Assembly: GCA_017557605.1 (NCBI GenBank)
Contig: JAFYYJ010000079.1
Location: 25,499-89,498, forward strand
Length of the DNA: 64,000 nt
Direction: 5' to 3'
Source of the DNA: Salinivirgaceae bacterium
GTDB lineage: Bacteria; Bacteroidota; Bacteroidia; Bacteroidales; SZUA-534
Shown here: positions 1-64,000 of the stretch, piece after piece
Position numbering within the stretch: position 1 is the first letter of the stretch
Layout of the letters: each line of letters starts with the position of its first letter
Notes under the pieces: generated by a model
Told to the model about the DNA's origin: nothing
Databases searched by the model: none
Seen by the model: the letters and a program-made list of their open reading frames with translations, nothing else
Program-made: the position numbers and the translations under genes

Positions 1-465
1 GAGACGCGCACGCTCAAGCATCTCCCCCATTTCATCGAAAATATCCTCGCGCAGCTCAGGCGACTCATCCTCAATAAGTTCGAGCACTTTCTCAAAACAT
101 TCGGCAAAGCCGTCGCGCTCAAGGTCAAGCAACGCCGATGCCTTAGTCAGATAGTATCCGTAGTCATCCGACAGCATGCTTTCAAGCGGCATAATCGACT
201 CCAGAGCCTTTGCCGCATTACCTTGATGAATATCGATACGGGCACGCATCAGCACCAGCTCCGGCTCCTCACCGTGCAACCGCATGGCACTGGCACAGGC
301 CTCAACTGCCTCGTCCTGACGGTCGTTGACCATATAGTAATCAATAATCATCAGATACTCCTCAACATCGAAATACTGTGAGTTACCTGTCAGTTTTGCA
401 GCCTCGTAACGGCTGACAGCCTCCTCAACTTCCTTGTCGTCGTACCAATCGTCTGAATTGTGCAT
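1..465 (-). CDS. hypothetical helical-repeat (TPR-like) protein, N-terminal fragment; the gene runs off the window start
   Basis: Uninterrupted minus-strand frame from ATG (463-465) to position 1. It is missing from the ORF track only because it is truncated. Hand translation: MHNSDDWYDDKEVEEAVSRYEAAKLTGNSQYFDVEEYLMIIDYY... No specific family recognised. Confidence 0.45.
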   Translation of the reverse strand, partial: MHNSDDWYDDKEVEEAVSRYEAAKLTGNSQYFDVEEYLMIIDYYMVNDRQDEAVEACASAMRLHGEEPELVLMRARIDIHQGNAAKALESIMPLESMLSDDYGYYLTKASALLDLERDGFAECFEKVLELIEDESPELREDIFDEMGEMLERARL

Positions 466-612
466 ATCATTTCATTTTGCACCACTAAAATAATGCTTAT
501 TGCGCCAGTGTCCGATTAAAAAAAACGGGCCGAAAAACACCACTTTTCAACAAGATAAAACACGGCAGATAAACAAGTTAGCACCAACTATGTCAATATA
601 TTCCGAAAAGAC

Positions 613-653
613 AAAAAATGCGAATGCGCACCCTTGACGGAAGCACATTCGCA
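613..653 (-). terminator. intrinsic terminator downstream of 679..1716
   Basis: 8-bp stem TGCGAATG (619-626) / CATTCGCA (646-653). On the minus strand it is followed by a T-run (A-run 613-618 on plus). Confidence 0.5.
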
Positions 654-678
654 GTCGCATTTTTTTGGTATAGCAATG

Positions 679-1716
679 CTAATCTTCGATTTTTATGTCG
701 CCGTACTTCGATGTTACTTTAATCTTTGTATGCCCGTTACCGTCACCGGTCGCATAGTAAGATGAAGTTCCTTTTATGACCATTTTATTATTTTTGGGAA
801 TGTTGATACTACCGTAGTGCGTATTCAAATCGAGCTGATAATCATCTTTTTTCAGACGACTAGCATCAATCTTGGTATTGGCATACTTTGTCTCAACATC
901 AACTCCACGACAGCCTGACGCAAGGCCTATGGAGCGTAAGTCGCCATAACTCAAAACTATCTGGGCATAGTCGCTCACTTCCGAAATCTCAACATTGGTG
1001 TAACGCGCGTTCAAATCGATTTTCGCCACCTTGTCTACATTGACATTGCCATAAGCGGCCTCTAAAGCCAGCGATGACGCGTATCCAATTGTGATGTTTG
1101 AGTATTTGCCGGCCACAGCCACCGATTTTCCGCTGCCCACATTGACATCTGAGTACGACATGGTAATTCCGCCCAGCTCAATCTCCTCAATCGATGAGTT
1201 TGACGAGTACGACAGCTCAACTGTCGGGAATCCGCCAGTTTCGTCGTGCAGCTTATTGAGTTTCAATGTTCCGTAATTCACTTTCAGATTGCTTTTGCCC
1301 AGCAGTTTGTCGGCAACCACATTGCCATATTTGTTGAACAGATTCAAGTTCAGATATGCCGGCATTTTCACCCTGTAATTCACCGTGTAGTCATCAATCG
1401 AACCGTCAACCTCGGTCTGAACCTTTATCTGCCCGCCTGTGACTGTCGGAACAATGCTGATTTTTGCCAGTTTCTTATTGCATTCGTCTGTGTTTCTGGC
1501 TCTTACCTTTATCTCGACATCGATAATCAGACTGTCGGACTTGATGTTTTCAATATTGACATCGCCATATCGGTTCACCAACTCGAAAGTCGTGTTATTA
1601 TCGACCGCGTAGGCAAAATGCTCGGGGCGTTGCGCCTCGGTTTTCGCAGCCATGGCCGGCACCGTGAGCAATAGGCACAAAGCTGCAGCTATCGAATTAT
1701 AAATCAACCTTTTCAT
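679..1716 (-). CDS. secreted DUF4097-like putative adhesin (beta-helical repeat protein)
   Basis: Signal peptide MKRLIYNSIAAALCLLLTVPAMA. Recurring YG-x-[VIL] strand motifs (YGDVNIENI, YGNVVADKL, YGTLKLNKL, YGNVNVDKV, YGDLRSIGL, YGSINIPK, YGDIKIED). Last gene of a sigma/anti-sigma operon, with a 20-nt overlap with the upstream gene. Confidence 0.6.
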   Translation of the reverse strand: MKRLIYNSIAAALCLLLTVPAMAAKTEAQRPEHFAYAVDNNTTFELVNRYGDVNIENIKSDSLIIDVEIKVRARNTDECNKKLAKISIVPTVTGGQIKVQTEVDGSIDDYTVNYRVKMPAYLNLNLFNKYGNVVADKLLGKSNLKVNYGTLKLNKLHDETGGFPTVELSYSSNSSIEEIELGGITMSYSDVNVGSGKSVAVAGKYSNITIGYASSLALEAAYGNVNVDKVAKIDLNARYTNVEISEVSDYAQIVLSYGDLRSIGLASGCRGVDVETKYANTKIDASRLKKDDYQLDLNTHYGSINIPKNNKMVIKGTSSYYATGDGNGHTKIKVTSKYGDIKIED

Positions 1717-2329
1717 TGTTTTGTGTGTTTAGAGTTTTAATACTATTCAAATTGTTAATTATCTGATTCATCACTTCAATTTTCATTTTGTAATGATTAA
1801 TCATCGCCTCGATAAGCACCTGATTGTCAGGCGACGATTTAAGCTCCTTTTGCAGTTTCGCAAACAGTTCGTCCATTTCCGACAGCTCTTTCAGAAGTTC
1901 GGCCTTCTGCTCCTCGTCCATTGAGGTGGCCTTTATCTGGTCGAGCCGGTTATCGACCTCGGTTATGTAGTATTTCTGTGTCTCGCGATATTCGGGATTC
2001 AGTTTCGATTTCACATTCTGCGTTGTCTGCCGTACAAATTCGTTTGTCGAATTAATGTTCAGTTCGGCCACCTCATTCTGTATAGTTTCTACTCCGCTCT
2101 GTATTGTTTCAACTCCTTTTCCGAATAGAGCGCTGAACGCTTCTACACTAACAATCACCGCCACCACAACCGAGGCCGCCACATACATTATCCGTCTGTA
2201 GTTGAAGCGGTTGCGCTGCTTATGCTCCGCTTCGAGCCTCTGTTGGAATCTCTCGAAATGACCAGCCAGTGGTTCTTCGGTGTCGAACAGATTCCGGTTT
2301 TGTTCAAAAAAAGATTTCAGTTCGTCCAT
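1697..2329 (-). CDS. putative membrane-anchored anti-sigma factor
   Basis: 210 aa with a single TM segment (YVAASVVVAVIVSVEAF) after a short cytoplasmic N-terminus. Overlaps the ECF sigma gene by 13 nt. Family assignment rests on context only. Confidence 0.5.
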   Translation of the reverse strand: MDELKSFFEQNRNLFDTEEPLAGHFERFQQRLEAEHKQRNRFNYRRIMYVAASVVVAVIVSVEAFSALFGKGVETIQSGVETIQNEVAELNINSTNEFVRQTTQNVKSKLNPEYRETQKYYITEVDNRLDQIKATSMDEEQKAELLKELSEMDELFAKLQKELKSSPDNQVLIEAMINHYKMKIEVMNQIINNLNSIKTLNTQNNEKVDL

Positions 2330-2892
2330 AACCCAATATTTTTTTGTTCAAGCATTTCCTGTAGTTTCTTTTTGGCCCGCGAGTACCCCGTGCGCACGGC
2401 GGCGTTGCTCATCTCCATTATCTGGGCTATCTCCTCGTGGTCGTAACCCTCGATAAGATAGAGCGTCAGCAACACCCGGTAGTTGTCTGGCATTGAGGCT
2501 ATTGCCGCCTTTACCTGCTCTACTTTCAGCTCCACTTCGCCCCCGTTGTATTCCTCGTCGTCGATAATGGTACGGCCATCTTCGAGAGGCTCAAGGTCGA
2601 GCGATTTTTTCTTAAGAACGTCGAGCGAGCGGTTAACCACAATGCGCTTCAGCCACGAGCCGAAGCTCACCTCGCCGCGGAACGAGTCGATATTACGGAA
2701 CGCTGCCAGAAATGCCTCCTGCATCACATCCTCGGCCTCCATCGGGTCCTTTACAAACCGCAGGCTGGTGTTGTACATCGCCTTGTAATACAGCTTGTAA
2801 ATCTCGAACTGGGCCTTGCTGCTCCCATTCCGGCATTCGTCAATCAGCTGACTGTGAATATCTATGTACTTCGGTTCCAAAATCACTATCAA
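2317..2892 (-). CDS. RNA polymerase ECF-type sigma-70 factor
   Basis: Region 2 (DVMQEAFLAAFRNIDSFRGEVSFGSWLKRIVVNRSLDVLKKK) and region 4 (YRVLLTLYLIEGYDHEEIAQIMEMSNAAVRTGYSRAKKKL) motifs. The start is non-ATG (TTG at 2892 or GTG at 2886). Confidence 0.85.
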   Translation of the reverse strand: MIVILEPKYIDIHSQLIDECRNGSSKAQFEIYKLYYKAMYNTSLRFVKDPMEAEDVMQEAFLAAFRNIDSFRGEVSFGSWLKRIVVNRSLDVLKKKSLDLEPLEDGRTIIDDEEYNGGEVELKVEQVKAAIASMPDNYRVLLTLYLIEGYDHEEIAQIMEMSNAAVRTGYSRAKKKLQEMLEQKNIGLWTN

Positions 2893-2969
2893 TTACGCCA
2901 TAAATGACGGTGCATTTTTTCAAATGTAACAGTGTTTGTGAGATTTTTTTTGGGAAAGTTACAAATCCT

Positions 2970-2977
2970 TATCTTTG
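2970..2977 (+). promoter_or_regulatory. Bacteroidota -7 promoter box (TAnnTTTG) for the YitT-family gene
   Basis: TATCTTTG lies 22 nt upstream of ATG 3000, with TTTG at 2949-2952 as a possible -33 element. This supports the internal start at 3000. Confidence 0.45.
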
Positions 2978-2999
2978 CCCGAAACCAATATTGAAAACT

Positions 3000-3935
3000 A
3001 TGGCATTGGATTTAAACAAGTTGACTGGCGGCGGCACGTGGCGCGATGCGGCAAAATCTGTCGCCTATATTCTGGTGGGCACGTTTGTGCTGTCGCTGGG
3101 ATTTGTGCTGTTCATCAACCCTTACAAGATTGTGCCGGGCGGAGTTTACGGTATCTCCATCGTCATCCACCACTCCACCAAGGGAATGTTCGACTTGTTT
3201 CCCGACGGCACGCCCATCGGTCTTGTGTCGGCCTGCCTTGACACCATTCTAACCATTATCGGCACAAAAATTCTAGGGCCTCGTTTCGGCTTTAAAACAG
3301 TGCTAGGATTCCTTTCGACAGCGGCATTTATGGATACGCTCACAGCCTTCATTGGTGAGAACGACCCGCTCGGTCTTGCCGACGATTTGCTGCTGGCATC
3401 GGTTTTCGGCGCTACCATTATCGGCATCGGTCTGGCCATTGTGTTCAAGTCGAAGGCTACATCGGGCGGCTCCGACATTATTGCGGCCATTATCGCAAAA
3501 TACACTCATCTGCCTATCGGCCATCTGCTGATTTATGTTGATAGCGCCATTGCCTTGTTGGGTCTTATCGCGTTCAGCGACTGGAAGATACCATTGTACT
3601 CATGGTTGGTAATTTTCATCACCGGCAAGGTTGTGGATATGATTCTTGAAGGCGCGGGGCACGAAAAAATGCTGCTCATCATATCGGACCATCACGAAGA
3701 GATTCGCGAACGTCTGCTTAACGACCTTGGCCGCGGCGGCACCTATCTGAACGGCGAGGGAATGTACGGCGGCACACCTAAAAAGGTGATTTACACCATT
3801 GTTGACCGCCGCGAGGTGCTGATTCTTGAAGAGCACATCGGCCGCATCGACCCAAATGCCTTTGTGGCTGTGATTGACGCAAAAGAGATTCTCGGCGAAG
3901 GATTTAAATCTCTGTCGGAGAAGACGAAAGGGTAA
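3000..3935 (+). CDS. YitT-family membrane protein with C-terminal DUF2179 domain
   Basis: Multi-TM N-terminal region (GGVYGISIVIHH, SGGSDIIAAIIAKY). C-terminal soluble domain (HEKMLLIISDHHEEIRERLLNDLGRGGTYLNGEGMYGG...DPNAFVAVIDAKEILGEGF). The ORF-track start at 2904 was trimmed to MALDLNKL using the promoter box. Confidence 0.8.
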   Translation: MALDLNKLTGGGTWRDAAKSVAYILVGTFVLSLGFVLFINPYKIVPGGVYGISIVIHHSTKGMFDLFPDGTPIGLVSACLDTILTIIGTKILGPRFGFKTVLGFLSTAAFMDTLTAFIGENDPLGLADDLLLASVFGATIIGIGLAIVFKSKATSGGSDIIAAIIAKYTHLPIGHLLIYVDSAIALLGLIAFSDWKIPLYSWLVIFITGKVVDMILEGAGHEKMLLIISDHHEEIRERLLNDLGRGGTYLNGEGMYGGTPKKVIYTIVDRREVLILEEHIGRIDPNAFVAVIDAKEILGEGFKSLSEKTKG

Positions 3936-4061
3936 GTGGTGAGAGTTTAGAGGTAAGAGTTAGTTTTAAGTTTTCGAAGTTTTAAGTTATAAGTAGGGAC
4001 GCAATGCTTGCGTCAGCGTTAGTGTCAGTGTTTTCGTTTTAGTTTTTCGTTTAAGTTATCG

Positions 4062-5132
4062 TTAGCGTTTTTCAACAAACTCAACCTGAAACATTTTAGG
4101 CCACAGCTTGCCGGTAACATACCAACGATTGGTGCTTTTTTGATAAGCAATGCCGTTGAGCACATCGACGCGCAGCTTTAGTTCGGCTGTGTTTAGCAAA
4201 CCACGCATATCTATAATTTTCAGCACCTTACCGGATGTCGGTTCAATAGCCACAATAAAATCGGAGCAGTAGATGTTAGCGTAAATCAAACCATCGACAT
4301 ACTCCAACTCGTTTAGCATTGTAACAGGACCATTGTTGTCGTAAACTTCAATCCGGCGCACCTCGCTAAAAGACGCAGTATCAACAAAATAAATCTTCTC
4401 ACTGCCGTCGCTCATTATCAGATTGCTGCCGTCGTTGGCAAGTCCCCACCCTTCAGTTGGATACGAAAATCCGGCTATCTTATTGAGTGTATTTTTGTTA
4501 TACACAAAGCCGGCAAACGACCGCCACGTCAACTGATACACTTTTTCGCCAAGCACCGTAACACCCTCGCCAAAATACTGATTATCCAACGCAACACTAT
4601 TCTCAACCGTTTGCTTCTGGAAATCAATCTTATACAAAGCCGAGCGTCCTTCAAGTCCGGTTCCTTCGTACAGATAATCGCCGTCAAACTCCAGGCCTTG
4701 AGTGTAATAATCATGATTATGAGGCAGTTGCTTGATTATTTTGTAGGTGTATCGCACTGGCTCAACATCGGAAACAATACGCACATGCGCCCGTCCTTCG
4801 GCTTGCGAACCATCTGCTGTCCAGGCAGTTATGCGGATTGTATGCTGTCCAACGCTTGCCTGATTGGTTGGCAGGCTCAGTTTTGCTGTTCGTGCAAATT
4901 TCATTGTCCGTCCGCCGAAGCTGACGCTTAACGAATCAATGACTGCACCACTTTCGGCATTGCATTGCAAATCAATATTTTGTCCAAACACATACTTGTC
5001 GCCATTAATGAGCGACACCGCCAGCCGCTCAATCTTGGCTGTTGCTTGTTTGCCACCGTTTTGCCGCTCGGCGCACGATGCAAACAACAATGCTATCGAC
5101 AATAAAACAACGGTTCTAACATATAGCTTCAT
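4062..5132 (-). CDS. glutaminyl-peptide cyclotransferase (beta-propeller glutamine cyclotransferase family) lipoprotein with an N-terminal Ig-like region
   Basis: YTQGLEFDGDYLYEGTGLEGRSALYKID and later propeller-like repeats. Lipoprotein signal MKLYVRTVVLLSIALLFASC. Start moved to M15 because an upstream-gene terminator lies at 5161-5197. Confidence 0.7.
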   Translation of the reverse strand: MKLYVRTVVLLSIALLFASCAERQNGGKQATAKIERLAVSLINGDKYVFGQNIDLQCNAESGAVIDSLSVSFGGRTMKFARTAKLSLPTNQASVGQHTIRITAWTADGSQAEGRAHVRIVSDVEPVRYTYKIIKQLPHNHDYYTQGLEFDGDYLYEGTGLEGRSALYKIDFQKQTVENSVALDNQYFGEGVTVLGEKVYQLTWRSFAGFVYNKNTLNKIAGFSYPTEGWGLANDGSNLIMSDGSEKIYFVDTASFSEVRRIEVYDNNGPVTMLNELEYVDGLIYANIYCSDFIVAIEPTSGKVLKIIDMRGLLNTAELKLRVDVLNGIAYQKSTNRWYVTGKLWPKMFQVEFVEKR

Positions 5133-5160
5133 ACCTCGAAAAATTTCCGCAAAATAATCA

Positions 5161-5197
5161 ATAAAAAGAGCCACCTCAAAAAAATGAAGCGGCTCTT
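5161..5197 (-). terminator. candidate intrinsic terminator after 5219..6520
   Basis: 7-bp stem AAGAGCC (5166-5172) / GGCTCTT (5191-5197) with a long 18-nt loop. A T-rich tail follows on the minus strand. Confidence 0.35.
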
Positions 5198-5218
5198 GTC
5201 CTTCTATTTCGGCTCAAA

Positions 5219-6520
5219 TTACCAAGCAGTCGTAAACTTTTGATTATAAAGTTTATAAGCTCCCTGCTCGCCAGTTTTGTTCGATTTGTAATAAACCACG
5301 CCTTTCAGTGCATCATACTTCTTGGCGGTGTAAACCGACTTATCAAGCGGCTGAGCCACTGTCAGATTCAGGTCGTGAGTGCCCTTTCCACTGAATGATG
5401 CGTTGATGTTGTCGATGATTATCGGGCTCTCGTTGCCGAAATTGAGCACCACCTTAGTAACCGTAAACGGAGTGTCGTATTTCGATACAACCGGAATGTA
5501 GCAGTTGCAATCCGTAATCTCAGTTCCGTTGTCGGTGCCAGCGGTAAAATTGATGTCGTTGTTGACAAAAATGTTGATTGACTCACCTTTGATATTGAAG
5601 AAATAATCGTGGTTGGCCTTGCCAAACTGATTTCTGCACTCAATGGTCACCTTGTTGTCAGGGTCGTCGTAACACTCATCGTATGTGTATTTTACAACCC
5701 ACTCGTCGCCGTCTGGCTTAACATCGACAATCTTTGCGCAGTTCGATTTTGCGCGCGGAGTGGTTGTTGTCCGCATCACCTTGCCGGCAGCGTTTATCGT
5801 AAACCTAATCTCACCAAGCGATGTGCTCACCGTCTCGATTGAAGCATTTTTCATAATCTCGACAATCTTGCTCATTGCCACCTCAGCCTTGTGCAGGCGA
5901 GTGTCGATATCAATAAACGCTTTTTTGAGAGCATTCAGTTCCGAATGAATTTGTTGCAATTCCTCAAAGCTGTTTGTCTCATCAATTTTAGCAATCAGAG
6001 AGTTCAACTGGCGAGTGAGTTCGCGGTCGTTTTTCTCATACTCCATAACCAGCTTTTTCAGTTGGAAATCGCTGAACGGATACTTAACGTGATAGTAATA
6101 GTTGATGCGACCGTCGCTCTCCTTCACCTTGGCCCAATAGTATTCTTCAACCTGGTTGAGCGAAACACCTTTGATGAACGGAATGTCGGCTGCGCGGGTT
6201 TTGGTAGCCACCTTGTACGATTCTGTAATCCGCATGTCGCCCGACTGGTTGTCCTCTGTCAGCGAATGCTCTGTCTGCGTCGAGATATTATCAGCTACCG
6301 AGCTGATAATCTGCTCTTTGACTTTCAATATCGCTTTTTCGCGTGCATCTTCCAAAGTATTTGACGACGCCGACATTACAATGTAGTCTTTGACTAATGA
6401 GTTAACCCAAGCCGGTTGTTTTTTAGGCTGACTCTCAAGCACTTTAGCCTTTTGAGCCACGGCAGTGTTCAGTGTTGCCAATCCGCAGAATATCGACAAC
6501 AACAGCAGTATCTTTTTCAT
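5219..6520 (-). CDS. hypothetical secreted/lipoprotein with a coiled-coil middle region
   Basis: 433 aa from ATG 6520 (the track start 6526 is TTG). Signal MKKILLLLSIFCGLATLNTAVAQ. No enzymatic motif recognised. Confidence 0.6.
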   Translation of the reverse strand: MKKILLLLSIFCGLATLNTAVAQKAKVLESQPKKQPAWVNSLVKDYIVMSASSNTLEDAREKAILKVKEQIISSVADNISTQTEHSLTEDNQSGDMRITESYKVATKTRAADIPFIKGVSLNQVEEYYWAKVKESDGRINYYYHVKYPFSDFQLKKLVMEYEKNDRELTRQLNSLIAKIDETNSFEELQQIHSELNALKKAFIDIDTRLHKAEVAMSKIVEIMKNASIETVSTSLGEIRFTINAAGKVMRTTTTPRAKSNCAKIVDVKPDGDEWVVKYTYDECYDDPDNKVTIECRNQFGKANHDYFFNIKGESINIFVNNDINFTAGTDNGTEITDCNCYIPVVSKYDTPFTVTKVVLNFGNESPIIIDNINASFSGKGTHDLNLTVAQPLDKSVYTAKKYDALKGVVYYKSNKTGEQGAYKLYNQKFTTAW

Positions 6521-6550
6521 ATTCAAACGTTTTAAGTGTGATGCAATAAA

Positions 6551-6584
6551 GAAAAAAAGAAGTTGCCCGTGCCGAGCAACTTCT
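6551..6584 (-). terminator. intrinsic terminator after 6606..7160
   Basis: 9-bp stem AGAAGTTGC (6558-6566) / GCAACTTCT (6576-6584). On the minus strand a T7 run follows (A-run 6551-6557 on plus). Confidence 0.6.
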
Positions 6585-6605
6585 TTGTCCGTAAAAAACC
6601 GTTAA

Positions 6606-7160
6606 TTAAAGTTTGCTCATTTCCTCGTCAAACTTCTGACGGAATTTCTCGCGGTCATACATAACCTCAAGTTTCTTGTCTTTAGAGATTGAATTCTCAA
6701 CAGTGTTGATGACTTCGTCTTTGCCCATTTCGACAGCTACAAAAGCCTCATAACCACCACCATTGGCTTCAAAATATTTTTCGCAAGTAACCTTAACCGA
6801 GTTCAGTTTCTGGTTTACAACCTCTTTGGTCAGGCTCTGATACGACTGCTCAAACTCTTGTTTGCCGGCAGCGTCCATTTCGCTTGCATAATTCTCGGTA
6901 ACCGATTTAATTGTTGACTCAATGCTTGCCGCCAAAGCTTGTTTTGCGTTAAGTAATGCTTTTTGTTTGGCAAGATTAAGGTCTTGGCTCTTAGCAGTTG
7001 CGCTTGCGCGGAATGCGTCTTTTGTGTTCTGTCCAAACTCCTGGCAAGGAATTGTCAACTCTTGACGGCCTTTTGTAACTGATGCAGGCTTTGAACCGCC
7101 GCAGCTTGCAAATACCATAGCTCCTAAAGCAACTAAGCTTAAAATCGAAATCTTTCTCAT
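6606..7160 (-). CDS. small lipoprotein (LPP20-like?)
   Basis: Lipobox MRKISILSLVALGAMVFASCGG. Alpha-helical, Lys/Glu/Ala-rich mature part. The family name is a tentative recollection. Confidence 0.55.
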   Translation of the reverse strand: MRKISILSLVALGAMVFASCGGSKPASVTKGRQELTIPCQEFGQNTKDAFRASATAKSQDLNLAKQKALLNAKQALAASIESTIKSVTENYASEMDAAGKQEFEQSYQSLTKEVVNQKLNSVKVTCEKYFEANGGGYEAFVAVEMGKDEVINTVENSISKDKKLEVMYDREKFRQKFDEEMSKL

Positions 7161-7291
7161 AATTAATATAAATTTAAGTTAATAAAACAAATATTATCAT
7201 TTTTCAGATAAATCAATAATAAGATGCACCTTTTGGTAAAAAGGTTGCGTGAAGATATATATTTTTTTTCAAATCCTATTATATGGCCACA

Positions 7292-8503
7292 TTATTTCAC
7301 TTTCAGTAAGCAACTATCGCCATAACTTAGGAACCTGAAATTGTTGCCCAAAGCGTAGTCATAAACGCGATGCCAGTCGTCGCCGATGAGAGCTGAGACC
7401 AACAGCAGCAGAGTGCTTTGCGGCTGGTGGAAGTTGGTTATCAGATTGTCGACAACCTTGTAGGTGTAGCCCGGCGCAATCATTATGCAGGTGCTGGCCG
7501 TCAGCTCGGCTGCACCTGAACGCCGCACCAACTCGATAAGCGCGCCAAATGCCTCACCAACGGGCACCGTCCCTGGCAGCGAATAGGCTTCCCACTGCCC
7601 AAGCGACAGCGGATTATCCATCTGCAGTTTCGCCTTAACGCCCATCCAATACATACTCTCGAGCGTGCGCACTGTGGTTGTCCCCACGGCCACCACTTTT
7701 TTCCTATTATTAAAAATAGGTGCCAAAATATCCTCCGACAGAACGAAATGCTCAGTGTGCATCGGGTGCTCGCCAATAGTCGGTGTCTGCACTGGCTTGA
7801 ACGTTCCGGCGCCCACATGCAGTGTAACATTCAGATGCTCAATACCTTTGGCTTGAAGCGAATCGAAAACCGACTGTGTGAAATGCAAGCCTGCTGTTGG
7901 TGCCGCCACCGAGCCCTTCTCCTCCGAATAAATAGTTTGATAACGCTCATTATCAATATCTTCCGATTTTCGGTTCAAATATGGAGGAATGGGAATCTGT
8001 CCTGCCCAATCGACAATCTCGCCAAAGGCAACCTGCTGATTATCCCACTCAAAACGAATAAGTTGTGCATCTTTATCAGTACCCACACGCGTAACGCTGA
8101 GCGTTGTCTGACGGCCACCAAAATCAATCGTCTTTGTCAGGCTGCCGCTTTTCCACTTTTTGCTATTACCTACATAACAATTCCAGACACAACTCTTTGT
8201 TTGCGAGAACATTACATTATACTCAGCCGGCTCGTGCGGTTCAAGGCAGAAAATCTCAACTCGCGCACCCGACTCCTTGAAAAACTCCATCCGCGCACGG
8301 ATAACCTTCGTGTTGTTGGTGATAATAACCGAGTCTGCATCCAGATGTGAGGCCAGGTTGCGAAACACATCTTCAGATATATGACCTTGATTGTAAACCA
8401 ACAGTTTAGATTGGTCGCGCTCAGCCAGCGGATATTTGGCAATGCGCTCGTCGGGCAGCGGATAATTGAAATCGGCTATTCTTATTTCGGCAGGTATCTG
8501 CAT
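7292..8503 (-). CDS. queA: S-adenosylmethionine:tRNA ribosyltransferase-isomerase
   Basis: N-terminus MQIPAEIRIADFNYPLPDERIAKYPLAERDQSKLLVY, plus AAPTAGLHFT and GTTTVRTLES motifs typical of QueA. First ATG is at 8503. Confidence 0.9.
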   Translation of the reverse strand: MQIPAEIRIADFNYPLPDERIAKYPLAERDQSKLLVYNQGHISEDVFRNLASHLDADSVIITNNTKVIRARMEFFKESGARVEIFCLEPHEPAEYNVMFSQTKSCVWNCYVGNSKKWKSGSLTKTIDFGGRQTTLSVTRVGTDKDAQLIRFEWDNQQVAFGEIVDWAGQIPIPPYLNRKSEDIDNERYQTIYSEEKGSVAAPTAGLHFTQSVFDSLQAKGIEHLNVTLHVGAGTFKPVQTPTIGEHPMHTEHFVLSEDILAPIFNNRKKVVAVGTTTVRTLESMYWMGVKAKLQMDNPLSLGQWEAYSLPGTVPVGEAFGALIELVRRSGAAELTASTCIMIAPGYTYKVVDNLITNFHQPQSTLLLLVSALIGDDWHRVYDYALGNNFRFLSYGDSCLLKVK

Positions 8504-8636
8504 CACAGAAAATGTTTTAATAATATAAAATATTACAAATCTGTTATTTAGTCAGTTTGCTAACTGCTACCGCATTTTGAATGCGATACGGCGCAAAAAT
8601 AATTTAACTTCGCGCAATTATTAAAATAGATTTCAG

Positions 8637-9752
8637 ATGAACGTTAAAGTTGGCGACACCGTTAGGTTTTTGAACGATGTGGGAGGCGGAAAGGTTGTCG
8701 GCATTATCGACCGCAACACCGCTATGGTTTTGAATGATGATGAATTTGAGGTGCCAACCCCGATTAGCGAGTTGGTTGTTGTGGAATCGGCCTCTGACAA
8801 TCGTCTGCGCGAGAACCGAAGCGGCAATACCGACACAAGCAATGTAAAACATTATCAAACCGATAGCAACGCTGATATCGATGCTGACGAGTCTGGAATT
8901 GACGCTCCGACAGCACAATCGATTGAGGATATTTTCTACCCAATGGTGTCCTTTGACAAGGACAACGGTGACAGTCTGCGCGAATTTCTGGCGTTTGTGC
9001 CCAAAGCCAAAAACGGTGGATTCGACATCTATCTGATAAACGACAGCAACTACAACGTGCTATACAATATTATTGCAACAAACGCCGACGACCAAAGCGA
9101 ATCGGAGGCTGTGGGCGTGCTTGAGGCCAACACCAAAGTGCAGTTTTCGACTTTGACAATGGACAGTGTTAACTTGATTCCAGCCTATACGTTCCACCTG
9201 ACTTTCTATCGTAAAGGCGTTTTCAAGGTGAAAGAGCCGCTGTCGCGAACCATTGAAATGAATCCTGTGAAGTTCTACAAGGAGACGTCGTTTGTAAAAA
9301 ACGATTTCTTCAACAAAAACGCCATGATGATTGCATTGATTGACGAACGCGCCGCAGCCGACTCAATCGAGAACATGAGCGACAAAGATTTCAAAGCGCT
9401 TGTAAATCAGAAACGGCAAGGCGAAAAAGCTGAGCATAAAGAGTTTAAGTCGGGCAAGGCTACGCAATCACAGATTGTGGAAGTTGACCTACACATTCAT
9501 GAACTATTGGACGACTTCCGTGGTTTGAGCAACAGCGAAATGCTTGAAATACAAATGAAAAAATTCAACGAGGAGTTGGAGAAAGCCATGCACAACGGCA
9601 CCAAAAAGATTGTCTTCATTCATGGTGTGGGCGCAGGCGTGTTGAAACTCGAAATCCGCCGCAAGCTCGACCAAATGAAGAAAAAACTTGATTATCAAGA
9701 CGCTTCGTTCAAAGAATACGGCTACGGAGCTACATTGGTAAGGATTTTCTAA
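8637..9752 (+). CDS. DUF2027 / Smr-domain protein
   Basis: C-terminal Smr-like module (VDLHIHELLD...KIVFIHGVGAGVLKLEIRRKL). N-terminus MNVKVGDTVRFLNDVGGGKV is typical of Bacteroidota Smr proteins. Confidence 0.75.
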   Translation: MNVKVGDTVRFLNDVGGGKVVGIIDRNTAMVLNDDEFEVPTPISELVVVESASDNRLRENRSGNTDTSNVKHYQTDSNADIDADESGIDAPTAQSIEDIFYPMVSFDKDNGDSLREFLAFVPKAKNGGFDIYLINDSNYNVLYNIIATNADDQSESEAVGVLEANTKVQFSTLTMDSVNLIPAYTFHLTFYRKGVFKVKEPLSRTIEMNPVKFYKETSFVKNDFFNKNAMMIALIDERAAADSIENMSDKDFKALVNQKRQGEKAEHKEFKSGKATQSQIVEVDLHIHELLDDFRGLSNSEMLEIQMKKFNEELEKAMHNGTKKIVFIHGVGAGVLKLEIRRKLDQMKKKLDYQDASFKEYGYGATLVRIF

Positions 9753-9761
9753 GATTGCCGC

Positions 9762-9792
9762 AAAAAAAAAGAGGCGCCCTAAAGACGCCTCT
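9762..9792 (-). terminator. intrinsic terminator after 9809..11323 (possibly bidirectional)
   Basis: Stem AGAGGCG (9770-9776) / CGCCTCT (9786-9792). T9 run on the minus strand (A-run 9762-9770 on plus). Confidence 0.65.
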
Positions 9793-9808
9793 CCTACTTA
9801 AATTTCAA

Positions 9809-11323
9809 CTATTGATGTGCTTCTCGGAGCAAATCATTAACTGTCTTCACTGGGTTGAATGTGCTAGCCGGAACCTCAACAAACAAGGTAATCCAATCGC
9901 TCATTGCGCCATTCCACAAGCCTGGCAGCTCAAGGGCGCGCACCGTTTTACCCTCGATGCTCTTACTGCTGATAAAGCCCGTCTGCTGGTCGACATAACG
10001 CGGAAGGTCGAACTTGTTGCCTTTGTAATCAACCGTTGAGCAAACCAAATCAACAGGGTTGAAATGTGTGGCCTGAGCCATTACATCTTTCTTATCGTCA
10101 GGTATTTGTGTGCTTTCAAGAATCTGCAGCTGCACCGAGCCGTCGACACCTTTTACCCAATATGGACCACCACCAGGTTCACCCTCATTGATAACCATTC
10201 CGCAAACACGAATCGGGCGGTCAAGCTTTGCACGAAGGAAGTCAATCTTCTGATTATCAGAGAACAACGGATATTCAGCTGGTGGAAGGATTTGCAGTTT
10301 TGCCTTTACAAACGATTCTATCTCCTGAATCAGCGCATCAGAAACGCCTTCATCCATTTTGCGCAGATACTCATGAATCCGTGCCTGATTATGCAGCAAC
10401 ATTCCTGCAATAGCCTTCTTATATTGCACTGTATCAGCCTTTTTACGGTCTTGCACCACATTATCGATATTCTTCACAAAAATCAAATCGGCATCAATCT
10501 GGCTCAGATTGGCTATCAGCGCGCCATGCCCACCCGGACGGAAAACCAACCCACCGTCAGGAGTGTGAACCGGATTATTATTTTCATCAACAGCAACAGT
10601 GTCAGTTTCAGGCTTTTGCACACTGAACGACACTTCGTAATTGCAATTGAATTTCTTGCTATAGAACGACAGCACTTCTTTCAACTTGTTCTCAAACAAC
10701 TCCTTATGCGATTCAGAAACTGTGAAATGCAAATAAGCGGTGCCGTTGGTTGAAGCGTATGAGGCAGCCTCAATCAGATGCTCCTCAAACGGTGTAATAC
10801 AGCCATAATCGGTTCGGTGGAACTTCAACAATCCTTTTGGCAATTTGCCATAATTCAAACCTTCCTCAGTGAGAATGGCTTTGAGCAACTGACCTATCTG
10901 TTTGTTTTTCAACAATTCTTCAATCGATGTACCGCGCTTTTTCAAAACATCTTGCAAATCGTCGTAGAAAGCAAACTTTGCGATATTGTTGCACAAATCA
11001 GCTATCGCACTGTCGCTCATAGCCTTATCGTAATCTTGCGGACCTTTGTAAGAGTCCATTACCTCAAATAGTTTTTTGAACATACGCGAAGCCGCTCCTG
11101 AAGCCGGTACAAATTTCACCTTCTTCGCCTTCGACGCCTCATACAATGTCACATAATCGAGTTTTCGGCCTTCCGACAAACATTTGATGCCATTCTTAGC
11201 CGTTGCCGGCGCGATAATTTGCAACGGCTTGAAACCTTTAACAAACTTTCTAACTTGTTCGTCCACATCACGTGACTCCAACCCGTGAGCCTTGATTGAT
11301 GCTAATTCTTGTTGGTTATACAT
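9809..11323 (-). CDS. DUF4301-like protein (possible nucleotidyltransferase fold)
   Basis: 504 aa. ASGAASRMFK and RPGGHGAL motifs resemble sugar-1-phosphate nucleotidyltransferase loops. The DUF4301 name is from memory. Confidence 0.55.
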   Translation of the reverse strand: MYNQQELASIKAHGLESRDVDEQVRKFVKGFKPLQIIAPATAKNGIKCLSEGRKLDYVTLYEASKAKKVKFVPASGAASRMFKKLFEVMDSYKGPQDYDKAMSDSAIADLCNNIAKFAFYDDLQDVLKKRGTSIEELLKNKQIGQLLKAILTEEGLNYGKLPKGLLKFHRTDYGCITPFEEHLIEAASYASTNGTAYLHFTVSESHKELFENKLKEVLSFYSKKFNCNYEVSFSVQKPETDTVAVDENNNPVHTPDGGLVFRPGGHGALIANLSQIDADLIFVKNIDNVVQDRKKADTVQYKKAIAGMLLHNQARIHEYLRKMDEGVSDALIQEIESFVKAKLQILPPAEYPLFSDNQKIDFLRAKLDRPIRVCGMVINEGEPGGGPYWVKGVDGSVQLQILESTQIPDDKKDVMAQATHFNPVDLVCSTVDYKGNKFDLPRYVDQQTGFISSKSIEGKTVRALELPGLWNGAMSDWITLFVEVPASTFNPVKTVNDLLREAHQ

Positions 11324-11400
11324 GGTACTATTTATTTATATGTTTATGCAAATCGCATATACCAAAGTTAGTACACTATGCGAAAAAAGCAAGAAAGATT

Positions 11401-13242
11401 TTACTCAATTTTATCACCACGCAGAATTCGATATTGTTTCCGCGCCTCGGTCACAAAAATGCTACTGGCGTAGTCGGTTATCAGCTTCAAATAATGCTCC
11501 ATGGCTTTTTCTGAATCGTTAAACTGATGCTGATAGATTGCCGCAAGCTGATAGTTGGCGTTATCGGCCAAAATATCGTCGGGATACTGCTGTGCCACAA
11601 TCTGATAGGCCTCCACGGCCTCATTGTAACGGTTTTTAAACCGATAGATTTCCCCTTTCAGATACCAAGCCTCGTCGGCTATCGGGGTGGCTGCATACAT
11701 ATTAATAATGGTATCAATAGCGGCCAAAGCGGCAGTATCATTATGCTGATAATGAAGAAGATTAGCTCGCGCATAGATAAGCATTGCAGCGTCCGACTCA
11801 TCATCCCAGCCAGTGTTGTCCTCAATAAGCACCGACAGCTGTGCCGCATCGTTGGCTGTAAGTTTCTCGGTGCTTGCCTTGAGCGCGTCGAGCTGCGCCT
11901 GAGCCCATGTGAAATTGCCCGTGAAATATGCCAACCGGGCCTTTCGCAGCTTTGCCTCCGAACCGACCGGGCTGTTGGCATTGTTCACCTCAACCCGTGC
12001 GTAGGTAAGCGTGGCGTCAGCGTAGTTTCCCTGCATCAGGTAAACATCGGCCAACTCAATGTCGATAGCGGCCAGTGTCTCTTTATTGAGCGAGCGCATT
12101 GTGCGGGCGTCCTCGAGCAAAAACTGAGCGTCGGCTGTTTTGCCAAGATAAATAGACTTCAGTTTGGCCAAATCGCGAACCAAATCAATTGTTTCGTTGT
12201 TGACTCCCATATCCTGAAGAGCATCGGTTATGGCCTGTTCAAGCCGTTCAAAATCAGACTGTTTGGTATCAATTTCAAGCTCGATGCGGCGATACATCAC
12301 TTCAAGCATCTCTGTTTGCGCCACACGTGTATATTCTTGATTACCACCTTTTTGCACAACATACTGATAAGCGTCAATGGCTGTTTGGAAATCATTGTTT
12401 TCAGCCGCAACGCGCGCCAATGACACCACACGATGTCCGTTCTCGTTAAGACGACGGTCGAGCGCCTGAGCCTGCGGCAGCGCAAGGTCGAATTTCTTGT
12501 CCTGAATATAATTCCAGATGAGCAACTGGTTGTAAACCGTCAAATCAGGATTCTCGCGCGATTTTTGAAGCAACTTGCTGCACAACAAATCGTTAAGACT
12601 ATCATCAACATCATTATATATGGCTTGCTGAAGATAGTTCTGAACCTGTTGCAGATAGGCGTCGCTAACTTTCAACAGCTCAAGATACTCATCAATCATC
12701 TTCTCAAAATTGCGCTGATAATAAAACAATTGCGCCATTTCGATGCGAAAATCATAGCCGCCTTTTGTCAGTTTCCGGCCTTCAGCATAAACCGTCTCGG
12801 CGTAGTTGTACAAACGATACTCGATAAAAGCCTGCGCAAGTTTCGTTATCTGTTGCACATCGGAGCTTAACTTCTTGATTGCCTGCTGATATATCTTATT
12901 AGCTTTGTCCTCATTTCCTCGCAAACTTTGCAAATAACCCAAATCAACATTATAGCGCAGATTGGTTTTATTGCGCTGTATTTGGCTGTTAATAAGTGTT
13001 TCTGCGGCAGTATAATCTGGTATCTTGAGGAGCGAGTTTAAATAATAATTGTAGTAATAATCGGTGCGTCCTTGCTGATAAAGGCGCGAAAAAACATCGG
13101 CAGCCTTCTGATAATCACCTTGACGATAATATTGAAAACCCAGCTGACTGTCAGACAGTTGGTTGTTGTTTTGATTCTGACAGAGTGAAGTGGAAAAGGC
13201 GAAAACGCTGCATATCAGCAAAATCGCACGAACATATTTCAT
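11401..13242 (-). CDS. secreted tetratricopeptide-repeat protein
   Basis: Signal MKYVRAILLICSVFAFSTSLCQ (ATG 13242; the track start 13257 is GTG). Many TPR-like A/Y/L repeats (YYRQGDYQKAADVF, GNYADATLTYARV, RYNEAVEAYQIVAQQYP). Confidence 0.8.
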   Translation of the reverse strand: MKYVRAILLICSVFAFSTSLCQNQNNNQLSDSQLGFQYYRQGDYQKAADVFSRLYQQGRTDYYYNYYLNSLLKIPDYTAAETLINSQIQRNKTNLRYNVDLGYLQSLRGNEDKANKIYQQAIKKLSSDVQQITKLAQAFIEYRLYNYAETVYAEGRKLTKGGYDFRIEMAQLFYYQRNFEKMIDEYLELLKVSDAYLQQVQNYLQQAIYNDVDDSLNDLLCSKLLQKSRENPDLTVYNQLLIWNYIQDKKFDLALPQAQALDRRLNENGHRVVSLARVAAENNDFQTAIDAYQYVVQKGGNQEYTRVAQTEMLEVMYRRIELEIDTKQSDFERLEQAITDALQDMGVNNETIDLVRDLAKLKSIYLGKTADAQFLLEDARTMRSLNKETLAAIDIELADVYLMQGNYADATLTYARVEVNNANSPVGSEAKLRKARLAYFTGNFTWAQAQLDALKASTEKLTANDAAQLSVLIEDNTGWDDESDAAMLIYARANLLHYQHNDTAALAAIDTIINMYAATPIADEAWYLKGEIYRFKNRYNEAVEAYQIVAQQYPDDILADNANYQLAAIYQHQFNDSEKAMEHYLKLITDYASSIFVTEARKQYRILRGDKIE

Positions 13243-13273
13243 AGAAACAACTTTCACACTATCAGCATTTACA

Positions 13274-13810
13274 TTAGCGAAGACGGTCGGCCGACTTCAC
13301 CAAATCGTCATCTTTCTTAATTCCGCGATACGCCAACACCAATAATATAATGTTGATGACCGGGAACACCATTGGCAATCGGAAATTGACGTTGAATGTC
13401 ATTTCTGCGCCGCCCAAAGCTCTCGACAACCCAAAGAAATAAGCTATCATTGTCACTAAAATGACGATTTGCAAGTAGATAACCACCTTAGTTGTTTTCA
13501 TTTGCAAAGTGCGGTTGTTATATTTGAAAAGAGCTATCAGACACAAAACAGCGGCTAACACCGTAATTGATGCAAGCGGCAGCATGGTGGTAACAGACAA
13601 GGACGGCATGCTAAAATCATTAACTCTAAAAGATAATGCAAACGGCAGCACGGTGGTAGCCGACGGCAATTCGACAGCCGGAGACAGATGACAGGCCGTG
13701 ATTGTAAATAACGTTCCGTTGACCGTCACTTCGGCATACGGGAAACAAAACAGGCATACCGCAAGCGCTGCTGCGACAAATAAATAGACAGACTGAATTC
13801 GTTGTATCAT
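13274..13810 (-). CDS. DUF4293-like polytopic membrane protein
   Basis: MIQRIQSVYLFVAAALAV... and about 5 TM helices. C-terminal KKDDDLVKSADRLR. Confidence 0.6.
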   Translation of the reverse strand: MIQRIQSVYLFVAAALAVCLFCFPYAEVTVNGTLFTITACHLSPAVELPSATTVLPFALSFRVNDFSMPSLSVTTMLPLASITVLAAVLCLIALFKYNNRTLQMKTTKVVIYLQIVILVTMIAYFFGLSRALGGAEMTFNVNFRLPMVFPVINIILLVLAYRGIKKDDDLVKSADRLR

Positions 13811-13911
13811 AATAATTTAGATTTTATTTTTCTTTATTATAGTTTTTCGTTTTACCCGATGCCAAAATAACTAAATTCACTTCACAACCTCTAAATACTC
13901 TCTCATTTTCT

Positions 13912-13919
13912 TACATTTG
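13912..13919 (+). promoter_or_regulatory. -7 promoter box (TACATTTG) for the NfeD gene
   Basis: Matches TAnnTTTG, 19 nt upstream of ATG 13938. Confidence 0.45.
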
Positions 13920-13937
13920 CACTGAAATGCAACAATT

Positions 13938-15329
13938 ATGAAAAAACTTCTGACTATCGCATTAATGCTTGTCTCGCTCAATTTGACAGCGCAAACCACT
14001 GCTGATTCCGATTCGACATTGGTTATGCAAATTGAATTGAATGAGGAAGTTAATTCATCGATGTGGATAGAAGTGCAACGAGGATTCGAAAAAGCGAACG
14101 CCGACTCAGCCCAACTGATTCTTCTGCACATGAACACCTACGGCGGCGCGGTTGTAGACGCCGACTCTATCCGCACACGGATTCTAAACAGCCAAATTCC
14201 GGTGGTGGCTTTTATTGACAACAACGCAGCCTCGGCTGGGGCGCTGATAGCCATTGCTTGCGACAGAATATATATGCGCAAAAGCGCCAGTATTGGCGCA
14301 GCAACGGTTGTAAATCAAAGCGGTGAGGCTATGCCCGACAAGTACCAGAGTTATATGCGTGGCATTATGAGGGCCACGGCCGAAGCACACGGCTGCGACA
14401 CGCTGATTAGCGGCACCGACACCACCTACAAATGGAGGCGAAACCCACAAATTGCCGAAGCTATGGTTGACCAAGATATCAGTATCGACGGATTGATTGA
14501 AGCGGGCAAAGTGCTGACTTTTACTGCTTCTGAGGCCATTGAACACGGTTTTTGCGAAGGCTTGGCAGAAAACATATCGGAAGTGCTCGAACATGAAGGT
14601 CGCCCCAACGCCGTTATCACAGAATACCGGCCAACTGGGCTCGACAAAGCGCGCGGCTGGCTGATGAATCCGGCATTGCAAGGGCTACTCATTATGGCCA
14701 TAATAGGCGGTATATACTTCGAGATGCAGTCGCCCGGAATCGGTTTTCCGTCGGTGATTGCGGTCTCGGCAGCCATTCTCTATTTTGCGCCGCTTTACAT
14801 TGAAGGACTTGCCGCACATTGGGAAATAGCACTTTTCGTTTTAGGCATAATACTGATAATCATTGAACTGTTCGCATTTCCCGGATTCGGTGTCTGCGGC
14901 ATTTCGGGCATTGCGCTTGCTGTGGCCGGACTCACAATGGCAATGGTCGGCAACTACGACGGCGATATGCCAGCCCTTAAACCTGATGATGTGCTGAAAT
15001 CGCTTTTATTAGTAATTATATCATCGTCAGTATCAATAGGTTTGTGCTTGTGGATAAGTTCAAAATTCTACACCGCTACCATTTTCGGCAACCGCTTGTC
15101 GCTCACCGCATCGCAAAAAACTGACGAGGGATTTGTTGGCGTACAAGCCGATTTAAAACAATACATTGGGCGGCAAGGCATAGCCGCAACAATTCTGCGC
15201 CCGTCAGGTAAAATAGAGATTGACGGGCATCTGTTCGACGCAAAATCGAACCACGGGTATATTGAAAAAGGTGAACAAGTGAAAATCACAAACTGCAGCT
15301 CCGCACAATTATATGTTGAAAAAGTTTAG
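13938..15329 (+). CDS. NfeD-family membrane-bound ClpP-class serine protease
   Basis: N-terminal ClpP-like domain (LLHMNTYGGAVVDADSI...NNAASAGALIAIACDRIYM), 4-5 TM helices, and a C-terminal NfeD OB-like domain (ATILRPSGKIEIDGHLFDAKSNHGYIEKGEQVKI). Confidence 0.8.
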   Translation: MKKLLTIALMLVSLNLTAQTTADSDSTLVMQIELNEEVNSSMWIEVQRGFEKANADSAQLILLHMNTYGGAVVDADSIRTRILNSQIPVVAFIDNNAASAGALIAIACDRIYMRKSASIGAATVVNQSGEAMPDKYQSYMRGIMRATAEAHGCDTLISGTDTTYKWRRNPQIAEAMVDQDISIDGLIEAGKVLTFTASEAIEHGFCEGLAENISEVLEHEGRPNAVITEYRPTGLDKARGWLMNPALQGLLIMAIIGGIYFEMQSPGIGFPSVIAVSAAILYFAPLYIEGLAAHWEIALFVLGIILIIIELFAFPGFGVCGISGIALAVAGLTMAMVGNYDGDMPALKPDDVLKSLLLVIISSSVSIGLCLWISSKFYTATIFGNRLSLTASQKTDEGFVGVQADLKQYIGRQGIAATILRPSGKIEIDGHLFDAKSNHGYIEKGEQVKITNCSSAQLYVEKV

Positions 15330-15333
15330 CACA

Positions 15334-16152
15334 ATGGAAAATATTGAAAACAAAACAGATAATCCGTCAATAAGCATAGCTCAGGCATTTCTCATCATCG
15401 GTATTTTGTTTGCTGTGTCGTTGCCGGTATCATTGCTTCAAGTGGCTGTTTTACAGCAATTGCCGGGAGCCAAATCGTGGATATTACTATTCAGCTACAT
15501 GCTACAATTTGGACTTGCACTGCTTATTAGTGTAAAGATTTTCAATATAAAGTATTTCGACACCAACAAATTCAAAATCAGCGTGTTACTTTTATCATTA
15601 GTACTGATTTTCTCATTGTCTCTAATTTCGGAGTCACTAGCGTCGCTTATACCGATGCCCGACTTTATTGCCGAACTATTTAAAGATGCCATAACACTTG
15701 ATTTTGCTGGTTTTCTGACTGTTGGCATTGCAGCACCGATGCTTGAAGAATTACTTTTCCGCGGTGTAATTTTAGCCGCACTCCTGCGCCGCTATTCTCC
15801 TGCCAAAGCAATTGTTTGGTCTGCTGTCATCTTCGGCATAGCGCACCTCAACCCATGGCAGTTTATTGCCGCATTTATAATTGGTTGCGCCATTGGCTGG
15901 CTGTTTTGGAAAACCGGAAGTATCTGGATTGGAATAATAATGCACTGCGCCAATAACTCTGCAAGTTTCCTGCTTGGCTATCTCACCGGCGACATCAACG
16001 CCTCAGTGACAGATATGTTCGGCGGCCCAATAACTCACGCTATCGTGCTGTTTGTTTGCGTATTAGCATCGTTTGGAATCTTCCAAATACTGAACAGGAA
16101 AATTTTCGGAACATCAAAAGTTCCTGATGATGCTACTGCCGTAAAATTTTGA
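15334..16152 (+). CDS. CPBP-family (CAAX) intramembrane metalloprotease
   Basis: EELLFRG and FGIAHL motifs plus a later HCANN motif. Polytopic. An alternative start at 15313 would overlap the NfeD gene by 17 nt. Confidence 0.8.
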   Translation: MENIENKTDNPSISIAQAFLIIGILFAVSLPVSLLQVAVLQQLPGAKSWILLFSYMLQFGLALLISVKIFNIKYFDTNKFKISVLLLSLVLIFSLSLISESLASLIPMPDFIAELFKDAITLDFAGFLTVGIAAPMLEELLFRGVILAALLRRYSPAKAIVWSAVIFGIAHLNPWQFIAAFIIGCAIGWLFWKTGSIWIGIIMHCANNSASFLLGYLTGDINASVTDMFGGPITHAIVLFVCVLASFGIFQILNRKIFGTSKVPDDATAVKF

Positions 16153-19100
16153 TTATAACTGGATTACATCCGTCAATTGCTATTTTGGCAAAATACAAGC
16201 CGGGTTGCCAATTAACGGCGCTTGTTAAGTTCAAAGAGTGCTCGCCTTCAGCGTAAAAATTGCTGCCAAAATCAGCCAAAACCACCCCTTGCGCCGAGAA
16301 GACTTGAACACGAGTGTTAGATGCAACCGCTTGATTCCAAACTATTTCAGCATTATCATGGAACGGATTAGGACGGCAGAAAGCAAAAGACTCCGGAACC
16401 TCGTGCTCCTCAACCACTCCAACCCGGAAACTGTCATCACCTATGCTGAAATCGTCATGCGACGGACTGAACTGACCATTTTCTGCTCCGGGGGTACCGT
16501 GCAAATCGTTGGCGTGCCAAAGTCGGCGGGCGGCATTGTCGGCAAACGGGTCAGTCAAGGCAAGTGTGTAACCATTGCCGTCGGCATTGGCCCACGTTTT
16601 GGTGTTGTATTCCACATCATCGACGAGATTCCACTCAGAGTCATACAGTTGCACCTTATCATATCCGCTCAAGCGGAATGCGAAATTGCCAATCACATTC
16701 TGCAGACCCGAATTTAGACTAACTAACTTGCTGCGGTTGGCGCACACAACCACGTAACCATATGGCGGAATGATAGTTCCGACAGGGATTATGAAAGCTT
16801 CGTCAAGGTTTTCGTCTGCAAGTTTCCAGCCCGAAATGTTGATAGCTGCATCCGTGGTATTATAGAGTTCAACCCAGTCTTTGGTGTCGAAATCATCGGC
16901 CGATTTAAAGTTTATCTCATTGATAACAACGCTGTTATAAGCATCATTACTAGGTTCAAAAACCGCCGTATAGCGCGATGCTTTGCTCAATGTAACCTTT
17001 ATACCGGCATGAGTGTCAACCGTTTGGTCATCACTGTCGACCCAACGGACAAATTTGTAGCCAGGCCGCGCCACGGCTCTCAACGATACCGGCACTTTTG
17101 AAAAATAAGTTCCACTCCACGGAAAATTATTCAGTGTCAAAGAGTTCAGCTGTATGTAACCAGCTCTACTATCATTGGCGCCGAGTGTAATTTTCACATC
17201 TTTGCCAGCCGAAAAATGGTCGCGAATATGCTCTCGCAAATATGAAGGACGCTCCTCGGCAAATGTGCGCATAGCATTCAATCGGTCGTTACGGTAGCTT
17301 TCACCATGATTCCAACGCTTGATATGATATTTTATCTCGGGCGTGATATTTACATCAAGGCTATCAATCAATGCATTGACTGTTTCCGGCAAAAATTCGC
17401 AATTAAGTCTGTCTGCAAAACGGTTGATGAAATCGCGCTTGAAATCGGCGTTTTTCACCAAATTGCGCAATAGGAACGTTGCCCATGACGCATTAGCATA
17501 ACCACTGCTATTGCTTGCAAGACAGAAAGATATCATATCTGTTTCGTAATCGTTATTGCTCCAGATGTTAAAACCGAAATCGGTGTCGAAAAGCATCCAG
17601 CGCCAACGCCCATCAGCTGTTTGCGGACGCCAATACTTGATATTGTTACCAGGCCAATCGGTATTTTTGCAATATATTTCGGTTACCATATATTCGACAT
17701 ACTCATCGATATCCATCAGAGTTTTAACATATTGATAGTTCTCATCATCAGCAAGCGAGTTATCTTGAATGAAATCAAGCATCGCCTGATAATGTTCGTA
17801 ACTTCCTTCCTTCACCTCGTTGCGGTTCTTGATGTAATCCACCGCATCAGCATCGACATACGAGAAATTTTCCTCCAAATAGTTCTTGCCTAATCTTTCG
17901 CGCAGGTTCATAATGCCCCAATAATTGCCGTTCAGATAGACGACAACTGGCTGATATGCCTGAATATCAACATTATTATTGCGTACAAGATTGGTTATCA
18001 TAGCATCACGAATATGGGTGTTGCCGAAATCGTTACCAGAATTGCGAAGGTTAAACGATTTAAAACTGCTAATATTCTTACTGCTAAAGAATTGATAATC
18101 AAAGTGTGATTTTCCATACGACTTGCGTGCGTGAATGGCAAGCGACTTTTGGGCGCTCATTCTCGAATAGGCGCCTGTTATTTTCACGCCAGCATCCTGA
18201 TTGATAACATTCTGTCCGTCGGGCAGATAATATTCAACATGAATAGGACGCTCCCAATCTTGCCAATAGTTGGCACCATAATGCGGGTCGGAAGCCTCAG
18301 CGTTAGGCCCTTCAACGTAAATACCATAGTTATAGTCATATAGGTTGCTCGAAGCCGTGACAAGCGCCATTACTGGTAATGTAATTTCGTGGTCGGGGAA
18401 AATGAACGAGCGCGTAGCTGGCTGACCGGGTAAGAGTGAGTCGCAATACGAGATGGCTCTGACTACCGTCGTTGTGCCTAACCATAATGGCTCGGTGTAA
18501 AGCTTTGATTCTTTGGTTGGAACAGAGCCATCCGTGGTGTAATAGATAGGCGTTCCAGCCGCTGAAGTAAGAATTAAATCTTGACGCTCAGTCTGTAAAC
18601 CACCTGATAGAGAAAATGTTACTTCATTAGTTTTGGCCGATGCGTATGCCTTTGTAGTATTTGCAGCATTAGGCGTTGGCTCTGCAAAAAACACCCATTT
18701 GCCAGAACCATCGGGCGATAATCCTCGCGACACATCGTTTGGCACAACTGTGCTATCGGTCTGATGCACAATTTTCCCCGATGCGTTTGTGAGAAAAATC
18801 GGCTCGCCTTCAGTTGAAATACTGAAGTTCGTGTGAAAATATTTTGCACTACTTTTAGGTTGCAAATCAATAAGTTCGCTCAACTTTTTACTTCCCTTTA
18901 CATTAGAGCCAGCTGTTAAGAACGGATAAAGCAACAAATCGCTCGATGTTTCGCTAATATTATGAATCTGGATAGCTAGAACATTCTCACCCTCAACAAG
19001 ATACTTTATATTGTTCGACAAGTCGAAATGCGCCAACGGACTACCATTTGCAAGCAACGGATTGACATATGTCGGCGTCACTGCATCATACGGAGTGTTG

Positions 19101-19726
19101 TCGCCCACAGAACCCAAATTTTCACGCGCAACCTCGTGGCCATTGATGTAAACAACAAAACCATCGTCATAATCCAAGTCGAGAAACAGTTCCTTTACTG
19201 TACTCAAATTATTGACATTAAATTCCTTACGCACAAAAACCGATATTGTACCTTCTGGTATCTTAGTGGCAGCATACGATGAGCCATAGCCAAAACCACC
19301 TTTGCCAACCGACCACTTTGAATCGTCATAATCGGCTTTGTACCAATCTTTTGAGATAGATGACGAACCAATAGCATACGAAAACTTATCGGTTGCCTCA
19401 ACAAGCGAATTATAAAAGATGCTATCACCGGCAGAATACTCGTAAAGGTCTTTGCCTGAAGCAAATATGAGAAGGTGCTTACCAGATTTAAGAATATATG
19501 AGGGGAAAGACCATTTTGCCAGGTTTGCGGCTTTATCCGAAAGATGCCAACCCTCAAGATTGACATCGGCCGACGATGTGTTGTAGAGTTCAATCCAATC
19601 GGCATTGTCTCCGTATTCATCTAGAAATGAAGTTGATGAAGCGCAATACTCGTTTATCACCACTTGCGCATCAGCAATTGTGGCAAACAATAGCAAGCTG
19701 ATTATTATGTATTTACCAATCCTCAT
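16133..19726 (-). CDS. CotH-kinase-family surface protein, paralog 1 (LTD - jelly-roll insert - chitobiase-C/Fn3-assoc-like - CotH - LTD - T9SS CTD)
   Basis: 1197 aa with signal peptide. N- and C-terminal lamin-tail-like modules (VINEY...DWIELYN...W.LSD; VINEINFKSADDFDTKDWVELYNTT). CotH-like core (QDAGVKITGAYSRMSAQKSLAIHARK...RDAMITNLV...NGNYWGIMNLRE...DWPGNNIKYWR). C-terminal PNPF...IKILRQ sorting domain. Confidence 0.8.
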   Translation of the reverse strand: MRIGKYIIISLLLFATIADAQVVINEYCASSTSFLDEYGDNADWIELYNTSSADVNLEGWHLSDKAANLAKWSFPSYILKSGKHLLIFASGKDLYEYSAGDSIFYNSLVEATDKFSYAIGSSSISKDWYKADYDDSKWSVGKGGFGYGSSYAATKIPEGTISVFVRKEFNVNNLSTVKELFLDLDYDDGFVVYINGHEVARENLGSVGDNTPYDAVTPTYVNPLLANGSPLAHFDLSNNIKYLVEGENVLAIQIHNISETSSDLLLYPFLTAGSNVKGSKKLSELIDLQPKSSAKYFHTNFSISTEGEPIFLTNASGKIVHQTDSTVVPNDVSRGLSPDGSGKWVFFAEPTPNAANTTKAYASAKTNEVTFSLSGGLQTERQDLILTSAAGTPIYYTTDGSVPTKESKLYTEPLWLGTTTVVRAISYCDSLLPGQPATRSFIFPDHEITLPVMALVTASSNLYDYNYGIYVEGPNAEASDPHYGANYWQDWERPIHVEYYLPDGQNVINQDAGVKITGAYSRMSAQKSLAIHARKSYGKSHFDYQFFSSKNISSFKSFNLRNSGNDFGNTHIRDAMITNLVRNNNVDIQAYQPVVVYLNGNYWGIMNLRERLGKNYLEENFSYVDADAVDYIKNRNEVKEGSYEHYQAMLDFIQDNSLADDENYQYVKTLMDIDEYVEYMVTEIYCKNTDWPGNNIKYWRPQTADGRWRWMLFDTDFGFNIWSNNDYETDMISFCLASNSSGYANASWATFLLRNLVKNADFKRDFINRFADRLNCEFLPETVNALIDSLDVNITPEIKYHIKRWNHGESYRNDRLNAMRTFAEERPSYLREHIRDHFSAGKDVKITLGANDSRAGYIQLNSLTLNNFPWSGTYFSKVPVSLRAVARPGYKFVRWVDSDDQTVDTHAGIKVTLSKASRYTAVFEPSNDAYNSVVINEINFKSADDFDTKDWVELYNTTDAAINISGWKLADENLDEAFIIPVGTIIPPYGYVVVCANRSKLVSLNSGLQNVIGNFAFRLSGYDKVQLYDSEWNLVDDVEYNTKTWANADGNGYTLALTDPFADNAARRLWHANDLHGTPGAENGQFSPSHDDFSIGDDSFRVGVVEEHEVPESFAFCRPNPFHDNAEIVWNQAVASNTRVQVFSAQGVVLADFGSNFYAEGEHSLNLTSAVNWQPGLYFAKIAIDGCNPVIIKILRQ

Positions 19727-19746
19727 ACGATAACTGTCATTGGCAA

Positions 19747-19754
19747 CAAATGTA
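19747..19754 (-). promoter_or_regulatory. -7 promoter box (TACATTTG on minus) for CotH paralog 1
   Basis: CAAATGTA on plus, which is TAnnTTTG on minus, 21 nt upstream of ATG 19726. Confidence 0.45.
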
Positions 19755-19816
19755 AATCATTGGCAGCACTGAAACATGAAAAATTGGCGAAAAGGGCGGA
19801 ATCTATGATTATCCCA

Positions 19817-19848
19817 CAAAAAGCGGCAGCCCGTTTCCGAACTGCCGC
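19817..19848 (-). terminator. intrinsic terminator after CotH paralog 2
   Basis: Stem GCGGCAG (19823-19829) / CTGCCGC (19842-19848) with a 12-nt loop. T5 follows on the minus strand. Confidence 0.55.
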
Positions 19849-19872
19849 TCATTATAAAAACTTTAACCTAAC

Positions 19873-22800
19873 CTATTGTTTCATTATCTTCAGAATAACA
19901 GGCCGTTGTCCATTGAGCGAGATTCTGGCAAAATACAATCCCGGATTCCAATTCGCAGCAACATCGCTTATATCAATCATATGGCGACCTTCAGCAAACA
20001 CACCATTGCATACATTACTCATCTTCAAACCGTTAGCAGCATACAATTCAATATCAACAAAAGTTTCGAAAGCCTGCACCCACATTATTTGAGCTCCACT
20101 GCTGAATGGATTTGGGTAGCACATGGCCATCAACTCCGATGCAACCTGCTCATCAACATCGACTTTGAATGTAGTATCGACAATGGAGAAATCATCGTGC
20201 GAAGGATTAAATGTGCCGTTTTGCGCTCCTGGCGTGCCATGCATATCCTTGTCGTTCCACAATTTATAGCTGGCATTATCGGCAAACGGGTCGGTCAATG
20301 CAAGTGTCTTTCCTGTTCCGTTGGCGTCGCCCCACGATTTCACATATTCAACCTCATCTATCAGATTCCCTTCTGAATCAAATAGTTGCACTTTATCTTC
20401 TTTACTCAAACCGAAATTGAAATCACCAACAAAATTTATCACTCCGGAATTGAATTTCAGCAACTTATTAGCATTCGAGCAGATGACCAAATATCCATAT
20501 GGCGGAATAATAGTTCCTGCAGGAATGGTAAATGCTTCGTCAGGATTGCCGTCACTGATTTTCCAGCGCGTAAGGTTAATGGCCGCAGAAGTGGTATTGT
20601 AAAGTTCAACCCAGTCCTTGGTGTCGAAATCATCGGCCGATTTGTAATTTATCTCATTGATTACAACATTATTATACTTCAAATCGCTTGATTCAAATAT
20701 AGCTGTGTATTCCGATGTCTCTTCAAGTTTGACACTGATGCCCTCGTGTTCGCTAACATTATTGCCGTCAGCATCCTCCCAATGTGAAAATTTATAACCC
20801 GGACGCGCAACGGCACGAATTGAAATAGGAACTTCTTTGAAATAAGAACCGCTCCAAGGAAACCTCTTAAGTGTGAGCGAGTTAAGTTGTACATATCCAG
20901 CCGCATCATCATTAATATAGAACGTAACCTTGACATCACCGCCCACATCGAAGTGCTTACGCAGATGGTTGCGTACATTTTTCGGACGGTTTTTGGCAAA
21001 ATCCTTCATTCCATTGCCGTCGTTAGTTCCTTTGTTCCAACGCGAATTATGTGAACCTATTTCCTTCTTGATGTTGCCATACAAACTGTCGACCAAATGA
21101 TTGACATTGGCTGGCAGAAATTCACGGTTCATACGGTCGGCAAAGCGGTTAGCAAGAGCATCGCAGAACTGTTTGTTTTTAGTTAGGTTGCGGAAAAGAA
21201 AATTAGCCCAAGTGTTACCATGTGTGTCTTTCTCCTTCAAACAGTCAGCCAATTTGTCATCGCCCGACTGGTCACCCCAAATTGAATAACATTGGTCGGT
21301 ATCGAAAAGGAACCAACGCCAGCGACCGTCGTTTTTCTTCGATTTCCACACCTTCACATTGTTGTGCGGCCAGTCGTTGTTCGAACCGTAAATCTCCGAC
21401 ACCATATACTCAATATACTCATCCATATCCATTTGAGTAGTAACATACTGATAGTTGGCTTCTTCAGACAAATCGTTGTTCTCGATGAAGTCGAGCAATG
21501 CGTTGTAGGCCTCCATATCGCCTTCCGACGCCGACATATCTTTTGTCACATCACTCGCCACAATCAAGTCCACATTGTCGTGGTCAGCCTGCGGATAATG
21601 ATTCTCTATGTAATATTCGTTCAATTTCTCGCGCATATTCAGAACGCCGTAGTATTCACCGTTCAAGAAGACAACTGCTGGCTGATATGCTTGAATATCA
21701 ATATTATTACCAGCCACAAGATGTGTAATCATAGCATCGCGGAAGTGGGTGCCGCCAAAGTCGTTGCCCGAATCGCGCAAAGTGAACGATTTGAATTGTG
21801 TGATATCAAGTTCATCAAACAATTTAGCATTGAAATACTTTGTACCATAAGCATTACGGGCATGTAACGCTAGCGATTTCTGGTCGTTCATACGGCTATA
21901 AGCTCCGGCCACTTTCACTCCCGCGTCTTGGTCAAGACGTTTCGAACCATCGGTCCAATAAAGTTCAACATGGATTGGACGCTCCCAATCATTATAATAA
22001 TTTGCACGACGAGGCGAGGCGTTTAAGTCGGCATTCGGTCCCTCCACAAGAATTCCCTTGTTATAATCCCAAAGATTGTCAGGGTCGGTAGTAAGCGAAA
22101 TAACCGGCAGATTGAATGACGAGCTATGGTCGAGGTATTTGGCCGGGTCAACTGATATTATCGAGTCGTGACCTGGGCGTCCCCACCAGCCGCCCCAGCC
22201 ACCCCAGCCGCCCCAACCTCCGTTGTTGCCTTCGTTGTTGGATGTATCGGGGTCTTCAACCCAAACGGTTCCAGTATCGATTGGTTTGCCTTGTTTGTCG
22301 CGGTCAATCCAACGCAGTTTCTTTCCGAAAATATAACTCTGAGTTGATGGCAGGCCGGGCATCAAGTTGTCATTGAAAGTGATAGCGCGGATGACTGTTG
22401 TGCTATCAACGGCTATCGGACCGGTGTATTTTGTAGACTCTTTTGTCGGCTCGGTGCAATCAAGCGTATAATATATAGGTGTGTTGCCGTCGGTAGTTAG
22501 AGTTACGGTCAATGCCGATGTTTTGACTCCGCCCTCGGGCGAGAATTTCACACTTGTGGTTGTCGATGTGGCGTAAGCCTTAGTTGTGTTTGCCTCACCA
22601 GGTGTAGGCTCGACAAAGAATACCCAATTGCTGCCGCCATCAGGACTCAAACCGCGGCTTGCGTTGCATGGGACAGACAACGAATCAGTCTGATGCGCAA
22701 TTTCGCCAGAAGCGTTCACAAGAAAAACAGCTTCTCCATCCGATGAAATATTGAAATTCGTGTGCAGATACTTGCCATCGGCTACTTCGGTCAGATTTTT

Positions 22801-23070
22801 GCCAGTCGCCAAAACCAACAAGTAACCATTTGCGGGAACCGACACCGAAGGAAACTTCCATTTTGTAAGATTGTCCTTATTGTCTGTCAGACTCCAATCT
22901 TTCAAATCGACACTCGATGACGATGTGTTGTAAAGTTCAATCCAGTCAGCTTCCTCGTTGTTTTCATCTAAGAATGTGGTAGTTGACGAGCTGTATTCGT
23001 TGATTACGATTTGTGCGTTTGTTGCCATTGCCGTTAAAAGCGACAAAGCGAGTAATTGAAATTTTTTCAT
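19873..23070 (-). CDS. CotH-kinase-family surface protein, paralog 2 (LTD - CotH - LTD - T9SS CTD)
   Basis: Start trimmed to MKKFQLLALSLLTAMATNAQ (signal peptide; promoter box 26 nt upstream). Same architecture as paralog 3. Has a unique GGWGGWGGWGGWWG insert. C-terminal CYPNPF...ILKIMKQ. Confidence 0.8.
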   Translation of the reverse strand: MKKFQLLALSLLTAMATNAQIVINEYSSSTTTFLDENNEEADWIELYNTSSSSVDLKDWSLTDNKDNLTKWKFPSVSVPANGYLLVLATGKNLTEVADGKYLHTNFNISSDGEAVFLVNASGEIAHQTDSLSVPCNASRGLSPDGGSNWVFFVEPTPGEANTTKAYATSTTTSVKFSPEGGVKTSALTVTLTTDGNTPIYYTLDCTEPTKESTKYTGPIAVDSTTVIRAITFNDNLMPGLPSTQSYIFGKKLRWIDRDKQGKPIDTGTVWVEDPDTSNNEGNNGGWGGWGGWGGWWGRPGHDSIISVDPAKYLDHSSSFNLPVISLTTDPDNLWDYNKGILVEGPNADLNASPRRANYYNDWERPIHVELYWTDGSKRLDQDAGVKVAGAYSRMNDQKSLALHARNAYGTKYFNAKLFDELDITQFKSFTLRDSGNDFGGTHFRDAMITHLVAGNNIDIQAYQPAVVFLNGEYYGVLNMREKLNEYYIENHYPQADHDNVDLIVASDVTKDMSASEGDMEAYNALLDFIENNDLSEEANYQYVTTQMDMDEYIEYMVSEIYGSNNDWPHNNVKVWKSKKNDGRWRWFLFDTDQCYSIWGDQSGDDKLADCLKEKDTHGNTWANFLFRNLTKNKQFCDALANRFADRMNREFLPANVNHLVDSLYGNIKKEIGSHNSRWNKGTNDGNGMKDFAKNRPKNVRNHLRKHFDVGGDVKVTFYINDDAAGYVQLNSLTLKRFPWSGSYFKEVPISIRAVARPGYKFSHWEDADGNNVSEHEGISVKLEETSEYTAIFESSDLKYNNVVINEINYKSADDFDTKDWVELYNTTSAAINLTRWKISDGNPDEAFTIPAGTIIPPYGYLVICSNANKLLKFNSGVINFVGDFNFGLSKEDKVQLFDSEGNLIDEVEYVKSWGDANGTGKTLALTDPFADNASYKLWNDKDMHGTPGAQNGTFNPSHDDFSIVDTTFKVDVDEQVASELMAMCYPNPFSSGAQIMWVQAFETFVDIELYAANGLKMSNVCNGVFAEGRHMIDISDVAANWNPGLYFARISLNGQRPVILKIMKQ
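22182..22221 (-). repeat. short in-frame 9-nt tandem repeat encoding (GGW)4
   Basis: The plus strand reads CCACCAGCC GCCCCAGCC ACCCCAGCC GCCCCAACC. It translates on the minus strand as NNGGWGGWGGWGGWWGRPGH and is absent from paralogs 1 and 3. Confidence 0.7.
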
Positions 23071-23095
23071 TGTTCCGCTATTTTCAAAAAACGGG

Positions 23096-23103
23096 CAAAT
23101 GTA
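23096..23103 (-). promoter_or_regulatory. -7 promoter box (TACATTTG on minus) for CotH paralog 2
   Basis: CAAATGTA on plus, 26 nt upstream of ATG 23070. Confidence 0.45.
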
Positions 23104-23231
23104 GCACTTTAACGGAACGTGCAAGGCTTTTTTGTGAACGAAACGTCGGCAAAATAAGTGTAGAGGTCGGCATAAATCAACCTACGCAAACAATATGATT
23201 TTCAATTTTAGTTTTTGTTGTGTCTGAAAAT

Positions 23232-23266
23232 AAAAAAAAACGGCAGTCAGCGCTTGCCAACTGCCG
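23232..23266 (-). terminator. intrinsic terminator after CotH paralog 3
   Basis: Stem CGGCAGT (23241-23247) / ACTGCCG (23260-23266) with a 12-nt loop. T9 follows on the minus strand. The stem sequence resembles the terminator at 19817-19848. Confidence 0.6.
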
Positions 23267-23289
23267 ATAAAAGATACAATCAATAGCGC

Positions 23290-26200
23290 TTATTGCTTGA
23301 TAATGCGCACATTAACAGGCATTTGTCCGTCAATACTGATTTTAGCGATATACAACCCTGGTGTGCAAGCTGCTATAGCTCTGCTGATGTCGATTTGTTG
23401 CTGACCTTGTGCGAACCATTCGTCACAAATTTGAGCCACACAGTTGCCAAATGCATTGAATAGTTCAATACGCACGTTTGCGTCGGCGGTTTGCTGCCAC
23501 AAAAGCGCAGCCTCGCTGCTAACAGGGTTCGGGTAGCAAATAGCTGTTGCGTTGGCTGCCTGAGCCTCGGTTATGTCAACAAAAACCTTTTCGTTTGTAT
23601 TGAAATCGCTACGAGACGGATTGAATGTGCCGTTCTGCGCACCCGGTGTTCCATGCAAATCGCTGTCGCTCCACAACTTATAGTTGGCGTTATCGGCAAA
23701 CGGGTCGGTCAGTGCAATGGTTTTGCCTGTTCCGTTGGCATCGCCCCAGGATTTTGCATACGAGACCTCATCAATTAAAGCACCCTCTGAATCAAAGAGT
23801 TGCAATTTGTCTTCCTTGCCCAATCCGAAAGTGAAATCGCCTACATAGTTTGTAACTGCCGGATTTAAACCTAACAACTTGTTCTGGTTGGCGCAAACAA
23901 CCAAATAGCCGTAAGCCTCAATTACCGTGCCGACCGGCATTGTAAAGGCTTCGTCGGCTTCACCGTCAAGCAATTTCCAACCCGACAGATTGATAGCGGC
24001 AGCCGTTGTATTGTAAAGTTCAATCCAGTCTTTGGTATCAAAATCGTCAGCCGACTTGTAATTTATCTCATTTATAACCACACTGTTAAATGCTGCATCC
24101 GCATCCTTTTCAAAAACCGCAGTTATGTCTGCGTCATTGTCCAAAGTAACTTCGATGCCTGCGCAGGTGTTATTTGGCAATCCTTCGCTGAATTCCCAAC
24201 GAACAAACTTATAACCCGGCCGTGCCACTGCCCGCAACTTGACAGGCACATTTTGGAAATATGTGCCATTCCACGGGAATTTCTTTAGCGTCAGCGAGTT
24301 AAGTTCAATATAACCAGCCTTGCTGTCATTCTCATTGAGGGTTACCACAACATTTTCACCAACATCTAAATTGTTACGTAAATGCACACGCATCCATGTT
24401 GGGCGACTTTTAGCAAAAGCTTTCATTCTGTCACCATTTTCACCGCCGCCCCACATATTCCTGTGATATTGCATTTCGTCTTTTATGTTATTATACAGAC
24501 TGTCAATCAGCTTATTGATATTCGTTGGAAGAAATTCGTAATTCATACGGTCCGCAAAACGATTGACAAACTCGTTGCGGAAAGTTGTGTTTTTCACCAT
24601 ATTACTCAACAAGACATTCGACCAAGTATCGCCGTTTTTTCCTTTTTCGGTCAAACATTTTGCCAACTTGTCGTACGAGACTTTATCTTCATCGCGGTCC
24701 CAAATATTATAAGATTGGTCGGTGTCGTAGAGGAACCAACGCCAACGGCCACCGTTTTTCTTCGACTTCCACATTTTCACGTTGTTGTGCGGCCAGTCGT
24801 CGTTGCCACCATAAATCTCTGTCACTAAATACTCAATATACTCATCGATGTCGATTTGTGCGGCAACCTGCTGGTAGTTGGCATCATCGGCCATATCGTG
24901 AGATTTCACAAAGTCCATCATAGCATTGTAATCGTCCATGTCGCCTTCTGATGCCTCAACGCCAGTGCCTTTTCCCGCAATAATATCCACCTTATCGTGC
25001 TCAACGTGCGGATAGTGGCTCTCAACGTAGTACTCGTTCAGCTTCTCTCGTATATTCAAAATTCCCCAATATTCACCGTTCAAGTAAATAACAACTGGTT
25101 GATATGCCTGAATATCAACATTATTCTTAGCAACAAGATGCGTAATCATTGCATCGCGGAAATGTGTGCCGTTGCAGTCGTTGCCCGAATCGCGCAAAAC
25201 GAACGATTTAAACCGTTTGATATCGAGTTCATCAAACAATTTGGCATCAAAATATTTCTTTCCGTATGCGTTGCGAGCGTACAGAGCAAACGATTTTTGG
25301 TTGTTACTCCGACTCCACGCACCGGCAATCTTCATTCCTGCATCCTGGTCGAGACGCTTCTCCCCATCGGTCCAGTATAACTCAACATGAACAGGGCGCT
25401 CCCAATCCTGATGGAAATTGGCACCATAATATGGTTCTCCTGATATGTCGGCACCGTCGCCGAAAACGTAAATACCAGTTTCCCAATTCCATAAATTTTC
25501 GGGGTCAGTTGTCAAAGAAACAACAGGCAGACTGAACGTTGACGGATGCGCAAGGTGGATATTCGGGTCAACTATAGTATCGTGCATTAAATCCCTATAA
25601 TCGCCTCCATTATCCATATACGAAAAAATTGAATCATAGGTAATTCCCTCATTCGGAACCAAAGAGTGCGTATATATGTATCCATCATATAGGCTGCGGT
25701 CAAGCCAGCGCAAATCGTTTGGGAAAATATAAGTCTGCGTCGAAGGCTGACCTGGCATCAAATTGCTATTGAATGTGGTGGCACGGATTACTGTCGTCGA
25801 GTCAACAGTGATTGGGCCGGTATAGAGCAACGATGTGTCGGTTGGTTCGGTGCAATCGAGAGTATAATATATAGGTGTATTGCCATCGGTGGATAGCGTT
25901 ACGGTCACAGCCGAGGTTTGAAAACCTCCTTCGGGCGAGAATTTCACGCTCGTGGTTGCCGATGTGGTGAAAGCCTTTGTGGTATTGGCCTTGCCGGGTG
26001 TTGGTTCGGCAAAGAATACCCAATTGCTGCCGCCATCGGGACTCAAACCACGGCTGGCGTTGCACGGAACAGCCACAGAATCAGTCTGATAAGCAATTGC
26101 ACCGGCTGCATTTGTCAAGAAAATAGACTCACCGTCCGACGAAATGTTGAAATTGGTGTGCAGATACTTGCCTGCGGCCACTATGGTCACATTCTTGCCC

Positions 26201-26478
26201 GAAGCCATAACCAACAGGAATCCGTTGGCCGCGATTTTCACCGACGGGAACGTCCATTTTGCAAGATTCTCCTTGCTGTCCGACAGGTGCCAACCGTTCA
26301 AATCGACTTCAGCCGACGATGTGTTGTAAAGTTCAATCCAGTCGGACTCTTCATTATATTCGTCTAAAAACGTGGATGTTGCCGAGCTATACTCGTTAAT
26401 CACAATTTGTGCGTTGGTATTGGCACAAAACAGAAAGGTGGCGGCAAAGGCCGCGCAAAGTTTGAGTTGTTTTTTCAT
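23290..26478 (-). CDS. CotH-kinase-family surface protein, paralog 3 (LTD - CotH - LTD - T9SS CTD)
   Basis: 1062 aa. Signal MKKQLKLCAAFAATFLFCANTNAQ. By eye, roughly three quarters identical to paralog 2 over the N-terminal ~250 aa. C-terminal CYPNPV...VRIIKQ. Confidence 0.8.
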   Translation of the reverse strand: MKKQLKLCAAFAATFLFCANTNAQIVINEYSSATSTFLDEYNEESDWIELYNTSSAEVDLNGWHLSDSKENLAKWTFPSVKIAANGFLLVMASGKNVTIVAAGKYLHTNFNISSDGESIFLTNAAGAIAYQTDSVAVPCNASRGLSPDGGSNWVFFAEPTPGKANTTKAFTTSATTSVKFSPEGGFQTSAVTVTLSTDGNTPIYYTLDCTEPTDTSLLYTGPITVDSTTVIRATTFNSNLMPGQPSTQTYIFPNDLRWLDRSLYDGYIYTHSLVPNEGITYDSIFSYMDNGGDYRDLMHDTIVDPNIHLAHPSTFSLPVVSLTTDPENLWNWETGIYVFGDGADISGEPYYGANFHQDWERPVHVELYWTDGEKRLDQDAGMKIAGAWSRSNNQKSFALYARNAYGKKYFDAKLFDELDIKRFKSFVLRDSGNDCNGTHFRDAMITHLVAKNNVDIQAYQPVVIYLNGEYWGILNIREKLNEYYVESHYPHVEHDKVDIIAGKGTGVEASEGDMDDYNAMMDFVKSHDMADDANYQQVAAQIDIDEYIEYLVTEIYGGNDDWPHNNVKMWKSKKNGGRWRWFLYDTDQSYNIWDRDEDKVSYDKLAKCLTEKGKNGDTWSNVLLSNMVKNTTFRNEFVNRFADRMNYEFLPTNINKLIDSLYNNIKDEMQYHRNMWGGGENGDRMKAFAKSRPTWMRVHLRNNLDVGENVVVTLNENDSKAGYIELNSLTLKKFPWNGTYFQNVPVKLRAVARPGYKFVRWEFSEGLPNNTCAGIEVTLDNDADITAVFEKDADAAFNSVVINEINYKSADDFDTKDWIELYNTTAAAINLSGWKLLDGEADEAFTMPVGTVIEAYGYLVVCANQNKLLGLNPAVTNYVGDFTFGLGKEDKLQLFDSEGALIDEVSYAKSWGDANGTGKTIALTDPFADNANYKLWSDSDLHGTPGAQNGTFNPSRSDFNTNEKVFVDITEAQAANATAICYPNPVSSEAALLWQQTADANVRIELFNAFGNCVAQICDEWFAQGQQQIDISRAIAACTPGLYIAKISIDGQMPVNVRIIKQ

Positions 26479-26526
26479 AAAATTTAGTTATGTGTTAGTT
26501 TGTAAATGTAACATGTTTTCTTCAAA

Positions 26527-26534
26527 CAAAAATA
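26527..26534 (-). promoter_or_regulatory. -7 promoter box (TATTTTTG on minus) for CotH paralog 3
   Basis: CAAAAATA on plus, 49 nt upstream of ATG 26478. Confidence 0.35.
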
Positions 26535-26629
26535 CTCACTCACACATTAGACACAACTTTTGCAATTTCATTACAAAAATTCTGAATTATTTATGAAAAA
26601 TAAAATCTAAGATTTGAAACGCTTGGAAA

Positions 26630-27283
26630 TCAAGCTGTTTTATTAATATGGCGGCGAAGTTTGCGCATATTGTTCAGGAAGGTCTTGCGCACTATCGGGT
26701 CTTGCGCCCAGTTTGGATATTTCGACGGCTGTGTAGATTGTGTGGTGAAAACCACGCTTATGGTGCTCTCACTTACAGGCATAATCTCCCAGCGGGCGCT
26801 GAAAGTGTCGAGCCGCTCTATATCTTTTTTCTTCGGAATCAGGTCGGTCTGCTGGTCGATGCTGACAATGATGCGGTCGCCACGGCGCGTAACGGTGTAT
26901 TTCGACACAAAATCCTGCTTGCCAATAGGCCACGGAGCATCCATCAGTGTGTAGACAAACCATTCGGTGTTGTTGGTGCGGCGCACGATGCGGCAGCTCT
27001 CAACATTGCTCATCCAGATATCGGTTTTGTTGGGGTCGGAAATGATGGCAAGCAACTCTTCGGGCGAGCATTTCAGAATCATCTTTCCCGAACGTTCGCG
27101 GGCGCGTTGCTTGTCGAGCGAAATCCAACGCTCAAAAACCTTTATATCGTTATCTTTGTCTTCGGTAACTAAAACCCAATCGGTATCGCTGTCGGCATCA
27201 GCATCCGACGCAACTGACAGATTGACAAAAAATAGGCTGGCTACTAAAAAGATATATTTGAATATGTTTGAAGTCAACTTCAT
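26630..27283 (-). CDS. secreted START-like (lipid-binding fold) domain protein
   Basis: Signal peptide followed by an acidic linker (SDADADSDTD). Pattern W..V......I.V..R........K......SPEELL..I.D......W is reminiscent of START/Bet v1 proteins. Assigned by eye only. Confidence 0.5.
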   Translation of the reverse strand: MKLTSNIFKYIFLVASLFFVNLSVASDADADSDTDWVLVTEDKDNDIKVFERWISLDKQRARERSGKMILKCSPEELLAIISDPNKTDIWMSNVESCRIVRRTNNTEWFVYTLMDAPWPIGKQDFVSKYTVTRRGDRIIVSIDQQTDLIPKKKDIERLDTFSARWEIMPVSESTISVVFTTQSTQPSKYPNWAQDPIVRKTFLNNMRKLRRHINKTA

Positions 27284-27284
27284 C

Positions 27285-27364
27285 TTTTTCGCATAAACGA
27301 CGCAAATTTAGCACATTATCCGACACTTGCGACATTTTTTTCGCATAAAGTGCACAATTTAGCG
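27285..27364. repeat. 28-nt imperfect direct repeat in a divergent promoter region
   Basis: R1 is 27285-27312 (TTTTTCGCATAAACGACGCAAATTTAGC). R2 is 27337-27364 (TTTTTCGCATAAAGTGCACAATTTAGC), matching at 24/28 positions, 52 nt apart. R1 contains TAAATTTG (minus strand, 27303-27310), which is a -7 box 20 nt upstream of ATG 27283. Confidence 0.6.
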
Positions 27365-27425
27365 TTATGACACCACAATCGGCATCCATAATGCACATTT
27401 GCTTCGACTAATTCAAAAGATAGTT

Positions 27426-27433
27426 TACCTTTG
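27426..27433 (+). promoter_or_regulatory. -7 promoter box (TACCTTTG) for the PASTA-domain gene
   Basis: 20 nt upstream of ATG 27453, with TTTG at 27398-27401 as a possible -33 element. Confidence 0.45.
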
Positions 27434-27452
27434 CGGATAAAGAAATACAGTT

Positions 27453-28253
27453 ATGGCGGAAAAAGAAAATAGCGGGGAAAAGTCACCGATTAAACAAAAA
27501 CTTATTCGTATCGGCATAATCGCTGAGCTGATTATCGCCTTTTATATTGTTGTATTTGTGATATTTACAACATTCTTGCGATTTTACACGCATCACAATC
27601 AGTCGATTTCGGTTCCCGATTTCAAAAGCCTGACACTGCAACGTGCTGCGCAGATAGCTGCTCATGAGAATCTGCAACTGCGCATTATCGACTCCACTTT
27701 TATCGACTATATGCCGCGCGGCAGTATTATCGACCAGAGCCCACGCCCGGGAACGCACGTTAAGCGCAACCGCACAATATTCCTGACCACAAACGCGTTT
27801 TGCAGAGCGAAGGTTGAGATGCCGCGGCTTGTCGGATTGTCGTACCGCCAGGGAAAAGCCACTCTCGAAATGCTGGGACTGCATGTGGGACAGCTCATTT
27901 ATCAGCCAGATTTCGCTAAAAACAACATTCTGAAACAGATGCACAACAACACGCCGATAGCTGCAGGAACAATGATTGAGACAGGCTCGAAAATCGACAT
28001 TGTGCTGGGTGACGGATACGAGAGCAACTACTCTATTCCGCTGCCTAACCTGAAAGGGAAGACTTATTTTGAAGCTGCCAACGAGCTTAACAACGCCTAT
28101 CTGAACGTGGGAAATGTCACAATAACAGACGCTTTTTCGCCTACCGACACCATCAATGCGAAGGTGTACAAACAATCGCCGGCATACTATAACTCCGACT
28201 CGCGCGCGCCAATTGGAGCAAAAATCGACATTTGGTTGTCACCCGAGCAATAA
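27453..28253 (+). CDS. membrane-anchored PASTA-domain protein
   Basis: N-terminal TM helix (IGIIAELIIAFYIVVFVIFTTF) followed by three PASTA-like units (VPDFKSLTLQRAAQIAAH..., MPRLVGLSYRQGKATLEMLGLHVG..., LPNLKGKTYFEAANELNNAYLNVG...). No kinase or PBP domain. Confidence 0.75.
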   Translation: MAEKENSGEKSPIKQKLIRIGIIAELIIAFYIVVFVIFTTFLRFYTHHNQSISVPDFKSLTLQRAAQIAAHENLQLRIIDSTFIDYMPRGSIIDQSPRPGTHVKRNRTIFLTTNAFCRAKVEMPRLVGLSYRQGKATLEMLGLHVGQLIYQPDFAKNNILKQMHNNTPIAAGTMIETGSKIDIVLGDGYESNYSIPLPNLKGKTYFEAANELNNAYLNVGNVTITDAFSPTDTINAKVYKQSPAYYNSDSRAPIGAKIDIWLSPEQ

Positions 28254-28278
28254 AACGAAATTGAACCTGTCAATTTAA

Positions 28279-30132
28279 ATGATTAAAAGACTGCTATTTA
28301 CAACAGGGTTCGCATTTTGTATTCTTGGCTTGCAAGCACAAGAATACTTGTTACCGACAACGCTACAAACATCACATAATGAACACAATAGAGTGTTGAT
28401 GCGTAGTGTTTCGTCAACTGTGCAACTACCGTTTATCGACGATTTCAGCGGTAACAGCCAAAACCCCGACCAACAACTCTGGACCGACCGCGGCGTATGG
28501 ATTAACAACACTTTCGGCATCAACCCCTACTCAGTGGGAGTAGCCACTTTTGACGCCATCGACTCCGACGGCCGCCACTACGACCATGCAACAAGTCAAC
28601 CGTATATTGCTGATTATCTGACATCGCAGCCAATCGATTTGTCGAAAGCCGACAAAAATTCGACATACCTGAGTTTCTACTATCAGCCGCAAGGCAACGG
28701 CAACGCCCCCGAAGCCGCCGACTCGCTTGTCCTGCAAATAACATCAGGTAACGGCGTGTGGACCAACCTTTGGGCAATGGCCGGAACCGACCTTGCCACA
28801 TTCCGCAGCAACGTGCTACACTTGCAGCCGAATCGTCCTGACACTCTGGAATTTGCACTTGTGATGCTGCCAATCAGCGAGTCTGAATATTTTACCGAGA
28901 AATTCCAATTCCGCTTCTTCAACTACGCCAGTCTCGCGGGCAGTTTTAACCCGTCGGCGGCAATCAACTGCGACCATTGGAATATCGATTTTGTCTATCT
29001 GAACGACGGTCGCTCAGCTGCCGACACCGTCTTCTACGACATTGCTCTGGTGGAACCGGCAGCCACTATCTTGAAGAATTTCACATCGATACCGTGGTCG
29101 CACTACGAGTCGGCAATCAACACTGAGAACACGCGGCTTAACATTCATGTGCGCAACCATTGGGACCGCACCATGAAGGCCGAAGTGCGAATCCGCATCA
29201 AAGACGTTGACAACGACGTCTACCTAAACGACTCAGTCACAATGGGAACCATAAATTTTGAAGGCCTTTTGAACACCAACAAACTTTATGCCTACGATGA
29301 TAACCCGATTGTGTACGACAGTCGCGAAAGCGCAACATATCTATTTGAATGCGAGCTCAATACCGACAAAGATGAACTTATTGCCGGCAACAACCGAAGC
29401 TATACCTACCAGCATTTTGGCAACTACTACGCATACGATGACGGCACTGCTGAAAACGCATACGGCGTTGATGCCAACTCAGCGCAGGTGGCCTATCTCT
29501 ACGCAACGTATAAGGCTGATAATCTGCAAGGTTTGAGCATATGCTTCCTACCTTCGAATCCGGTGGAGAGTGCCGCCGACGCATTCAGCATTTGCGCTTG
29601 GGAAAACAACAATGGCAAACCTGGCCGTCTGATTGCCAGCACCGATGTGGTACGCCCGGCCTTTGGCGAGGGCCAGAACCAATTTATGGACTTTGAGTTC
29701 AGCGAGCCGATAGCCGTTGACAAGAGCGTGTTTGTAGGGTGGCAGCAATCATCGAAACTGAGGCTCAACGTGGGCTGGGACGTCAACCGATACAGCCAGA
29801 GCAAGATTTTCTACAATACCAGCGGCGAGTGGCTGCCGACAAGTTTCACCGGCTCACTCATGGTTCGTCCGATATTCGGGCATATGAGTACCGATATCAC
29901 AGATACAAAATATGTTAGCGGCATTTCAATTTACCCGAATCCGGCCAACGACATACTTAACATTGAGGGTGCCGATAGCGATTGCCGCGTGTCGGTTTAC
30001 TCACTAACCGGACAAGCTCTGATTCGCGAAAGCGGAAACAATATCAATGTATCAATCTTGCAATCAGGAATTTATCTTATCAAAATAGAAAGCGGCGACC
30101 AATCGGCTTTGCTGAAATTTGTAAAACAATAA
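28279..30132 (+). CDS. T9SS type-A sorting-domain protein of unknown function
   Basis: Signal MIKRLLFTTGFAFCILGLQAQ. C-terminus ISIYPNPANDILNIEG...GIYLIKIESGDQSALLKFVKQ. Confidence 0.7.
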   Translation: MIKRLLFTTGFAFCILGLQAQEYLLPTTLQTSHNEHNRVLMRSVSSTVQLPFIDDFSGNSQNPDQQLWTDRGVWINNTFGINPYSVGVATFDAIDSDGRHYDHATSQPYIADYLTSQPIDLSKADKNSTYLSFYYQPQGNGNAPEAADSLVLQITSGNGVWTNLWAMAGTDLATFRSNVLHLQPNRPDTLEFALVMLPISESEYFTEKFQFRFFNYASLAGSFNPSAAINCDHWNIDFVYLNDGRSAADTVFYDIALVEPAATILKNFTSIPWSHYESAINTENTRLNIHVRNHWDRTMKAEVRIRIKDVDNDVYLNDSVTMGTINFEGLLNTNKLYAYDDNPIVYDSRESATYLFECELNTDKDELIAGNNRSYTYQHFGNYYAYDDGTAENAYGVDANSAQVAYLYATYKADNLQGLSICFLPSNPVESAADAFSICAWENNNGKPGRLIASTDVVRPAFGEGQNQFMDFEFSEPIAVDKSVFVGWQQSSKLRLNVGWDVNRYSQSKIFYNTSGEWLPTSFTGSLMVRPIFGHMSTDITDTKYVSGISIYPNPANDILNIEGADSDCRVSVYSLTGQALIRESGNNINVSILQSGIYLIKIESGDQSALLKFVKQ

Positions 30133-30137
30133 TCGCA

Positions 30138-31208
30138 ATGGTGGACGACGAGTTGGACAATATTGATGACGAACTCGACGAAGGCAGTCAAACCGAATCT
30201 GACGGCCAGAATCTGTATGAGCATTTCCGCTTCGAGGTTGACCGCGGACAGGGAATGTTACGCATCGATAAGTTCCTGCAAATGAAGATTGAAAATGCGT
30301 CGCGCACCAAAATTCAGGCTGCAGCCGATGCCGGTTTCATCATTGTCAACGGCTCGTCGGCGCGGGCCAACTATCGCGTAAAACCGGGCGATGTTATTCG
30401 GGTGATGCTCACCTATCCGCAACGCGAAATTGAAATCATCCCCGAAGACATCCCATTAGACATTGTGTATGAGGACGATAGCCTTGTGGTTGTGAACAAA
30501 CCGGCCGGAATGGTTGTGCACCCGAGCTATGGACACTACACTGGCACGCTCATCAATGCGCTGGCCTACCGCTATAACGATTTGCCCATTTTCAATGGTG
30601 GCGACGCTCGTCCGGGACTCGTTCATCGAATCGATAAAAACACTTCAGGATTGTTGGTTGTGGCAAAAACCGAACGAGCTAAAGCGCACATTTCCAGGCA
30701 GTTTTTTAACCACACATCGCACCGGCGCTATGTAGCTTTAGTGTGGGGCGAACTACGCGACGATGAGGGCACTATTATTGGAAAGATAGGCCGGAACGTG
30801 CGTAACCGCCAGATTATGGATGTTTTCCCAATGGATGTTCCAATGGGCAAACACGCTGTGACACATTACCGTGTGCTCGAAAAATTTGGTTATGTCACGC
30901 TGGTTGAATGCCGCCTTGAGACCGGCCGCACACATCAAATCCGTATTCACATGAAATTCATCGGGCACCCGCTTTTCAACGACCCCGAATATGGCGGACG
31001 CGAGATTCGCTGCGGCACCACGTTTGCCAAATACAGCCAATTTGTTGAGAACTGCTTTACTTTGCTGCCCGGTCAGGCTCTGCACGCCAAGGAGTTAGGC
31101 TTCGACCACCCTGTAACCGGCGAGCGGATGATGTTCGACTCCGAACTGCCCGACAATTTTAAGACGCTAATTGACCGTTGGCGAACTTACACAAACTCAA
31201 AGGATTAG
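30138..31208 (+). CDS. rluD: 23S rRNA pseudouridine synthase, RluA/RluD family
   Basis: S4-like N-terminus (RIDKFLQMKIENASRTKIQAAADAGFIIVNG). Catalytic HRIDKNTSGLLVVAKT and TGRTHQIRIH motifs. Start trimmed from 29982 to ATG 30138 to remove the overlap with the upstream gene. Confidence 0.85.
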   Translation: MVDDELDNIDDELDEGSQTESDGQNLYEHFRFEVDRGQGMLRIDKFLQMKIENASRTKIQAAADAGFIIVNGSSARANYRVKPGDVIRVMLTYPQREIEIIPEDIPLDIVYEDDSLVVVNKPAGMVVHPSYGHYTGTLINALAYRYNDLPIFNGGDARPGLVHRIDKNTSGLLVVAKTERAKAHISRQFFNHTSHRRYVALVWGELRDDEGTIIGKIGRNVRNRQIMDVFPMDVPMGKHAVTHYRVLEKFGYVTLVECRLETGRTHQIRIHMKFIGHPLFNDPEYGGREIRCGTTFAKYSQFVENCFTLLPGQALHAKELGFDHPVTGERMMFDSELPDNFKTLIDRWRTYTNSKD

Positions 31209-31210
31209 CA

Positions 31211-33178
31211 ATGCCTTGCGCCGCCAAACCCGAACTACTGCTGCCTGTTGGCAACATTGAAAGCCTATATGCCGCGCTTGAGGGCGGTGCCGACGCTATC
31301 TATTTGGGACTTAAGGCTTTCAATGCCCGCGGACGCGCCTCAAATTTCACAAACTCGCAATTTGCAGCCATTTGCCAACTTGCCGCACAAAAGCATGTAA
31401 AAGTGTACGTTACGCTCAACACCGTCATAAAAAACAACGAACTGCCAGATTTGCTCGATACGCTGCAATTCTTGTCGGAACAACGGATTGCGGGCGTCAT
31501 TATTCAGGATTGGGGTGTTTTCAGCCTGATGCGGCGGTATTTTCCGAAACTTGTGGCGCACGCTAGCACACAAATGGTCAACCACAACTCTGTTGGCGCA
31601 AACCACTGCCAACAAATTGGTTTTAAACGTGTTGTACTTGCCCGCGAACTGACAATCAAAGAGTTGCAACTAATTCACCAACGCACCAATATCGAAACCG
31701 AAGTGTTTGTTCACGGTGCGCTATGTTATTCGGTATCAGGACTTTGCCTGTTCAGCAGCTATTTGGGCGGTGCCGGTGCCAACCGCGGACTCTGCACTCA
31801 GCCGTGCCGCCGGTTCTACAACTGTCAAGGACAAAAACGCACCTTCTTCAGCATGAAGGATAACCAACTGATTGACAAGATTAAAGACCTTGCACAAATG
31901 GGTGTTTCGTCGCTCAAAGTGGAAGGACGGCTCAAGTCGGGTGAGTATGTTTACACAGTAGCGCAAGCCTACCGCAAAGTCATTGATGATGAAATGGTTA
32001 TCGATTCGGTTGACGATTTAAGCCGCCCGAAAACACAATGGTTTATGGGCCGCAGCATTGCCGAGTCGATTGCCGACAACCCGAACACGGGTCTATTGAT
32101 TGGCAAAGTCACTGATTGTCATGACGGTACGATTGTTTTCACTACCAACATTGAGTTGTCCAAAGGCAACCGTATGCGCATTCGTACCGATGCCGACACC
32201 GACCAGAACGCCTTTGTACTCGACAACTTCCGTGTTGTTGACGGTGTTTGCACCGCAAAAGGCTTCCGAGGCAACGCCACCGCCGGCACCGACATCTACC
32301 TGACCGCTTTCCGCAATCAAAAATTCGGAACCGAACTGCCAACCTCCGGCCGCCACGACGTACGGATGCCACTGGCAATGAAGAAAAACATAATTGGCAA
32401 TATCCGCAAACAACTGACAGCCAAGCCGAAATCCGCAACCATTGTGCGAATTGATAACCTTGATTGGATGCAATGTGCGGCACTGCAAAAAGCCGACATT
32501 GTGGTTTTGTCGCTGCCGATGCTCGAGTGGCAGAACTTCTTGACTACAAACAAGATAAATGGCTCAATGCTGCAAAAAATATGGTTTGAATTGCCTCCGT
32601 TTGTGAGCGAGACGCAAATTGAGCGCGTCAGAAAATTTTGCTCCGCATTGGCACAAAAAGGAGTTAATCGTTTTGTTTTGAGCCATTTGTCACAAAGCGC
32701 AATGTTGCCGCCACATAGCCGTTTTGCCACCAACGAAGCGGTTTACGCCTACAACGATGCCGCCGCACAGTGGCTCAAACAACAAGGCGCCGAGTGGTTT
32801 TGCAGCCCTGCGGAAAACGAGTACGAGAACCTACTCACCGGAGCTTGCCGCGAGGCTGTGATTCCCGTCTATTTCCGCCCGCGATTGTTCACCTCACGAA
32901 TGCCCATAAAATTGTCAACAAACCAGTTCTCCGACGAGCGTAAAAACCGCTACCAGCGCCACCGCGTGAATGGTCTGACAATTATCACGCCAGAGCAACC
33001 AGTCTGCATCACACAGTATGCCAACAAGTTGCGCGGCAAAGGCTTCGGTCGGTTTCTAATCGATTTAACCTTCGAACCAACCGACAACACCCACCTTACC
33101 CGTCTGCTGAAACTGCTCGCCACTTCGGAAGGCATTCAGGGAACATCAGCGTTCAATTTTAAAAAGGGATTGAGATAA
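31211..33178 (+). CDS. U32-family peptidase-like protein
   Basis: PELLLPVGNIESLYAALEGGADAIYLG, YVTLNT and ALCYSVSGLCLFSSYLGGAGANRGLCTQPCRR motifs are typical of the U32 family. Confidence 0.8.
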   Translation: MPCAAKPELLLPVGNIESLYAALEGGADAIYLGLKAFNARGRASNFTNSQFAAICQLAAQKHVKVYVTLNTVIKNNELPDLLDTLQFLSEQRIAGVIIQDWGVFSLMRRYFPKLVAHASTQMVNHNSVGANHCQQIGFKRVVLARELTIKELQLIHQRTNIETEVFVHGALCYSVSGLCLFSSYLGGAGANRGLCTQPCRRFYNCQGQKRTFFSMKDNQLIDKIKDLAQMGVSSLKVEGRLKSGEYVYTVAQAYRKVIDDEMVIDSVDDLSRPKTQWFMGRSIAESIADNPNTGLLIGKVTDCHDGTIVFTTNIELSKGNRMRIRTDADTDQNAFVLDNFRVVDGVCTAKGFRGNATAGTDIYLTAFRNQKFGTELPTSGRHDVRMPLAMKKNIIGNIRKQLTAKPKSATIVRIDNLDWMQCAALQKADIVVLSLPMLEWQNFLTTNKINGSMLQKIWFELPPFVSETQIERVRKFCSALAQKGVNRFVLSHLSQSAMLPPHSRFATNEAVYAYNDAAAQWLKQQGAEWFCSPAENEYENLLTGACREAVIPVYFRPRLFTSRMPIKLSTNQFSDERKNRYQRHRVNGLTIITPEQPVCITQYANKLRGKGFGRFLIDLTFEPTDNTHLTRLLKLLATSEGIQGTSAFNFKKGLR

Positions 33179-33180
33179 TC

Positions 33181-34341
33181 TCACCTATTTCCCTTTGCCC
33201 GATTGTGCGTTTTGCAGAGCATCTGGCAATTTTTGATGTCGGTTGCTCCGCCACGGCTCCACGCTGTAACGTGGTCGGCGTCCATCTCTTTGAGTTGCCA
33301 AATTTTGGTTTTGTTATTGGTGTCCGATAATGCGCAAAGCGGACAGTTGCTTATGCCTTTTTCCTTTGCGTCGGCGGTTTGCTTTGCATATACACTTTTT
33401 ATTACGCTCGGCTCAAATAATCTGATATTCAACAGACTCTTATCAACCTCGCCTCCTAAAATATACTCGAAAATTCCCTTCTTGTCCTCAACGTAATCAT
33501 CGGCCATAAGAGTTTGAACACGCTCCGAAACTTTTGCTGGATTGTAGGCATTCTTGTGATAAAGTTCGTACATACGCCCCCACTCCAAACCACACATACT
33601 ACTTTCCACATCACTGAAAACTGATGATACCCAATTTATTACGGCATTGAAATACAACTTTAATTCGTTGATATTGTTGTCGTAACGATGCTGACTCATA
33701 TAACCGCTAACATCGTTGCTTTTGCTAACCCACTGCAACGCACGCTCAAGAATCTCTTGCCGCTTAACATCTCCTTTAATGTAAGCTTTCCATTTTGAGA
33801 CATTTGCGTTTTGTGAATTGCTAAACTCCTCTTTTGCAAGCGTTACAAATGGCCCTGAAAATATGGCGTTTAACTTTTCTTGCTCGTTAAGCGGCACGCC
33901 GACAATATTTATCGTTTTGAACCACTCTTTTATCTCTACTTCTGTTCCTTCGCATTCGTAAACTAGCAATTTGGTTTGCATAATCATTTCTTGCAGATTT
34001 GTTGCCAAACCGCTGAAATACTGCTCCATACCATTGATTTTTATGGCGAAATTTCCTTTTACAAAACGTCCGAGACTCGTTATTCGCTGCTGACCATCAA
34101 GCACTTCCAATTGGCCGCCATCAACCTTATTAAAGTATATTAAACCTAACGGATAACCTTTCAAAACCGATTCAATCACTGCCACATCTTTTTTGCCGTC
34201 GGCATAGATGTAATTGCGCTGATATTCAGGCTGAATTGTCAATCTACCCGAAAGTCCGAACAAACCTTTTCCTTCATATTCATTGTAAACAAATCCGTTA
34301 CAAATTTCCTCAATCGTGTATTGTTTTAATTCGGTTATCAT
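33181..34341 (-). CDS. DUF262 (ParB-like nuclease superfamily) protein with a C-terminal HNH endonuclease module
   Basis: [11 protein letters not shown] and DGQQRITSL (DUF262 signature). [23 protein letters not shown]-terminus CPLC...[32 protein letters not shown] (HNH). Lower GC than neighbours. Confidence 0.8.
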
Positions 34342-34358
34342 AGCGTTAAAATTTTGAT

Positions 34359-35492
34359 TTATTGTTTTTTACGAATCAATATTTTTGCATAGCAACTTAT
34401 CAAACGACCTGTTTCGTCTCTATAACATAGTTTACCACGACGAAAACCTTTATCTTCTTTGAATAAGCGCTTACAATCATCTGCCGACAGATTTGCGCTA
34501 ATGCCGTACGATATTCCTAATTCGCCACCATTACCAATTCCAACAATCTCAAATTGTTCAGGGCAATATTTTTCCAAAAATGTAATAGGCACCCCCATAA
34601 CACCATCATAATCAGACGGAATCGCGTCGGTATATGGTACCTCAATGGCGTCATAATTTTCATAATGAAAATACTTTCCACCTCGAACTTCTTTATGACT
34701 GCTAAATTTTATATTATCAGCCATACTCATCAATTGTAACGGTTGGTGACGGCGACCGTGGTCAATATTAGTAAACCAACAGGAAGCAACATTTGATAAT
34801 GAATCATTATCCTCGTTGGTTGGATTGGTATAAAACCACATTCCACCGCTCCATTCTGTTCGTCCCGCCCAAATTCTATTTGCTTTAATAAGAGGAAAAA
34901 CTTCTTTGTATGAAATACAGTTTTTGTTACCAATAATCAAAAATCTTTTATCTGTTTCCACTAACCACGCTAAAAACTCGCGAAACAGAGAAAATGGCGG
35001 ATTGGTTACGATTATGTCTGCTTCATCACGTAACAGTTTAACTTCATCGCTTCGGAAATCACCATCACCTTCAAGATACTGCCATTGCAAATCGTCGATG
35101 TCGATTTTTCCATTTGCATTAGTATCGTGGTCAAGCACAAATATTTTGCCGCAACGTTTCGATTTGTCAAGGTTGAAAAGAGGATTTTCGGTTTCAAAAA
35201 GTGTTGGCTGCCAATCGGTTTTATACTTTTTGCTTTCAACGGCGAAACTTGTGCTGATGAGTTTCTTTAATCCAAAATTTTCAAAATTTTGAGCGAAAAA
35301 CTTTGTAAAGTTGCTCCATTCAGGGTCATCGCACGGAAGTAAAATGGTTTTGCCACGAAACACATCAGGATTGTACTCCAAATAAGCATTTACTTCCTTC
35401 TGAATATCAGGATATTGTGTATAAAACTCATCATTTTGGGCTTTTTTGGCCACAACCAAGTTTGTATGCGCCATAGTGTTTAACTTGTGCAT
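34359..35492 (-). CDS. N6-adenine DNA methyltransferase (EcoRI-methylase-like family)
   Basis: [20 protein letters not shown] (NPPF motif IV). N-terminus [11 protein letters not shown] is typical of the EcoRI-methylase-type family as I recall it. 17-nt gap to the downstream nuclease gene. Start is ambiguous: GTG 35507, ATG 35492 or ATG 35474. Confidence 0.75.
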
Positions 35493-35547
35493 TGCACCAT
35501 TAAACACTTTGAAATCAGGCTATAAGAAAGGTGCGTACCTTCCTACT

Positions 35548-35719
35548 CGCGTTCACGGGGAAGCCTGAGAAGAAACCCCGCCCACACCGTATAGTCTGGC
35601 CGCACCAAGCGGTACAGACTACTACACAGTGTGGAAAGGGCAACTCAAAGCCACCCGTGAACAATCAGCCTATTTCGGTTAAAAGAAATAGTTTCTCAGG
35701 CTTTTTCTTTTTGAACGCG
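35548..35719 (-). ncRNA. candidate structured RNA / 5' leader upstream of the MTase-nuclease pair (strand uncertain)
   Basis: Nested perfect helices: 35548-35555/35712-35719 (8 bp); 35561-35571/35693-35703 (11 bp); 35670-35676/35685-35691 (7 bp); composite hairpin 35582-35587/35629-35634 + 35592-35598/35615-35621 + 35600-35603/35609-35612. Alternative 9-bp pairing 35551-35559/35654-35662. No plausible coding potential. Minus strand was chosen from gene context. A U-tract after 35703 on plus leaves a plus-strand sRNA possible. Confidence 0.4.
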
Positions 35720-35780
35720 AATAACAGTCAATGCTGATTAATAATATGTTATACTCTCGCAAAATGCGGAAGCAATGAAA

Positions 35781-35788
35781 CAAAGATA
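35781..35788 (-). promoter_or_regulatory. possible -7 promoter box (TATCTTTG on minus) upstream of the structured element and MTase
   Basis: CAAAGATA on plus. This is the only TAnnTTTG match between the SNF2 stop (35830) and the MTase start. It would give a leader of about 270 nt containing the structured element. Confidence 0.3.
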
Positions 35789-35829
35789 AAAAAATGTTGG
35801 CTGACGGAATAAGTGGAAACAGGAAAAAA

Positions 35830-38751
35830 CTAATCAAACAATTCCATAATTTTCTCGGGCGAGAGATTCTTCAGTGGATTGTCGTTCGTTACAATTCCCG
35901 CCAAATCGTTTTTGTGATTTTGCAAGTTGATGATTTTTTCCTCAAGCGTATCGGCGGTTATAAACTTGTAAACAAACACGTTACGTTCCTGTCCGATACG
36001 ATAGGCTCTGTCAATAGCCTGATTTTCAACCGCCGGATTCCACCACGGGTCAAGAATGAAGACATAATCGGCTGAGGTAAGATTGATGCCGACGCCACCG
36101 GCCTTAAGCGATATTAAAAACACCTTTATATCGTTGTCAGTCTGGAATTTACGAATAACATCCTCACGGTTTTGTGTGTCGCCGGTAAGCATGGTAAACC
36201 CTATTTGGCGCTCCGTCAAATACTGCTCATAAAGCTCCAGATATTTTACAAACGAGCTGAAAACAAGCACTTTATGGTCTTCAGAAATGATTGTTTCCAG
36301 AACACGCGTAACCTCGTCAAATTTGGCCGAAGGCTCGTCAAAACCGGCTAATTTCGGGTGACAGGCAATCTGTCTCAACCGCATCAGCGACTTCAATACC
36401 AAAGCAGAGGTCTGCAAATCGCGCTGACCGCCAATATGTTGCAACAATTCATTGCGCATCTCTGATTTTTTCGCCTCGTAAAGCTGCTGCTGCTCGCGCT
36501 CCATGGTGCAGACGCGAATCTGCTCGGTTTTGGGCGGCAAATCGCTGGCAACCTCATTTTTAGTGCGCCGCAAGATAAAAGGCTCTATCATCGCTTGCAG
36601 TTGCGAGGCTCGATTACCATGCGGATTTCGTTCAATATAAGCAACATACTGCGATTTAAAATACTGCAAACTGCCAAGAAGTCCGGGATTCACAAAATTC
36701 ATCTGCGCCCACAAATCCGTCAGACTGTTTTCGACCGGCGTACCAGTCAGAATCAGCTTGTATTGCGAATGCAACTGCATGATTGACTGATAGTTTTTTG
36801 ATGTCGGATTCTTTATTGCCTGGCTTTCGTCGAGGATGATGTAATAGAACTGATAGCTGCCAAGCAACTCCACATCGTTGCGGGCAAGGCCGTAAGTTGT
36901 AATCACAATGTCGTAGGAGTTAAACACCGATGCGTTGTGAGCCCGGCTGTTGCCCAAATGTGGCAAAACACGCAGTTGCGGCGCGAACTTGTACACCTCA
37001 TGCAACCAGTTATGAATCAGCGACAAAGGCATTACAATCAAACTCGTGGGCCGATGCTGGGTTACGGACGGCTGCGGTGTGTCGAACAACGAAAGCTGGC
37101 CGGTTTTAGGAGGCTCAATGGTTGCGTCTGTTAACATATCCGACTGAGCGTCAAGCAATAAGGCAAGAGTTTGCAGGGTTTTACCAAGACCCATATCATC
37201 GGCCAGACAGCCACCAAAGTTGTTGGCTTTCAGCTGTTTCATCCAGTAATAGCCGGCAAGCTGATAAGGGCGCAATGTGGCGTTCAAACCTTGGGGCTTC
37301 TGAATTTTGGCGAAGTTGTTGGCATCGAACATTTTACACATCCGGTCGGCCTCATCGGAAACAATACCCGACTGGCGAATCAAGCCAAACATGTTCTTCC
37401 CAATCCGCATCTCGCTGCCCGCGCAAGTGCTATGGTAAAAAAGCGCCTGAAAACGCGAAAACCACTCATCGGGCAAAATGACAATAGTGCCGTCGGGCAA
37501 GGCGTACTCCCTGATATTGTGCAAGATATTATGACGCAGACGCACGAATTTTATCGAAAAGCCATTCAACTCAACAGCTCCATACAAGTCGAACCAATCG
37601 TTGCTAAGCTGCGCTTTCAGATTCAGCTCGATACGCCCAACGTAGTATTTCTGCTCGTAGAAACTTTGTTTTACGGTGAAACCCGAATTGGAAATGACAT
37701 CAGCCTTTTGATTTAACATGCTGATTATGTTATAGAACCGCGCGTCCTGTGCGTCCACGTCATTGGCTGGCGCATAATAATATATGCCGTCGGACGAAAC
37801 GAATCCTATTTCAGCAAGGCGGTCGGCGTATTGACGCTCCAAATCTTTCCGCCGCAATGTTTTGATAAACTGCACATTATCGCCTTCGTGCAGAAAATCG
37901 ACAAAAGCCCGCTCGCGGCTCGACGGCAAGACGGAATTGCTGCCATAGGCGAACTTCAAAACAAGCACAGGCCGGCCTTGTAGGTCTTCTTCAAGATTAA
38001 GCTGAGGTACAGGCGGCTCATTGTTTACCATAACATCGAAGCCAGTGGCGCGCACCTTGTAGTTTTTCACCACATTCAGTATAAACTTCTCAAAATAAAC
38101 AAGTTCGGTTTCTTTTCGAATGTGAATGAAATCGTTTTTCAGAAAAGGCTCGAATTTCTTGCTGTCAATGTCATCGAATCGATATAGTTCCTTGTTAATC
38201 ACCACATTACACGGTTCTTTATCGGTAATCACCATTGCTGTTTTGCCCTTCAGCTTGTCGTAATGGTCGCCATGGTCAATGGCAATGCGATAGCGGATGC
38301 CGTTCTCGTTGCGGTCGAAAAGGAAAAGAATGTGCGATTTCCCCTCAGCCACAGTCAGTTCGTTTTCGATATACATCTGCTCATACTTGAAATCCTTGAA
38401 AAAGAGGCGGATTTTGTGAGCGATGATTATCGACAGCATTTTTTTGAACCGTTGTTCAAGGTAAGGCCTAATGTGTGTCTCTACAAACTGCTTGTCGACA
38501 TGGCGCAAAAACTCGTGAGGTGGCTCCTTCGAGAACAACCGTGCAATGTAAATGTCATCAATAGCGGCGGTGTATTTCATCAGCTCGCGGTAATCGTCGC
38601 AAAAGCCTTCAACTTCCTGAATATTAATTGGTGAGGCTTTATCGATTACGGAATAGAACGACTCGCCCGAACTTGGCGTTATGACATACGGGATGAGCGT
38701 CACGCCAAATTTGCGATGATGAGTAACCGCTACTATCAGCTGCTTAGGCAT
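35830..38751 (-). CDS. SNF2-family DEAD/DEAH-box helicase
   Basis: LRPYQLAGYYWM, CLADDMGLGKTLQT, DESQAIKN, and helicase-C motifs (LISLKAGGVGINLTSADYVFILDPWWNPAVENQAIDRAYRIGQ). The ~480-aa N-terminal region is of unknown function. Confidence 0.85.
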   Translation of the reverse strand: MPKQLIVAVTHHRKFGVTLIPYVITPSSGESFYSVIDKASPINIQEVEGFCDDYRELMKYTAAIDDIYIARLFSKEPPHEFLRHVDKQFVETHIRPYLEQRFKKMLSIIIAHKIRLFFKDFKYEQMYIENELTVAEGKSHILFLFDRNENGIRYRIAIDHGDHYDKLKGKTAMVITDKEPCNVVINKELYRFDDIDSKKFEPFLKNDFIHIRKETELVYFEKFILNVVKNYKVRATGFDVMVNNEPPVPQLNLEEDLQGRPVLVLKFAYGSNSVLPSSRERAFVDFLHEGDNVQFIKTLRRKDLERQYADRLAEIGFVSSDGIYYYAPANDVDAQDARFYNIISMLNQKADVISNSGFTVKQSFYEQKYYVGRIELNLKAQLSNDWFDLYGAVELNGFSIKFVRLRHNILHNIREYALPDGTIVILPDEWFSRFQALFYHSTCAGSEMRIGKNMFGLIRQSGIVSDEADRMCKMFDANNFAKIQKPQGLNATLRPYQLAGYYWMKQLKANNFGGCLADDMGLGKTLQTLALLLDAQSDMLTDATIEPPKTGQLSLFDTPQPSVTQHRPTSLIVMPLSLIHNWLHEVYKFAPQLRVLPHLGNSRAHNASVFNSYDIVITTYGLARNDVELLGSYQFYYIILDESQAIKNPTSKNYQSIMQLHSQYKLILTGTPVENSLTDLWAQMNFVNPGLLGSLQYFKSQYVAYIERNPHGNRASQLQAMIEPFILRRTKNEVASDLPPKTEQIRVCTMEREQQQLYEAKKSEMRNELLQHIGGQRDLQTSALVLKSLMRLRQIACHPKLAGFDEPSAKFDEVTRVLETIISEDHKVLVFSSFVKYLELYEQYLTERQIGFTMLTGDTQNREDVIRKFQTDNDIKVFLISLKAGGVGINLTSADYVFILDPWWNPAVENQAIDRAYRIGQERNVFVYKFITADTLEEKIINLQNHKNDLAGIVTNDNPLKNLSPEKIMELFD

Positions 38752-39116
38752 CAGTTTCCTCCCGACATTTTCACCTTATAACCAGCCTGTTGCAAAAGGT
38801 CGAACACTTTTTGCTTGAACTCGCCCTGGATGATAATCTCGCCGTCTTTGGCCGAGCCGCCCACGCCGCATTTGTTTTTCAGCATCTTGGCAAGCTCCTT
38901 CAAATCGTCTGCCGTACCGACAAAACCCTGCACCAGCGTCACCGACTTGCCTGCGCGTTGCTTACGGTCAATGCTTACCTTAAGATTCTGCTGCTGAGGA
39001 GCAAGCGTCGCCTGCTCTTCTTCCTCATCGGTCTCGTACTGAAAATCGGGATTTGTAGAATAAACCACGTTCAAGCGGTCTTTCCAATCGTTATTCTGAT
39101 TATTTTTCTTGCTCAT
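38751..39116 (-). CDS. translation initiation factor SUI1/YciH family
   Basis: KVSIDRKQRAGKSVTLVQGF...LKELAKMLKNKCGVGGSAKDGEIIIQGEFKQKVFDLLQQAGYKVK. Start trimmed to MSKKNNQ (ATG 39116). The stop overlaps the SNF2 start (TGATG). Confidence 0.8.
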   Translation of the reverse strand: MSKKNNQNNDWKDRLNVVYSTNPDFQYETDEEEEQATLAPQQQNLKVSIDRKQRAGKSVTLVQGFVGTADDLKELAKMLKNKCGVGGSAKDGEIIIQGEFKQKVFDLLQQAGYKVKMSGGN

Positions 39117-39295
39117 ATTATGATATTTACAACTTAAAAAAATCATCAGTCTGTCTGCCAGAAACTTTTCGGAATTAGAAAAAGAAGCTCTGGCAGAGCA
39201 ACCTGCAAAGTGGCGAAGATAGACAAATTGAGCGTTCTGCAACAAAAAAAGAGGCCTTGCGAAGCCTCTTTTTATATTTTAGGTGTGATTGGAAA

Positions 39296-40246
39296 TCAAC
39301 GTTTGGTGAAAACGATTTCCGTATCGGTTATCTTATATTCCCAATTCATTGCCGTGGCAACAATCTCGGCAAAAACCTCGCTTGTCGGGTTCTCGAAACG
39401 GCCTGTATATTGCAGATTCTGAGTCCCTTCGGGCAGCACCACTTTCTTGTTCAGGTAGGTGCCAATCTGCGATGCCACTTTCGACATTGCCTTGCCATTG
39501 AAGACGAAACTACCTGTGTTCCATGCGATATTGTTAGTGTCAAGCGTATCGGTAGGCATCAGTTGTTTTTTCTCGCAATCGAACGACGCCTGCTGTCCAC
39601 ATTCAACCACTTTGTTGCTGCGGCGGCTTCCGAACTCCACTTTGCCCTCAATAACGGCCAAACTAATATTCGATTGCCCCTCGTAGGCCTTAACATTGAA
39701 AATTGTACCCAAAACCTTGGTGTAAACCTTGTTTTTGGTGCCAACCACAAAATCGTCGCCCGTATGGCGGACTTTGAACATGGCCTCGCCCGTCAGTGTA
39801 ACATTGCGTTGATGACTACTTGCGTTGTATTTGTAAGTCAACTTGCTGTTTTTGTTCAAGATAACCTCGGAGCTGTCAGGAAGGACAATCTTTTCGATTT
39901 TGTTGGCCGACACGTATGTGTTCACATCGGTTTTTGCCGACGGAGTAATTGCATAAATGCTTATAAGCAAAGCAATTGAAGCGGCTGCAGCGGCAATCCA
40001 CATAAAGCGCGGACGCAAAACACGACGCTTGGCGGTTATCCGTCTGAAACTCTCCCACTCGGCATCAACATCAACATCCATGGTATATTTCACCTTACCG
40101 GTAAGGTTCCAAACCGACACCAGCTCAGCGTATTCGTCGGCATTGGCAGGCACACGCAACCATGCATCAAGCTCCTGCTGCTCTTGCTGAGTCAGCTGGC
40201 CGCCTGTCAGGCTTTTCGAAATAATATCATAAATGGCGTCTTGCAT
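39296..40246 (-). CDS. FecR-family anti-sigma factor / sensor
   Basis: N-terminus LTQQEQQELDAWL, a single TM helix (FMWIAAAAASIALLISIYAI), a FecR-like domain and a C-terminal DUF4974-like tail. Sits immediately downstream of an ECF sigma gene. Confidence 0.8.
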   Translation of the reverse strand: MQDAIYDIISKSLTGGQLTQQEQQELDAWLRVPANADEYAELVSVWNLTGKVKYTMDVDVDAEWESFRRITAKRRVLRPRFMWIAAAAASIALLISIYAITPSAKTDVNTYVSANKIEKIVLPDSSEVILNKNSKLTYKYNASSHQRNVTLTGEAMFKVRHTGDDFVVGTKNKVYTKVLGTIFNVKAYEGQSNISLAVIEGKVEFGSRRSNKVVECGQQASFDCEKKQLMPTDTLDTNNIAWNTGSFVFNGKAMSKVASQIGTYLNKKVVLPEGTQNLQYTGRFENPTSEVFAEIVATAMNWEYKITDTEIVFTKR

Positions 40247-40265
40247 ACTGCTTATACCCCTTGTT

Positions 40266-40829
40266 TTATAAGAACAATTGAGAAAGGCTTAACCCTACCC
40301 CCAATGCTGAAAAAAATGCAATTAAATTCAAATAAGGCTTCAGCGTAACACGTAACTCACTGAGTGCCCGTGTAATATGCTTCTCGACTGCCTTTATTGA
40401 AATTTGCAGATTGTCGGCAATTTCCTGATTGCTCATCTCCTGAAAACGGCTTAGCGAGAAAACCAGCTGGCATTTTTCGGGCAGCCGCGATATGGCGTTG
40501 TTCACAATGCCCTCCATTTCGCCCTGAAGGAAATCCGACGTATCGCCCTGAATAGCTGAATCTTGCTGCTGTTGCGTGTACTCGTCCTCGTATTGGATGC
40601 GGCGGTGCTTCTCGATAAAATTGAGCGATGTGTTGATAACCGACCGTTGCAGATAGGCGCGCACATTGCCTTGAATCTCAACCGTTTCGCGCTTGTCCCA
40701 TAAATGCACAAACACCTGCTGTGCCACGTCGTGAGCCTGGTCGCGGTCCTTGACAATGCCATAGGCCATATTGCACATATCGGCAAAATGCGCGCGGAAC
40801 AACTCTTCGAACTGCTTTTCGGTAAACAT
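40266..40829 (-). CDS. RNA polymerase ECF-type sigma-70 factor
   Basis: DVAQQVFVHLWDKRE and region 4 (CQLVFSLSRFQEMSNQEIADNLQISIKAVEKHITRALSELR). Start trimmed to MFTEKQFEELF. Confidence 0.85.
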   Translation of the reverse strand: MFTEKQFEELFRAHFADMCNMAYGIVKDRDQAHDVAQQVFVHLWDKRETVEIQGNVRAYLQRSVINTSLNFIEKHRRIQYEDEYTQQQQDSAIQGDTSDFLQGEMEGIVNNAISRLPEKCQLVFSLSRFQEMSNQEIADNLQISIKAVEKHITRALSELRVTLKPYLNLIAFFSALGVGLSLSQLFL

Positions 40830-40964
40830 CAGCAAATGCTTGTTTTTCGCAAAAGTAGCACAGATAATTGAGATTTGACAATTATTAACCGACTTTTCGC
40901 AATGAGAGTTGAATGTGTTCAAAAATCGAAAATCATAATTTCGACATACTAAATTCTAAATCCC

Positions 40965-40972
40965 TACCTTTG
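40965..40972 (+). promoter_or_regulatory. -7 promoter box (TACCTTTG) for recQ
   Basis: Ends 7 nt before ATG 40980, implying a very short or absent leader. Confidence 0.4.
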
Positions 40973-40979
40973 GGCCGAC

Positions 40980-42890
40980 ATGGCAGACCTTTTTCACGAA
41001 ATATTGAAGAAATATTGGGGCTACGACTCGTTCCGTCCGTTGCAGGAGGATATTATAAAATCGGTGGCGGCGGGTAACGACACGCTTGCGCTGATGCCCA
41101 CCGGTGGCGGAAAATCAATCACTTTCCAGGTTCCGGCAATGGCCAAACCCGGTGTCTGCCTTGTCATCACGCCGCTCATCGCCTTGATGAAAGACCAGGT
41201 GGAAAACCTGCGCCAACGCGGCATAAAGGCATACGCCATATACACCGGAATGACACAAGCCGAAGTGGCTCTCAACCTCGACAACTGCGTCAACGACCCT
41301 GACACAAAATTTCTCTACTGCTCGCCCGAGCGGCTATGCAGCGAGACCTTTATCGCTCGTCTGAAATCGATTAACATCAACCTTCTAGCTATCGACGAGT
41401 CGCACTGCATATCGCAATGGGGCTACGATTTCCGACCAGCTTATCTGCAGATAGCCAAAATCAGGGAGGTGATGCCCGACGTTCCCGTTCTGGCCGTAAC
41501 CGCCACCGCCACACCTCAGGTTGTCGATGATATTCAATACCGCTTGAATTTCAAGCGGAAAAACGTCTTCCGCAAAAGTTTTGAACGCAAAAACCTGATT
41601 TACCTTGTGCGCGAGGTCGATGACAAATACCGCTACATGCTCCGCATAATGGACAACTTGAAGGGAACGGGCATTGTTTATGTGCGCAACAGACTGAAGA
41701 CAAAAGAGATATCAGAATTTCTGCAACAAAACGGCGTCAGTGCCGATTTCTATCACGCCGGACTGACAACTGCTGAACGCGACCTAAAACAGAACGCATG
41801 GAAAACCGGCGAAACACGTGTGATTGTGGCCACTAACGCTTTCGGCATGGGCATCGACAAGCCTGACGTCCGCTTTGTCATCCACATCGACCTGCCAGAC
41901 ACGCTTGAGGCCTATTTTCAGGAGGCAGGGCGCGCCGGTCGCGACGAGAAACAGGCTTTCGCAATCCTGCTCTACCACAAGTCGGACAAAGCACGGCTTG
42001 AACAACGGACGGTGCAGACTTTTCCGCCTATCGAAGTCATAAAACAGTTTTATGACAACTTGGGCAGTTTCCTGCAAGTTCCTATCGGAGAGGGAAAAGG
42101 CCGCTCTTTCAACTTCGATATGGCTCTTTTCGCAAAAAACTATCGGATGAACATCCTAATTGCGCATAACTGCCTGAAACTGTTGCAACAAGGCGGATAC
42201 ATCAATTACAGCGAAGATGTGAATAATCCGTCGCGGATTCTGTTCACCGTCGGACGCGACGATTTGTACAACTACAAGGAGGGCACCGAGCAGGAAGAAA
42301 ATCTGATAAAAACCATTCTGCGGACAACAACGGGAGTGTTCACCGAGTACCGCCCGATTGACGAAGGCGAACTTGCCCGACACCTGAACTGCACCCGCGA
42401 TACTGTATACGAGATACTTAAAAAACTATCACGTTACAACATCATCAGCTATATACCGCAAAGCTCGATGCCGCAGATTATGTATGTCGAAGAACGGCTG
42501 CCGGTGCAATCACTGTACTTCGGTCCCGACCAATACCTCAACCGACGCAAGCTATACGAGCAAAAGATAAACGCGGTGATTGAGTACGCCACAAAATTCG
42601 AGTGCCGCGTGAAGCAGCTGCTCAGCTATTTCGATTCGGAAGGCGCTGAGATGTGCGGCACCTGCGACGTCTGCACCCATAAGCACGAAACAGATATGTC
42701 CGAATTTGATTTTCAGTCGATTAGGGCGCTAATTGAGGAAAGCATCACTGCCGCGCCGGCATTGCCCGACACACTGCCCGACCTTATTCACAAACCACAG
42801 GCAAAAGTCTGCCGCGTGGTTCGCTGGCTGCTCGACAACAATCTGATTGTGCAATCGGAAGACAATTTGCTAAAAATGAAACAATTATGA
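40980..42890 (+). CDS. recQ: ATP-dependent DNA helicase RecQ
   Basis: FRPLQEDII, MPTGGGKSITFQVPA, DESHCISQWGYDFRPAY, TNAFGMGIDKPDVRFVIH, QEAGRAGRD, and the C-terminal zinc/WH region (CGTCDVC). Confidence 0.9.
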   Translation: MADLFHEILKKYWGYDSFRPLQEDIIKSVAAGNDTLALMPTGGGKSITFQVPAMAKPGVCLVITPLIALMKDQVENLRQRGIKAYAIYTGMTQAEVALNLDNCVNDPDTKFLYCSPERLCSETFIARLKSININLLAIDESHCISQWGYDFRPAYLQIAKIREVMPDVPVLAVTATATPQVVDDIQYRLNFKRKNVFRKSFERKNLIYLVREVDDKYRYMLRIMDNLKGTGIVYVRNRLKTKEISEFLQQNGVSADFYHAGLTTAERDLKQNAWKTGETRVIVATNAFGMGIDKPDVRFVIHIDLPDTLEAYFQEAGRAGRDEKQAFAILLYHKSDKARLEQRTVQTFPPIEVIKQFYDNLGSFLQVPIGEGKGRSFNFDMALFAKNYRMNILIAHNCLKLLQQGGYINYSEDVNNPSRILFTVGRDDLYNYKEGTEQEENLIKTILRTTTGVFTEYRPIDEGELARHLNCTRDTVYEILKKLSRYNIISYIPQSSMPQIMYVEERLPVQSLYFGPDQYLNRRKLYEQKINAVIEYATKFECRVKQLLSYFDSEGAEMCGTCDVCTHKHETDMSEFDFQSIRALIEESITAAPALPDTLPDLIHKPQAKVCRVVRWLLDNNLIVQSEDNLLKMKQL

Positions 42891-43306
42891 GCGATAAAAC
42901 AAATATACGCAACATTCAGTCGTACCTGAAACTTATTGTTTGGATTGTTGTTATTGGCTACCTGTGCTTTTCGTCGGGCGACAGCCTCAACAACCTGAAA
43001 ATAAACTCGATAATCCCATTATGGCTTCAGCCCCACATGGACAAGGTTGTGCATTTCACAATGTTTTTCATTCTGGCTTTTCTCATCAAATCGCTGCATT
43101 GGCAAACAGCGATAAGCAACCGATTGTTTTACACATATTTATGCCTCGCCGTCGTTTATGCGGCATCGACAGAGATAATTCAAAGCTATTGCATAGCCAC
43201 CCGCAGCGGCGATATTCTAGATTTTGGCGCCGACCTAGTTGGCATGGCTTTGTCGGTTCTCGTCTTCCCCTACTGGCCGCGCTTTGTCAAGTGGTTCTTC
43301 GGATAA
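42887..43306 (+). CDS. VanZ-family membrane protein
   Basis: 139 aa, 4 TM helices. DKVVHFTMFFILAFL and EIIQ...R.GDILDFGADLVG motifs. ATGA overlap with the recQ stop. Confidence 0.7.
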   Translation: MSDKTNIRNIQSYLKLIVWIVVIGYLCFSSGDSLNNLKINSIIPLWLQPHMDKVVHFTMFFILAFLIKSLHWQTAISNRLFYTYLCLAVVYAASTEIIQSYCIATRSGDILDFGADLVGMALSVLVFPYWPRFVKWFFG

Positions 43307-45532
43307 TCACAACGACGGTCCGTTTTGTAACTGTTTGACATACTCTTTGATAAGTGGTGCGGTTCGCTCCCACTCGTCGGCTATTTGCGTTATTGGCAGA
43401 ACGCCTGACTCCGGATTGTCGGCAAGCAACTTCCCTAGGTTCACAATCATTTTGACAGCCGTGCTCATGCCCAGATAGCCAAACGATGTCTTGAGCGAGT
43501 GCGTCTTCATGTTTATCGTGTCGATGTCTTTGTTGCGGCAGGCGGTTGCCAAATCGGACAAATCGGAAGGAATGCTTATGGCGTAAACACCCACAATGCG
43601 GCTCAACTCCTCGGTTTTGCCTCCGCATATCTTCATCAGCGCGTCAAGGTTAAACGGCTCGTCGCTGACTGCTTCATCGGCTTCGTCGGTCACAGGCTTC
43701 ACCTCATGTTGCATATCGACTGCGTATTTGTAGATTTTTGAGCACAAATCTTCAGAGTCGAACGGCTTCATTACATAGTCGTTCATTCCGTTACTGAAAC
43801 AGCGCTCACGCTCTTCCTTGAAGGCGTGCGCAGTCATGGCGATAATCGGAATCTGATTCTTGGGTGGGTCGAGCTGACGGATGATTTTAGCGGCCGTGTT
43901 GCCGTCCATTACAGGCATCTGTATATCCATGAGAATCAGGTCATAATCGCCGCTTTTCACCTTATCGACAGCTATCTGGCCGTTACCGGCAATGTCGATT
44001 TGCGTGTTGCTGTTCCACGCCTTGATTGTGTCGGTGGCAAGCTGCTGGTTTATCTCGTTGTCCTCGACAAGCAAAATGCTGATGCTGCGGTCGGTTGCAA
44101 CCGGCGTGGCCGCTGTAGGCGTCACATTGGCGGACTCAGCGCTATCTGCCATTTTCAGTATAAGATTAAATGTGAATGTTGAGCCTTTACCCTCCTCACT
44201 CTCAACCGAAATGTGACCGTGGTACATCTCCACAAGCTGCTTGGTGATTGACAGGCCAAGCCCGGTGCCACCATATTTGCGCGTAGTGTCTTTGTTGGCT
44301 TGCGTAAAACTCTGGAAAATCTCGTTCTGCTTGTCCTTCGGAATACCGATGCCGTTGTCCGACACCTTGAACACCAACTCAACATCATCATTTACAATAC
44401 GTTCAAGCCGCACTACTATATCTATCTGGCAATAAGCGCCAGTGAATTTTATCGAGTTGTTGACCAGATTTGTCAGCACCTGGGTTATACGGTACGGGTC
44501 GCCCACAACAACCTCCGGCACCCGCGCATCTATATCAACATTGATGTTGATGTCCTTGTCGTCACGCTTGACGCTGAGCGTGCTCACAATCTTTGAAACC
44601 ATGTCGCGGACATCGAAGCCGGTGCTTTCCAAATCCATTTTACCGGCCTCAATCTTCGACAAGTCGAGAATATCGTTGATGATGAACAGCAAATTGTTTC
44701 CCGAGTTTTTGATATTGTTCAGATAATTAAGCTGATACTCATCGGGGTTCATCTTCAGAAGTAAATTTGTGAAACCGATGATTGCGTTGAGCGGTGTGCG
44801 AATCTCGTGACTGGTGTTGGCAAGGAAAATCTCCTTCATCTGGTTGCTTTTCTTAATCTCGGCATTCACGCGCTCAAGCTCCGATTTCTGCTCGTTGATT
44901 ATTGATAGAGCGTTCTCCAAATCCTGCTTCTGCTGCTCGATGCGGTACATCGCCTTTTGCAGTTTTATGTGGTGCTTGCTCGATTTTTTGAAAGCCAGCT
45001 CCAACTCAGAACGTTGTGCGTCGAGTTGCGTAATCTGCTCTTGCGCGGCGGTGTTCTGCTCAGCAAGGTCGTTTGCCTTCTTAAGTAATTCAGCCTCACG
45101 GTCTTTGGCGTACATCTCCTGTGAAATGGCTATTATTCCTTTAATTTCGCCGTTGCTTTTGAAAGGCGAAAAAATCAAATCGATGCGCTTCACAATCCCG
45201 TCTTTCACGCTCCTCTCAATCTTCACCGTGACATTCCTCTTGTGGCGGATACACGTATTCAGATATGTTTCGATATCTTTTGCCGGTTTGAAGGCGCTGA
45301 TGTGGTCGCCCGTATGCAGGCAGCTCAACACATGCTCGTTGTTCGATGAATCGCGGTCCGAGATAAGGATGCCGTTCAGGTCAAAAAGCATTGCGCTTGT
45401 TTTTTTCTGGATAACATTATTGTAGTCAAATTTGGCGTCAGCCCGCTTATACATCTTTTTCAGCAATATGGCAAGGACAGCCGTTATTGCCAAGGCATAG
45501 ACTATAATCAGTATAAAAGCAATATGATTCAT
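43307..45532 (-). CDS. hybrid sensor histidine kinase / response regulator with a C-terminal HPt domain
   Basis: N-terminal TM helix, PAS-like region and coiled coil. H-box FLANTSHEIRTPLNAIIGF. GGTGLGLSI (G2). Receiver ILLVEDNEINQQL...DLILMDIQMPVMDG. HPt HSLKTSFGYLG. Confidence 0.85.
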   Translation of the reverse strand: MNHIAFILIIVYALAITAVLAILLKKMYKRADAKFDYNNVIQKKTSAMLFDLNGILISDRDSSNNEHVLSCLHTGDHISAFKPAKDIETYLNTCIRHKRNVTVKIERSVKDGIVKRIDLIFSPFKSNGEIKGIIAISQEMYAKDREAELLKKANDLAEQNTAAQEQITQLDAQRSELELAFKKSSKHHIKLQKAMYRIEQQKQDLENALSIINEQKSELERVNAEIKKSNQMKEIFLANTSHEIRTPLNAIIGFTNLLLKMNPDEYQLNYLNNIKNSGNNLLFIINDILDLSKIEAGKMDLESTGFDVRDMVSKIVSTLSVKRDDKDININVDIDARVPEVVVGDPYRITQVLTNLVNNSIKFTGAYCQIDIVVRLERIVNDDVELVFKVSDNGIGIPKDKQNEIFQSFTQANKDTTRKYGGTGLGLSITKQLVEMYHGHISVESEEGKGSTFTFNLILKMADSAESANVTPTAATPVATDRSISILLVEDNEINQQLATDTIKAWNSNTQIDIAGNGQIAVDKVKSGDYDLILMDIQMPVMDGNTAAKIIRQLDPPKNQIPIIAMTAHAFKEERERCFSNGMNDYVMKPFDSEDLCSKIYKYAVDMQHEVKPVTDEADEAVSDEPFNLDALMKICGGKTEELSRIVGVYAISIPSDLSDLATACRNKDIDTINMKTHSLKTSFGYLGMSTAVKMIVNLGKLLADNPESGVLPITQIADEWERTAPLIKEYVKQLQNGPSL

Positions 45533-45602
45533 AATTTGTCTGGTTTTTAATGCAGCAAGATAGTTGAAAAATCATTTTGCGTGGCACATATTTTTATCGC
45601 AA

Positions 45603-45632
45603 TAAAAAAAGGCAACCGAAAATAGTTGCCTT
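45603..45632 (-). terminator. intrinsic terminator after the tRNA gene
   Basis: Stem AAGGCAAC (45609-45616) / GTTGCCTT (45625-45632). T-run on the minus strand (A-run 45603-45610 on plus, overlapping the first two stem positions). Confidence 0.6.
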
Positions 45633-45635
45633 TAG

Positions 45636-45709
45636 TAGCGAGGGCGGGGCATGATCCCGCGACCTCATGATTATGAATCATGCGCTCTAACCAACTGAGC
45701 TACCTCGCC
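45636..45709 (-). tRNA. tRNA with CAU anticodon (Met; a lysidine-modified Ile2 cannot be excluded)
   Basis: The reverse complement GGCGAGGTAGCTCAGTTGGTTAGAGCGCATGATTCATAATCATGAGGTCGCGGGATCATGCCCCGCCCTCGCTA folds as a cloverleaf. The acceptor stem has G1-U72. D arm is GCTCAGTTGGTTAGAGC. The anticodon loop is TTCATAA. The T stem is GCGGG/CCCGC, but the T loop ATCATGC is atypical. No encoded CCA. Confidence 0.8.
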
Positions 45710-45728
45710 GTTTTTGGTTAAGCGGGTG

Positions 45729-45736
45729 CAAAAATA
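45729..45736 (-). promoter_or_regulatory. -7 promoter box (TATTTTTG on minus) for the tRNA
   Basis: CAAAAATA on plus, 20 nt upstream of the tRNA 5' end (45709). Confidence 0.45.
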
Positions 45737-45819
45737 GTGCGTTTTTCTGAAAATCAAAACCAGCGCAAAATTTTTAATTCACCAAACCACAAAGATTGGA
45801 TTTTCAACGGATTAGCCTA

Positions 45820-46473
45820 TCACTTTTTCTTTTGCACCGTTTTTTTCTTTACCTGCTTCTTATTGTTGTTCTTCTTCTTTTTGCCGTTTCCGCTGTTGGT
45901 CATCTGCTGCGACTGCTCCTTTATCAAGTCTTTGGTGTCCTTCAGTTTCAAGCCTTCGGGAATGGTTATCCTGTTGCAAGCAATGGCAAGCATGTCGGAG
46001 AAAATCAAATCATCGCTGACGGTTTCGCGGTTCCAGGTCAGAAACGATTTTTTCATCTGGTTACCAAGAATCTCAATCAACGCGTCACGTTCCTCGCCCT
46101 CCGGATACTGGGTTGCGCGGCGCACCATATTCTCAAGCACCTTACCGTAATGCTTGAACCGTATCTCGTCAGGATTGCTGTACAAAGGTTTCTTGCGCGC
46201 AGCTATTTTCTCGGCCGGCTGTGGCATAGGATATGGCGAATCAACGTCCAAATCGTAGTCTGATATCACTGCCAAATGGTCCCACAGTTTCTGTTTATAG
46301 TCCGACATCTCGCGCATCGACGGATTCATGTTCTCCATAAGCTGCATGGTGGCTTTCGCTAGGGTGTTACGGCTTTCGCGGTCGTCGGTTTTCTTTATTA
46401 TCTGCACCATTTTCTGCACATTACGGCCATACTCTGGCAGCAATAACTTATCGCGGTTTGTGTTGTAATCCAT
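45820..46473 (-). CDS. DUF4290-like protein
   Basis: MDYNTNRDKLLLPEYGRNVQKMVQ... is the typical N-terminus of this Bacteroidota family as I recall it. Lys-rich C-terminal tail. Confidence 0.65.
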   Translation of the reverse strand: MDYNTNRDKLLLPEYGRNVQKMVQIIKKTDDRESRNTLAKATMQLMENMNPSMREMSDYKQKLWDHLAVISDYDLDVDSPYPMPQPAEKIAARKKPLYSNPDEIRFKHYGKVLENMVRRATQYPEGEERDALIEILGNQMKKSFLTWNRETVSDDLIFSDMLAIACNRITIPEGLKLKDTKDLIKEQSQQMTNSGNGKKKKNNNKKQVKKKTVQKKK

Positions 46474-46489
46474 AAATTATGATTTTGGG

Positions 46490-46497
46490 CAAAAGTA
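46490..46497 (-). promoter_or_regulatory. -7 promoter box (TACTTTTG on minus) for 45820..46473
   Basis: CAAAAGTA on plus, 17 nt upstream of ATG 46473. Confidence 0.45.
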
Positions 46498-46525
46498 GCA
46501 ATAAATGTCAGTTATAAAACAATTT

Positions 46526-46894
46526 TCACTTTTTGAAGATAAAGTAAACGGCTAAAATCAGGAAGACGAAACCGATAATGTGATTGAGGCGAAATGTCTC
46601 TGTTTTGAACAGCACCAATGTAAAAATAGTAAAGACAGTTAGCGACACCACCTCTTGAATGACTTTTAACTCGATAAGGCTGAACGGACCACCATTGACA
46701 TTGGAACCGATGCGGTTGGCCGGAACCTGGAAACAGTATTCGAACAAGGCTATTCCCCAGCTGATAAGAATGACCGCCCACAATCCCAAATCTTTAAACC
46801 CGCGCATCTCGCCGAATTTCAGATGCCCGTACCACGCAAAAGTCATAAACGTGTTGGAAATGACCAACAAAACAACTGTTAATAATGGTTTCAT
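46526..46894 (-). CDS. small DMT-superfamily membrane protein (DUF486-like)
   Basis: 122 aa, 4 TM helices. N-terminus MKPLLTVVLLVISNTFMTFAWYGHLKF. Confidence 0.7.
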   Translation of the reverse strand: MKPLLTVVLLVISNTFMTFAWYGHLKFGEMRGFKDLGLWAVILISWGIALFEYCFQVPANRIGSNVNGGPFSLIELKVIQEVVSLTVFTIFTLVLFKTETFRLNHIIGFVFLILAVYFIFKK

Positions 46895-47084
46895 ATTCAG
46901 ATATTTAAAAACGGGCGCAAAAGTAAGGCGAAATTTCGATTATTGTTCCTATAAAAAGATGTATTCTTCCGAATAAGAATCACGGCATTTCAGGCACAAA
47001 AAGCCGGTTGCCAGCCATGTGGCAATGGCGAAAAATAATCAATATAACAACCTGATAATCAACAAGCAAACAGGGCAATAGTTT

Positions 47085-47102
47085 TCTACGTAATCTACGT
47101 AA
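47085..47102. repeat. perfect tandem 9-mer TCTACGTAA x2 upstream of gdhA (possible regulator site)
   Basis: 47085-47093 and 47094-47102 are identical. A third ACGTAA lies at 47151-47156. Each unit contains the palindrome TACGTA. Confidence 0.5.
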
Positions 47103-47177
47103 AACCCCGACGCCATGCATCGTGATATTTTCTCAGAATATATTTTTGACACGTAAAAAATGAATTACAAACTTTAA

Positions 47178-48542
<1,365 letters not shown>

Positions 48543-48564
48543 CCTATTTACAAATAGAACAGAA

Positions 48565-48596
48565 AAGCGTCCGGCGATTGTCGGGCGCTTTTTTTA
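48565..48596 (+). terminator. intrinsic terminator after gdhA
   Basis: Stem GCGTCCG (48567-48573) / CGGGCGC (48582-48588) with one G-U pair, followed by T7 (48589-48595). Confidence 0.65.
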
Positions 48597-48620
48597 TTTT
48601 TGTGCTATAATATTAATGAT

Positions 48621-49100
48621 ATGAAGATAAGAGTAGGATTCGGATTAGACGTCCACCAACTGACCGAGGGTCGCAAAATGGTTGTAGGCGGCATCGAGGT
48701 TCCGCACACAAAAGGACCGCTCGGCCACTCCGACGGCGACACACTCATCCACGCCATCTGCGACGCTCTGCTTGGCGCCGCCAATATGCGCGACATCGGC
48801 TATCACTTCCCCGACACTTCGGCCGCATACGAGAACATTGACAGCAAGATTATCCTGAAAAAAACGGTGCAGTTGATTACCGAAAAAGGATACCGAATCG
48901 GTAACATCGACTCTACTATCTGCCTGCAAAGGCCTAAAATCAAAGATTTTATACCGCAGATGCAACAGTGCCTTGCCGAAGTTTGTGGCATCAGTACCGA
49001 TGACATTTCAATAAAGGCCACCACAACCGAAAAACTCGGCTTCGAGGGACGCGAGGAAGGAATGTCGGCATACGCTGTCGTGCTGATTCAGAAGGATTGA
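48621..49100 (+). CDS. ispF: 2-C-methyl-D-erythritol 2,4-cyclodiphosphate synthase
   Basis: MKIRVGFGLDVHQL...GHSDGDTLIHAICDALLGA...DIG..FPD motifs. 159 aa from ATG 48621. Confidence 0.9.
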   Translation: MKIRVGFGLDVHQLTEGRKMVVGGIEVPHTKGPLGHSDGDTLIHAICDALLGAANMRDIGYHFPDTSAAYENIDSKIILKKTVQLITEKGYRIGNIDSTICLQRPKIKDFIPQMQQCLAEVCGISTDDISIKATTTEKLGFEGREEGMSAYAVVLIQKD

Positions 49101-49113
49101 AAACAACTTGACA

Positions 49114-49144
49114 CAAAAAAAGGCTGACTTAACAAGCCAGCCTT
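49114..49144 (-). terminator. intrinsic terminator after the TrpB-like gene (shared convergent intergenic region)
   Basis: Stem AAGGCTG (49120-49126) / CAGCCTT (49138-49144). T7 on the minus strand (A-run 49114-49120). Confidence 0.55.
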
Positions 49145-49167
49145 TCGATATTCAACTGTAATTTCAA

Positions 49168-50532
49168 TTAAATCACTTTCTCCAAACCGGCGATGTTTTT
49201 CTGAACATCGGCATCGGTCACTTCATAGTTCTGAAGCGAGCCTGACAGATACTGGTCGTAAGCGGCCATATCGATGAGTCCGTGTCCCGACAGGTTGAAC
49301 AGAATGACCTTCTCCTCGCCTTTCTCCTTACATTTCTTCGCCTCGTTGATAGCGGCGGCAATAGCGTGGCAGCTTTCCGGAGCAGGAATGATACCTTCGG
49401 CGCGAGCAAACAACATTCCCGCATCGAACGACTCAAGTTGTTTGATATCAACAGCTTCCATCAGACCGTCTTTCAGCAGTTGGCTTACGATAACGCCTGC
49501 GCCATGGTAACGCAAACCGCCTGCATGAATGTTGGCCGGCATAAAATTGTGACCAAGAGTGTACATTGGCAGAAGCGGTGTATAGCCTGCAACATCGCCG
49601 AAATCGTATTGGAAGACGCCGCGTGTAAGTTTCGGGCAGCTCGACGGCTCGGCAGCTATGAAACGGGTTGTTTTGCCTTCAAGAATATTGTGGCGCATGA
49701 ACGGGAAGCTAATGCCGCCAAAGTTCGAACCACCGCCAAAGCAACCAATAACGATATCGGGATACTCACCGGCCATTGCCATTTGCTTTTCGGCCTCAAG
49801 ACCGATAATTGTCTGGTGTAGAGTTACGTGGCTAAGAACCGAGCCGAGTGTGTAACGGCAATTCGGAGTGTTGATAGCTAGCTCAATAGCCTCAGAAATG
49901 GCTGTTCCAAGCGAGCCCTGGTTGTTCGGGTCGACAGTCAGAATATCTTTTCCTGCGCGTGTCGACATTGAAGGCGAAGCGGTAACCTGCGCACCGTAAG
50001 TCTGCATTATCGAGCGGCGGTATGGTTTCTGATTGTATGATATTTTCACCTGATAAACAGCTGCCTCCAAACCGAAGACCTTGGCGGCGTAAGCCAAAGC
50101 CGCGCCCCATTGTCCAGCACCAGTTTCGGTTGTTACGTTGGTAATGCCCTGTTTTTTGCAGTAATAAGCCTGAGCAAGTGCCGAGTTGAGTTTGTGGCTG
50201 CCAACCGGGCTTACACTCTCGTTCTTGAAGTAGATATGAGCCGGTGTACCAAGAGCCTGCTCAAGTCCATAGGCACGTACAAGTGGCGTAGAACGATAGT
50301 ATTTATACATGTCGCGAACTTCGGTAGGAATGTCAATCCAAGCATGCTCCTGGTCGAGTTCCTGACGAGCCAGCTCTTCGGCAAAAATCGGGAACAAATC
50401 TTCAGCTTTAAGAGCCTGTTTTGTTGCAGGATTGAGAGGCGGCATGGGTTTGTTTTTCATGTCGGCCTGAATGTTGTACCATTTAGTCGGTATCTCATTC
50501 TCAGTTAGAAAAAAACGTTTCTGTTTTTCCAT
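49168..50532 (-). CDS. TrpB-like PLP-dependent enzyme (tryptophan synthase beta, TrpB2 type)
   Basis: ENEIPTKWYNIQADM N-terminus, NESVSPVGSHKLNSA (PLP lysine), GGGSNFGG. Start trimmed to MEKQKRFF (ATG 50532). No trpA or other trp genes in the window. Confidence 0.8.
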   Translation of the reverse strand: MEKQKRFFLTENEIPTKWYNIQADMKNKPMPPLNPATKQALKAEDLFPIFAEELARQELDQEHAWIDIPTEVRDMYKYYRSTPLVRAYGLEQALGTPAHIYFKNESVSPVGSHKLNSALAQAYYCKKQGITNVTTETGAGQWGAALAYAAKVFGLEAAVYQVKISYNQKPYRRSIMQTYGAQVTASPSMSTRAGKDILTVDPNNQGSLGTAISEAIELAINTPNCRYTLGSVLSHVTLHQTIIGLEAEKQMAMAGEYPDIVIGCFGGGSNFGGISFPFMRHNILEGKTTRFIAAEPSSCPKLTRGVFQYDFGDVAGYTPLLPMYTLGHNFMPANIHAGGLRYHGAGVIVSQLLKDGLMEAVDIKQLESFDAGMLFARAEGIIPAPESCHAIAAAINEAKKCKEKGEEKVILFNLSGHGLIDMAAYDQYLSGSLQNYEVTDADVQKNIAGLEKVI

Positions 50533-50638
50533 ATTGTTTAAATTTTGAATGTTAGAAATCGGCTTCAAGTAAGTTGTTTTTTAGTAAATGCGCAAAATAT
50601 TTTTACACGATTACGTGAAAATACGATGTACGGTTAAG

Positions 50639-51103
50639 TTACTCATCCACATTCAGATTTTTGAAAACCACATCGGGTTCAAAACCTTTCTGAATCAGAT
50701 ATGCGGCGGTTTTGCGGTTGCGCTCAAAAGGTTTGAGAGCACGCAGCTGCCGCATTTTTTTGTCGCGCTCGGCTTCAAAGGCTTTCTGATAATCCGATTC
50801 GGGCAGTTCGGTAAACGCTTCGTCGATAGTGTTTTGTGGAATATGTTTCTGCCGCAGCATAAGCCGCGTTTTAATACGTCCCCAATGGTTGAAGCGAGTT
50901 TTGTCGCGCACGTAGGCGATTGAGAAACGCAGATTATCGACATACCGCTCATCGATGAGTGAGGTGATAATGCGCTGAATGTCAACCGATGGAACACCCC
51001 AATTACGCATTTTCTGCTCTAAATCGAAAGTGCAGCATTCGCCCTTTGCCGCCAGCAAGCGGCAGCGTTCCAAGGCTTCCTCAAATGTCATTTCACGTTC
51101 CAT
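50639..51103 (-). CDS. recX: regulatory protein RecX
   Basis: 154 aa with three helical repeats (YVDNLRFSIAYVRDK, KTRLMLRQKHIPQNTIDEA, KTAAYLIQKGFEPDVV). Confidence 0.7.
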   Translation of the reverse strand: MEREMTFEEALERCRLLAAKGECCTFDLEQKMRNWGVPSVDIQRIITSLIDERYVDNLRFSIAYVRDKTRFNHWGRIKTRLMLRQKHIPQNTIDEAFTELPESDYQKAFEAERDKKMRQLRALKPFERNRKTAAYLIQKGFEPDVVFKNLNVDE

Positions 51104-51948
51104 ACGGCACTCACCATTCTGTCTTTTCCATAAAAATCTTGACGCAGTTCAACGTCGCTATACTGCATATTCTCAAGCAATTGTACAGTCTCTTTGCCAA
51201 ACCGTTCGTTGATTTCGAAAAACAGCATTCCGCCATTTTTCAGCCACCGCGCGGCAAGTTCGGCTATGCGGCGGTAGAACAGCAGCGGGTCGGAATCGGG
51301 AACGAACAGCGCCAAATGCGGCTCAAAATCAAGCACATTGCGGCTCATCTGATGCTTGTCGGATTCAGTAACGTAGGGCGGATTGCTCACCACAACATCA
51401 AGGCTTTGCGGCGCAAATAGCTGATTGTCATCAAAAATACTTTTGCAGACAAATTCAACCTGCGCATCATTCTTCTCTGCATTACGCCTTGCAACGGCAA
51501 TTGCGGCTTCCGACACATCGACGGCCGTAACTTGCGCACCGTCAATCAGTTTTGTCAGCGATACGGCAATACAGCCGCTGCCAGTGCCCACATCCACAAT
51601 CCGCGGCGACGGCACTTTGCAGCGGCCAGCAATGAGCCGCACCAACTCTTCGGTTTCGGGACGAGGAATCAGCACATCGCGGCAAACGCCAAACGACATT
51701 CTCATAAATTGCTCTTCGCCAAGCACATACTGCAACGGCTCGCCGTCGGCAAGTCTTTTTAGCATTGCTTGTAGCCGTTGGTAATCAGTTTCTGATATTT
51801 TTGCATCGGGATAGGCGATGGCTTGAACGCGCGTGAATCCGAAATGGTCAAGCAGTTCAAACACAATCTGTTGCAACTCGCGTCCGCTGTAAATCGGTGC
51901 CAGTTGACTGCGCATTTCGGCTTGAATGTCGGCTAACGTTCTGTCCAT
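51088..51948 (-). CDS. prmC: peptide chain release factor N5-glutamine methyltransferase
   Basis: GEPLQYVLGEEQF, DVGTGSGCIAVSL, VVSNPPYV. Overlaps recX by 16 nt. Confidence 0.85.
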   Translation of the reverse strand: MDRTLADIQAEMRSQLAPIYSGRELQQIVFELLDHFGFTRVQAIAYPDAKISETDYQRLQAMLKRLADGEPLQYVLGEEQFMRMSFGVCRDVLIPRPETEELVRLIAGRCKVPSPRIVDVGTGSGCIAVSLTKLIDGAQVTAVDVSEAAIAVARRNAEKNDAQVEFVCKSIFDDNQLFAPQSLDVVVSNPPYVTESDKHQMSRNVLDFEPHLALFVPDSDPLLFYRRIAELAARWLKNGGMLFFEINERFGKETVQLLENMQYSDVELRQDFYGKDRMVSAVWNVK

Positions 51949-51971
51949 AACGCAAATGTAAATTAGTGGCG

Positions 51972-53015
51972 ATGAACGAGCAAGCGAACGATGAATTTTT
52001 TATGCGCCGATGCCTACAACTGGCGCGGTTGGGAGCCGGCACTGCCGCACCAAACCCAATGGTTGGAGCTGTTGTGGTGCATAATGGAACCATTATTGGC
52101 GAAGGCTACCACCACCAATGCGGTCAGGCTCACGCCGAGGTGAACGCCATTGCCGCTGTCAAAAATCCCGATTTGCTTTGCCGTTCAACCATTTACGTCA
52201 GTCTTGAGCCCTGCAGCCACTACGGCAAAACGCCACCTTGCGCCGACCTGATTATCAGCAAGCACATACCCAACGTGGTGGTTGGTATGGTTGACCCTTT
52301 CGGGAAAGTCAATGGCAACGGTATCAATAAGTTGCGTGCTGCAGGCTGCAATGTGAAGGTTGGCGTTTTGGAAGAGGAATGCCGCCAACTAAACCGCGCA
52401 TTCATCACTTTTCACACTAAAAAGCGCCCATACATAATTTTGAAATGGGCCGAGTCGTCCGACGGATTTATCGATGGTGTGCGCGGTGCCGACAACCGTC
52501 CCGTCTGGCTGACAAACGAGGCTTGTCGCGCACTTGTCCACCGCTGGCGCGCTGAGTCGGGCGCCATAATGGTTGGCTACAACACCGCTCTGCTAGACAA
52601 TCCGCAACTCAACGTTCGTGCGTGGACAGGCCGCGACCCGCTGCGCATTGTCACCGACCGACAATTGCGGCTGCCTAACAATCTGCATCTTTTCGACCGC
52701 ACGCAGCCAACGTGGCGGCTCAATACCATCAATAACGATGGCGTTGAAAATCTGCAAAACGTTCTGCTGCCGTGGGGCGACCAAATGCTGCCCGCACTGA
52801 TGCAGAAACTTTACGACGCTCAAATTAACCAACTGATTGTTGAGGGCGGAACGCGCCTGCTTCAATCGTTCATCAACGCTGGCTTATGGGACGAGGCATT
52901 AATTTTCAAGGGCCCTGCTGTTCTTGGCAATGGCGTGGCGGCACCAATTATAGATAAAGGTAGGGGAAGTATTGAAATGATAGGCAATGTCGAACTTTTG
53001 ACGATTGCTCAATAA
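51972..53015 (+). CDS. ribD: bifunctional riboflavin biosynthesis deaminase/reductase
   Basis: NPMVGAVVV, HAEVNA, SLEPCSHYGKTPPCA (CDA zinc motif). C-terminal reductase domain (KWAESSDGFI...). First ATG is at 51972. Confidence 0.9.
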   Translation: MNEQANDEFFMRRCLQLARLGAGTAAPNPMVGAVVVHNGTIIGEGYHHQCGQAHAEVNAIAAVKNPDLLCRSTIYVSLEPCSHYGKTPPCADLIISKHIPNVVVGMVDPFGKVNGNGINKLRAAGCNVKVGVLEEECRQLNRAFITFHTKKRPYIILKWAESSDGFIDGVRGADNRPVWLTNEACRALVHRWRAESGAIMVGYNTALLDNPQLNVRAWTGRDPLRIVTDRQLRLPNNLHLFDRTQPTWRLNTINNDGVENLQNVLLPWGDQMLPALMQKLYDAQINQLIVEGGTRLLQSFINAGLWDEALIFKGPAVLGNGVAAPIIDKGRGSIEMIGNVELLTIAQ

Positions 53016-53124
53016 GTCAGTTTTATAACACTCTCATTTCTACCGCCTTATAGCTGTTTTGATTAAAAATCCTCTTTTTCTTAAAAATTCTCTTGCGCAT
53101 ATCATTTTTCAATTTACTTTTGCA

Positions 53125-53154
53125 CTGTTATATCACACTATAACAGTATAACAA
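53125..53154. promoter_or_regulatory. candidate operator: CTGTTATA-N6-TATAACAG plus an adjacent third half-site TATAACAA
   Basis: Perfect 8-bp inverted repeat (53125-53132 / 53139-53146), followed directly by TATAACAA (53147-53154). It lies about 80 nt upstream of the first gene of an operon that ends in a GntR regulator. Palindromes of this size also occur by chance in 64 kb. Confidence 0.35.
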
Positions 53155-53224
53155 TTCACTTGTTTCATACATTATACATGGTGTAACGCTAACTTAAAAT
53201 TTTAATAATAAAAACTTTAGACTT

Positions 53225-53818
53225 ATGAAAGCAACTAAAATTATGGCAGCGATGGCTGCAATGTTTCTTACAACAGTGGCAATGGCGCAAGACGCGCGTT
53301 ACGAATTGAAATCGGGTGCTATTAAAATCGAGATGACAACACAAGGTCTCAAGATGGCTGGTATGCAGTACTTCGACGATTATGGACGGAAAGACGCCGC
53401 ACTGGTGTCAGCTGATATGCCAATGGGCAAAATTGAGATTAAGACCTTGCAGTTTGGCGACACGGTTTATTCTATCAATTTGACTCAAAAAATGGGTCAG
53501 AAAGTGCTGTCGCCAATGAAACCTGTCAATTATATGAGTCTTACATCTGAAATGGTGGAAAATTACAAAATTAAGGAAGTGGGTGAGGAAACCGTGGCAG
53601 GCAAACTTTGCAAGAAATACACTATTGAAGTTACGGAAGCCGGGCAGACCGTTAACGGTGAAGTCTCTGTTTGGAAAGGCATAGTGCTTAAATCGGTGAT
53701 GAAGCTGGGAATGATTGAAATATCGAATCAAACGGCTATTGAAGTTCAAGAGAATGTGCCTGTTGAGCCGTCGATGTTCGAGATACCGGCAGGCATCAAT
53801 GTTATGAATATGAACTAA
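53225..53818 (+). CDS. hypothetical secreted protein
   Basis: Signal MKATKIMAAMAAMFLTTVAMAQ. 197 aa with beta-rich composition. First gene of the ABC/GntR cluster. Confidence 0.55.
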   Translation: MKATKIMAAMAAMFLTTVAMAQDARYELKSGAIKIEMTTQGLKMAGMQYFDDYGRKDAALVSADMPMGKIEIKTLQFGDTVYSINLTQKMGQKVLSPMKPVNYMSLTSEMVENYKIKEVGEETVAGKLCKKYTIEVTEAGQTVNGEVSVWKGIVLKSVMKLGMIEISNQTAIEVQENVPVEPSMFEIPAGINVMNMN

Positions 53819-53850
53819 CTTAAATGCTAATAAAACAACATCTTGCGAAT

Positions 53851-54648
53851 ATGATACACGTACAAAACCTAAACTTCTCTTATTCGAAGAAGAAAACCGT
53901 GTTCAACGGTATGAACCTTGACATCGACGGTGGCGGCATTGTAGGCATTCTTGGCCCTAACGGTGCTGGCAAAACCACTCTTCTGAAACTCTTGACTGGC
54001 CTGATGTTCCCAAAACAAGGCACAATGAAAGTGCTAGGCGACACCCCGGGCGACCGTCTGCCGCGTTTTCTTGAGGAAATCTACTATGTGCCCGACGAGT
54101 TTATGATTCCGGCCATGAAAGGCTCGCGTTTCGCCGAACTCTACAAGCCGTTCTATCCGCGTTTCGACGAGGAGCGCTTCAACAATCTGCTCACCGATTT
54201 TGAAGTTGACGGCAGCGAGAAACTGAACAAGATGTCGCTTGGCCAGAAGAAAAAATTTATGGTGGCTTTCGCCCTTTCGACCAACTGCCGCCTGCTTGTG
54301 TTCGACGAGCCGACAAACGGAATGGACATTCCCGCAAAGAATGTTTTTCGCAAGGTTACAGCCAGTTGCTTGAACGATAATCAGTTGATGTTAATCTCGA
54401 CGCACCAGGTTGCCGACATCAGCCGACTGATTGACCGTGTGGTGATTGTGGACAAAGGCCAAATTCTGCTCAACGACACCACTTGGGACATCTGTCAGAA
54501 GTATGCATTTGTGACAACCGGCAAAGCCGATGGCGCACTTTACGCCGAAGAAGCACCGGGCGGCTACCGCGCTGTGGTTCCGGCTAATGGCGAGCAAACC
54601 GAAATCGACCTGGAACTGCTGTTCAATGCACGGAAGAATCTGAAGTGA
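53851..54648 (+). CDS. ABC transporter ATP-binding protein
   Basis: Walker A GPNGAGKTT, signature MSLGQKKK, Walker B LLVFDEPTNGMD. Start taken at MIHVQNLNFSY (ATG 53851); the alternative is 53824. Confidence 0.85.
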   Translation: MIHVQNLNFSYSKKKTVFNGMNLDIDGGGIVGILGPNGAGKTTLLKLLTGLMFPKQGTMKVLGDTPGDRLPRFLEEIYYVPDEFMIPAMKGSRFAELYKPFYPRFDEERFNNLLTDFEVDGSEKLNKMSLGQKKKFMVAFALSTNCRLLVFDEPTNGMDIPAKNVFRKVTASCLNDNQLMLISTHQVADISRLIDRVVIVDKGQILLNDTTWDICQKYAFVTTGKADGALYAEEAPGGYRAVVPANGEQTEIDLELLFNARKNLK

Positions 54649-54733
54649 GATATTGGTGTTAGGTATTGGGTGTTAGTACTGAAATATGTTAAACCTTCTA
54701 AACACTTACCTCTAACCTCTAAACATTTGTAAA

Positions 54734-55354
54734 ATGACTCAAACATTCGACATAAAACGATTCGGATTGTGCCTGAAATACAGGCTTTTCGACCCGATGA
54801 TGACACGCTACGCAGCTATTGCTTTGGGCGCGGCCATTTTCACTGCAATTGTGATGGCCTCAACCGGCAACCCCAACGCCACAATAGGATTTACTACCGG
54901 AATGATTGGCGGTATGACAATGTTTTTAAGTTTGACCGTGGTAATGAACAAACACATTGAAACGTTGTTGCCAGCGCAGCCCGCCGAGAAATTCTTGAGT
55001 TTTGCGATTTCTTCTCTGCTTGGTGCGGTTGTTACGCTCGCTATTAGCGGTTTGACTATGGTTTTGGCAGGCATAATCCTTTTTGGCGGCTCATACGTCA
55101 TCCCCGACAAAATGTATTTGCCTTGGACGTTTTTGGCCATTTTCGTAGGAATGCCCATTCCCGCACTAATTGGCAATTTGATATCAGTCGACAGCAATGT
55201 GATGCCGTTTTTTGCCGCATTGACGATGCCAATTCTTTTTATACCACTCCTTTCCCACAATATTATATTGATGATAATCTTGCCAATAGCTGGCATTGTA
55301 CTATGGATTGCGGCATACGTGGCATACAAACGCCGACAGGTAAAAAATGGTTAA
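54734..55354 (+). CDS. polytopic membrane protein, paralog A (putative permease partner of the ABC ATPase)
   Basis: N-terminus MTQTFDIKRFGLCLKYRLF, then about 5-6 TM helices. Confidence 0.6.
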   Translation: MTQTFDIKRFGLCLKYRLFDPMMTRYAAIALGAAIFTAIVMASTGNPNATIGFTTGMIGGMTMFLSLTVVMNKHIETLLPAQPAEKFLSFAISSLLGAVVTLAISGLTMVLAGIILFGGSYVIPDKMYLPWTFLAIFVGMPIPALIGNLISVDSNVMPFFAALTMPILFIPLLSHNIILMIILPIAGIVLWIAAYVAYKRRQVKNG

Positions 55355-55407
55355 CCCACAATAAAGACACGATAATATGACGTCTCTACAATGATAAACA
55401 TTTTATT

Positions 55408-56064
55408 ATGAATCAAACCTTTAACATAAAACGCTTTGGCCGCTACACGCGATATATCTTATCGGCAAACCGATGGTATTACGGTGTGATACTAGTGTTT
55501 TTCGCACTTCCGGCCACGGTGCTGTCGCTCTGCGGATTAGGGCCTGATGGGGCACGATACCTGGTCGGCGGACTTATTGCAGCGGCAACGTGCTGCTTGA
55601 GCGTTATTCCAAATATCGAATTATCAAAGTTTGGCGGATTGGCACGGCAGATAACAATCCCCGCTTCGTGGCTTGAAAAACTGATTGTTGAGATAATAGC
55701 TCGTTTTTGGGTGCTGGCCGTTCCGTTCGGCATTCACGCTATTGCTTACGCCTTCGGTTTCAATGGCATTAGTTCGATAACAGCCGATGGATTTTCTCTC
55801 GCAAGCATTGCTATGATTTTATTATGGGCAACTTTATTCTTTTTCGCTTTAAGTTTCGATTATGGAAAGACTGGCAACACTTTGACTGGTCAAAAAATGG
55901 TGTCAACCAATCTGATACTTGCCATTGTAATGAGTTTTCAAGGTTGCAATTTGATAACTATTGCAAGTCACAATTCACCAACAAAAACCTACATATTGCT
56001 GTTGATAAGCGCTGTGTCGTTTTTGGCCGCCATTATCCTTTATCGCAGAAAAAGAATAAAATAA
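55408..56064 (+). CDS. polytopic membrane protein, paralog B
   Basis: N-terminus MNQTFNIKRFGRYTRYILSANRWYYGVILVFFALPATVLSLCG. Shared internal motif ITIPASWLEKLIVEIIARFW. Confidence 0.6.
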   Translation: MNQTFNIKRFGRYTRYILSANRWYYGVILVFFALPATVLSLCGLGPDGARYLVGGLIAAATCCLSVIPNIELSKFGGLARQITIPASWLEKLIVEIIARFWVLAVPFGIHAIAYAFGFNGISSITADGFSLASIAMILLWATLFFFALSFDYGKTGNTLTGQKMVSTNLILAIVMSFQGCNLITIASHNSPTKTYILLLISAVSFLAAIILYRRKRIK

Positions 56065-56066
56065 CT

Positions 56067-56720
56067 ATGAATCAAACCTTTAACATAAAACGTTTTTGCC
56101 GCTACGCGAGGTTTACTCTGTCGATGAACCGCTGGTATTACGGCATTTTGTTTGTGGCTTGCGTTCTGCCGGCTTCGGTGCTGTCGGTTTGCGGTCAAGC
56201 CAATTTCGCACGTGGATTGTTGTACTTTTCAGTAATGCTTACTTTGGCTTTACCAAGTATTGATAATGTTTATGTGAGAGGTCACAAAATGCGCGAAATT
56301 GCAATACCTGTATCGTGGCTCGAAAAACTTATTATCGAGGTTGCTGTCCGTCATTGGACATTAGTTATTCCGTTTACCATTCACGCCGTTGCCGTTGCTA
56401 TGGGTATAAATGAATTAACCTGTTATTTTGCCGATGGTTTTGAAATTTCAAAATTCCTTTTTTTGCTGGTTTTGACGAATGGTGGATTGATTTGCTGTTT
56501 GGCCGCTGATAATTCTTGGTTTTGGAGAGGTTTTAATACAGGAGAAGGAAAAGAGAAACTATCTTTTTATGCTTCCGTGTGGGTTGCTATAATTACCGGT
56601 TTTATGGGAGTTTTAGAAGGCTATTCATATTCTAAAATTCCAACAACAATCCCGCTTACAATCATAATCGCATTTTTTGTTACGACTGTGGTTTTCTATC
56701 GCAAACGGAAAGGTTATTGA
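56067..56720 (+). CDS. polytopic membrane protein, paralog C
   Basis: N-terminus MNQTFNIKRFCRYARFTLSMNRWYYGILFVACVLPASVLSVCG. IAIPVSWLEKLIIEVAVRHW. The track ORF 55824..56720 was trimmed to the in-frame ATG at 56067. Confidence 0.6.
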   Translation: MNQTFNIKRFCRYARFTLSMNRWYYGILFVACVLPASVLSVCGQANFARGLLYFSVMLTLALPSIDNVYVRGHKMREIAIPVSWLEKLIIEVAVRHWTLVIPFTIHAVAVAMGINELTCYFADGFEISKFLFLLVLTNGGLICCLAADNSWFWRGFNTGEGKEKLSFYASVWVAIITGFMGVLEGYSYSKIPTTIPLTIIIAFFVTTVVFYRKRKGY

Positions 56721-56721
56721 A

Positions 56722-57075
56722 ATGGAATTTAAAGAGCAAAAAGGAATATTTCAACAGATTGCCGACCGCATTTGCGACCGCATATTGCAGGGCGAGTTGA
56801 AGGCGGGCGACAAACTCGACTCGGTACGCGAGCTGGCGGCTAAAATCGGAGTCAACCAAAACACCATTATGCGCACCTATTCCGAAATGATGCGCGATGG
56901 CATTATCAGCAACCAGCGAGGCATTGGTTTCTTTGTGGCGCCCGAGGCAAAAGACATAATTCTTGCCCAACGCCGTAACGAATTCTTCAACAACGATTTG
57001 CCATACATAGCTCACCAGGCAAGGCTGCTCGGCATCTCGGCAGAGGAGATTTTGAAGGAATTGAAAAAAGAATAA
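56722..57075 (+). CDS. GntR-family (YtrA-like, short) transcriptional regulator
   Basis: wHTH: GELKAGDKLDSVRELAAKIGVNQNTIMRTYSEMMRDGII. 117 aa. The start is 1 nt after the stop of the preceding gene. Confidence 0.8.
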   Translation: MEFKEQKGIFQQIADRICDRILQGELKAGDKLDSVRELAAKIGVNQNTIMRTYSEMMRDGIISNQRGIGFFVAPEAKDIILAQRRNEFFNNDLPYIAHQARLLGISAEEILKELKKE

Positions 57076-57107
57076 TTAGGATTAAGTTGAGATAGTTTGG
57101 AAAGAAA

Positions 57108-57656
57108 TCACCCAACAACAACCTCATCCATAGGGATATCGTTCTGATTGGCAGGAATTTCAGCAAACTGCTGGCATTCGAAAGCCACGCCAACTTTAAC
57201 AGCTTGCGTTTGCGGCAGAAAACGGTCGTAAAATCCGCGGCCACGGCCCATACGGTTGTTTCGCAAATCGAAAGCTACGCCCGGAACTATCACTAAATCA
57301 ATAATTGACAAATCGGCAAGCGCATCGCCGCAAGGCTCAGGTATTCCAAACGCCCCCTTCAGCATCTTATCAGCTCCGATGTAGCGCCTAAACAGAAGCT
57401 CGTCGCCTTGCACAACAGGCAGATACACATTCTTCTGCTGATACCATTTCTCGATAAACTGCCCGGTCGGCAACTCATCGTTTAGCGACCAATATGCTAT
57501 AATATTTTGTGCATCAACAAAATACTTTTTTTGTTCCAACTCGGCAAAAACACTATTGGCGCACGCCTGCTTGCACTCGGCCGAAAGTTGCGATTTCAGT
57601 TGCCGAACAAGCCGCCGGAGCGAGTCCTTGTCAAGTATTTTAATGTTTTTCAGCAT
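57108..57656 (-). CDS. 5-formyltetrahydrofolate cyclo-ligase
   Basis: LPVV..DELLFRRY, GIPEP, VIVPGVAFDLRNNRMGRGRGFYDRFL. Start trimmed to MLKNIKIL because an upstream-gene terminator lies at 57675-57702. Confidence 0.8.
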   Translation of the reverse strand: MLKNIKILDKDSLRRLVRQLKSQLSAECKQACANSVFAELEQKKYFVDAQNIIAYWSLNDELPTGQFIEKWYQQKNVYLPVVQGDELLFRRYIGADKMLKGAFGIPEPCGDALADLSIIDLVIVPGVAFDLRNNRMGRGRGFYDRFLPQTQAVKVGVAFECQQFAEIPANQNDIPMDEVVVG

Positions 57657-57674
57657 GTTAGTCAGAACAATCGA

Positions 57675-57702
57675 CAAAAAAAGTCCGACCAAAAGCCGGA
57701 CT
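57675..57702 (-). terminator. intrinsic terminator after 57726..58454
   Basis: Stem AAGTCCG (57681-57687) / CGGACTT (57696-57702). T-run on the minus strand. Confidence 0.55.
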
Positions 57703-57725
57703 TCATATTATTAATTATCAACTTT

Positions 57726-58454
57726 TTAGAAATTGAACTCAATACCGCCATTCAGCGTTACGCGAGAATAAACGTCATGGTTGCGTTTAACAAACGGACG
57801 ATAATAAATGTAATATTCAGGCATAACCACCAAGGCTATATGTTTGGCAATCTTGTATTTGCACAACAACTGCACTGAGTTTCCGAGAATCTGGTAAGGA
57901 TACTCAAAATCGACATAGTCGTAACGGTTCCAGCTGTATTTATCGTAATTGTAGCTCAGCTTGTCATAAACATTGTAGATGTAATTCTTACTCTCGCTGC
58001 TTATGTTAAACTCCCACAAGAAACCCGGCGACACAAAAATCTTCCATTTCTCGCTATCGTATAATCTATAGTCAAAACGCAAAGCCAGAGCCATATCCCA
58101 AACTTTGACTTTCGTCTTGTAAATGTGGTTCTTATAAACCGAGCTGTCGCCTTTAGCGGCATATTCAGCATCCAAATAAGAATTGTCCCAATCGGCTTTA
58201 TAATGGAACTCCGAATGGCGGACCTCAAAACGGAAACGGGTGCGCTCCGATGTGCGGATACCGAAATCTAACCCGACATTATAACCCGGTATGCCGGTGC
58301 TGAACTTGACATTGTTCGAGTTCGGCAACTTTCTGTAACCGTTTATGTTATGCACTGCACCGCCATTAACGCCAAATGTGATGTACTCCTCCGTCTGCGC
58401 GTCAACAGCCACTACAGCCGACATCAATAATAATATAAGTGTGAGTTTTTTCAT
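57726..58454 (-). CDS. outer-membrane beta-barrel protein
   Basis: Signal MKKLTLILLLMSAVVAVDAQ. Alternating aromatic/hydrophilic strands. C-terminal ...GGIEFNF. Confidence 0.65.
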   Translation of the reverse strand: MKKLTLILLLMSAVVAVDAQTEEYITFGVNGGAVHNINGYRKLPNSNNVKFSTGIPGYNVGLDFGIRTSERTRFRFEVRHSEFHYKADWDNSYLDAEYAAKGDSSVYKNHIYKTKVKVWDMALALRFDYRLYDSEKWKIFVSPGFLWEFNISSESKNYIYNVYDKLSYNYDKYSWNRYDYVDFEYPYQILGNSVQLLCKYKIAKHIALVVMPEYYIYYRPFVKRNHDVYSRVTLNGGIEFNF

Positions 58455-58593
58455 ATCTATTTATTTGAGCATTCCGCTTAAAAACGGTGCAAAACTATAA
58501 TAATAAATTAAACCGCCATCAAAAATTTCTACCTTTATCGGCCTTTCGCAGGCACATATTTTGTTAATATCAGACAAACTAAATCAGTACAAT

Positions 58594-59340
58594 ATGAAAT
58601 TACTTGAAGGAAAAGTGGCACTTATAACCGGTGCCGGACGCGGGATTGGAAAAGGCATTGCCCGCAAGTTTGCCGAACAGGGCGCCAATCTGGCCCTCAC
58701 CTGCACATCGCTGCGCGACGAGGTAATGGCTTTTGAAGCCGAACTGAACCAAATGGGCGTGAAAGCCAAATTCTACGCTTTCGACGCTTCGGATTTTGAG
58801 GCGGCTCAGAAATATGTGGCTGAGATTGCCGCCGAGTTTGGCCGCATCGACATTCTGGTGAACAACGCCGGCATAACCCGCGACGCAGCCCTCAAACGCC
58901 TGACCGAGGAACAATGGGACGACATTATGCGCGTCAACCTGAAATCAGTGTTTTGCATGAGCAAAGCCGTTCAACCCGTGATGTGGAAACAAGCCTCAGG
59001 CTCAATCATCAACATGAGCTCGGTGGTGGGCATCCGCGGAAACGCCAACCAGTGCAACTATGCAGCTTCGAAGGCCGGAATCATCGGCTTTACCAAGTCG
59101 GCGGCACAGGAACTGGGCGCACGCAACATACGCTGCAACGCCATTGCGCCAGGATTCATCCTCACTGAAATGACCGAGGTCCTGCCCGATAATGTCCGTG
59201 ACGAATGGATGAAACAAATACCGATGCGGCGCGGCGGAACCCCCGAAGATGTTGCAAACGTGGCCGCATTCTTAGGTTCCGACCTGGCAGGATACGTAAC
59301 TGGCCAAGTTATCAACGTTTGCGGCGGAATGCTGACTTAA
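58594..59340 (+). CDS. fabG: 3-oxoacyl-[acyl-carrier-protein] reductase
   Basis: TGAGRGIGK, NNAGIT, and the catalytic S...YAASKAG motif. 248 aa from MKLLEGKVALITG. Confidence 0.88.
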   Translation: MKLLEGKVALITGAGRGIGKGIARKFAEQGANLALTCTSLRDEVMAFEAELNQMGVKAKFYAFDASDFEAAQKYVAEIAAEFGRIDILVNNAGITRDAALKRLTEEQWDDIMRVNLKSVFCMSKAVQPVMWKQASGSIINMSSVVGIRGNANQCNYAASKAGIIGFTKSAAQELGARNIRCNAIAPGFILTEMTEVLPDNVRDEWMKQIPMRRGGTPEDVANVAAFLGSDLAGYVTGQVINVCGGMLT

Positions 59341-59363
59341 TCACTTATTAATCAACTTCTAAT

Positions 59364-59406
59364 GAATTGGAAGGATTCCGTGTGATTCTTCCAATTCGTT
59401 TTTTTG
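59364..59406 (+). terminator. intrinsic terminator after fabG
   Basis: 10-bp stem GAATTGGAAG (59364-59373) / CTTCCAATTC (59388-59397), followed by a T-run (59399-59406). Confidence 0.7.
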
Positions 59407-59419
59407 AAAACCGACAGAG

Positions 59420-61477
59420 ATGCTGCTGTTGTTGATTGGAATACCCGCAGCCGCCGCAATTGCCTGGTGGCTATACTCCTCTCCCACTGTCAAAAGCCAG
59501 CTTAAGCAATGGCAGAGAGCGGTGCTTATACTGATGCGTTTTCTGTCGGTTGCAGCAATTGTACTCACACTCGCCAACATCAGCTTCAATTCGACCATAA
59601 CTCACCGGCAGCGCCCTATTGTGGTGGTGGCTTGCGACAATTCGGCTTCAATGGCCATGAATGCCGACTCCGCATGGATAAAACACGATTTCCCGCAGCA
59701 AATCAACGATTTATGCAATAAGATTAAATCGAAGTTCGACATCTGCCGGATAAATTTTGCCGAAGAAACCGCCGATAATTCCGCTCTCGATTTTGAGGGA
59801 CAGGCCAGCAACATGGCATCGGTTTTCGATTATATTGAAGATAAAATGTTCGGCCAAAACGTTGGTGCACTGATAATTGCATCGGACGGAATTATCAACT
59901 ACGGAAGCGAACCTCTGCAAAAATCCGCAACTTTTGGCAAGCCCGTTTACACTATCGCACTCGGCGACACTCTGCCCCACCCCGACCTTTCGATTGACCG
60001 GATAACAACAAACCGGACAGCTCACAAAAATGTTCATTTCCCGATAGTTGCGAACATAAAAGGCGAAGATGTGCCGGCAGGCCGCTACACTCTGACGCTA
60101 AGCTGCAACGGGCGGAAAACCGATTCGACGCAAATTGAAGTCAGAGAGCGCGAAATCTATCTGAAAAAGACTTTCTACGTACGCGAGGACAGTAGCGGTC
60201 TGCACCATTACACCTTCAGCATCGATATTCCTGAAAACGACATCAACCCGCGTAATAACACAGCCGGCACGGTTGTCGATGTCCGCGACGACATTCAGGA
60301 GATTCTGCTGCTACAAAACAGTTGGCACCCCGATGTGGCCGCCATAAGCCAAATATTGCAAAAAGACCAGCGCTACAAACTGACAATCAACAATATAAAA
60401 GATTTTAAAGGTGACATTGGCAAATATTCGCTAATCATTCTGCACCAGCTTCCGTCAGTGACTGGCAAGATTGGCGGCATTGTCGAAAAAGCGAAAAAAG
60501 CCGGCACGCCGATGCTGATTATCATCGGCCAGCAAACAAAAATAACAGACTTACAACAACTTGAGTTAGGTATCAACATTAAACAGACTCGCAACGACTT
60601 TGAGGAGGTCCAGCCCGCACAAAACTCTGATTTTCAAGTTTTCAGCCTCAGCTTCGACGGCCAGCTGACTTCTGACTTCCCGCCGCTCACTGCCCCTTAT
60701 GGGGAATATGGCGAGATTACAGCAAGTCAAGTCCTATTCTATCAACAAATTGGCTCAGTGCACACCAAACGCCCGCTGCTCTTTTTCACGCAAATCGGCA
60801 GTCAGAAAATAGGTGTGATAGCCGGTGAAGGCATCTGGCGGTGGCGACTTCACGATTATGCCACAAATGGCTCACAAAGCGTTAGTAACGAGATTATTAG
60901 CAAAACAGTGCAGTATCTATGCAACAGCGAGAAACGTGAGCGTTTTGTGCTGAACATCGGCAACACCTTCCCGATGCACCGCAGCATAACTGCCGACGCC
61001 GTAGTTTACAACAAGATGTACGAGCCGGTTAACAACGCCGAAGTCGAAATGCTGATAACCGACAGAAACCGCAACGCCTACAAATCGGCCTTCCAAGCCG
61101 CCGAAACAGGTTACACTCTGAATCTGGGACACAAAGAGCCAGGACTTTACAGCTACACCGCCACGGCCACTATTGGCGACGAGCAACTAACCAAGCGCGG
61201 GCAGTTCGTTGTCACCGACGAGTCGCCCGAGAGCAACAATCTGCTTGCCAACCACAATCTTATGTATCTGCTAGCAAGTGAACATAATGGCAAGATGTAT
61301 ACTGCCAATGATTTTTCAGAAATCGGCACCGACATCCTTAACAACCGGCAGATAGAGACTGTGACAAGCACATCGGAAGTCATCTCGCATCCTATCGATT
61401 TCCTGCTAATAGCTCTTTTAGCCATACTGCTGCTGGCCGCGGAGTGGTTCCTGCGAAAATTTTGGGGACTTGTCTGA
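59420..61477 (+). CDS. large membrane protein (BatA/VWA-like N-terminal region?), function unknown
   Basis: Two N-terminal TM helices, then VVVACDNSASM (VWA/MIDAS-like). C-terminal TM helix (FLLIALLAILLLAAEWFL). The family assignment is tentative. Confidence 0.55.
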   Translation: MLLLLIGIPAAAAIAWWLYSSPTVKSQLKQWQRAVLILMRFLSVAAIVLTLANISFNSTITHRQRPIVVVACDNSASMAMNADSAWIKHDFPQQINDLCNKIKSKFDICRINFAEETADNSALDFEGQASNMASVFDYIEDKMFGQNVGALIIASDGIINYGSEPLQKSATFGKPVYTIALGDTLPHPDLSIDRITTNRTAHKNVHFPIVANIKGEDVPAGRYTLTLSCNGRKTDSTQIEVREREIYLKKTFYVREDSSGLHHYTFSIDIPENDINPRNNTAGTVVDVRDDIQEILLLQNSWHPDVAAISQILQKDQRYKLTINNIKDFKGDIGKYSLIILHQLPSVTGKIGGIVEKAKKAGTPMLIIIGQQTKITDLQQLELGINIKQTRNDFEEVQPAQNSDFQVFSLSFDGQLTSDFPPLTAPYGEYGEITASQVLFYQQIGSVHTKRPLLFFTQIGSQKIGVIAGEGIWRWRLHDYATNGSQSVSNEIISKTVQYLCNSEKRERFVLNIGNTFPMHRSITADAVVYNKMYEPVNNAEVEMLITDRNRNAYKSAFQAAETGYTLNLGHKEPGLYSYTATATIGDEQLTKRGQFVVTDESPESNNLLANHNLMYLLASEHNGKMYTANDFSEIGTDILNNRQIETVTSTSEVISHPIDFLLIALLAILLLAAEWFLRKFWGLV

Positions 61478-61535
61478 TTGCCGCAACTAATCTGCAATAA
61501 TTGGCTACATTTGCGAAAACTTAACATTTACAGCT

Positions 61536-62051
61536 ATGTTTGCCGAAATTTTGAAATACACACTGCCGGCGCTCATCGTCTTTCTGACGACCTACCTCAC
61601 TCTGAGCAAATTGCTTAACAACGAGCGCCGTCGTCTACAAGCCGAAAACGCACTCAACAACCAGAAATACATCACTCCTATCCGCTTGCAAGCTTACGAG
61701 CGGATGGTGCTGCTGCTGGAACGCATTTCGCCGCAATCGCTTGTGATGCGCACACAACGTCAAAATGCCACCAACCAGGAGATGCAATCACTTATGCTGA
61801 AGTCGATACGCTCCGAGTTTGAGCACAATATGGCACACCAGCTCTATATCAGCGACAAGGCGTGGGAAATGGTTCGAATGGCCAAAGAGGACTGCATCAA
61901 GTTTATCAACCAAACGGCTCTGCAAACCAAACCAGATGGCAACTCATTGCAACTCTGCAAGTTGATTCTCGAAAAACTTCTCGACCGTGACCTTGACCCC
62001 ACAACAAAGGCTATCAATTATTTGAAAGAGGAAGTTAGGACGCTGTTTTAG
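61536..62051 (+). CDS. hypothetical membrane-anchored protein
   Basis: 171 aa. N-terminal TM helix (YTLPALIVFLTTYLTL), then a helical soluble part. Confidence 0.5.
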   Translation: MFAEILKYTLPALIVFLTTYLTLSKLLNNERRRLQAENALNNQKYITPIRLQAYERMVLLLERISPQSLVMRTQRQNATNQEMQSLMLKSIRSEFEHNMAHQLYISDKAWEMVRMAKEDCIKFINQTALQTKPDGNSLQLCKLILEKLLDRDLDPTTKAINYLKEEVRTLF

Positions 62052-62072
62052 GCGCACGATTAATACATAAAA

Positions 62073-62110
62073 AGAGCCGTAAGAAAAATCTCACGGCTCT
62101 TTTATTTTTA
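62073..62110. terminator. bidirectional intrinsic terminator between convergent genes
   Basis: 8-bp stem AGAGCCGT (62073-62080) / ACGGCTCT (62093-62100). T-rich tail on plus (62101-62110) and a short A-run before the stem. Confidence 0.65.
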
Positions 62111-62122
62111 GCTGTTGAACAC

Positions 62123-63193
62123 TTATTTCTTCAGCGCAGGGAACAAATACTTGTAAATACTACTTAATTCAGCTTGCAAGTCTGGCGAGTCAGCGGTTAC
62201 TGCAATCACGGCATCCTGGTCGGGCATAACAATAATGTATTGCCCGCGGGCACCGTCGGCACGATAGGCGTTGTCGGGGCAGCGCCACATTTGGTAGCCG
62301 TAGCCAAGCAGCCACGCGCAGTTGTCGGTATTCAGACCTTTGGCTTCAACTTCGTCGGGGCGTGTTCCTGCCGGAACAGACGGCACCTGGCAAGCCGATG
62401 CTTCAGCCACCCATTCGCGGCTCAACAGTTGCTTGCCTTCCCATTGGCCTTGCTGCAAAAAGAGCTGACCGAACTTAAGCATATCTTCCGTCTTAATGTA
62501 AAGTCCCCAACCACCGCAGTTGATGCCTTGAGGGCTCTCGTCCCAACGTGGTTTGTCGATGTGAAGCGGCTCGAAAAGGCGAGGAGTGAGAAAATCGACA
62601 ACCTTCTGTCCCGACACTTTTTGAACAATGGCCGACAGCATATAGGTGCCGATTGAATTGTAGCAATACCAAGTGCCTGGTTGTTTGGTGACAGGATGCG
62701 CGAGGAACGCCTCAACCCAATCGCAGTTGGCGTCACCTTTAGGCTCGGTCTCGTGGCCGCAGTTCATTGTAAGTAGGTCGCGGATGGTCATCGCTTTCAA
62801 ATTATCAGACATTTCGGCAGGCAATTTGTCGGGAAAGAAATCGATAACTTTGTCGGTAACCTTCAACTTGCCGTCATCGACGAGCATTCCGACAGCCGTT
62901 GCGCAAAACGATTTGCTGACAGAGTGCATCACGTGAGCCGTATCGGCATAGCCGCCATTCACCCATTTTTCGTACACAACCTTGCCGTGTTGGGCAATCA
63001 TCACACTTTGCAGCGTTACACCTTCCACAGTATCGGTGTAGGCGATTAGAGCGTCGGCGGCAGCGGTGATTTCGGCTTGAGCCTCACCACGCGGCATTTG
63101 TCCGTTGCTCGCAGCTGGGGCTTTGGAATTTGAACACGATTGCGTCATCAGCAGCATTCCTACCGACGCAACAAAAAGCGAAATTGTTCTCAT
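62123..63193 (-). CDS. serine hydrolase, beta-lactamase/transpeptidase-like family; lipoprotein
   Basis: Lipobox LLMTQSCS. S-x-x-K motif SVSKSF. 356 aa. Confidence 0.75.
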   Translation of the reverse strand: MRTISLFVASVGMLLMTQSCSNSKAPAASNGQMPRGEAQAEITAAADALIAYTDTVEGVTLQSVMIAQHGKVVYEKWVNGGYADTAHVMHSVSKSFCATAVGMLVDDGKLKVTDKVIDFFPDKLPAEMSDNLKAMTIRDLLTMNCGHETEPKGDANCDWVEAFLAHPVTKQPGTWYCYNSIGTYMLSAIVQKVSGQKVVDFLTPRLFEPLHIDKPRWDESPQGINCGGWGLYIKTEDMLKFGQLFLQQGQWEGKQLLSREWVAEASACQVPSVPAGTRPDEVEAKGLNTDNCAWLLGYGYQMWRCPDNAYRADGARGQYIIVMPDQDAVIAVTADSPDLQAELSSIYKYLFPALKK

Positions 63194-63224
63194 AGAAATA
63201 AATTGAATTATTATACTTTACAAA

Positions 63225-63965
63225 TTACTTGCCGAAACCTGCCACCGTGCGAGCGATTTCCTCAACCAAAGCATAGTTGCTCTCGATTGAAGTACCGACA
63301 ACCACAATGTCGGCACCGGCTTGCAGAGCTTTCTCAACATCGGCAGCCGAACGCAGACCTCCACCAACAATAAGCGGCAGACCGACGGCACGGCGCACAG
63401 ATGCAATCATTTCGGCACTGACGGGTTTTGCTGCACCGCTACCGCCCTCAAGATAAAGGGCTTTCAGTCCCAACATCTGTCCGGCCAAAGCGGTAGCAAC
63501 CGCAATGTCGGTCTTATTGTAAGGTATTGGCATTGTGTTGCTTATGTAGCGCACCGATGTGTAATTTTCTTCGCCAATCAGCATATAGCCCGTAGGCAGA
63601 ATCTCAATGCCCGATTGGGCAAGAGCCGGCGCCGCCAACACGTGCTGGCCGATGAGAAAATCGGGGTTGCGGCCCGAAATAAGCGATAGCAGCAGAATGC
63701 CGTCAGCCTTGTTGGTTACCTGCATAGCGCTACCTGGGAACAAAACCACAGGCTTTTGAGTGTTGCGTTTCAAGGTGGCCACAGTGGCGTCAATATTGCT
63801 GAACAACAGACTTCCTCCAACCAAAACAATATCGGGTCCGTCGGGCGAGTTGATTTTTTCGGTCAGGCGCAGCAAATCGGCCTCACTCTGCTTGTCGGGG
63901 TCGACGAGCAAGGCGAACATCTTGCGACCATTGGTAATATTTTCCTGAATATCAGCGAGTAACAT
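63225..63965 (-). CDS. pcrB: geranylgeranylglyceryl/heptaprenylglyceryl phosphate synthase (PcrB family)
   Basis: ALLVDPDK, VGGS, YLEGGSGA, GGGLRSAADVEKALQAGADIVVVGT. TIM-barrel GGGPS-like motifs. Confidence 0.75.
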   Translation of the reverse strand: MLLADIQENITNGRKMFALLVDPDKQSEADLLRLTEKINSPDGPDIVLVGGSLLFSNIDATVATLKRNTQKPVVLFPGSAMQVTNKADGILLLSLISGRNPDFLIGQHVLAAPALAQSGIEILPTGYMLIGEENYTSVRYISNTMPIPYNKTDIAVATALAGQMLGLKALYLEGGSGAAKPVSAEMIASVRRAVGLPLIVGGGLRSAADVEKALQAGADIVVVGTSIESNYALVEEIARTVAGFGK

Positions 63966-64000
63966 ATTCCGATTTTCTAACCGATAATATACGACAAAAT

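Follow-up and report, generated by a model that had tools for sequence, protein, structure and literature searches.

We think it quite probable that the window (the whole stretch of 64,000 nucleotides analyzed here, from a Salinivirgaceae bacterium) carries a mobile cassette of about 2.6 kb, a restriction-modification (R-M) system of the BanLI family, in which specificity lies in the methylase and the nuclease is a sequence-blind effector. Two intact, co-oriented genes, encoding first the methylase (M) and then the nuclease (R), sit between convergent U32 and SNF2 genes, as follows:

31211..33178, + strand: U32-family gene, a flank outside the system, with its C-terminus intact
33179..33180, no strand: right-hand junction, 2 nt separating the nuclease stop from the convergent U32 stop (TAA-TC-TCA)
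33181..34341, - strand: DUF262 (ParB/GmrS-like)-helical-HNH nuclease, 386 aa (Pfam GmrSD_N and HNH; PADLOC; R.BanLI)
34342..34358, - strand: 17-nt M-R spacer between the methylase and nuclease genes
34359..35474, - strand: N6-adenine DNA methyltransferase of the EcoRI_methylase family, 371 aa (PF13651, PADLOC, alignments to M.BanLI and M.EcoRI)
35475..35800, - strand: conserved leader of about 320 nt, 5' of the methylase and within the mobile unit
35781..35788, - strand: TATCTTTG, a candidate -7 promoter element that fits TAnnTTTG, at the 5' edge of the leader
35830..38751, - strand: SNF2 helicase, a flank outside the system, adjoining U32 in cassette-free relatives

The first-pass annotation of this DNA had described two co-oriented genes with a 17-nt gap, and a nuclease stop 2 nt from the U32 stop with no terminator between them; both descriptions hold (no terminator-like site was found in 33000-36000). 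It had also taken the pair for a low-G+C insertion. The contrast in composition is real, with G+C at 0.395 in the cassette (0.373 in M, 0.408 in R) versus 0.496 and 0.463 in the left and right flanks and 0.461 over the window, although its figure of 57% for the U32 gene was too high (0.499). The insertion itself is proven by relatives without the cassette: at loci L178-L181, found via SNF2 homologues, only 4-7 nt separate SNF2 from U32, and the synteny to either side is identical. (A candidate empty site reached via U32 homologues was rejected; its synteny differs, with SpoIIE instead of SNF2 downstream of U32.) SNF2 was likewise rejected as a component of the system, because the same neighbours are kept in relatives that lack the cassette; its PADLOC matches to DpdE and ZorD reflect generic helicase similarity.

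The cassette is a horizontally acquired, mobile low-G+C insertion. Together with its leader of about 320 nt it occurs in at least four chromosomal contexts among close relatives, and the M-R pair is also found on plasmids and in phages. No integrase or transposase, as the annotation had said, lies within about 10 kb (judged from the window's open reading frames and from gene calls at the syntenic locus L005), and a search at the cassette for target-site duplications or terminal inverted repeats gave short, chance-level matches only. Nor does the neighbourhood form the three-gene operon of Menshen (NsnABC): no NsnB- or NsnC-like gene is among the neighbours of the nuclease gene, which are the methylase, U32 and SNF2, and the PADLOC NsnA profile matches the nuclease only partially (E=9.6e-28).

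The leader probably combines a promoter with a structured 5' UTR. Copies with 91-94% identity are found in L005/L006 and, in another chromosomal context, in L008-L011, and the RNA fold scores z=-7.9 for the sense and -6.3 for the antisense strand. A consensus fold from five sequences contains 95 pairs, 7 of them keeping their pairing through two-sided changes; a comparison with Rfam gave no meaningful family match. TAnnTTTG is the -7 promoter consensus of the Bacteroidetes, and a motif of this kind is kept in four of the five leader versions (window, L005, L008, L182), being apparently shifted in L185. The two genes are probably co-transcribed; in other family members M and R abut or overlap by a few bases. 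Behind the nuclease stop, the spacer of L005, L182, L183 and L185 is longer and contains a hairpin, followed by a T-run in L005, L183 and L185 but not in L182. The window has no such spacer, and the spacer and terminator are missing from L186/L187 as well.

The methylase belongs to a well-defined family. Its longest open reading frame is 34359..35507 (-), with a GTG start and a further possible start at 35492, but homologues favour the ATG at 35474 (371 aa, MAHTN...). It matches EcoRI_methylase (PF13651) over its full length (E=1.4e-115) and the PADLOC model MTase_II PDLC03297 (E=7.5e-80), and it aligns over its full length with M.BanLI (40% identity, E=3e-72) and with M.EcoRI (47% identity over aligned columns). 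The NPPF motif from which an N6-adenine methyltransferase had been proposed is in place. Sequence and profile searches of the PDB with the methylase yielded EF-hand noise only.

34992..35003, - strand: NPPF catalytic motif, residues 158-161, invariant in all alignments

The nuclease had been described as a DUF262 protein with a complete C-terminal HNH module, and this too is borne out by Pfam, with GmrSD_N/DUF262 at residues 35-161 (E=3.5e-20) and HNH PF01844 at residues 345-386 (E=8.8e-8):

33859..34239, - strand: DUF262/GmrSD_N domain, residues 35-161 (Pfam; motifs invariant)
34216-34224, - strand: YQR motif, residues 40-42, in the DUF262 domain
34084-34098, - strand: DGQQR motif, residues 82-86, in the DUF262 domain
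33184..33345, - strand: CxxC zinc-finger and HNH nuclease module, residues 333-386 (PF01844)

Pfam reports no DUF1524 in this protein, whose C-terminal domain is PF01844 HNH (also HNH_5), and no helicase or ResIII match. The motifs of the HNH module are present as CPLC at 333-336, DH at 356-357 and HN at 379-380. The catalytic residues, whose degeneracy would have counted against the annotation's reading, are not degenerate, because Q41, R42, D82-R86, C333, C336, D356, H357, N371, C376 and N380 are invariant in the alignments. Full-length homology extends to R.BanLI (43% identity, E=8e-99), and PADLOC identifies the nuclease as REase_II PDLC03418 (E=2.6e-88, positions 12-371 of 372). The Type II label that the nuclease carries in REBASE and PADLOC implies that it recognizes its target autonomously, and counts against a reading that places specificity in the methylase. 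Sequence and profile searches of the PDB gave marginal matches only: an HNH endonuclease (4h9d), a CW_7-like repeat, and BrxU (7p9k), where the weak match covers the same DUF262 motifs. An AlphaFold2 model built from close homologues only has a mean pLDDT of 59, below 50 in the DUF262 and HNH domains, too poor for a view of nucleotide pocket or interfaces.

By its sequence the pair is thus a BanLI-type R-M cassette of a family already catalogued, and its architecture is not unusual. BanLI, from Bifidobacterium animalis subsp. lactis, has been studied experimentally. The cloned M.BanLI methylates RTC(m6A)GG, that is, a single methyltransferase modifying one strand of an asymmetric site; a clone with both R and M restricts weakly (efficiency of plating about 0.1, 1.8-fold transformation effect); and the authors took BanLI to be a Type IIS system that is incomplete (PMC3990576). 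A 2026 paper links the REBASE BanLI REase (RTCAGG) to a gene for a "DUF262 domain-containing protein." Our locus L004 is the BanLI locus: it was retrieved with the primer words of PMC3990576, all three matching exactly, its protein masses are exactly the values given there (41.68 and 43.55 kDa), and its pair has the same Pfam architecture as the window pair. The literature yielded no biochemical characterization of any other DUF262-HNH Type II enzyme.

The first-pass annotation rightly saw a restriction-modification module, as the full-length homology to BanLI and the PADLOC Type II matches of both proteins attest, but was mistaken in calling the architecture unusual and in stating that DUF262 nucleases usually have no cognate methylase as a partner. 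The pairing of EcoRI_methylase with DUF262-HNH is a large one, with 416 representatives of 50%-identity clusters (E<=1e-30), and is modelled in PADLOC. Of 142 loci, 136 (~96%) have M upstream of R in the same orientation, and in 120 the two genes are directly adjacent. Co-occurrence, proposed as a check, far exceeds chance: among 72,556 plasmids, R is on 45, M on 70, and both are on at least 41, versus about 0.04 expected. The pair is seen in Bacteroidota, Bacillota, Actinomycetota and Pseudomonadota, and also on Enterococcus faecium megaplasmids, on small plasmids of lactic acid bacteria, and in phages. Intact nucleases without a methylase do occur (L082, L090, L102, L107, L133), as do loci with disrupted methylases. 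The methylase-less nucleases may be assembly snapshots of decaying loci, and it need not follow that R alone is harmless.

What is of interest in this family is the behaviour of two segments of the methylase, presumed from their position in a gamma-class methyltransferase and from their shuffling to be target-recognition domains:

34779..34862, - strand: variable module 1 (var1), residues ~205-232, type "A," presumed target-recognition segment
34389..34538, - strand: variable module 2 (var2), residues ~313-362, type "a," presumed target-recognition segment

Among close relatives whose catalytic cores are 85-90% identical, var1 is only 6-28% identical. The window's var1 type is shared with L182 (which is why its shortness was rejected as a disabling deletion) and gives no blastn alignment to L005, L008 or L185. 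Its var2 is 93% identical to that of L008, identical to that of L186/L187, and about 20% identical to those of L005 (C+b), a phage copy and a Moraxella copy. The exchanged modules have sharp boundaries, are unrelated in sequence and length, and combine freely between lineages: 18 var1 types and 42 var2 types form 71 combinations in 90 pairs. Across relatives the nuclease hardly changes. One cluster of 30 nucleases pairs with 24 module combinations, nucleases as much as 97-98% identical go with different combinations, and var1 and var2 can both be unrelated between cassettes whose nucleases are 92-98% identical. The window (A+a) and L186 (B+a) share a locus and have nucleases 98% identical, and var1 alone differs.

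When near-identical nucleases were compared, no segment was found to co-vary with the methylase modules. Their substitutions cluster at residues 320-350, but this region was rejected as a hidden specificity element: the segment is identical between L008 (B+a) and L185 (C+c), and overall the identity across 320-350 is independent of the identity of var1 and var2 (Spearman 0.004 and 0.07). That modules shuffle while near-identical nucleases stay argues that the nuclease itself does not read sequence. The comparison suggests that the methylase decides what gets cut and that the nuclease lacks a sequence specificity of its own, which would be atypical for an enzyme filed as Type II. The label "non-canonical" given to the module at first pass thus fails for the architecture, which is common, and survives for the nuclease.

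In the mechanism we propose, the promoter-bearing, structured leader would drive the M-R operon, the gamma-class N6-adenine methyltransferase would mark host DNA, and the nuclease, with its nucleotide-binding DUF262 domain, helical middle and HNH, would attack DNA without the mark. Target specificity would reside in the two exchangeable methylase segments, the nuclease being a constant, sequence-blind effector. The nuclease might act in complex with the methylase, by a Type III-like logic, or DUF262 might read m6A, with nucleotide hydrolysis switching the HNH, by a logic like that of SspE or GmrSD. (DUF262 has been described as an NTP-driven modification sensor; PMC9646914, PMC12065111, PMC12707154.) Extended to the BanLI family as a whole, the reading is a tentative one, which might hold almost as easily as it might fail. 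The family would then be a distinct R-M class, with a sequence-blind ParB-like NTPase-HNH nuclease directed by a gamma-class m6A methylase, either in a complex like that of Mod and Res or by reading m6A as SspE reads phosphorothioate. On the same tentative footing, populations would reprogram specificity by exchange of the two modules while keeping the nuclease.

It is unlikely, by comparison, that the pair is a classical Type II system (IIP or IIS) whose nuclease reads its own sequence, with the variable segments a tolerant surface and most members isoschizomers. The PADLOC REase_II and MTase_II models do match the pair, REBASE assigns RTCAGG to the BanLI REase gene, and the nuclease keeps 60-73% identity across phyla, as can happen in isoschizomer families. 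Combinatorial, sharp-edged module exchange, however, is how target-recognition domains behave in Type I, III and IIG enzymes, and M.EcoRI (GAATTC) and M.BanLI (RTCAGG) differ in specificity on a common scaffold in which the var1 and var2 segments differ. The single BanLI methyltransferase also poses a problem for it, since one-strand methylation combined with classical Type IIS cutting of both strands would leave one daughter duplex unprotected after replication. Far less likely still is that the window copy, as opposed to the methylase-directed system we favour, is an inactive or decaying remnant, persisting through chance or only as an addiction element and serving no defence. Such a remnant would fit the missing spacer and terminator behind the nuclease (in the window and L186/L187), the weakness of BanLI itself as a restrictor, and the disrupted methylases at some loci, but both window reading frames are intact with invariant catalytic residues, relatives at 98% identity retain both genes, and the recent exchange in which the window and L186 came to differ in var1 alone suggests that specificity is still under selection. 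Hardly any credence is due to a Type IV nuclease (GmrSD/BrxU-like) attacking modified foreign DNA beside a functionally unrelated methylase: the N-terminal DUF262 is common to GmrSD, BrxU and SspE, and some database relatives are named "McrA" or "GmrSD restriction endonuclease domain-containing," but M and R are linked at ~96% of loci in a fixed order and often overlap, the nuclease lacks DUF1524 and is at least about 200 aa shorter than BrxU (587 aa), and pre-methylation by M.BanLI increased, not lowered, transformation efficiency (PMC3990576).

For the genome itself the outcome is a routine annotation: it has acquired an R-M cassette whose family is already catalogued. The BanLI-type pair is nevertheless a very common two-gene system whose filing as Type II stands on weak experimental grounds. 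If its nuclease does take its direction from the methylase and is itself blind to sequence, the system would amount to a compact new design for programmable restriction, and would extend the principle of DUF262 as a "modification reader" from phosphorothioate and hypermodified cytosine to plain m6A. It would also explain both the one-strand methylation by BanLI and its weak activity in dam+ E. coli. Pairs that differ by a module swap, such as the window and L186, are ready natural experiments.

Comparison with known systems places the cassette closest to BanLI, which has the same order, with an EcoRI_methylase-family methyltransferase first and a DUF262+HNH nuclease (about 370-390 aa) second, and which was likewise acquired horizontally, with G+C below its host's. 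BanLI differs in having an integrase gene directly upstream, whereas the window cassette has no recombinase nearby, and the structured leader of about 320 nt is specific to the Salinivirgaceae-lineage cassette. Since the variable segments of the methylases are unrelated and the identities to BanLI modest, the recognition sequence in the window is probably a different one. The EcoRI system, whose methylase is the archetype of PF13651, shares the whole methylase scaffold including NPPF, M.EcoRI having its own var1 and a minimal var2; it differs in its classical EcoRI nuclease, which has neither DUF262 nor HNH, and in its gene order of R then M.

Type III systems (Mod/Res) resemble the window pair as a functional analogy only, in the order of methylase then nuclease and, on the reading favoured here, in a specificity carried by swappable methylase recognition domains beside a conserved nuclease subunit. 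The one-strand methylation of an asymmetric site by BanLI recalls Mod enzymes, and the Type III restriction subunit, like the window nuclease, has a nucleotide-dependent domain. Res, however, combines an SF2 helicase-like ATPase with a PD-(D/E)XK nuclease, and Mod belongs to the beta-class methyltransferases, whereas the window pair has a gamma-class methyltransferase, no helicase domain and no homology to Mod or Res. GmrSD and BrxU share with the window nuclease an N-terminal ParB-like DUF262 domain (QR, DGQQR) and a C-terminal nuclease of His-Me/HNH type. They are larger, carry DUF1524, act alone and attack modified cytosines, while the window nuclease is coupled to an m6A methylase and has an HNH of the classical kind (PF01844), along with a CxxC zinc finger. 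As in the window, the DUF262 nuclease of SspABCD-SspE has as its partner a DNA-modification module of separate proteins, which marks a single strand; in that system four proteins make the mark, a phosphorothioate, and the nuclease has DUF1524 as its catalytic domain. SspE reads the phosphorothioate mark rather than a sequence of its own, and GTP hydrolysis switches its nuclease (PMC9646914). SspE is thereby the best precedent for a sequence-blind DUF262 effector.

The insertion between the U32-family gene and the SNF2 gene, which the first-pass annotation had described as a two-gene unit, is borne out by two intact, co-oriented ORFs, a methylase (M) and a nuclease (R), separated by a spacer of 17 nt. 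The features of this cassette are as follows.

35475-35800, minus strand: leader, about 320 nt long, preceding the methylase gene
34359..35474, minus strand: methylase gene, the upstream gene of the pair, 371 aa, with an ATG start favoured by homologs
Methylase residues 158-161: NPPF motif
33181..34341, minus strand: nuclease gene, the downstream gene, 386 aa
Nuclease residues 35-161: GmrSD_N/DUF262 domain (Pfam, E=3.5e-20)
Nuclease residues 345-386: HNH module (Pfam, E=8.8e-8)
Nuclease motifs: YQR40-42, DGQQR82-86, CPLC333-336, DH356-357 and HN379-380

Alternative methylase starts are possible at 35492 and 35507. The Pfam family EcoRI_methylase (PF13651) covers the methylase end to end (E=1.4e-115). 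Alignments to distant homologs show no variation at the catalytic and zinc-binding positions of the nuclease, and the degenerate catalytic residues for which the annotation had left room are not seen. Two further resemblances were observed. A moderately variable N-terminal insert of the methylase has an EF-hand-like calcium-binding loop motif (residues 117-128, window 35091-35126), which is kept in Bacteroidota copies and gives weak profile matches to polcalcin and a calcium-dependent kinase (E=0.3-0.9). The profile of the helical middle of the nuclease (residues 242-298, 33448-33618) has a weak likeness to CW_7 repeats in a phage lysozyme (PDB 5i8l, E=8.6e-5), probably a generic three-helix similarity.

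The locus belongs to a known, catalogued restriction-modification (R-M) family, a modest result in itself. The REBASE-derived PADLOC models REase_II PDLC03418 and MTase_II match the nuclease (E=2.6e-88, positions 12-371 of 372) and the methylase (E=7.5e-80), and a 2026 paper equates the Type II REase that REBASE lists for Bifidobacterium animalis subsp. lactis, with specificity RTCAGG, to a gene annotated "DUF262 domain-containing protein." In that organism's BanLI system, M.BanLI (41.68 kDa) has been aligned with M.EcoRI and, cloned in E. coli, modifies just one of the two strands, giving RTC(m6A)GG; R.BanLI (43.5 kDa), cloned with M, lowers P1vir plating about 10-fold, and pre-methylation of DNA by M.BanLI raises transformation 1.8-fold (PMC3990576). 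Searching with the genome-specific parts of the primers from PMC3990576 retrieved a BanLI locus (L004) in Bifidobacterium ruminantium that matches 3/3 primer words exactly, encodes proteins of 41.68 and 43.55 kDa and has the same Pfam architecture as the window pair. Both window proteins align end to end with their counterparts there, with identities of 43% for the nuclease (E=8e-99) and 40% for the methylase (E=3e-72). The family is large: a word-indexed search with the nuclease gave at least 8000 matches, and an exhaustive search yielded, at E<=1e-30, 416 representatives of clusters formed at 50% identity, mostly 365-420 aa long and matching end to end. The premise that pairing a methyltransferase with a DUF262-HNH nuclease is unusual was mistaken, so the annotation's interpretation is supported in part; its observation is confirmed, and of the findings that it said would count against it, neither a lack of co-occurrence of M and R nor degenerate catalytic residues was seen.

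That co-occurrence was measured in 142 loci encoding a nuclease relative with enough upstream sequence. The methylase core lies directly upstream on the same strand in 120 of these, and in another 16 unrelated cargo ORFs or a second copy of the methylase (L122) separate the two, placing it 1.1-3.7 kb upstream. The junction therefore tolerates or attracts insertions, such cargo being present in about 11% of loci. Several cargo genes are defence- or phage-associated. The cargo includes a 283-aa Bro-N ORF (L139, L131, L132, L137, L140, L141), Abi_C (L034), DUF2130 (L037) and Fic with a 201-aa ORF (L039); L054 and L057 also carry cargo. The methylase is missing in the remaining 6 loci. An IS with an rve transposase interrupts it in L102 (2502-4004), leaving a C-terminal remnant, and only a D12-class methylase fragment precedes the nuclease in L082; an intact nuclease without an intact methylase is found in these two and in L090, L107 and L133. 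If such loci are genuine, cells tolerate the nuclease when its methylase is absent. Among 72,556 plasmid records, 45 carry the nuclease and 70 an EcoRI-family methylase. Comparison of the two match tables places both on at least 41 plasmids, nearly always adjacent, against a chance expectation of about 0.04. The methylase-only plasmids carry more distant family members; one is a genuine EcoRI system, with classical EcoRI as its nuclease and with R preceding M.

Insertion at this site is evident from four cassette-free contigs (L178-L181), in which SNF2 (66-67% identical to that of the window) converges directly on U32, with a gap of 7 or 4 nt. These share with the window the order RecQ, sigma-70, FecR, SUI1, SNF2, then U32, pseudouridine synthase, Por-tail protein and PASTA protein, so in the window some 2.6 kb of DNA has been added between the two stop codons. 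The U32 C-terminus is unaltered, its stop lies 2 nt from the convergent nuclease stop, and no terminator-like site was found between the two. Among named proteins, the nearest relatives of the nuclease, U32 and SNF2 come from MAGs of Salinivirgaceae, a family of Bacteroidales. The contrast in G+C first estimated by hand is real (39.5% in the cassette versus 49.6% and 46.3% in the flanks), although the 57% given for U32 was too high (measured, 49.9%). Other features of the flanks were observed. A DUF6588 gene between FecR and SUI1 in cassette-free relatives (L178 6312-7499; L180 7362-8453) is absent from the window (about 39117-39295) and from L005, a related cassette locus. The window SNF2 (35830-38751) scores highly against the PADLOC DpdE and ZorD models over the helicase core only; it and its neighbour SUI1 are kept in cassette-free relatives, and it is probably a housekeeping RapA-like protein rather than a defence gene.

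The cassette is mobile. Homology to copies elsewhere extends from about 35,750-35,810 to about 33,169-33,181, and close relatives hold it in at least four chromosomal contexts: between SNF2 and U32 (window, L005/L006, L186/L187), between SpoIIE and U32 (L182/L183), between a queuosine-synthesis gene and a patatin gene (L008-L011, an NCBI Salinivirgaceae MAG), and between SASA and NTP_transf_4 (L185, whose nuclease shares 95% identity with that of the window). In none of the four does a recombinase gene adjoin the cassette, and no flanking direct or inverted repeats rise above chance level. The U32 3' end is a synteny breakpoint (window 33178; L012 9968; L015 9965; L182 6329), and SpoIIE takes the place of SNF2 on its downstream side in relatives whose U32 is 80-90% identical. 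The cassette adjoins U32 in both arrangements, reflecting either repeated insertion there or rearrangement at the cassette. Tandem TTAGGAG/TTAGGAT-like repeats lie just 3' of U32 in L005 (about 11162-11293), L012 (9969-10060) and L182; this spacer is missing in the window and L186/L187, where the nuclease stop abuts that of U32. More widely, plasmids from many phyla carry relatives of the pair, as do a cultured Flavobacterium phage and numerous viral contigs in IMG/VR, all vehicles for cell-to-cell transfer. Examples include large Enterococcus faecium plasmids of 173-246 kb from livestock, food, water and human sources (H8-H16, H53-H61), small cryptic plasmids of lactic acid bacteria (e.g. H18, Pediococcus, 9 kb) and a 9-kb Moraxella osloensis plasmid (H1), where the pair may be plasmid-stabilising or defence cargo.

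The leader travels with the cassette. Copies lie at L005 8437-8762, L008 1140-1466, L182 3478-3801 and L185 3440-3751. Between cassettes that sit in different chromosomal contexts its identity is 91-94%, a conservation greater than that of the methylase gene. It starts with TATCTTTG, a putative promoter element that fits the Bacteroidetes -7 consensus. Its folding is far above shuffled controls (z=-7.9), and its sole variable block shows compensatory changes across a long hairpin, with 7 pairs that keep pairing despite changes on both sides (among five sequences only). No Rfam family matches. The leader probably serves the cassette as a cis-regulatory 5' UTR, and may act as a regulatory RNA of the R-M operon.

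The methylase evolves differently from the nuclease. The window and L005 share an insertion site and flanking proteins 88-99% identical, yet identity between the two is 84% for the nucleases and just 65% for the methylases. Two segments, var1 (residues ~205-232) and var2 (~313-362), break a conserved methylase scaffold and, by comparison of alleles, behave as exchangeable modules. Seven closely related cassettes contain three var1 types (A-C) and three var2 types (a-c) in five combinations: A+a (window), B+a (L186, L187, L008), C+b (L005), C+c (L185) and A+b' (L182). Their nucleases, 80-98% identical, do not track the modules; the window's nearest relative, L186, has an identical junction and a 98% identical nuclease, and differs essentially in var1 only. 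A set of 90 non-redundant pairs, drawn from metagenomes and viral contigs, combines 18 types of var1 with 42 types of var2 in 71 ways, 24 of which partner one cluster of 30 nucleases (single linkage, >=80% identity). How similar two nucleases are does not correlate with how similar their partners' var1 or var2 segments are (Spearman 0.04 and 0.10), and in four of five independent system pairs with nucleases at least 92% identical the modules are unrelated. M.EcoRI and M.BanLI, whose known specificities differ, likewise have a common scaffold and differ in the var1/var2 segments. Substitutions between near-identical nucleases concentrate at residues 320-350; co-variation of this stretch with var2 was tested and not found. 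The comparative evidence suggests that a constant effector, the family nuclease, serves methylases whose specificities are shuffled, an arrangement not described as far as the searched literature shows, and directly testable with natural allele pairs. Autonomous recognition of sequence by the nuclease, as the Type II label implies, would be possible if the variable segments do not set specificity, and we regard it as unlikely.

For a constant effector, we propose that a leader-driven operon would express a methylase whose var1 and var2 segments define the site at which host adenines are marked, and that the nuclease would destroy unmarked DNA without reading the target site itself. Two ways of doing so both fit. 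The methylase and nuclease might form a complex in which the methylase supplies recognition, which would also explain why BanLI's single methylase marks only one strand of an asymmetric site. Alternatively, the DUF262 domain might read the mark and gate the HNH module through nucleotide hydrolysis. The first follows the logic of Type III Mod/Res enzymes, in which recognition comes from the methylase; for the second, mark reading and gating by nucleotide hydrolysis have been demonstrated in SspE with phosphorothioate (PMC9646914), and the same mode has been proposed for DUF262 proteins generally (PMC12707154, PMC12065111).

What the first reader, a model, noticed from the sequence alone, without database searches (positions are those of the whole stretch)
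35548..35719. ~170-nt multi-helix RNA-like element with mutually exclusive pairings immediately upstream of the MTase-nuclease pair
The 320-nt gap between the SNF2 stop and the MTase start is non-coding but unusually rich in perfect complementary segments.

Helices seen in the sequence:
- An outer 8-bp helix (35548-35555 / 35712-35719).
- An 11-bp closing helix (35561-35571 / 35693-35703).
- Inside these, a 7-bp hairpin (35670-35676 / 35685-35691).
- A 53-nt composite hairpin of 6+7+4 bp (35582-35634).
- GTTCACGGG (35551-35559) can alternatively pair with CCCGTGAAC (35654-35662). This competes with the outer helix and so forms a switch-like arrangement.

Strand:
- On the minus strand the element would be a 5' leader or ncRNA co-oriented with the MTase. 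The only TAnnTTTG box in the gap, at 35781-35788, lies upstream of it.
- On the plus strand the closing helix is followed by TTTTTCTTTTT, which is sRNA/terminator-like.

I could not match it to SRP, 6S, RNase P, tmRNA, SAM or TPP elements from memory. A dedicated structured RNA next to a nuclease/MTase module could be a regulatory leader controlling the timing of MTase versus nuclease expression, or a functional RNA partner. A single 11-bp inverted repeat within 200 nt is expected a few times per 64 kb by chance. The case rests on the number of nested helices in one short intergenic region.
Basis: seen in the sequence. Interest (0 to 1): 0.7.

Follow-up and report, generated by a model that had tools for sequence, protein, structure and literature searches.

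The report
Structured RNA leader of restriction-modification operon
The flagged stretch is the core of a roughly 300-base folded RNA leader, with its own promoter, that heads a small mobile restriction-modification gene cassette in gut and rumen Bacteroidales. It belongs to a conserved family absent from Rfam, and it can fold in competing ways, so it most likely gates expression of the methylase and nuclease genes.

Summary
The region folds far better than shuffled sequence (z -8.7 on the plus strand, -7.8 on the minus strand). It is not an isolated hairpin cluster. It is the centre of a ~300-nt 5' leader on the minus strand that runs from a Bacteroidota -7 promoter box (35781-35788) to the methyltransferase (MTase) ATG (35474).

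The leader is part of a low-GC 2.6-kb cassette: promoter, leader, EcoRI-family MTase and DUF262-HNH nuclease. PADLOC calls the gene pair MTase_II plus REase_II. The cassette sits between SNF2 and a U32 peptidase gene, and a relative has the empty site.

I found homologous leaders directly upstream of the MTase in 43 of 80 metagenomic homologues, with about 10 more diverged copies. None occurred in 80 control loci. I also found one in front of an unrelated D12-methylase/FokI-type system.

Covariation supports P1, P2, P4 and a hairpin that occludes the start region. Complementarity with a few three-way changes supports competing pairings, including a U-tract helix whose 5' arm is the 3' arm of the apical hairpin.

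The leader core is 95-96.5% conserved where four-fold sites are 50-70%. Metatranscriptome contigs cover the leader only.

No match came from Rfam 15, the two paper searches, or GenBank phage and PLSDB plasmid records.

Most likely it is a cis-acting two-state attenuator-type controller. Its signal is unknown.

The parts
35781..35788 (-). Bacteroidota -7 promoter box TATCTTTG (TAnnTTTG). The transcription start is predicted at about 35772.
   Evidence: A TAnnTTTG box lies within 110 nt upstream of the conserved 5' motif in 42 of 46 distinct family members, against 3.7% of control windows. Homology with the cassette in another genomic context (L086) begins at about 35794. The start site itself is inferred, not mapped.
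35753..35773 (-). Small 5'-terminal hairpin GCUUCCGCAUUUUGCGAGAGU.
   Evidence: A hairpin at the same place with a different sequence occurs in L086, L093 and L116. Its role as a 5' stabiliser is inferred.
35720..35735 (-). Conserved single-stranded 5' motif M, AGCAUUGACUGUUAUU (family consensus AGCAUUNGCUAUUAUU). The overlapping AAUCAGC (35733-35739) can pair with GCUGAUU (35663-35669).
   Evidence: Near-invariant in alignments A2 and A4. In the major clade, M pairs with the 5' flank of the apical hairpin. That helix and A':T together are 96.6% paired. AAUCAGC:GCUGAUU is 86.5% paired in the window-type subfamily, with one change on both sides.
35712..35721 (-). P1, 5' strand (UUCGCGUUCA). Pairs with 35546-35555.
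   Evidence: In the major clade the homologous helix has four pairs with changes on both sides, for example one pair with CG 11, AU 7, UA 4, GC 2.
35691..35701 (-). P2, 5' strand (GCCUGAGAAAC). Pairs with 35563-35576. The inner GAAAC/GUUUC part is conserved in sequence.
   Evidence: Covaries across clades: GCCUGCA/UGCAGGC in L093, GUCUCGC/GCGAGAC in L097, GCCCACG/CGUGGGC in L101. Four pairs with changes on both sides in A4.
35670..35691 (-). P3 hairpin CUAUUUC-UUUUAACC-GAAAUAG. Specific to the window-type subfamily.
35654..35662 (-). X segment GUUCACGGG. Alternative partner of X' (CCCGUGAAC, 35551-35559). It competes with P1 and crosses P2.
   Evidence: 98.6% paired in 8 sequences, with a U-A to C-G change in L093 at a position that also changes in P1. 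With X:X' the leader folds at -98.4 kcal/mol, against -97.0 with P1.
35576..35641 (-). P4, a long hairpin. Its lower stem is hypervariable but always paired. The apical part (35594-35619) contains A' (GGUGCGG, 35600-35606).
   Evidence: Alignment A1. RNAalifold on 8 sequences finds up to 5 of 8 sequences changed on both sides at single pairs. This stretch is 51-70% identical between close relatives, against 95-96.5% for the rest of the leader.
35546..35576 (-). 3' strands of P2 (35563-35576) and P1 (35546-35555), with X' (35551-35559) spanning the linker and the start of the P1 3' strand.
35522..35544 (-). T segment: CGCACC (35530-35535) followed by the U-rich tract UUUCUUAU (35522-35529). It can pair with A' (GGUGCG, 35601-35606) or fold locally as AGGAAGGU-ACGC-ACCUUUCU (35525-35544).
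   Evidence: A':T is 95.8% paired with two pairs changed on both sides in the window-type subfamily. Family-wide, the 12 nt before the U-tract pair with the 3' arm of the apical hairpin, with a median of 10 contiguous pairs, and 34 of 45 reach p<=0.05. In the window itself the helix has only 6 bp, the simple terminator scan finds nothing, and the A':T fold is 26 kcal/mol less stable than the minimum.
35475..35508 (-). Hairpin directly in front of the start codon (AGUGUUUAAU...GUUAAACACU). It occludes the translation-initiation region.
   Evidence: The homologous hairpin GAUUGAUAGU...ACUAUCAAUC is 98.5% paired in 24 major-clade sequences. Occlusion of translation is inferred.
34359..35474 (-). 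EcoRI-family N6-adenine DNA methyltransferase gene (371 aa).
   Evidence: Pfam PF13651, E 1.4e-115. PADLOC MTase_II, E 2e-79.
33181..34341 (-). DUF262 (GmrSD_N)-HNH nuclease gene (386 aa).
   Evidence: Pfam PF03235 plus PF01844. PADLOC REase_II over its full length, E 2.6e-88. It follows the MTase in 62 of 63 loci with enough sequence.
33179..35794 (-). The whole low-GC cassette: promoter, leader, MTase and nuclease.
   Evidence: GC is 0.36-0.41 against about 0.49 in the flanks. In the 66%-identical relative L007 the SNF2 and U32 peptidase stop codons are 4 nt apart, which is the empty site. The same cassette lies in other contexts in L086, L093, L097, L101 and L105.

Best explanation
The element is the core of a cis-acting, multi-state 5' leader RNA on the minus strand. 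It travels with, and controls, a mobile Type II restriction-modification operon.

Shown:
- The cassette brings its own -7 promoter.
- The roughly 300-nt leader can form a long rod (P1, P2, P4). It can also form a two-domain alternative of equal energy.
- The 3' arm of the apical P4 hairpin (A') is also complementary to the segment (T) that directly abuts a U-tract about 50-60 nt before the ATG.
- A last hairpin buries the region in front of the start codon.

Inferred mechanism:
- The apical hairpin acts as an antiterminator.
- When its 5' arm is captured, A' pairs with T and forms a terminator, and transcription stops before the MTase gene. In most relatives the captor would be the conserved 5' motif M, which mimics the opposing strand.
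- Otherwise RNA polymerase reads through, and translation additionally depends on opening the start-codon hairpin.
- The leader would thus set or switch the joint level of MTase and nuclease, doing the job that controller (C) proteins do in other R-M systems.

The signal that selects the fold is not known. It could be a host or cassette protein, a metabolite such as SAM or SAH, or simply folding kinetics.

In the window's own copy the T helix is short (6 bp). Termination here may be weak, and the rod versus X:X' switch together with the start-codon hairpin may dominate.
For: - Structure: z -7.8 and -8.7.
- Strand: G-U 50 against A-C 8 in the helices.
- Part of a mobile cassette: low GC, an empty site in L007, the same leader plus genes in five other contexts.
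- Family and position: nhmmer hits directly upstream of the MTase on the same strand in 43 of 80 metagenomic homologues and in all closer ones. There were no hits in 80 SNF2 control loci or elsewhere in the window. About 10 more diverged copies were found with a P1/P2 descriptor.
- Own promoter: a -7 box in 42 of 46 leaders against 3.7% of controls.
- Covariation of the rod and the start hairpin: 92.9% paired, 12 pairs with changes on both sides, 0 of 500 shuffles reaching the observed value on four of five measures.
- Window-type subfamily: RNAalifold recovers P1-P4 with 13 compensated pairs.
- Competing pairings: 96.6% paired against 19-52% when slid. One column covaries with both of its partners. 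In the window-type subfamily 94.2% are paired against 32-52% slid.
- U-tract helix: a median of 10 contiguous pairs to a site 58-79 nt upstream, significant in 34 of 45 leaders.
- Bistability: -97.0 against -98.4 kcal/mol.
- Purifying selection: leader core 95-96.5% identical, four-fold sites 50-70%.
- Transcription: rumen and gut metatranscriptome contigs cover the leader but not the flanking SNF2 gene. DNA runs cover everything evenly.
- Alternative controllers: leaderless homologues L173, L178, L179 and L186 carry XRE-type HTH genes instead, and no leader-bearing locus does.
Against: - No experiment shows termination, read-through or a change of fold.
- RNA ends could not be mapped. Only assembled contigs were available, and their ends coincide with conserved/variable boundaries.
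- The rod is 19-26 kcal/mol more stable than the A':T fold in the window, L116 and L140. The terminator state needs kinetic trapping or a factor.
- A':T could instead be an antiterminator of the small local hairpin. The polarity of the switch is undecided.
- In the window the T helix has 6 bp, is not significant on its own, and the simple terminator scan finds nothing.
- Covariation for the alternative helices is thin because the sequences are so conserved: 13-29 of 500 shuffles reach three of the five observed values and 339-476 reach the other two. In one search only 8 sequences were used, and 6 of them are close relatives.
- No effector is identified.
- About 13-20 of 70 homologous operons have no leader.
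Confidence: 0.68

Rival explanations
1. Metabolite-sensing riboswitch. The rod and its conserved junction nucleotides would form an aptamer for a small molecule relevant to every R-M system, most obviously SAM or SAH. Ligand binding would choose between the two folds. This is a specific sub-case of the cis-regulatory reading.
For: - The layout resembles a riboswitch: a P1-closed multi-helix domain with a variable peripheral stem, followed by an expression platform.
- The leader core is extremely conserved.
- The same leader serves two unrelated SAM-dependent MTase families, EcoRI-like and D12. This argues against recognition of one particular MTase and for a generic signal.
Against: - No similarity to any SAM, SAH or other riboswitch in Rfam 15.
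- Most invariant nucleotides are already explained by their taking part in two or three alternative helices, so no unexplained conserved pocket stands out.
- The region between P2 and P4 differs in architecture between clades: P3 is present in some and absent in others. That is unusual for an aptamer.
- Binding was not tested.
Confidence: 0.2
2. A stand-alone or processed small RNA that acts in trans. It would be, for example, an RNA partner or inhibitor of the nuclease in the manner of a type III antitoxin, or a regulator of host genes. The leaky terminator would only set the ratio of RNA to protein.
For: - The order promoter, structured RNA, U-tract helix, protein genes is the layout of type III toxin-antitoxin loci (from my knowledge of ToxIN, not tested here).
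- In metatranscriptomes the leader is seen where the coding region of the same strain is not.
- The sequence is very highly conserved.
Against: - The same leader precedes a FokI-type system that has no DUF262-HNH nuclease. It is therefore not a specific partner of this nuclease.
- There are no tandem repeats.
- The last conserved hairpin ends right at the start codon: at the base before the ATG in the window and 8-11 nt before it in L116 and L195. This points to control in cis.
- Competing helices linked to the U-tract are typical of attenuators.
- Contig ends cannot show a discrete small RNA.
Confidence: 0.08
3. A DNA-level element rather than an RNA. It would be a recombination or insertion site of the cassette (attC-like folded single strand), a MITE-like palindrome, or a protein operator.
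For: - The element sits at one end of a cassette that has sharp boundaries and no recombinase of its own.
- Both strands fold well.
- The start-codon hairpin arms are conserved in sequence, like an operator.
Against: - G-U pairs are strongly strand-biased, 50 against 8.
- There is no second copy in the window or in 80 control loci.
- The cassette boundary lies upstream of the promoter, not inside the element.
- The spacer between the conserved hairpin arms varies from 11 to 20 nt. That fits an RNA hairpin better than a dimeric operator.
- The helices are tied to a U-tract and a start codon, and the region is transcribed.
Confidence: 0.04

Closest known systems
Terminator/antiterminator transcription attenuators with three or more competing helices (E. 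coli trp leader; B. subtilis TRAP, PyrR and ribosomal-protein L20/L10 leaders)
   Same: - A long 5' leader with its own promoter.
- A helix abutting a U-tract shortly before the first gene.
- An upstream hairpin whose 3' arm is the 5' arm of that helix.
- Further mimic strands, giving a chain of mutually exclusive pairings.
   Different: - No leader peptide: no conserved uORF.
- No recognisable protein-binding repeats.
- The terminator helix would be long-range, with about 60-75 nt between its arms.
- It occurs in Bacteroidota and on a mobile defence cassette.
- The effector is unknown and termination has not been demonstrated.
Controller (C) proteins of Type II R-M systems (C.PvuII, C.AhdI, C.Esp1396I)
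   Same: - It occupies the position directly upstream of an R-M operon.
- It is mobile together with the operon.
- Homologous operons without the leader carry a small XRE-type HTH gene there instead: L173, L178, L179 and L186.
   Different: - It is an RNA structure, not a DNA-binding protein.
- It precedes the MTase and nuclease jointly, so by itself it cannot delay the nuclease relative to the MTase.
- Functional equivalence is inferred from position only.
Transcriptional riboswitches (for example the pbuE adenine or SAM-I riboswitches)
   Same: - A P1-closed multi-helix domain with variable peripheral stems.
- A downstream expression platform that combines a U-tract helix with a structure at the start codon.
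- Strong sequence conservation.
   Different: - No match to any riboswitch model in Rfam 15.
- No ligand is known.
- The internal architecture differs between clades.
Type III toxin-antitoxin loci (ToxIN)
   Same: The order of promoter, structured RNA, terminator, then protein genes on a mobile defence locus.
   Different: - No tandem repeats.
- The downstream genes are an ordinary MTase and restriction enzyme.
- The same leader serves an unrelated nuclease type.

Membership tests
Any Rfam 15 family | A covariance-model match at or near the gathering score | tested here: not met
   In the window at 35300-36000 the best hits are eukaryotic miRNA or snoRNA models at 13-20 bits against gathering scores of 39-100. 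Six loci with leaders from other clades gave no hit on the leader.
Intrinsic-terminator attenuator | A stable helix immediately followed by a U-tract between the promoter and the first gene | tested here: inconclusive
   Family-wide the feature is met: a median of 10 contiguous pairs abutting a T-run, and 34 of 45 leaders significant. In the window itself there is only a 6-bp helix plus UUUCUUAU. It is not significant alone, and the simple scan finds none.
Intrinsic-terminator attenuator | An alternative structure mutually exclusive with the terminator | tested here: met
   A' pairs either with A (the apical hairpin) or with T. The A':T and M:M' helices together are 96.6% paired, and column 164 covaries with both 155 and 253. 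The window-type A':T is 95.8% paired with two pairs changed on both sides.
Intrinsic-terminator attenuator | Regulated termination shown by 3' ends or read-through ratios | not testable with these tools
   Only assembled contigs of the RNA runs were available. Their ends coincide with conserved/variable boundaries.
Riboswitch | A conserved ligand-binding aptamer and demonstrated ligand binding | not testable with these tools
   There is no Rfam riboswitch match. Binding needs wet-lab assays.
Leader-peptide attenuator | A conserved short ORF in the leader | tested here: not met
   ATG-initiated ORFs in the last 60 nt are absent or inconsistent in position, length and frame across 49 leaders.
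Type II restriction-modification system (the cassette, not the RNA) | An adjacent DNA MTase and restriction endonuclease matching curated models | tested here: met
   PADLOC MTase_II at 2.1e-79 and REase_II at 2.6e-88 over the full length. The pair is kept in 62 of 63 loci.
C-protein-controlled R-M system | A small HTH controller gene next to the operon | tested here: not met
   There is no ORF between the SNF2 gene and the MTase gene other than short unconserved ones. HTH genes were found only in leaderless homologues.
Retron msr-msd RNA | An adjacent reverse transcriptase gene | tested here: not met
   The ten neighbouring proteins have no RT domain. The flanking genes in related loci are an MTase and a nuclease only.
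Type III TA antitoxin RNA | Tandem direct repeats processed by the toxin | tested here: not met
   Self-comparison of the gap finds no repeats beyond the inverted ones.

The most novel reading that the evidence does not exclude
This family would be the first RNA-only controller of restriction-modification systems. It would be a portable promoter, switch and terminator module that replaces the controller protein. It would sense a signal common to all such systems, for example the SAM/SAH pool that phage SAM-degrading enzymes attack, or a host factor. By this means it would decide whether MTase and nuclease are made.
Probability: 0.3. Interest if true: 0.85.

Novelty: new variant of a known kind. 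Interest (0 to 1): 0.62.

Why it matters
Restriction-modification systems have to be expressed very carefully, because too little methylase or too much nuclease kills the host. The known safeguards are controller proteins, methylase autoregulation on DNA, and antisense RNAs.

A large, strongly conserved, multi-state RNA leader that moves with the genes from genome to genome would be a different solution. It can sit in front of unrelated R-M types, and it occupies the place where sister operons have an HTH regulator.

It occurs in a phylum (Bacteroidota) where few cis-regulatory RNAs are understood and where translation initiation works without Shine-Dalgarno pairing.

If a ligand or protein effector exists, the family offers three things:
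- a new sensor class;
- a handle on how gut and rumen bacteria tune defence;
- a compact insulating expression module for engineering Bacteroides.

The element is abundant in rumen metagenomes and metatranscriptomes, so material for testing is easy to obtain.

Tried and rejected
- **Repeat or MITE.** There is no second copy in the 64-kb window or in about 800 kb of control loci.
- **Native 3' UTR or terminator of SNF2.** Rejected. The closest relative has SNF2 and the U32 peptidase gene back to back, and the element travels with the MTase into other contexts.
- **Known RNA family.** There is none, and no tRNA or tmRNA lies there.
- **First DNA pattern.** The pattern built from the 3' half gave only three chance hits in GC-rich viral contigs. 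I therefore spent the single metagenome scan on the MTase protein instead. As a result I have no gene-independent census of the leader.
- **Two further viral-contig patterns.** They found nothing, or only L195.
- **Start-hairpin pattern.** Seven of its eight hits were unrelated.
- **GenBank phage and PLSDB plasmid records.** No match.
- **Leader as a general feature of the D12/FokI-type system of L195.** It is not. Fifteen loci from three homologous protein clusters lack it.
- **Leader peptide or uORF.** Not conserved.
- **Specific autoregulation by the EcoRI-like MTase or the DUF262 nuclease.** Made less likely by L195, but not excluded.
- **Literature.** Two full-text searches for R-M leader, attenuator or structured RNA returned nothing relevant.
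- **RNA 5' and 3' ends.** Not obtainable, because all RNA runs were held as contigs only.
Full report
**1. The observation**

- the outer helix, 35548-35555 with 35712-35719, which extends to 10 bp;
- the perfect 11-bp helix, 35561-35571 with 35693-35703;
- the 7-bp hairpin, 35670-35676 with 35685-35691;
- the long composite hairpin;
- the alternative GTTCACGGG/CCCGTGAAC pairing.

Folding 35540-35725 gives -75.1 kcal/mol on the plus strand (z -8.7) and -85.0 on the minus strand (z -7.8). No shuffle out of 200 did as well on either strand.

**2. Context**

All the genes around it lie on the minus strand:
- a SUI1 gene and an SNF2-family gene (35830-38751);
- the gap;
- an EcoRI-family adenine MTase (PF13651);
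- a GmrSD_N/DUF262-HNH nuclease (33181-34341), which is followed by a convergent U32 peptidase gene.

PADLOC models call the pair MTase_II and REase_II, the nuclease over its full length. It is therefore an ordinary catalogued Type II R-M pair.

The stretch 33.2-35.8 kb has GC 0.36-0.41, against about 0.49 around it. In the closest relative found in the species-representative genomes (L007, SNF2 66% identical), the SNF2 and U32 stop codons are 4 nt apart. This is the empty site.

The flagged element is therefore not the native tail of SNF2. It belongs to a 2.6-kb inserted cassette.

**3. It travels with the MTase**

- Exact-protein look-ups gave the same arrangement in several rumen or gut assemblies.
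- A sister lineage has an 85%-identical MTase in the same SNF2 context (L087-L092).
- The cassette also occurs in quite different contexts: L086 (MTase 93%), L093 (73%), L097 (71%), L101 (70%) and L105 (65%).
- BLAST shows that homology between the window and L086 starts at window position about 35794. That is just upstream of the -7 box TATCTTTG (35781-35788) and runs through to the genes.
- All the more distant cassettes have a recognisably homologous upstream region with compensatory changes in the main helices.

**4. Size of the family and specificity of position**

I used the single metagenome scan on an alignment of MTase homologues. It returned 80 loci with MTases 57-75% identical.

A profile HMM built from 39 leaders gave these results:
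- hits directly upstream of the MTase, on the same strand, in 43 of the 80 loci and in every closer homologue;
- no hit in the 80 SNF2 control loci;
- no hit anywhere else in the window.

A simple descriptor for nested P1/P2 helices found all 40 positives tested. It also found about 10 further diverged leaders with the right geometry among the 30 profile-negative loci. Its false-positive rate on shuffled sequence was 19%. Roughly 13-20 of 70 operons seem to lack the leader.

The MTase and nuclease stay together in 62 of 63 loci.

A Bacteroidota -7 box lies within 110 nt upstream of the conserved 5' motif in 42 of 46 distinct leaders, against 3.7% of control windows. Each leader therefore has its own promoter.

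**5. Anatomy**

Read on the minus strand in window coordinates, the leader contains:

| Feature | Window coordinates |
|---|---|
| -7 promoter box | 35788-35781 |
| Small 5' hairpin | 35773-35753 |
| Near-invariant single-stranded motif M | 35735-35720 |
| P1 | 35721-35712 with 35555-35546 |
| P2 | 35701-35691 with 35576-35563 |
| P3 hairpin | 35691-35670 |
| Linker containing X | X at 35662-35654 |
| Long P4 hairpin, with a hypervariable lower stem and a conserved apical part | 35641-35576 |
| T segment with a U-rich tract | 35544-35522 |
| Hairpin ending at the base before the ATG | 35508-35475 |
| MTase ATG | 35474 |

ATG 35474 is the likely start, not GTG 35507. It gives the conserved N-terminus MA.xNL, and the hairpin-ATG spacing is kept across the family.

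**6. Evidence that it is RNA, and which strand**

*Major clade (24 sequences, alignment A4).* The rod helices and the start hairpin are 92.9% paired. Twelve pairs have changes on both sides, and 0 of 500 column shuffles reached the observed value on four of five measures. Slid controls are 27-38% paired.

In P4, up to 5 of 8 sequences differ on both sides at a single pair.

*Strand.* G-U pairs outnumber A-C oppositions 50 to 8 in A5. In A4 they do so by about 41 to 17, once the one non-pair column I had added is set aside. The RNA is therefore the minus strand, the sense strand of the operon.

*Selection.* Between the window and its relatives, the leader outside the variable hairpin is 95-96.5% identical. 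Four-fold degenerate sites of the MTase are 50-70% identical, and the variable hairpin is 51-70% identical. The leader core is under stronger constraint than the protein-coding sequence. The P4 stem drifts freely as long as it pairs.

**7. Competing pairings**

*In the window.* The fold with P1 and the fold with X:X' (a two-domain alternative) are within 1.4 kcal/mol, at -97.0 and -98.4. X:X' stays paired in relatives (98.6%). In L093 a U-A becomes C-G at a position that also changes in P1.

*Across the family.* A second competition is more prominent. The 12 nt that directly precede the U-tract (T) are complementary to the 3' arm (A') of the apical P4 hairpin, which lies 58-79 nt upstream. The median is 10 contiguous pairs, and 34 of 45 leaders are individually significant against shuffles.

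In A4, A':T and a further helix between motif M and the 5' flank of the apical hairpin are together 96.6% paired, against 19-52% when slid. Column 164 covaries with both of its partners, 155 and 253.

In the window group the same three-way pattern is seen among near-identical leaders:

| Sequences | A | A' | T |
|---|---|---|---|
| Window | GUACC | GGUGC | CGCACC |
| L088 | GCGCC | GGCGC | CGCGCC |
| L086 and L087 | wobble intermediates | | |

Motif M has almost the same sequence as the strand it would displace, and A almost the same as T. This is a chain of strand mimics typical of attenuators.

A helix that abuts a U-tract is how intrinsic terminators are built. I therefore read A:A' as the antiterminator and A':T as the terminator.

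Caveats:
- The rod is 19-26 kcal/mol more stable than the A':T fold. The terminator state needs kinetics or a factor.
- The polarity could be the reverse, with A':T acting as an antiterminator of the small local hairpin.
- In the window itself the helix has only 6 bp, and the simple terminator scan finds nothing.

**8. Transcription**

Four gut or rumen RNA runs contain contigs of 151-181 nt that match window 35562-35742 with 1-2 differences. They show nothing over the adjacent SNF2 gene.

Four rumen metatranscriptomes cover the leader of L116 (1708-1969) at depth 11-25, and up to 230 over its conserved 5' part. They show nothing at 92% identity or more upstream of the promoter, and almost nothing in the coding region.

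DNA runs cover the whole window stretch evenly. The RNA signal is therefore not DNA carry-over.

All RNA runs were available only as assembled contigs. Their ends fall at conserved/variable boundaries, so neither the strand nor the true 5' and 3' ends can be read from them. The data show that the leader is expressed and is more abundant than its flanks. They do not show termination.

**9. What the effector is not**

- A scan of viral contigs for the start-hairpin motif found one true family member, L195 (profile E 1e-53). There the hairpin ends 11 nt before the ATG of a D12-class adenine MTase. That gene is followed by a second D12 MTase and a FokI-type recognition-domain gene. The leader is thus portable between unrelated R-M types. 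This argues against a specific RNA partnership with the DUF262 nuclease and weakens specific autoregulation by the EcoRI-like MTase.
- The leader is not a general feature of that other system. Fifteen loci from three homologous clusters lack it.
- No conserved uORF exists.
- Four leaderless homologues carry XRE-type HTH genes next to the MTase: L173 directly upstream on the same strand, L178 and L179 divergent, L186 further off. Relatives of these HTH genes occur in none of the leader-bearing loci. This fits the idea that the leader and a controller protein are alternative solutions. That equivalence is an inference from position.

**10. Comparison with what is known**

There is no match in Rfam 15 for the window or for five other clades. 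Nothing turned up in GenBank phage or PLSDB plasmid records. Two full-text literature searches gave nothing relevant.

In working principle the element resembles multi-helix transcription attenuators and riboswitch expression platforms. In position it resembles C-protein control of R-M operons. It is a member of none of the catalogued families.

After I had reached this reading, I looked up earlier notes of this scan. They describe the same leader family in other genomes and draw similar conclusions. They are AI notes, not independent evidence. I tested two of their claims in part:
- that the leader occurs in front of other R-M types (one case, L195);
- that HTH genes occupy its place in sister operons (four cases).

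**11. Verdict**

The best explanation is a cis-acting, two- or multi-state leader that gates a mobile R-M operon by attenuation and by occlusion of the start region (confidence about 0.68). The sensed signal, the polarity of the switch and the strength of termination in this particular copy remain open.

**12. Limits**

Noticed in passing
window 35576-35641, compared with L001 and L086-L089: The lower stem of P4 differs at most positions between cassettes whose remaining leader is 95-96.5% identical, yet it always pairs. Divergence there (51-70% identity) is about that of four-fold degenerate sites. It looks like neutral drift under a pairing constraint rather than targeted diversification, but this was not examined further.
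   Followed up: partly
L195:938-3445 (IMGVR_UViG_3300029478_000016): A major-clade leader (nhmmer E 1e-53) sits in front of two D12-class adenine methyltransferase genes and a 120-aa FokI recognition-domain ORF. Fifteen homologous FokI-type operons elsewhere lack the leader. The module therefore seems to have been recombined onto a different R-M system once.
   Followed up: yes
L173:1735-1998(+), L178:1513-1863(-), L179:1563-1886(-), L186:893-1252(-): EcoRI-like MTase/DUF262-HNH operons without the leader carry XRE-type HTH genes next to the MTase. No relatives of these genes occur in the 43 leader-bearing loci. They are possible controller proteins replacing the RNA.
   Followed up: partly
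window 35474 versus 35507: The ORF list starts the MTase at GTG 35507, and gene callers in other assemblies chose starts giving 377-393 aa. The conserved N-terminus and the conserved hairpin-ATG spacing point to ATG 35474 (371 aa).
   Followed up: yes
alignment A4, columns 274-281 and 290-296 (for example L116:1945-1975): Downstream of the U-tract, many leaders carry a second partial copy of A' (GGCGUGAU). It overlaps the 5' arm of the start-codon hairpin. They also have a conserved UGC(A) in that hairpin's loop. Both are complementary to T. After read-through, T might open the start hairpin and so couple the two control layers. One subclade lacks the TG of this copy.
   Followed up: partly
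window 33179-35794: The cassette has very tight boundaries. It begins about 6 nt upstream of its promoter box and ends at the nuclease stop codon, 2 nt from the convergent U32 peptidase stop. It has no recombinase, and I did not look for terminal repeats. How it moves is unexplained.
   Followed up: no
DNA run X5 laid on window 35470-35770: In a bovine gut metagenome, the conserved parts of the leader have 2-4 times the depth of the flanking genes. Loose ends lead into other sequences. Several different family members therefore coexist in one community.
   Followed up: no
L101:7561-7669: A Bacteroidales small SRP RNA (RF04183, 94 bits) lies about 2.5 kb downstream of that cassette. It is unrelated to the finding.
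   Followed up: no
L197-L201:890-3363: ISL3-family and DDE_Tnp_1 transposase genes lie immediately upstream of the leaderless D12/FokI-type R-M operon. On its other side, at the 3' edge of each locus, is a further N6_N4 MTase gene. Two R-M genes (RE_endonuc or RE_HaeIII) lie further upstream. Together they form a defence island.
   Followed up: no
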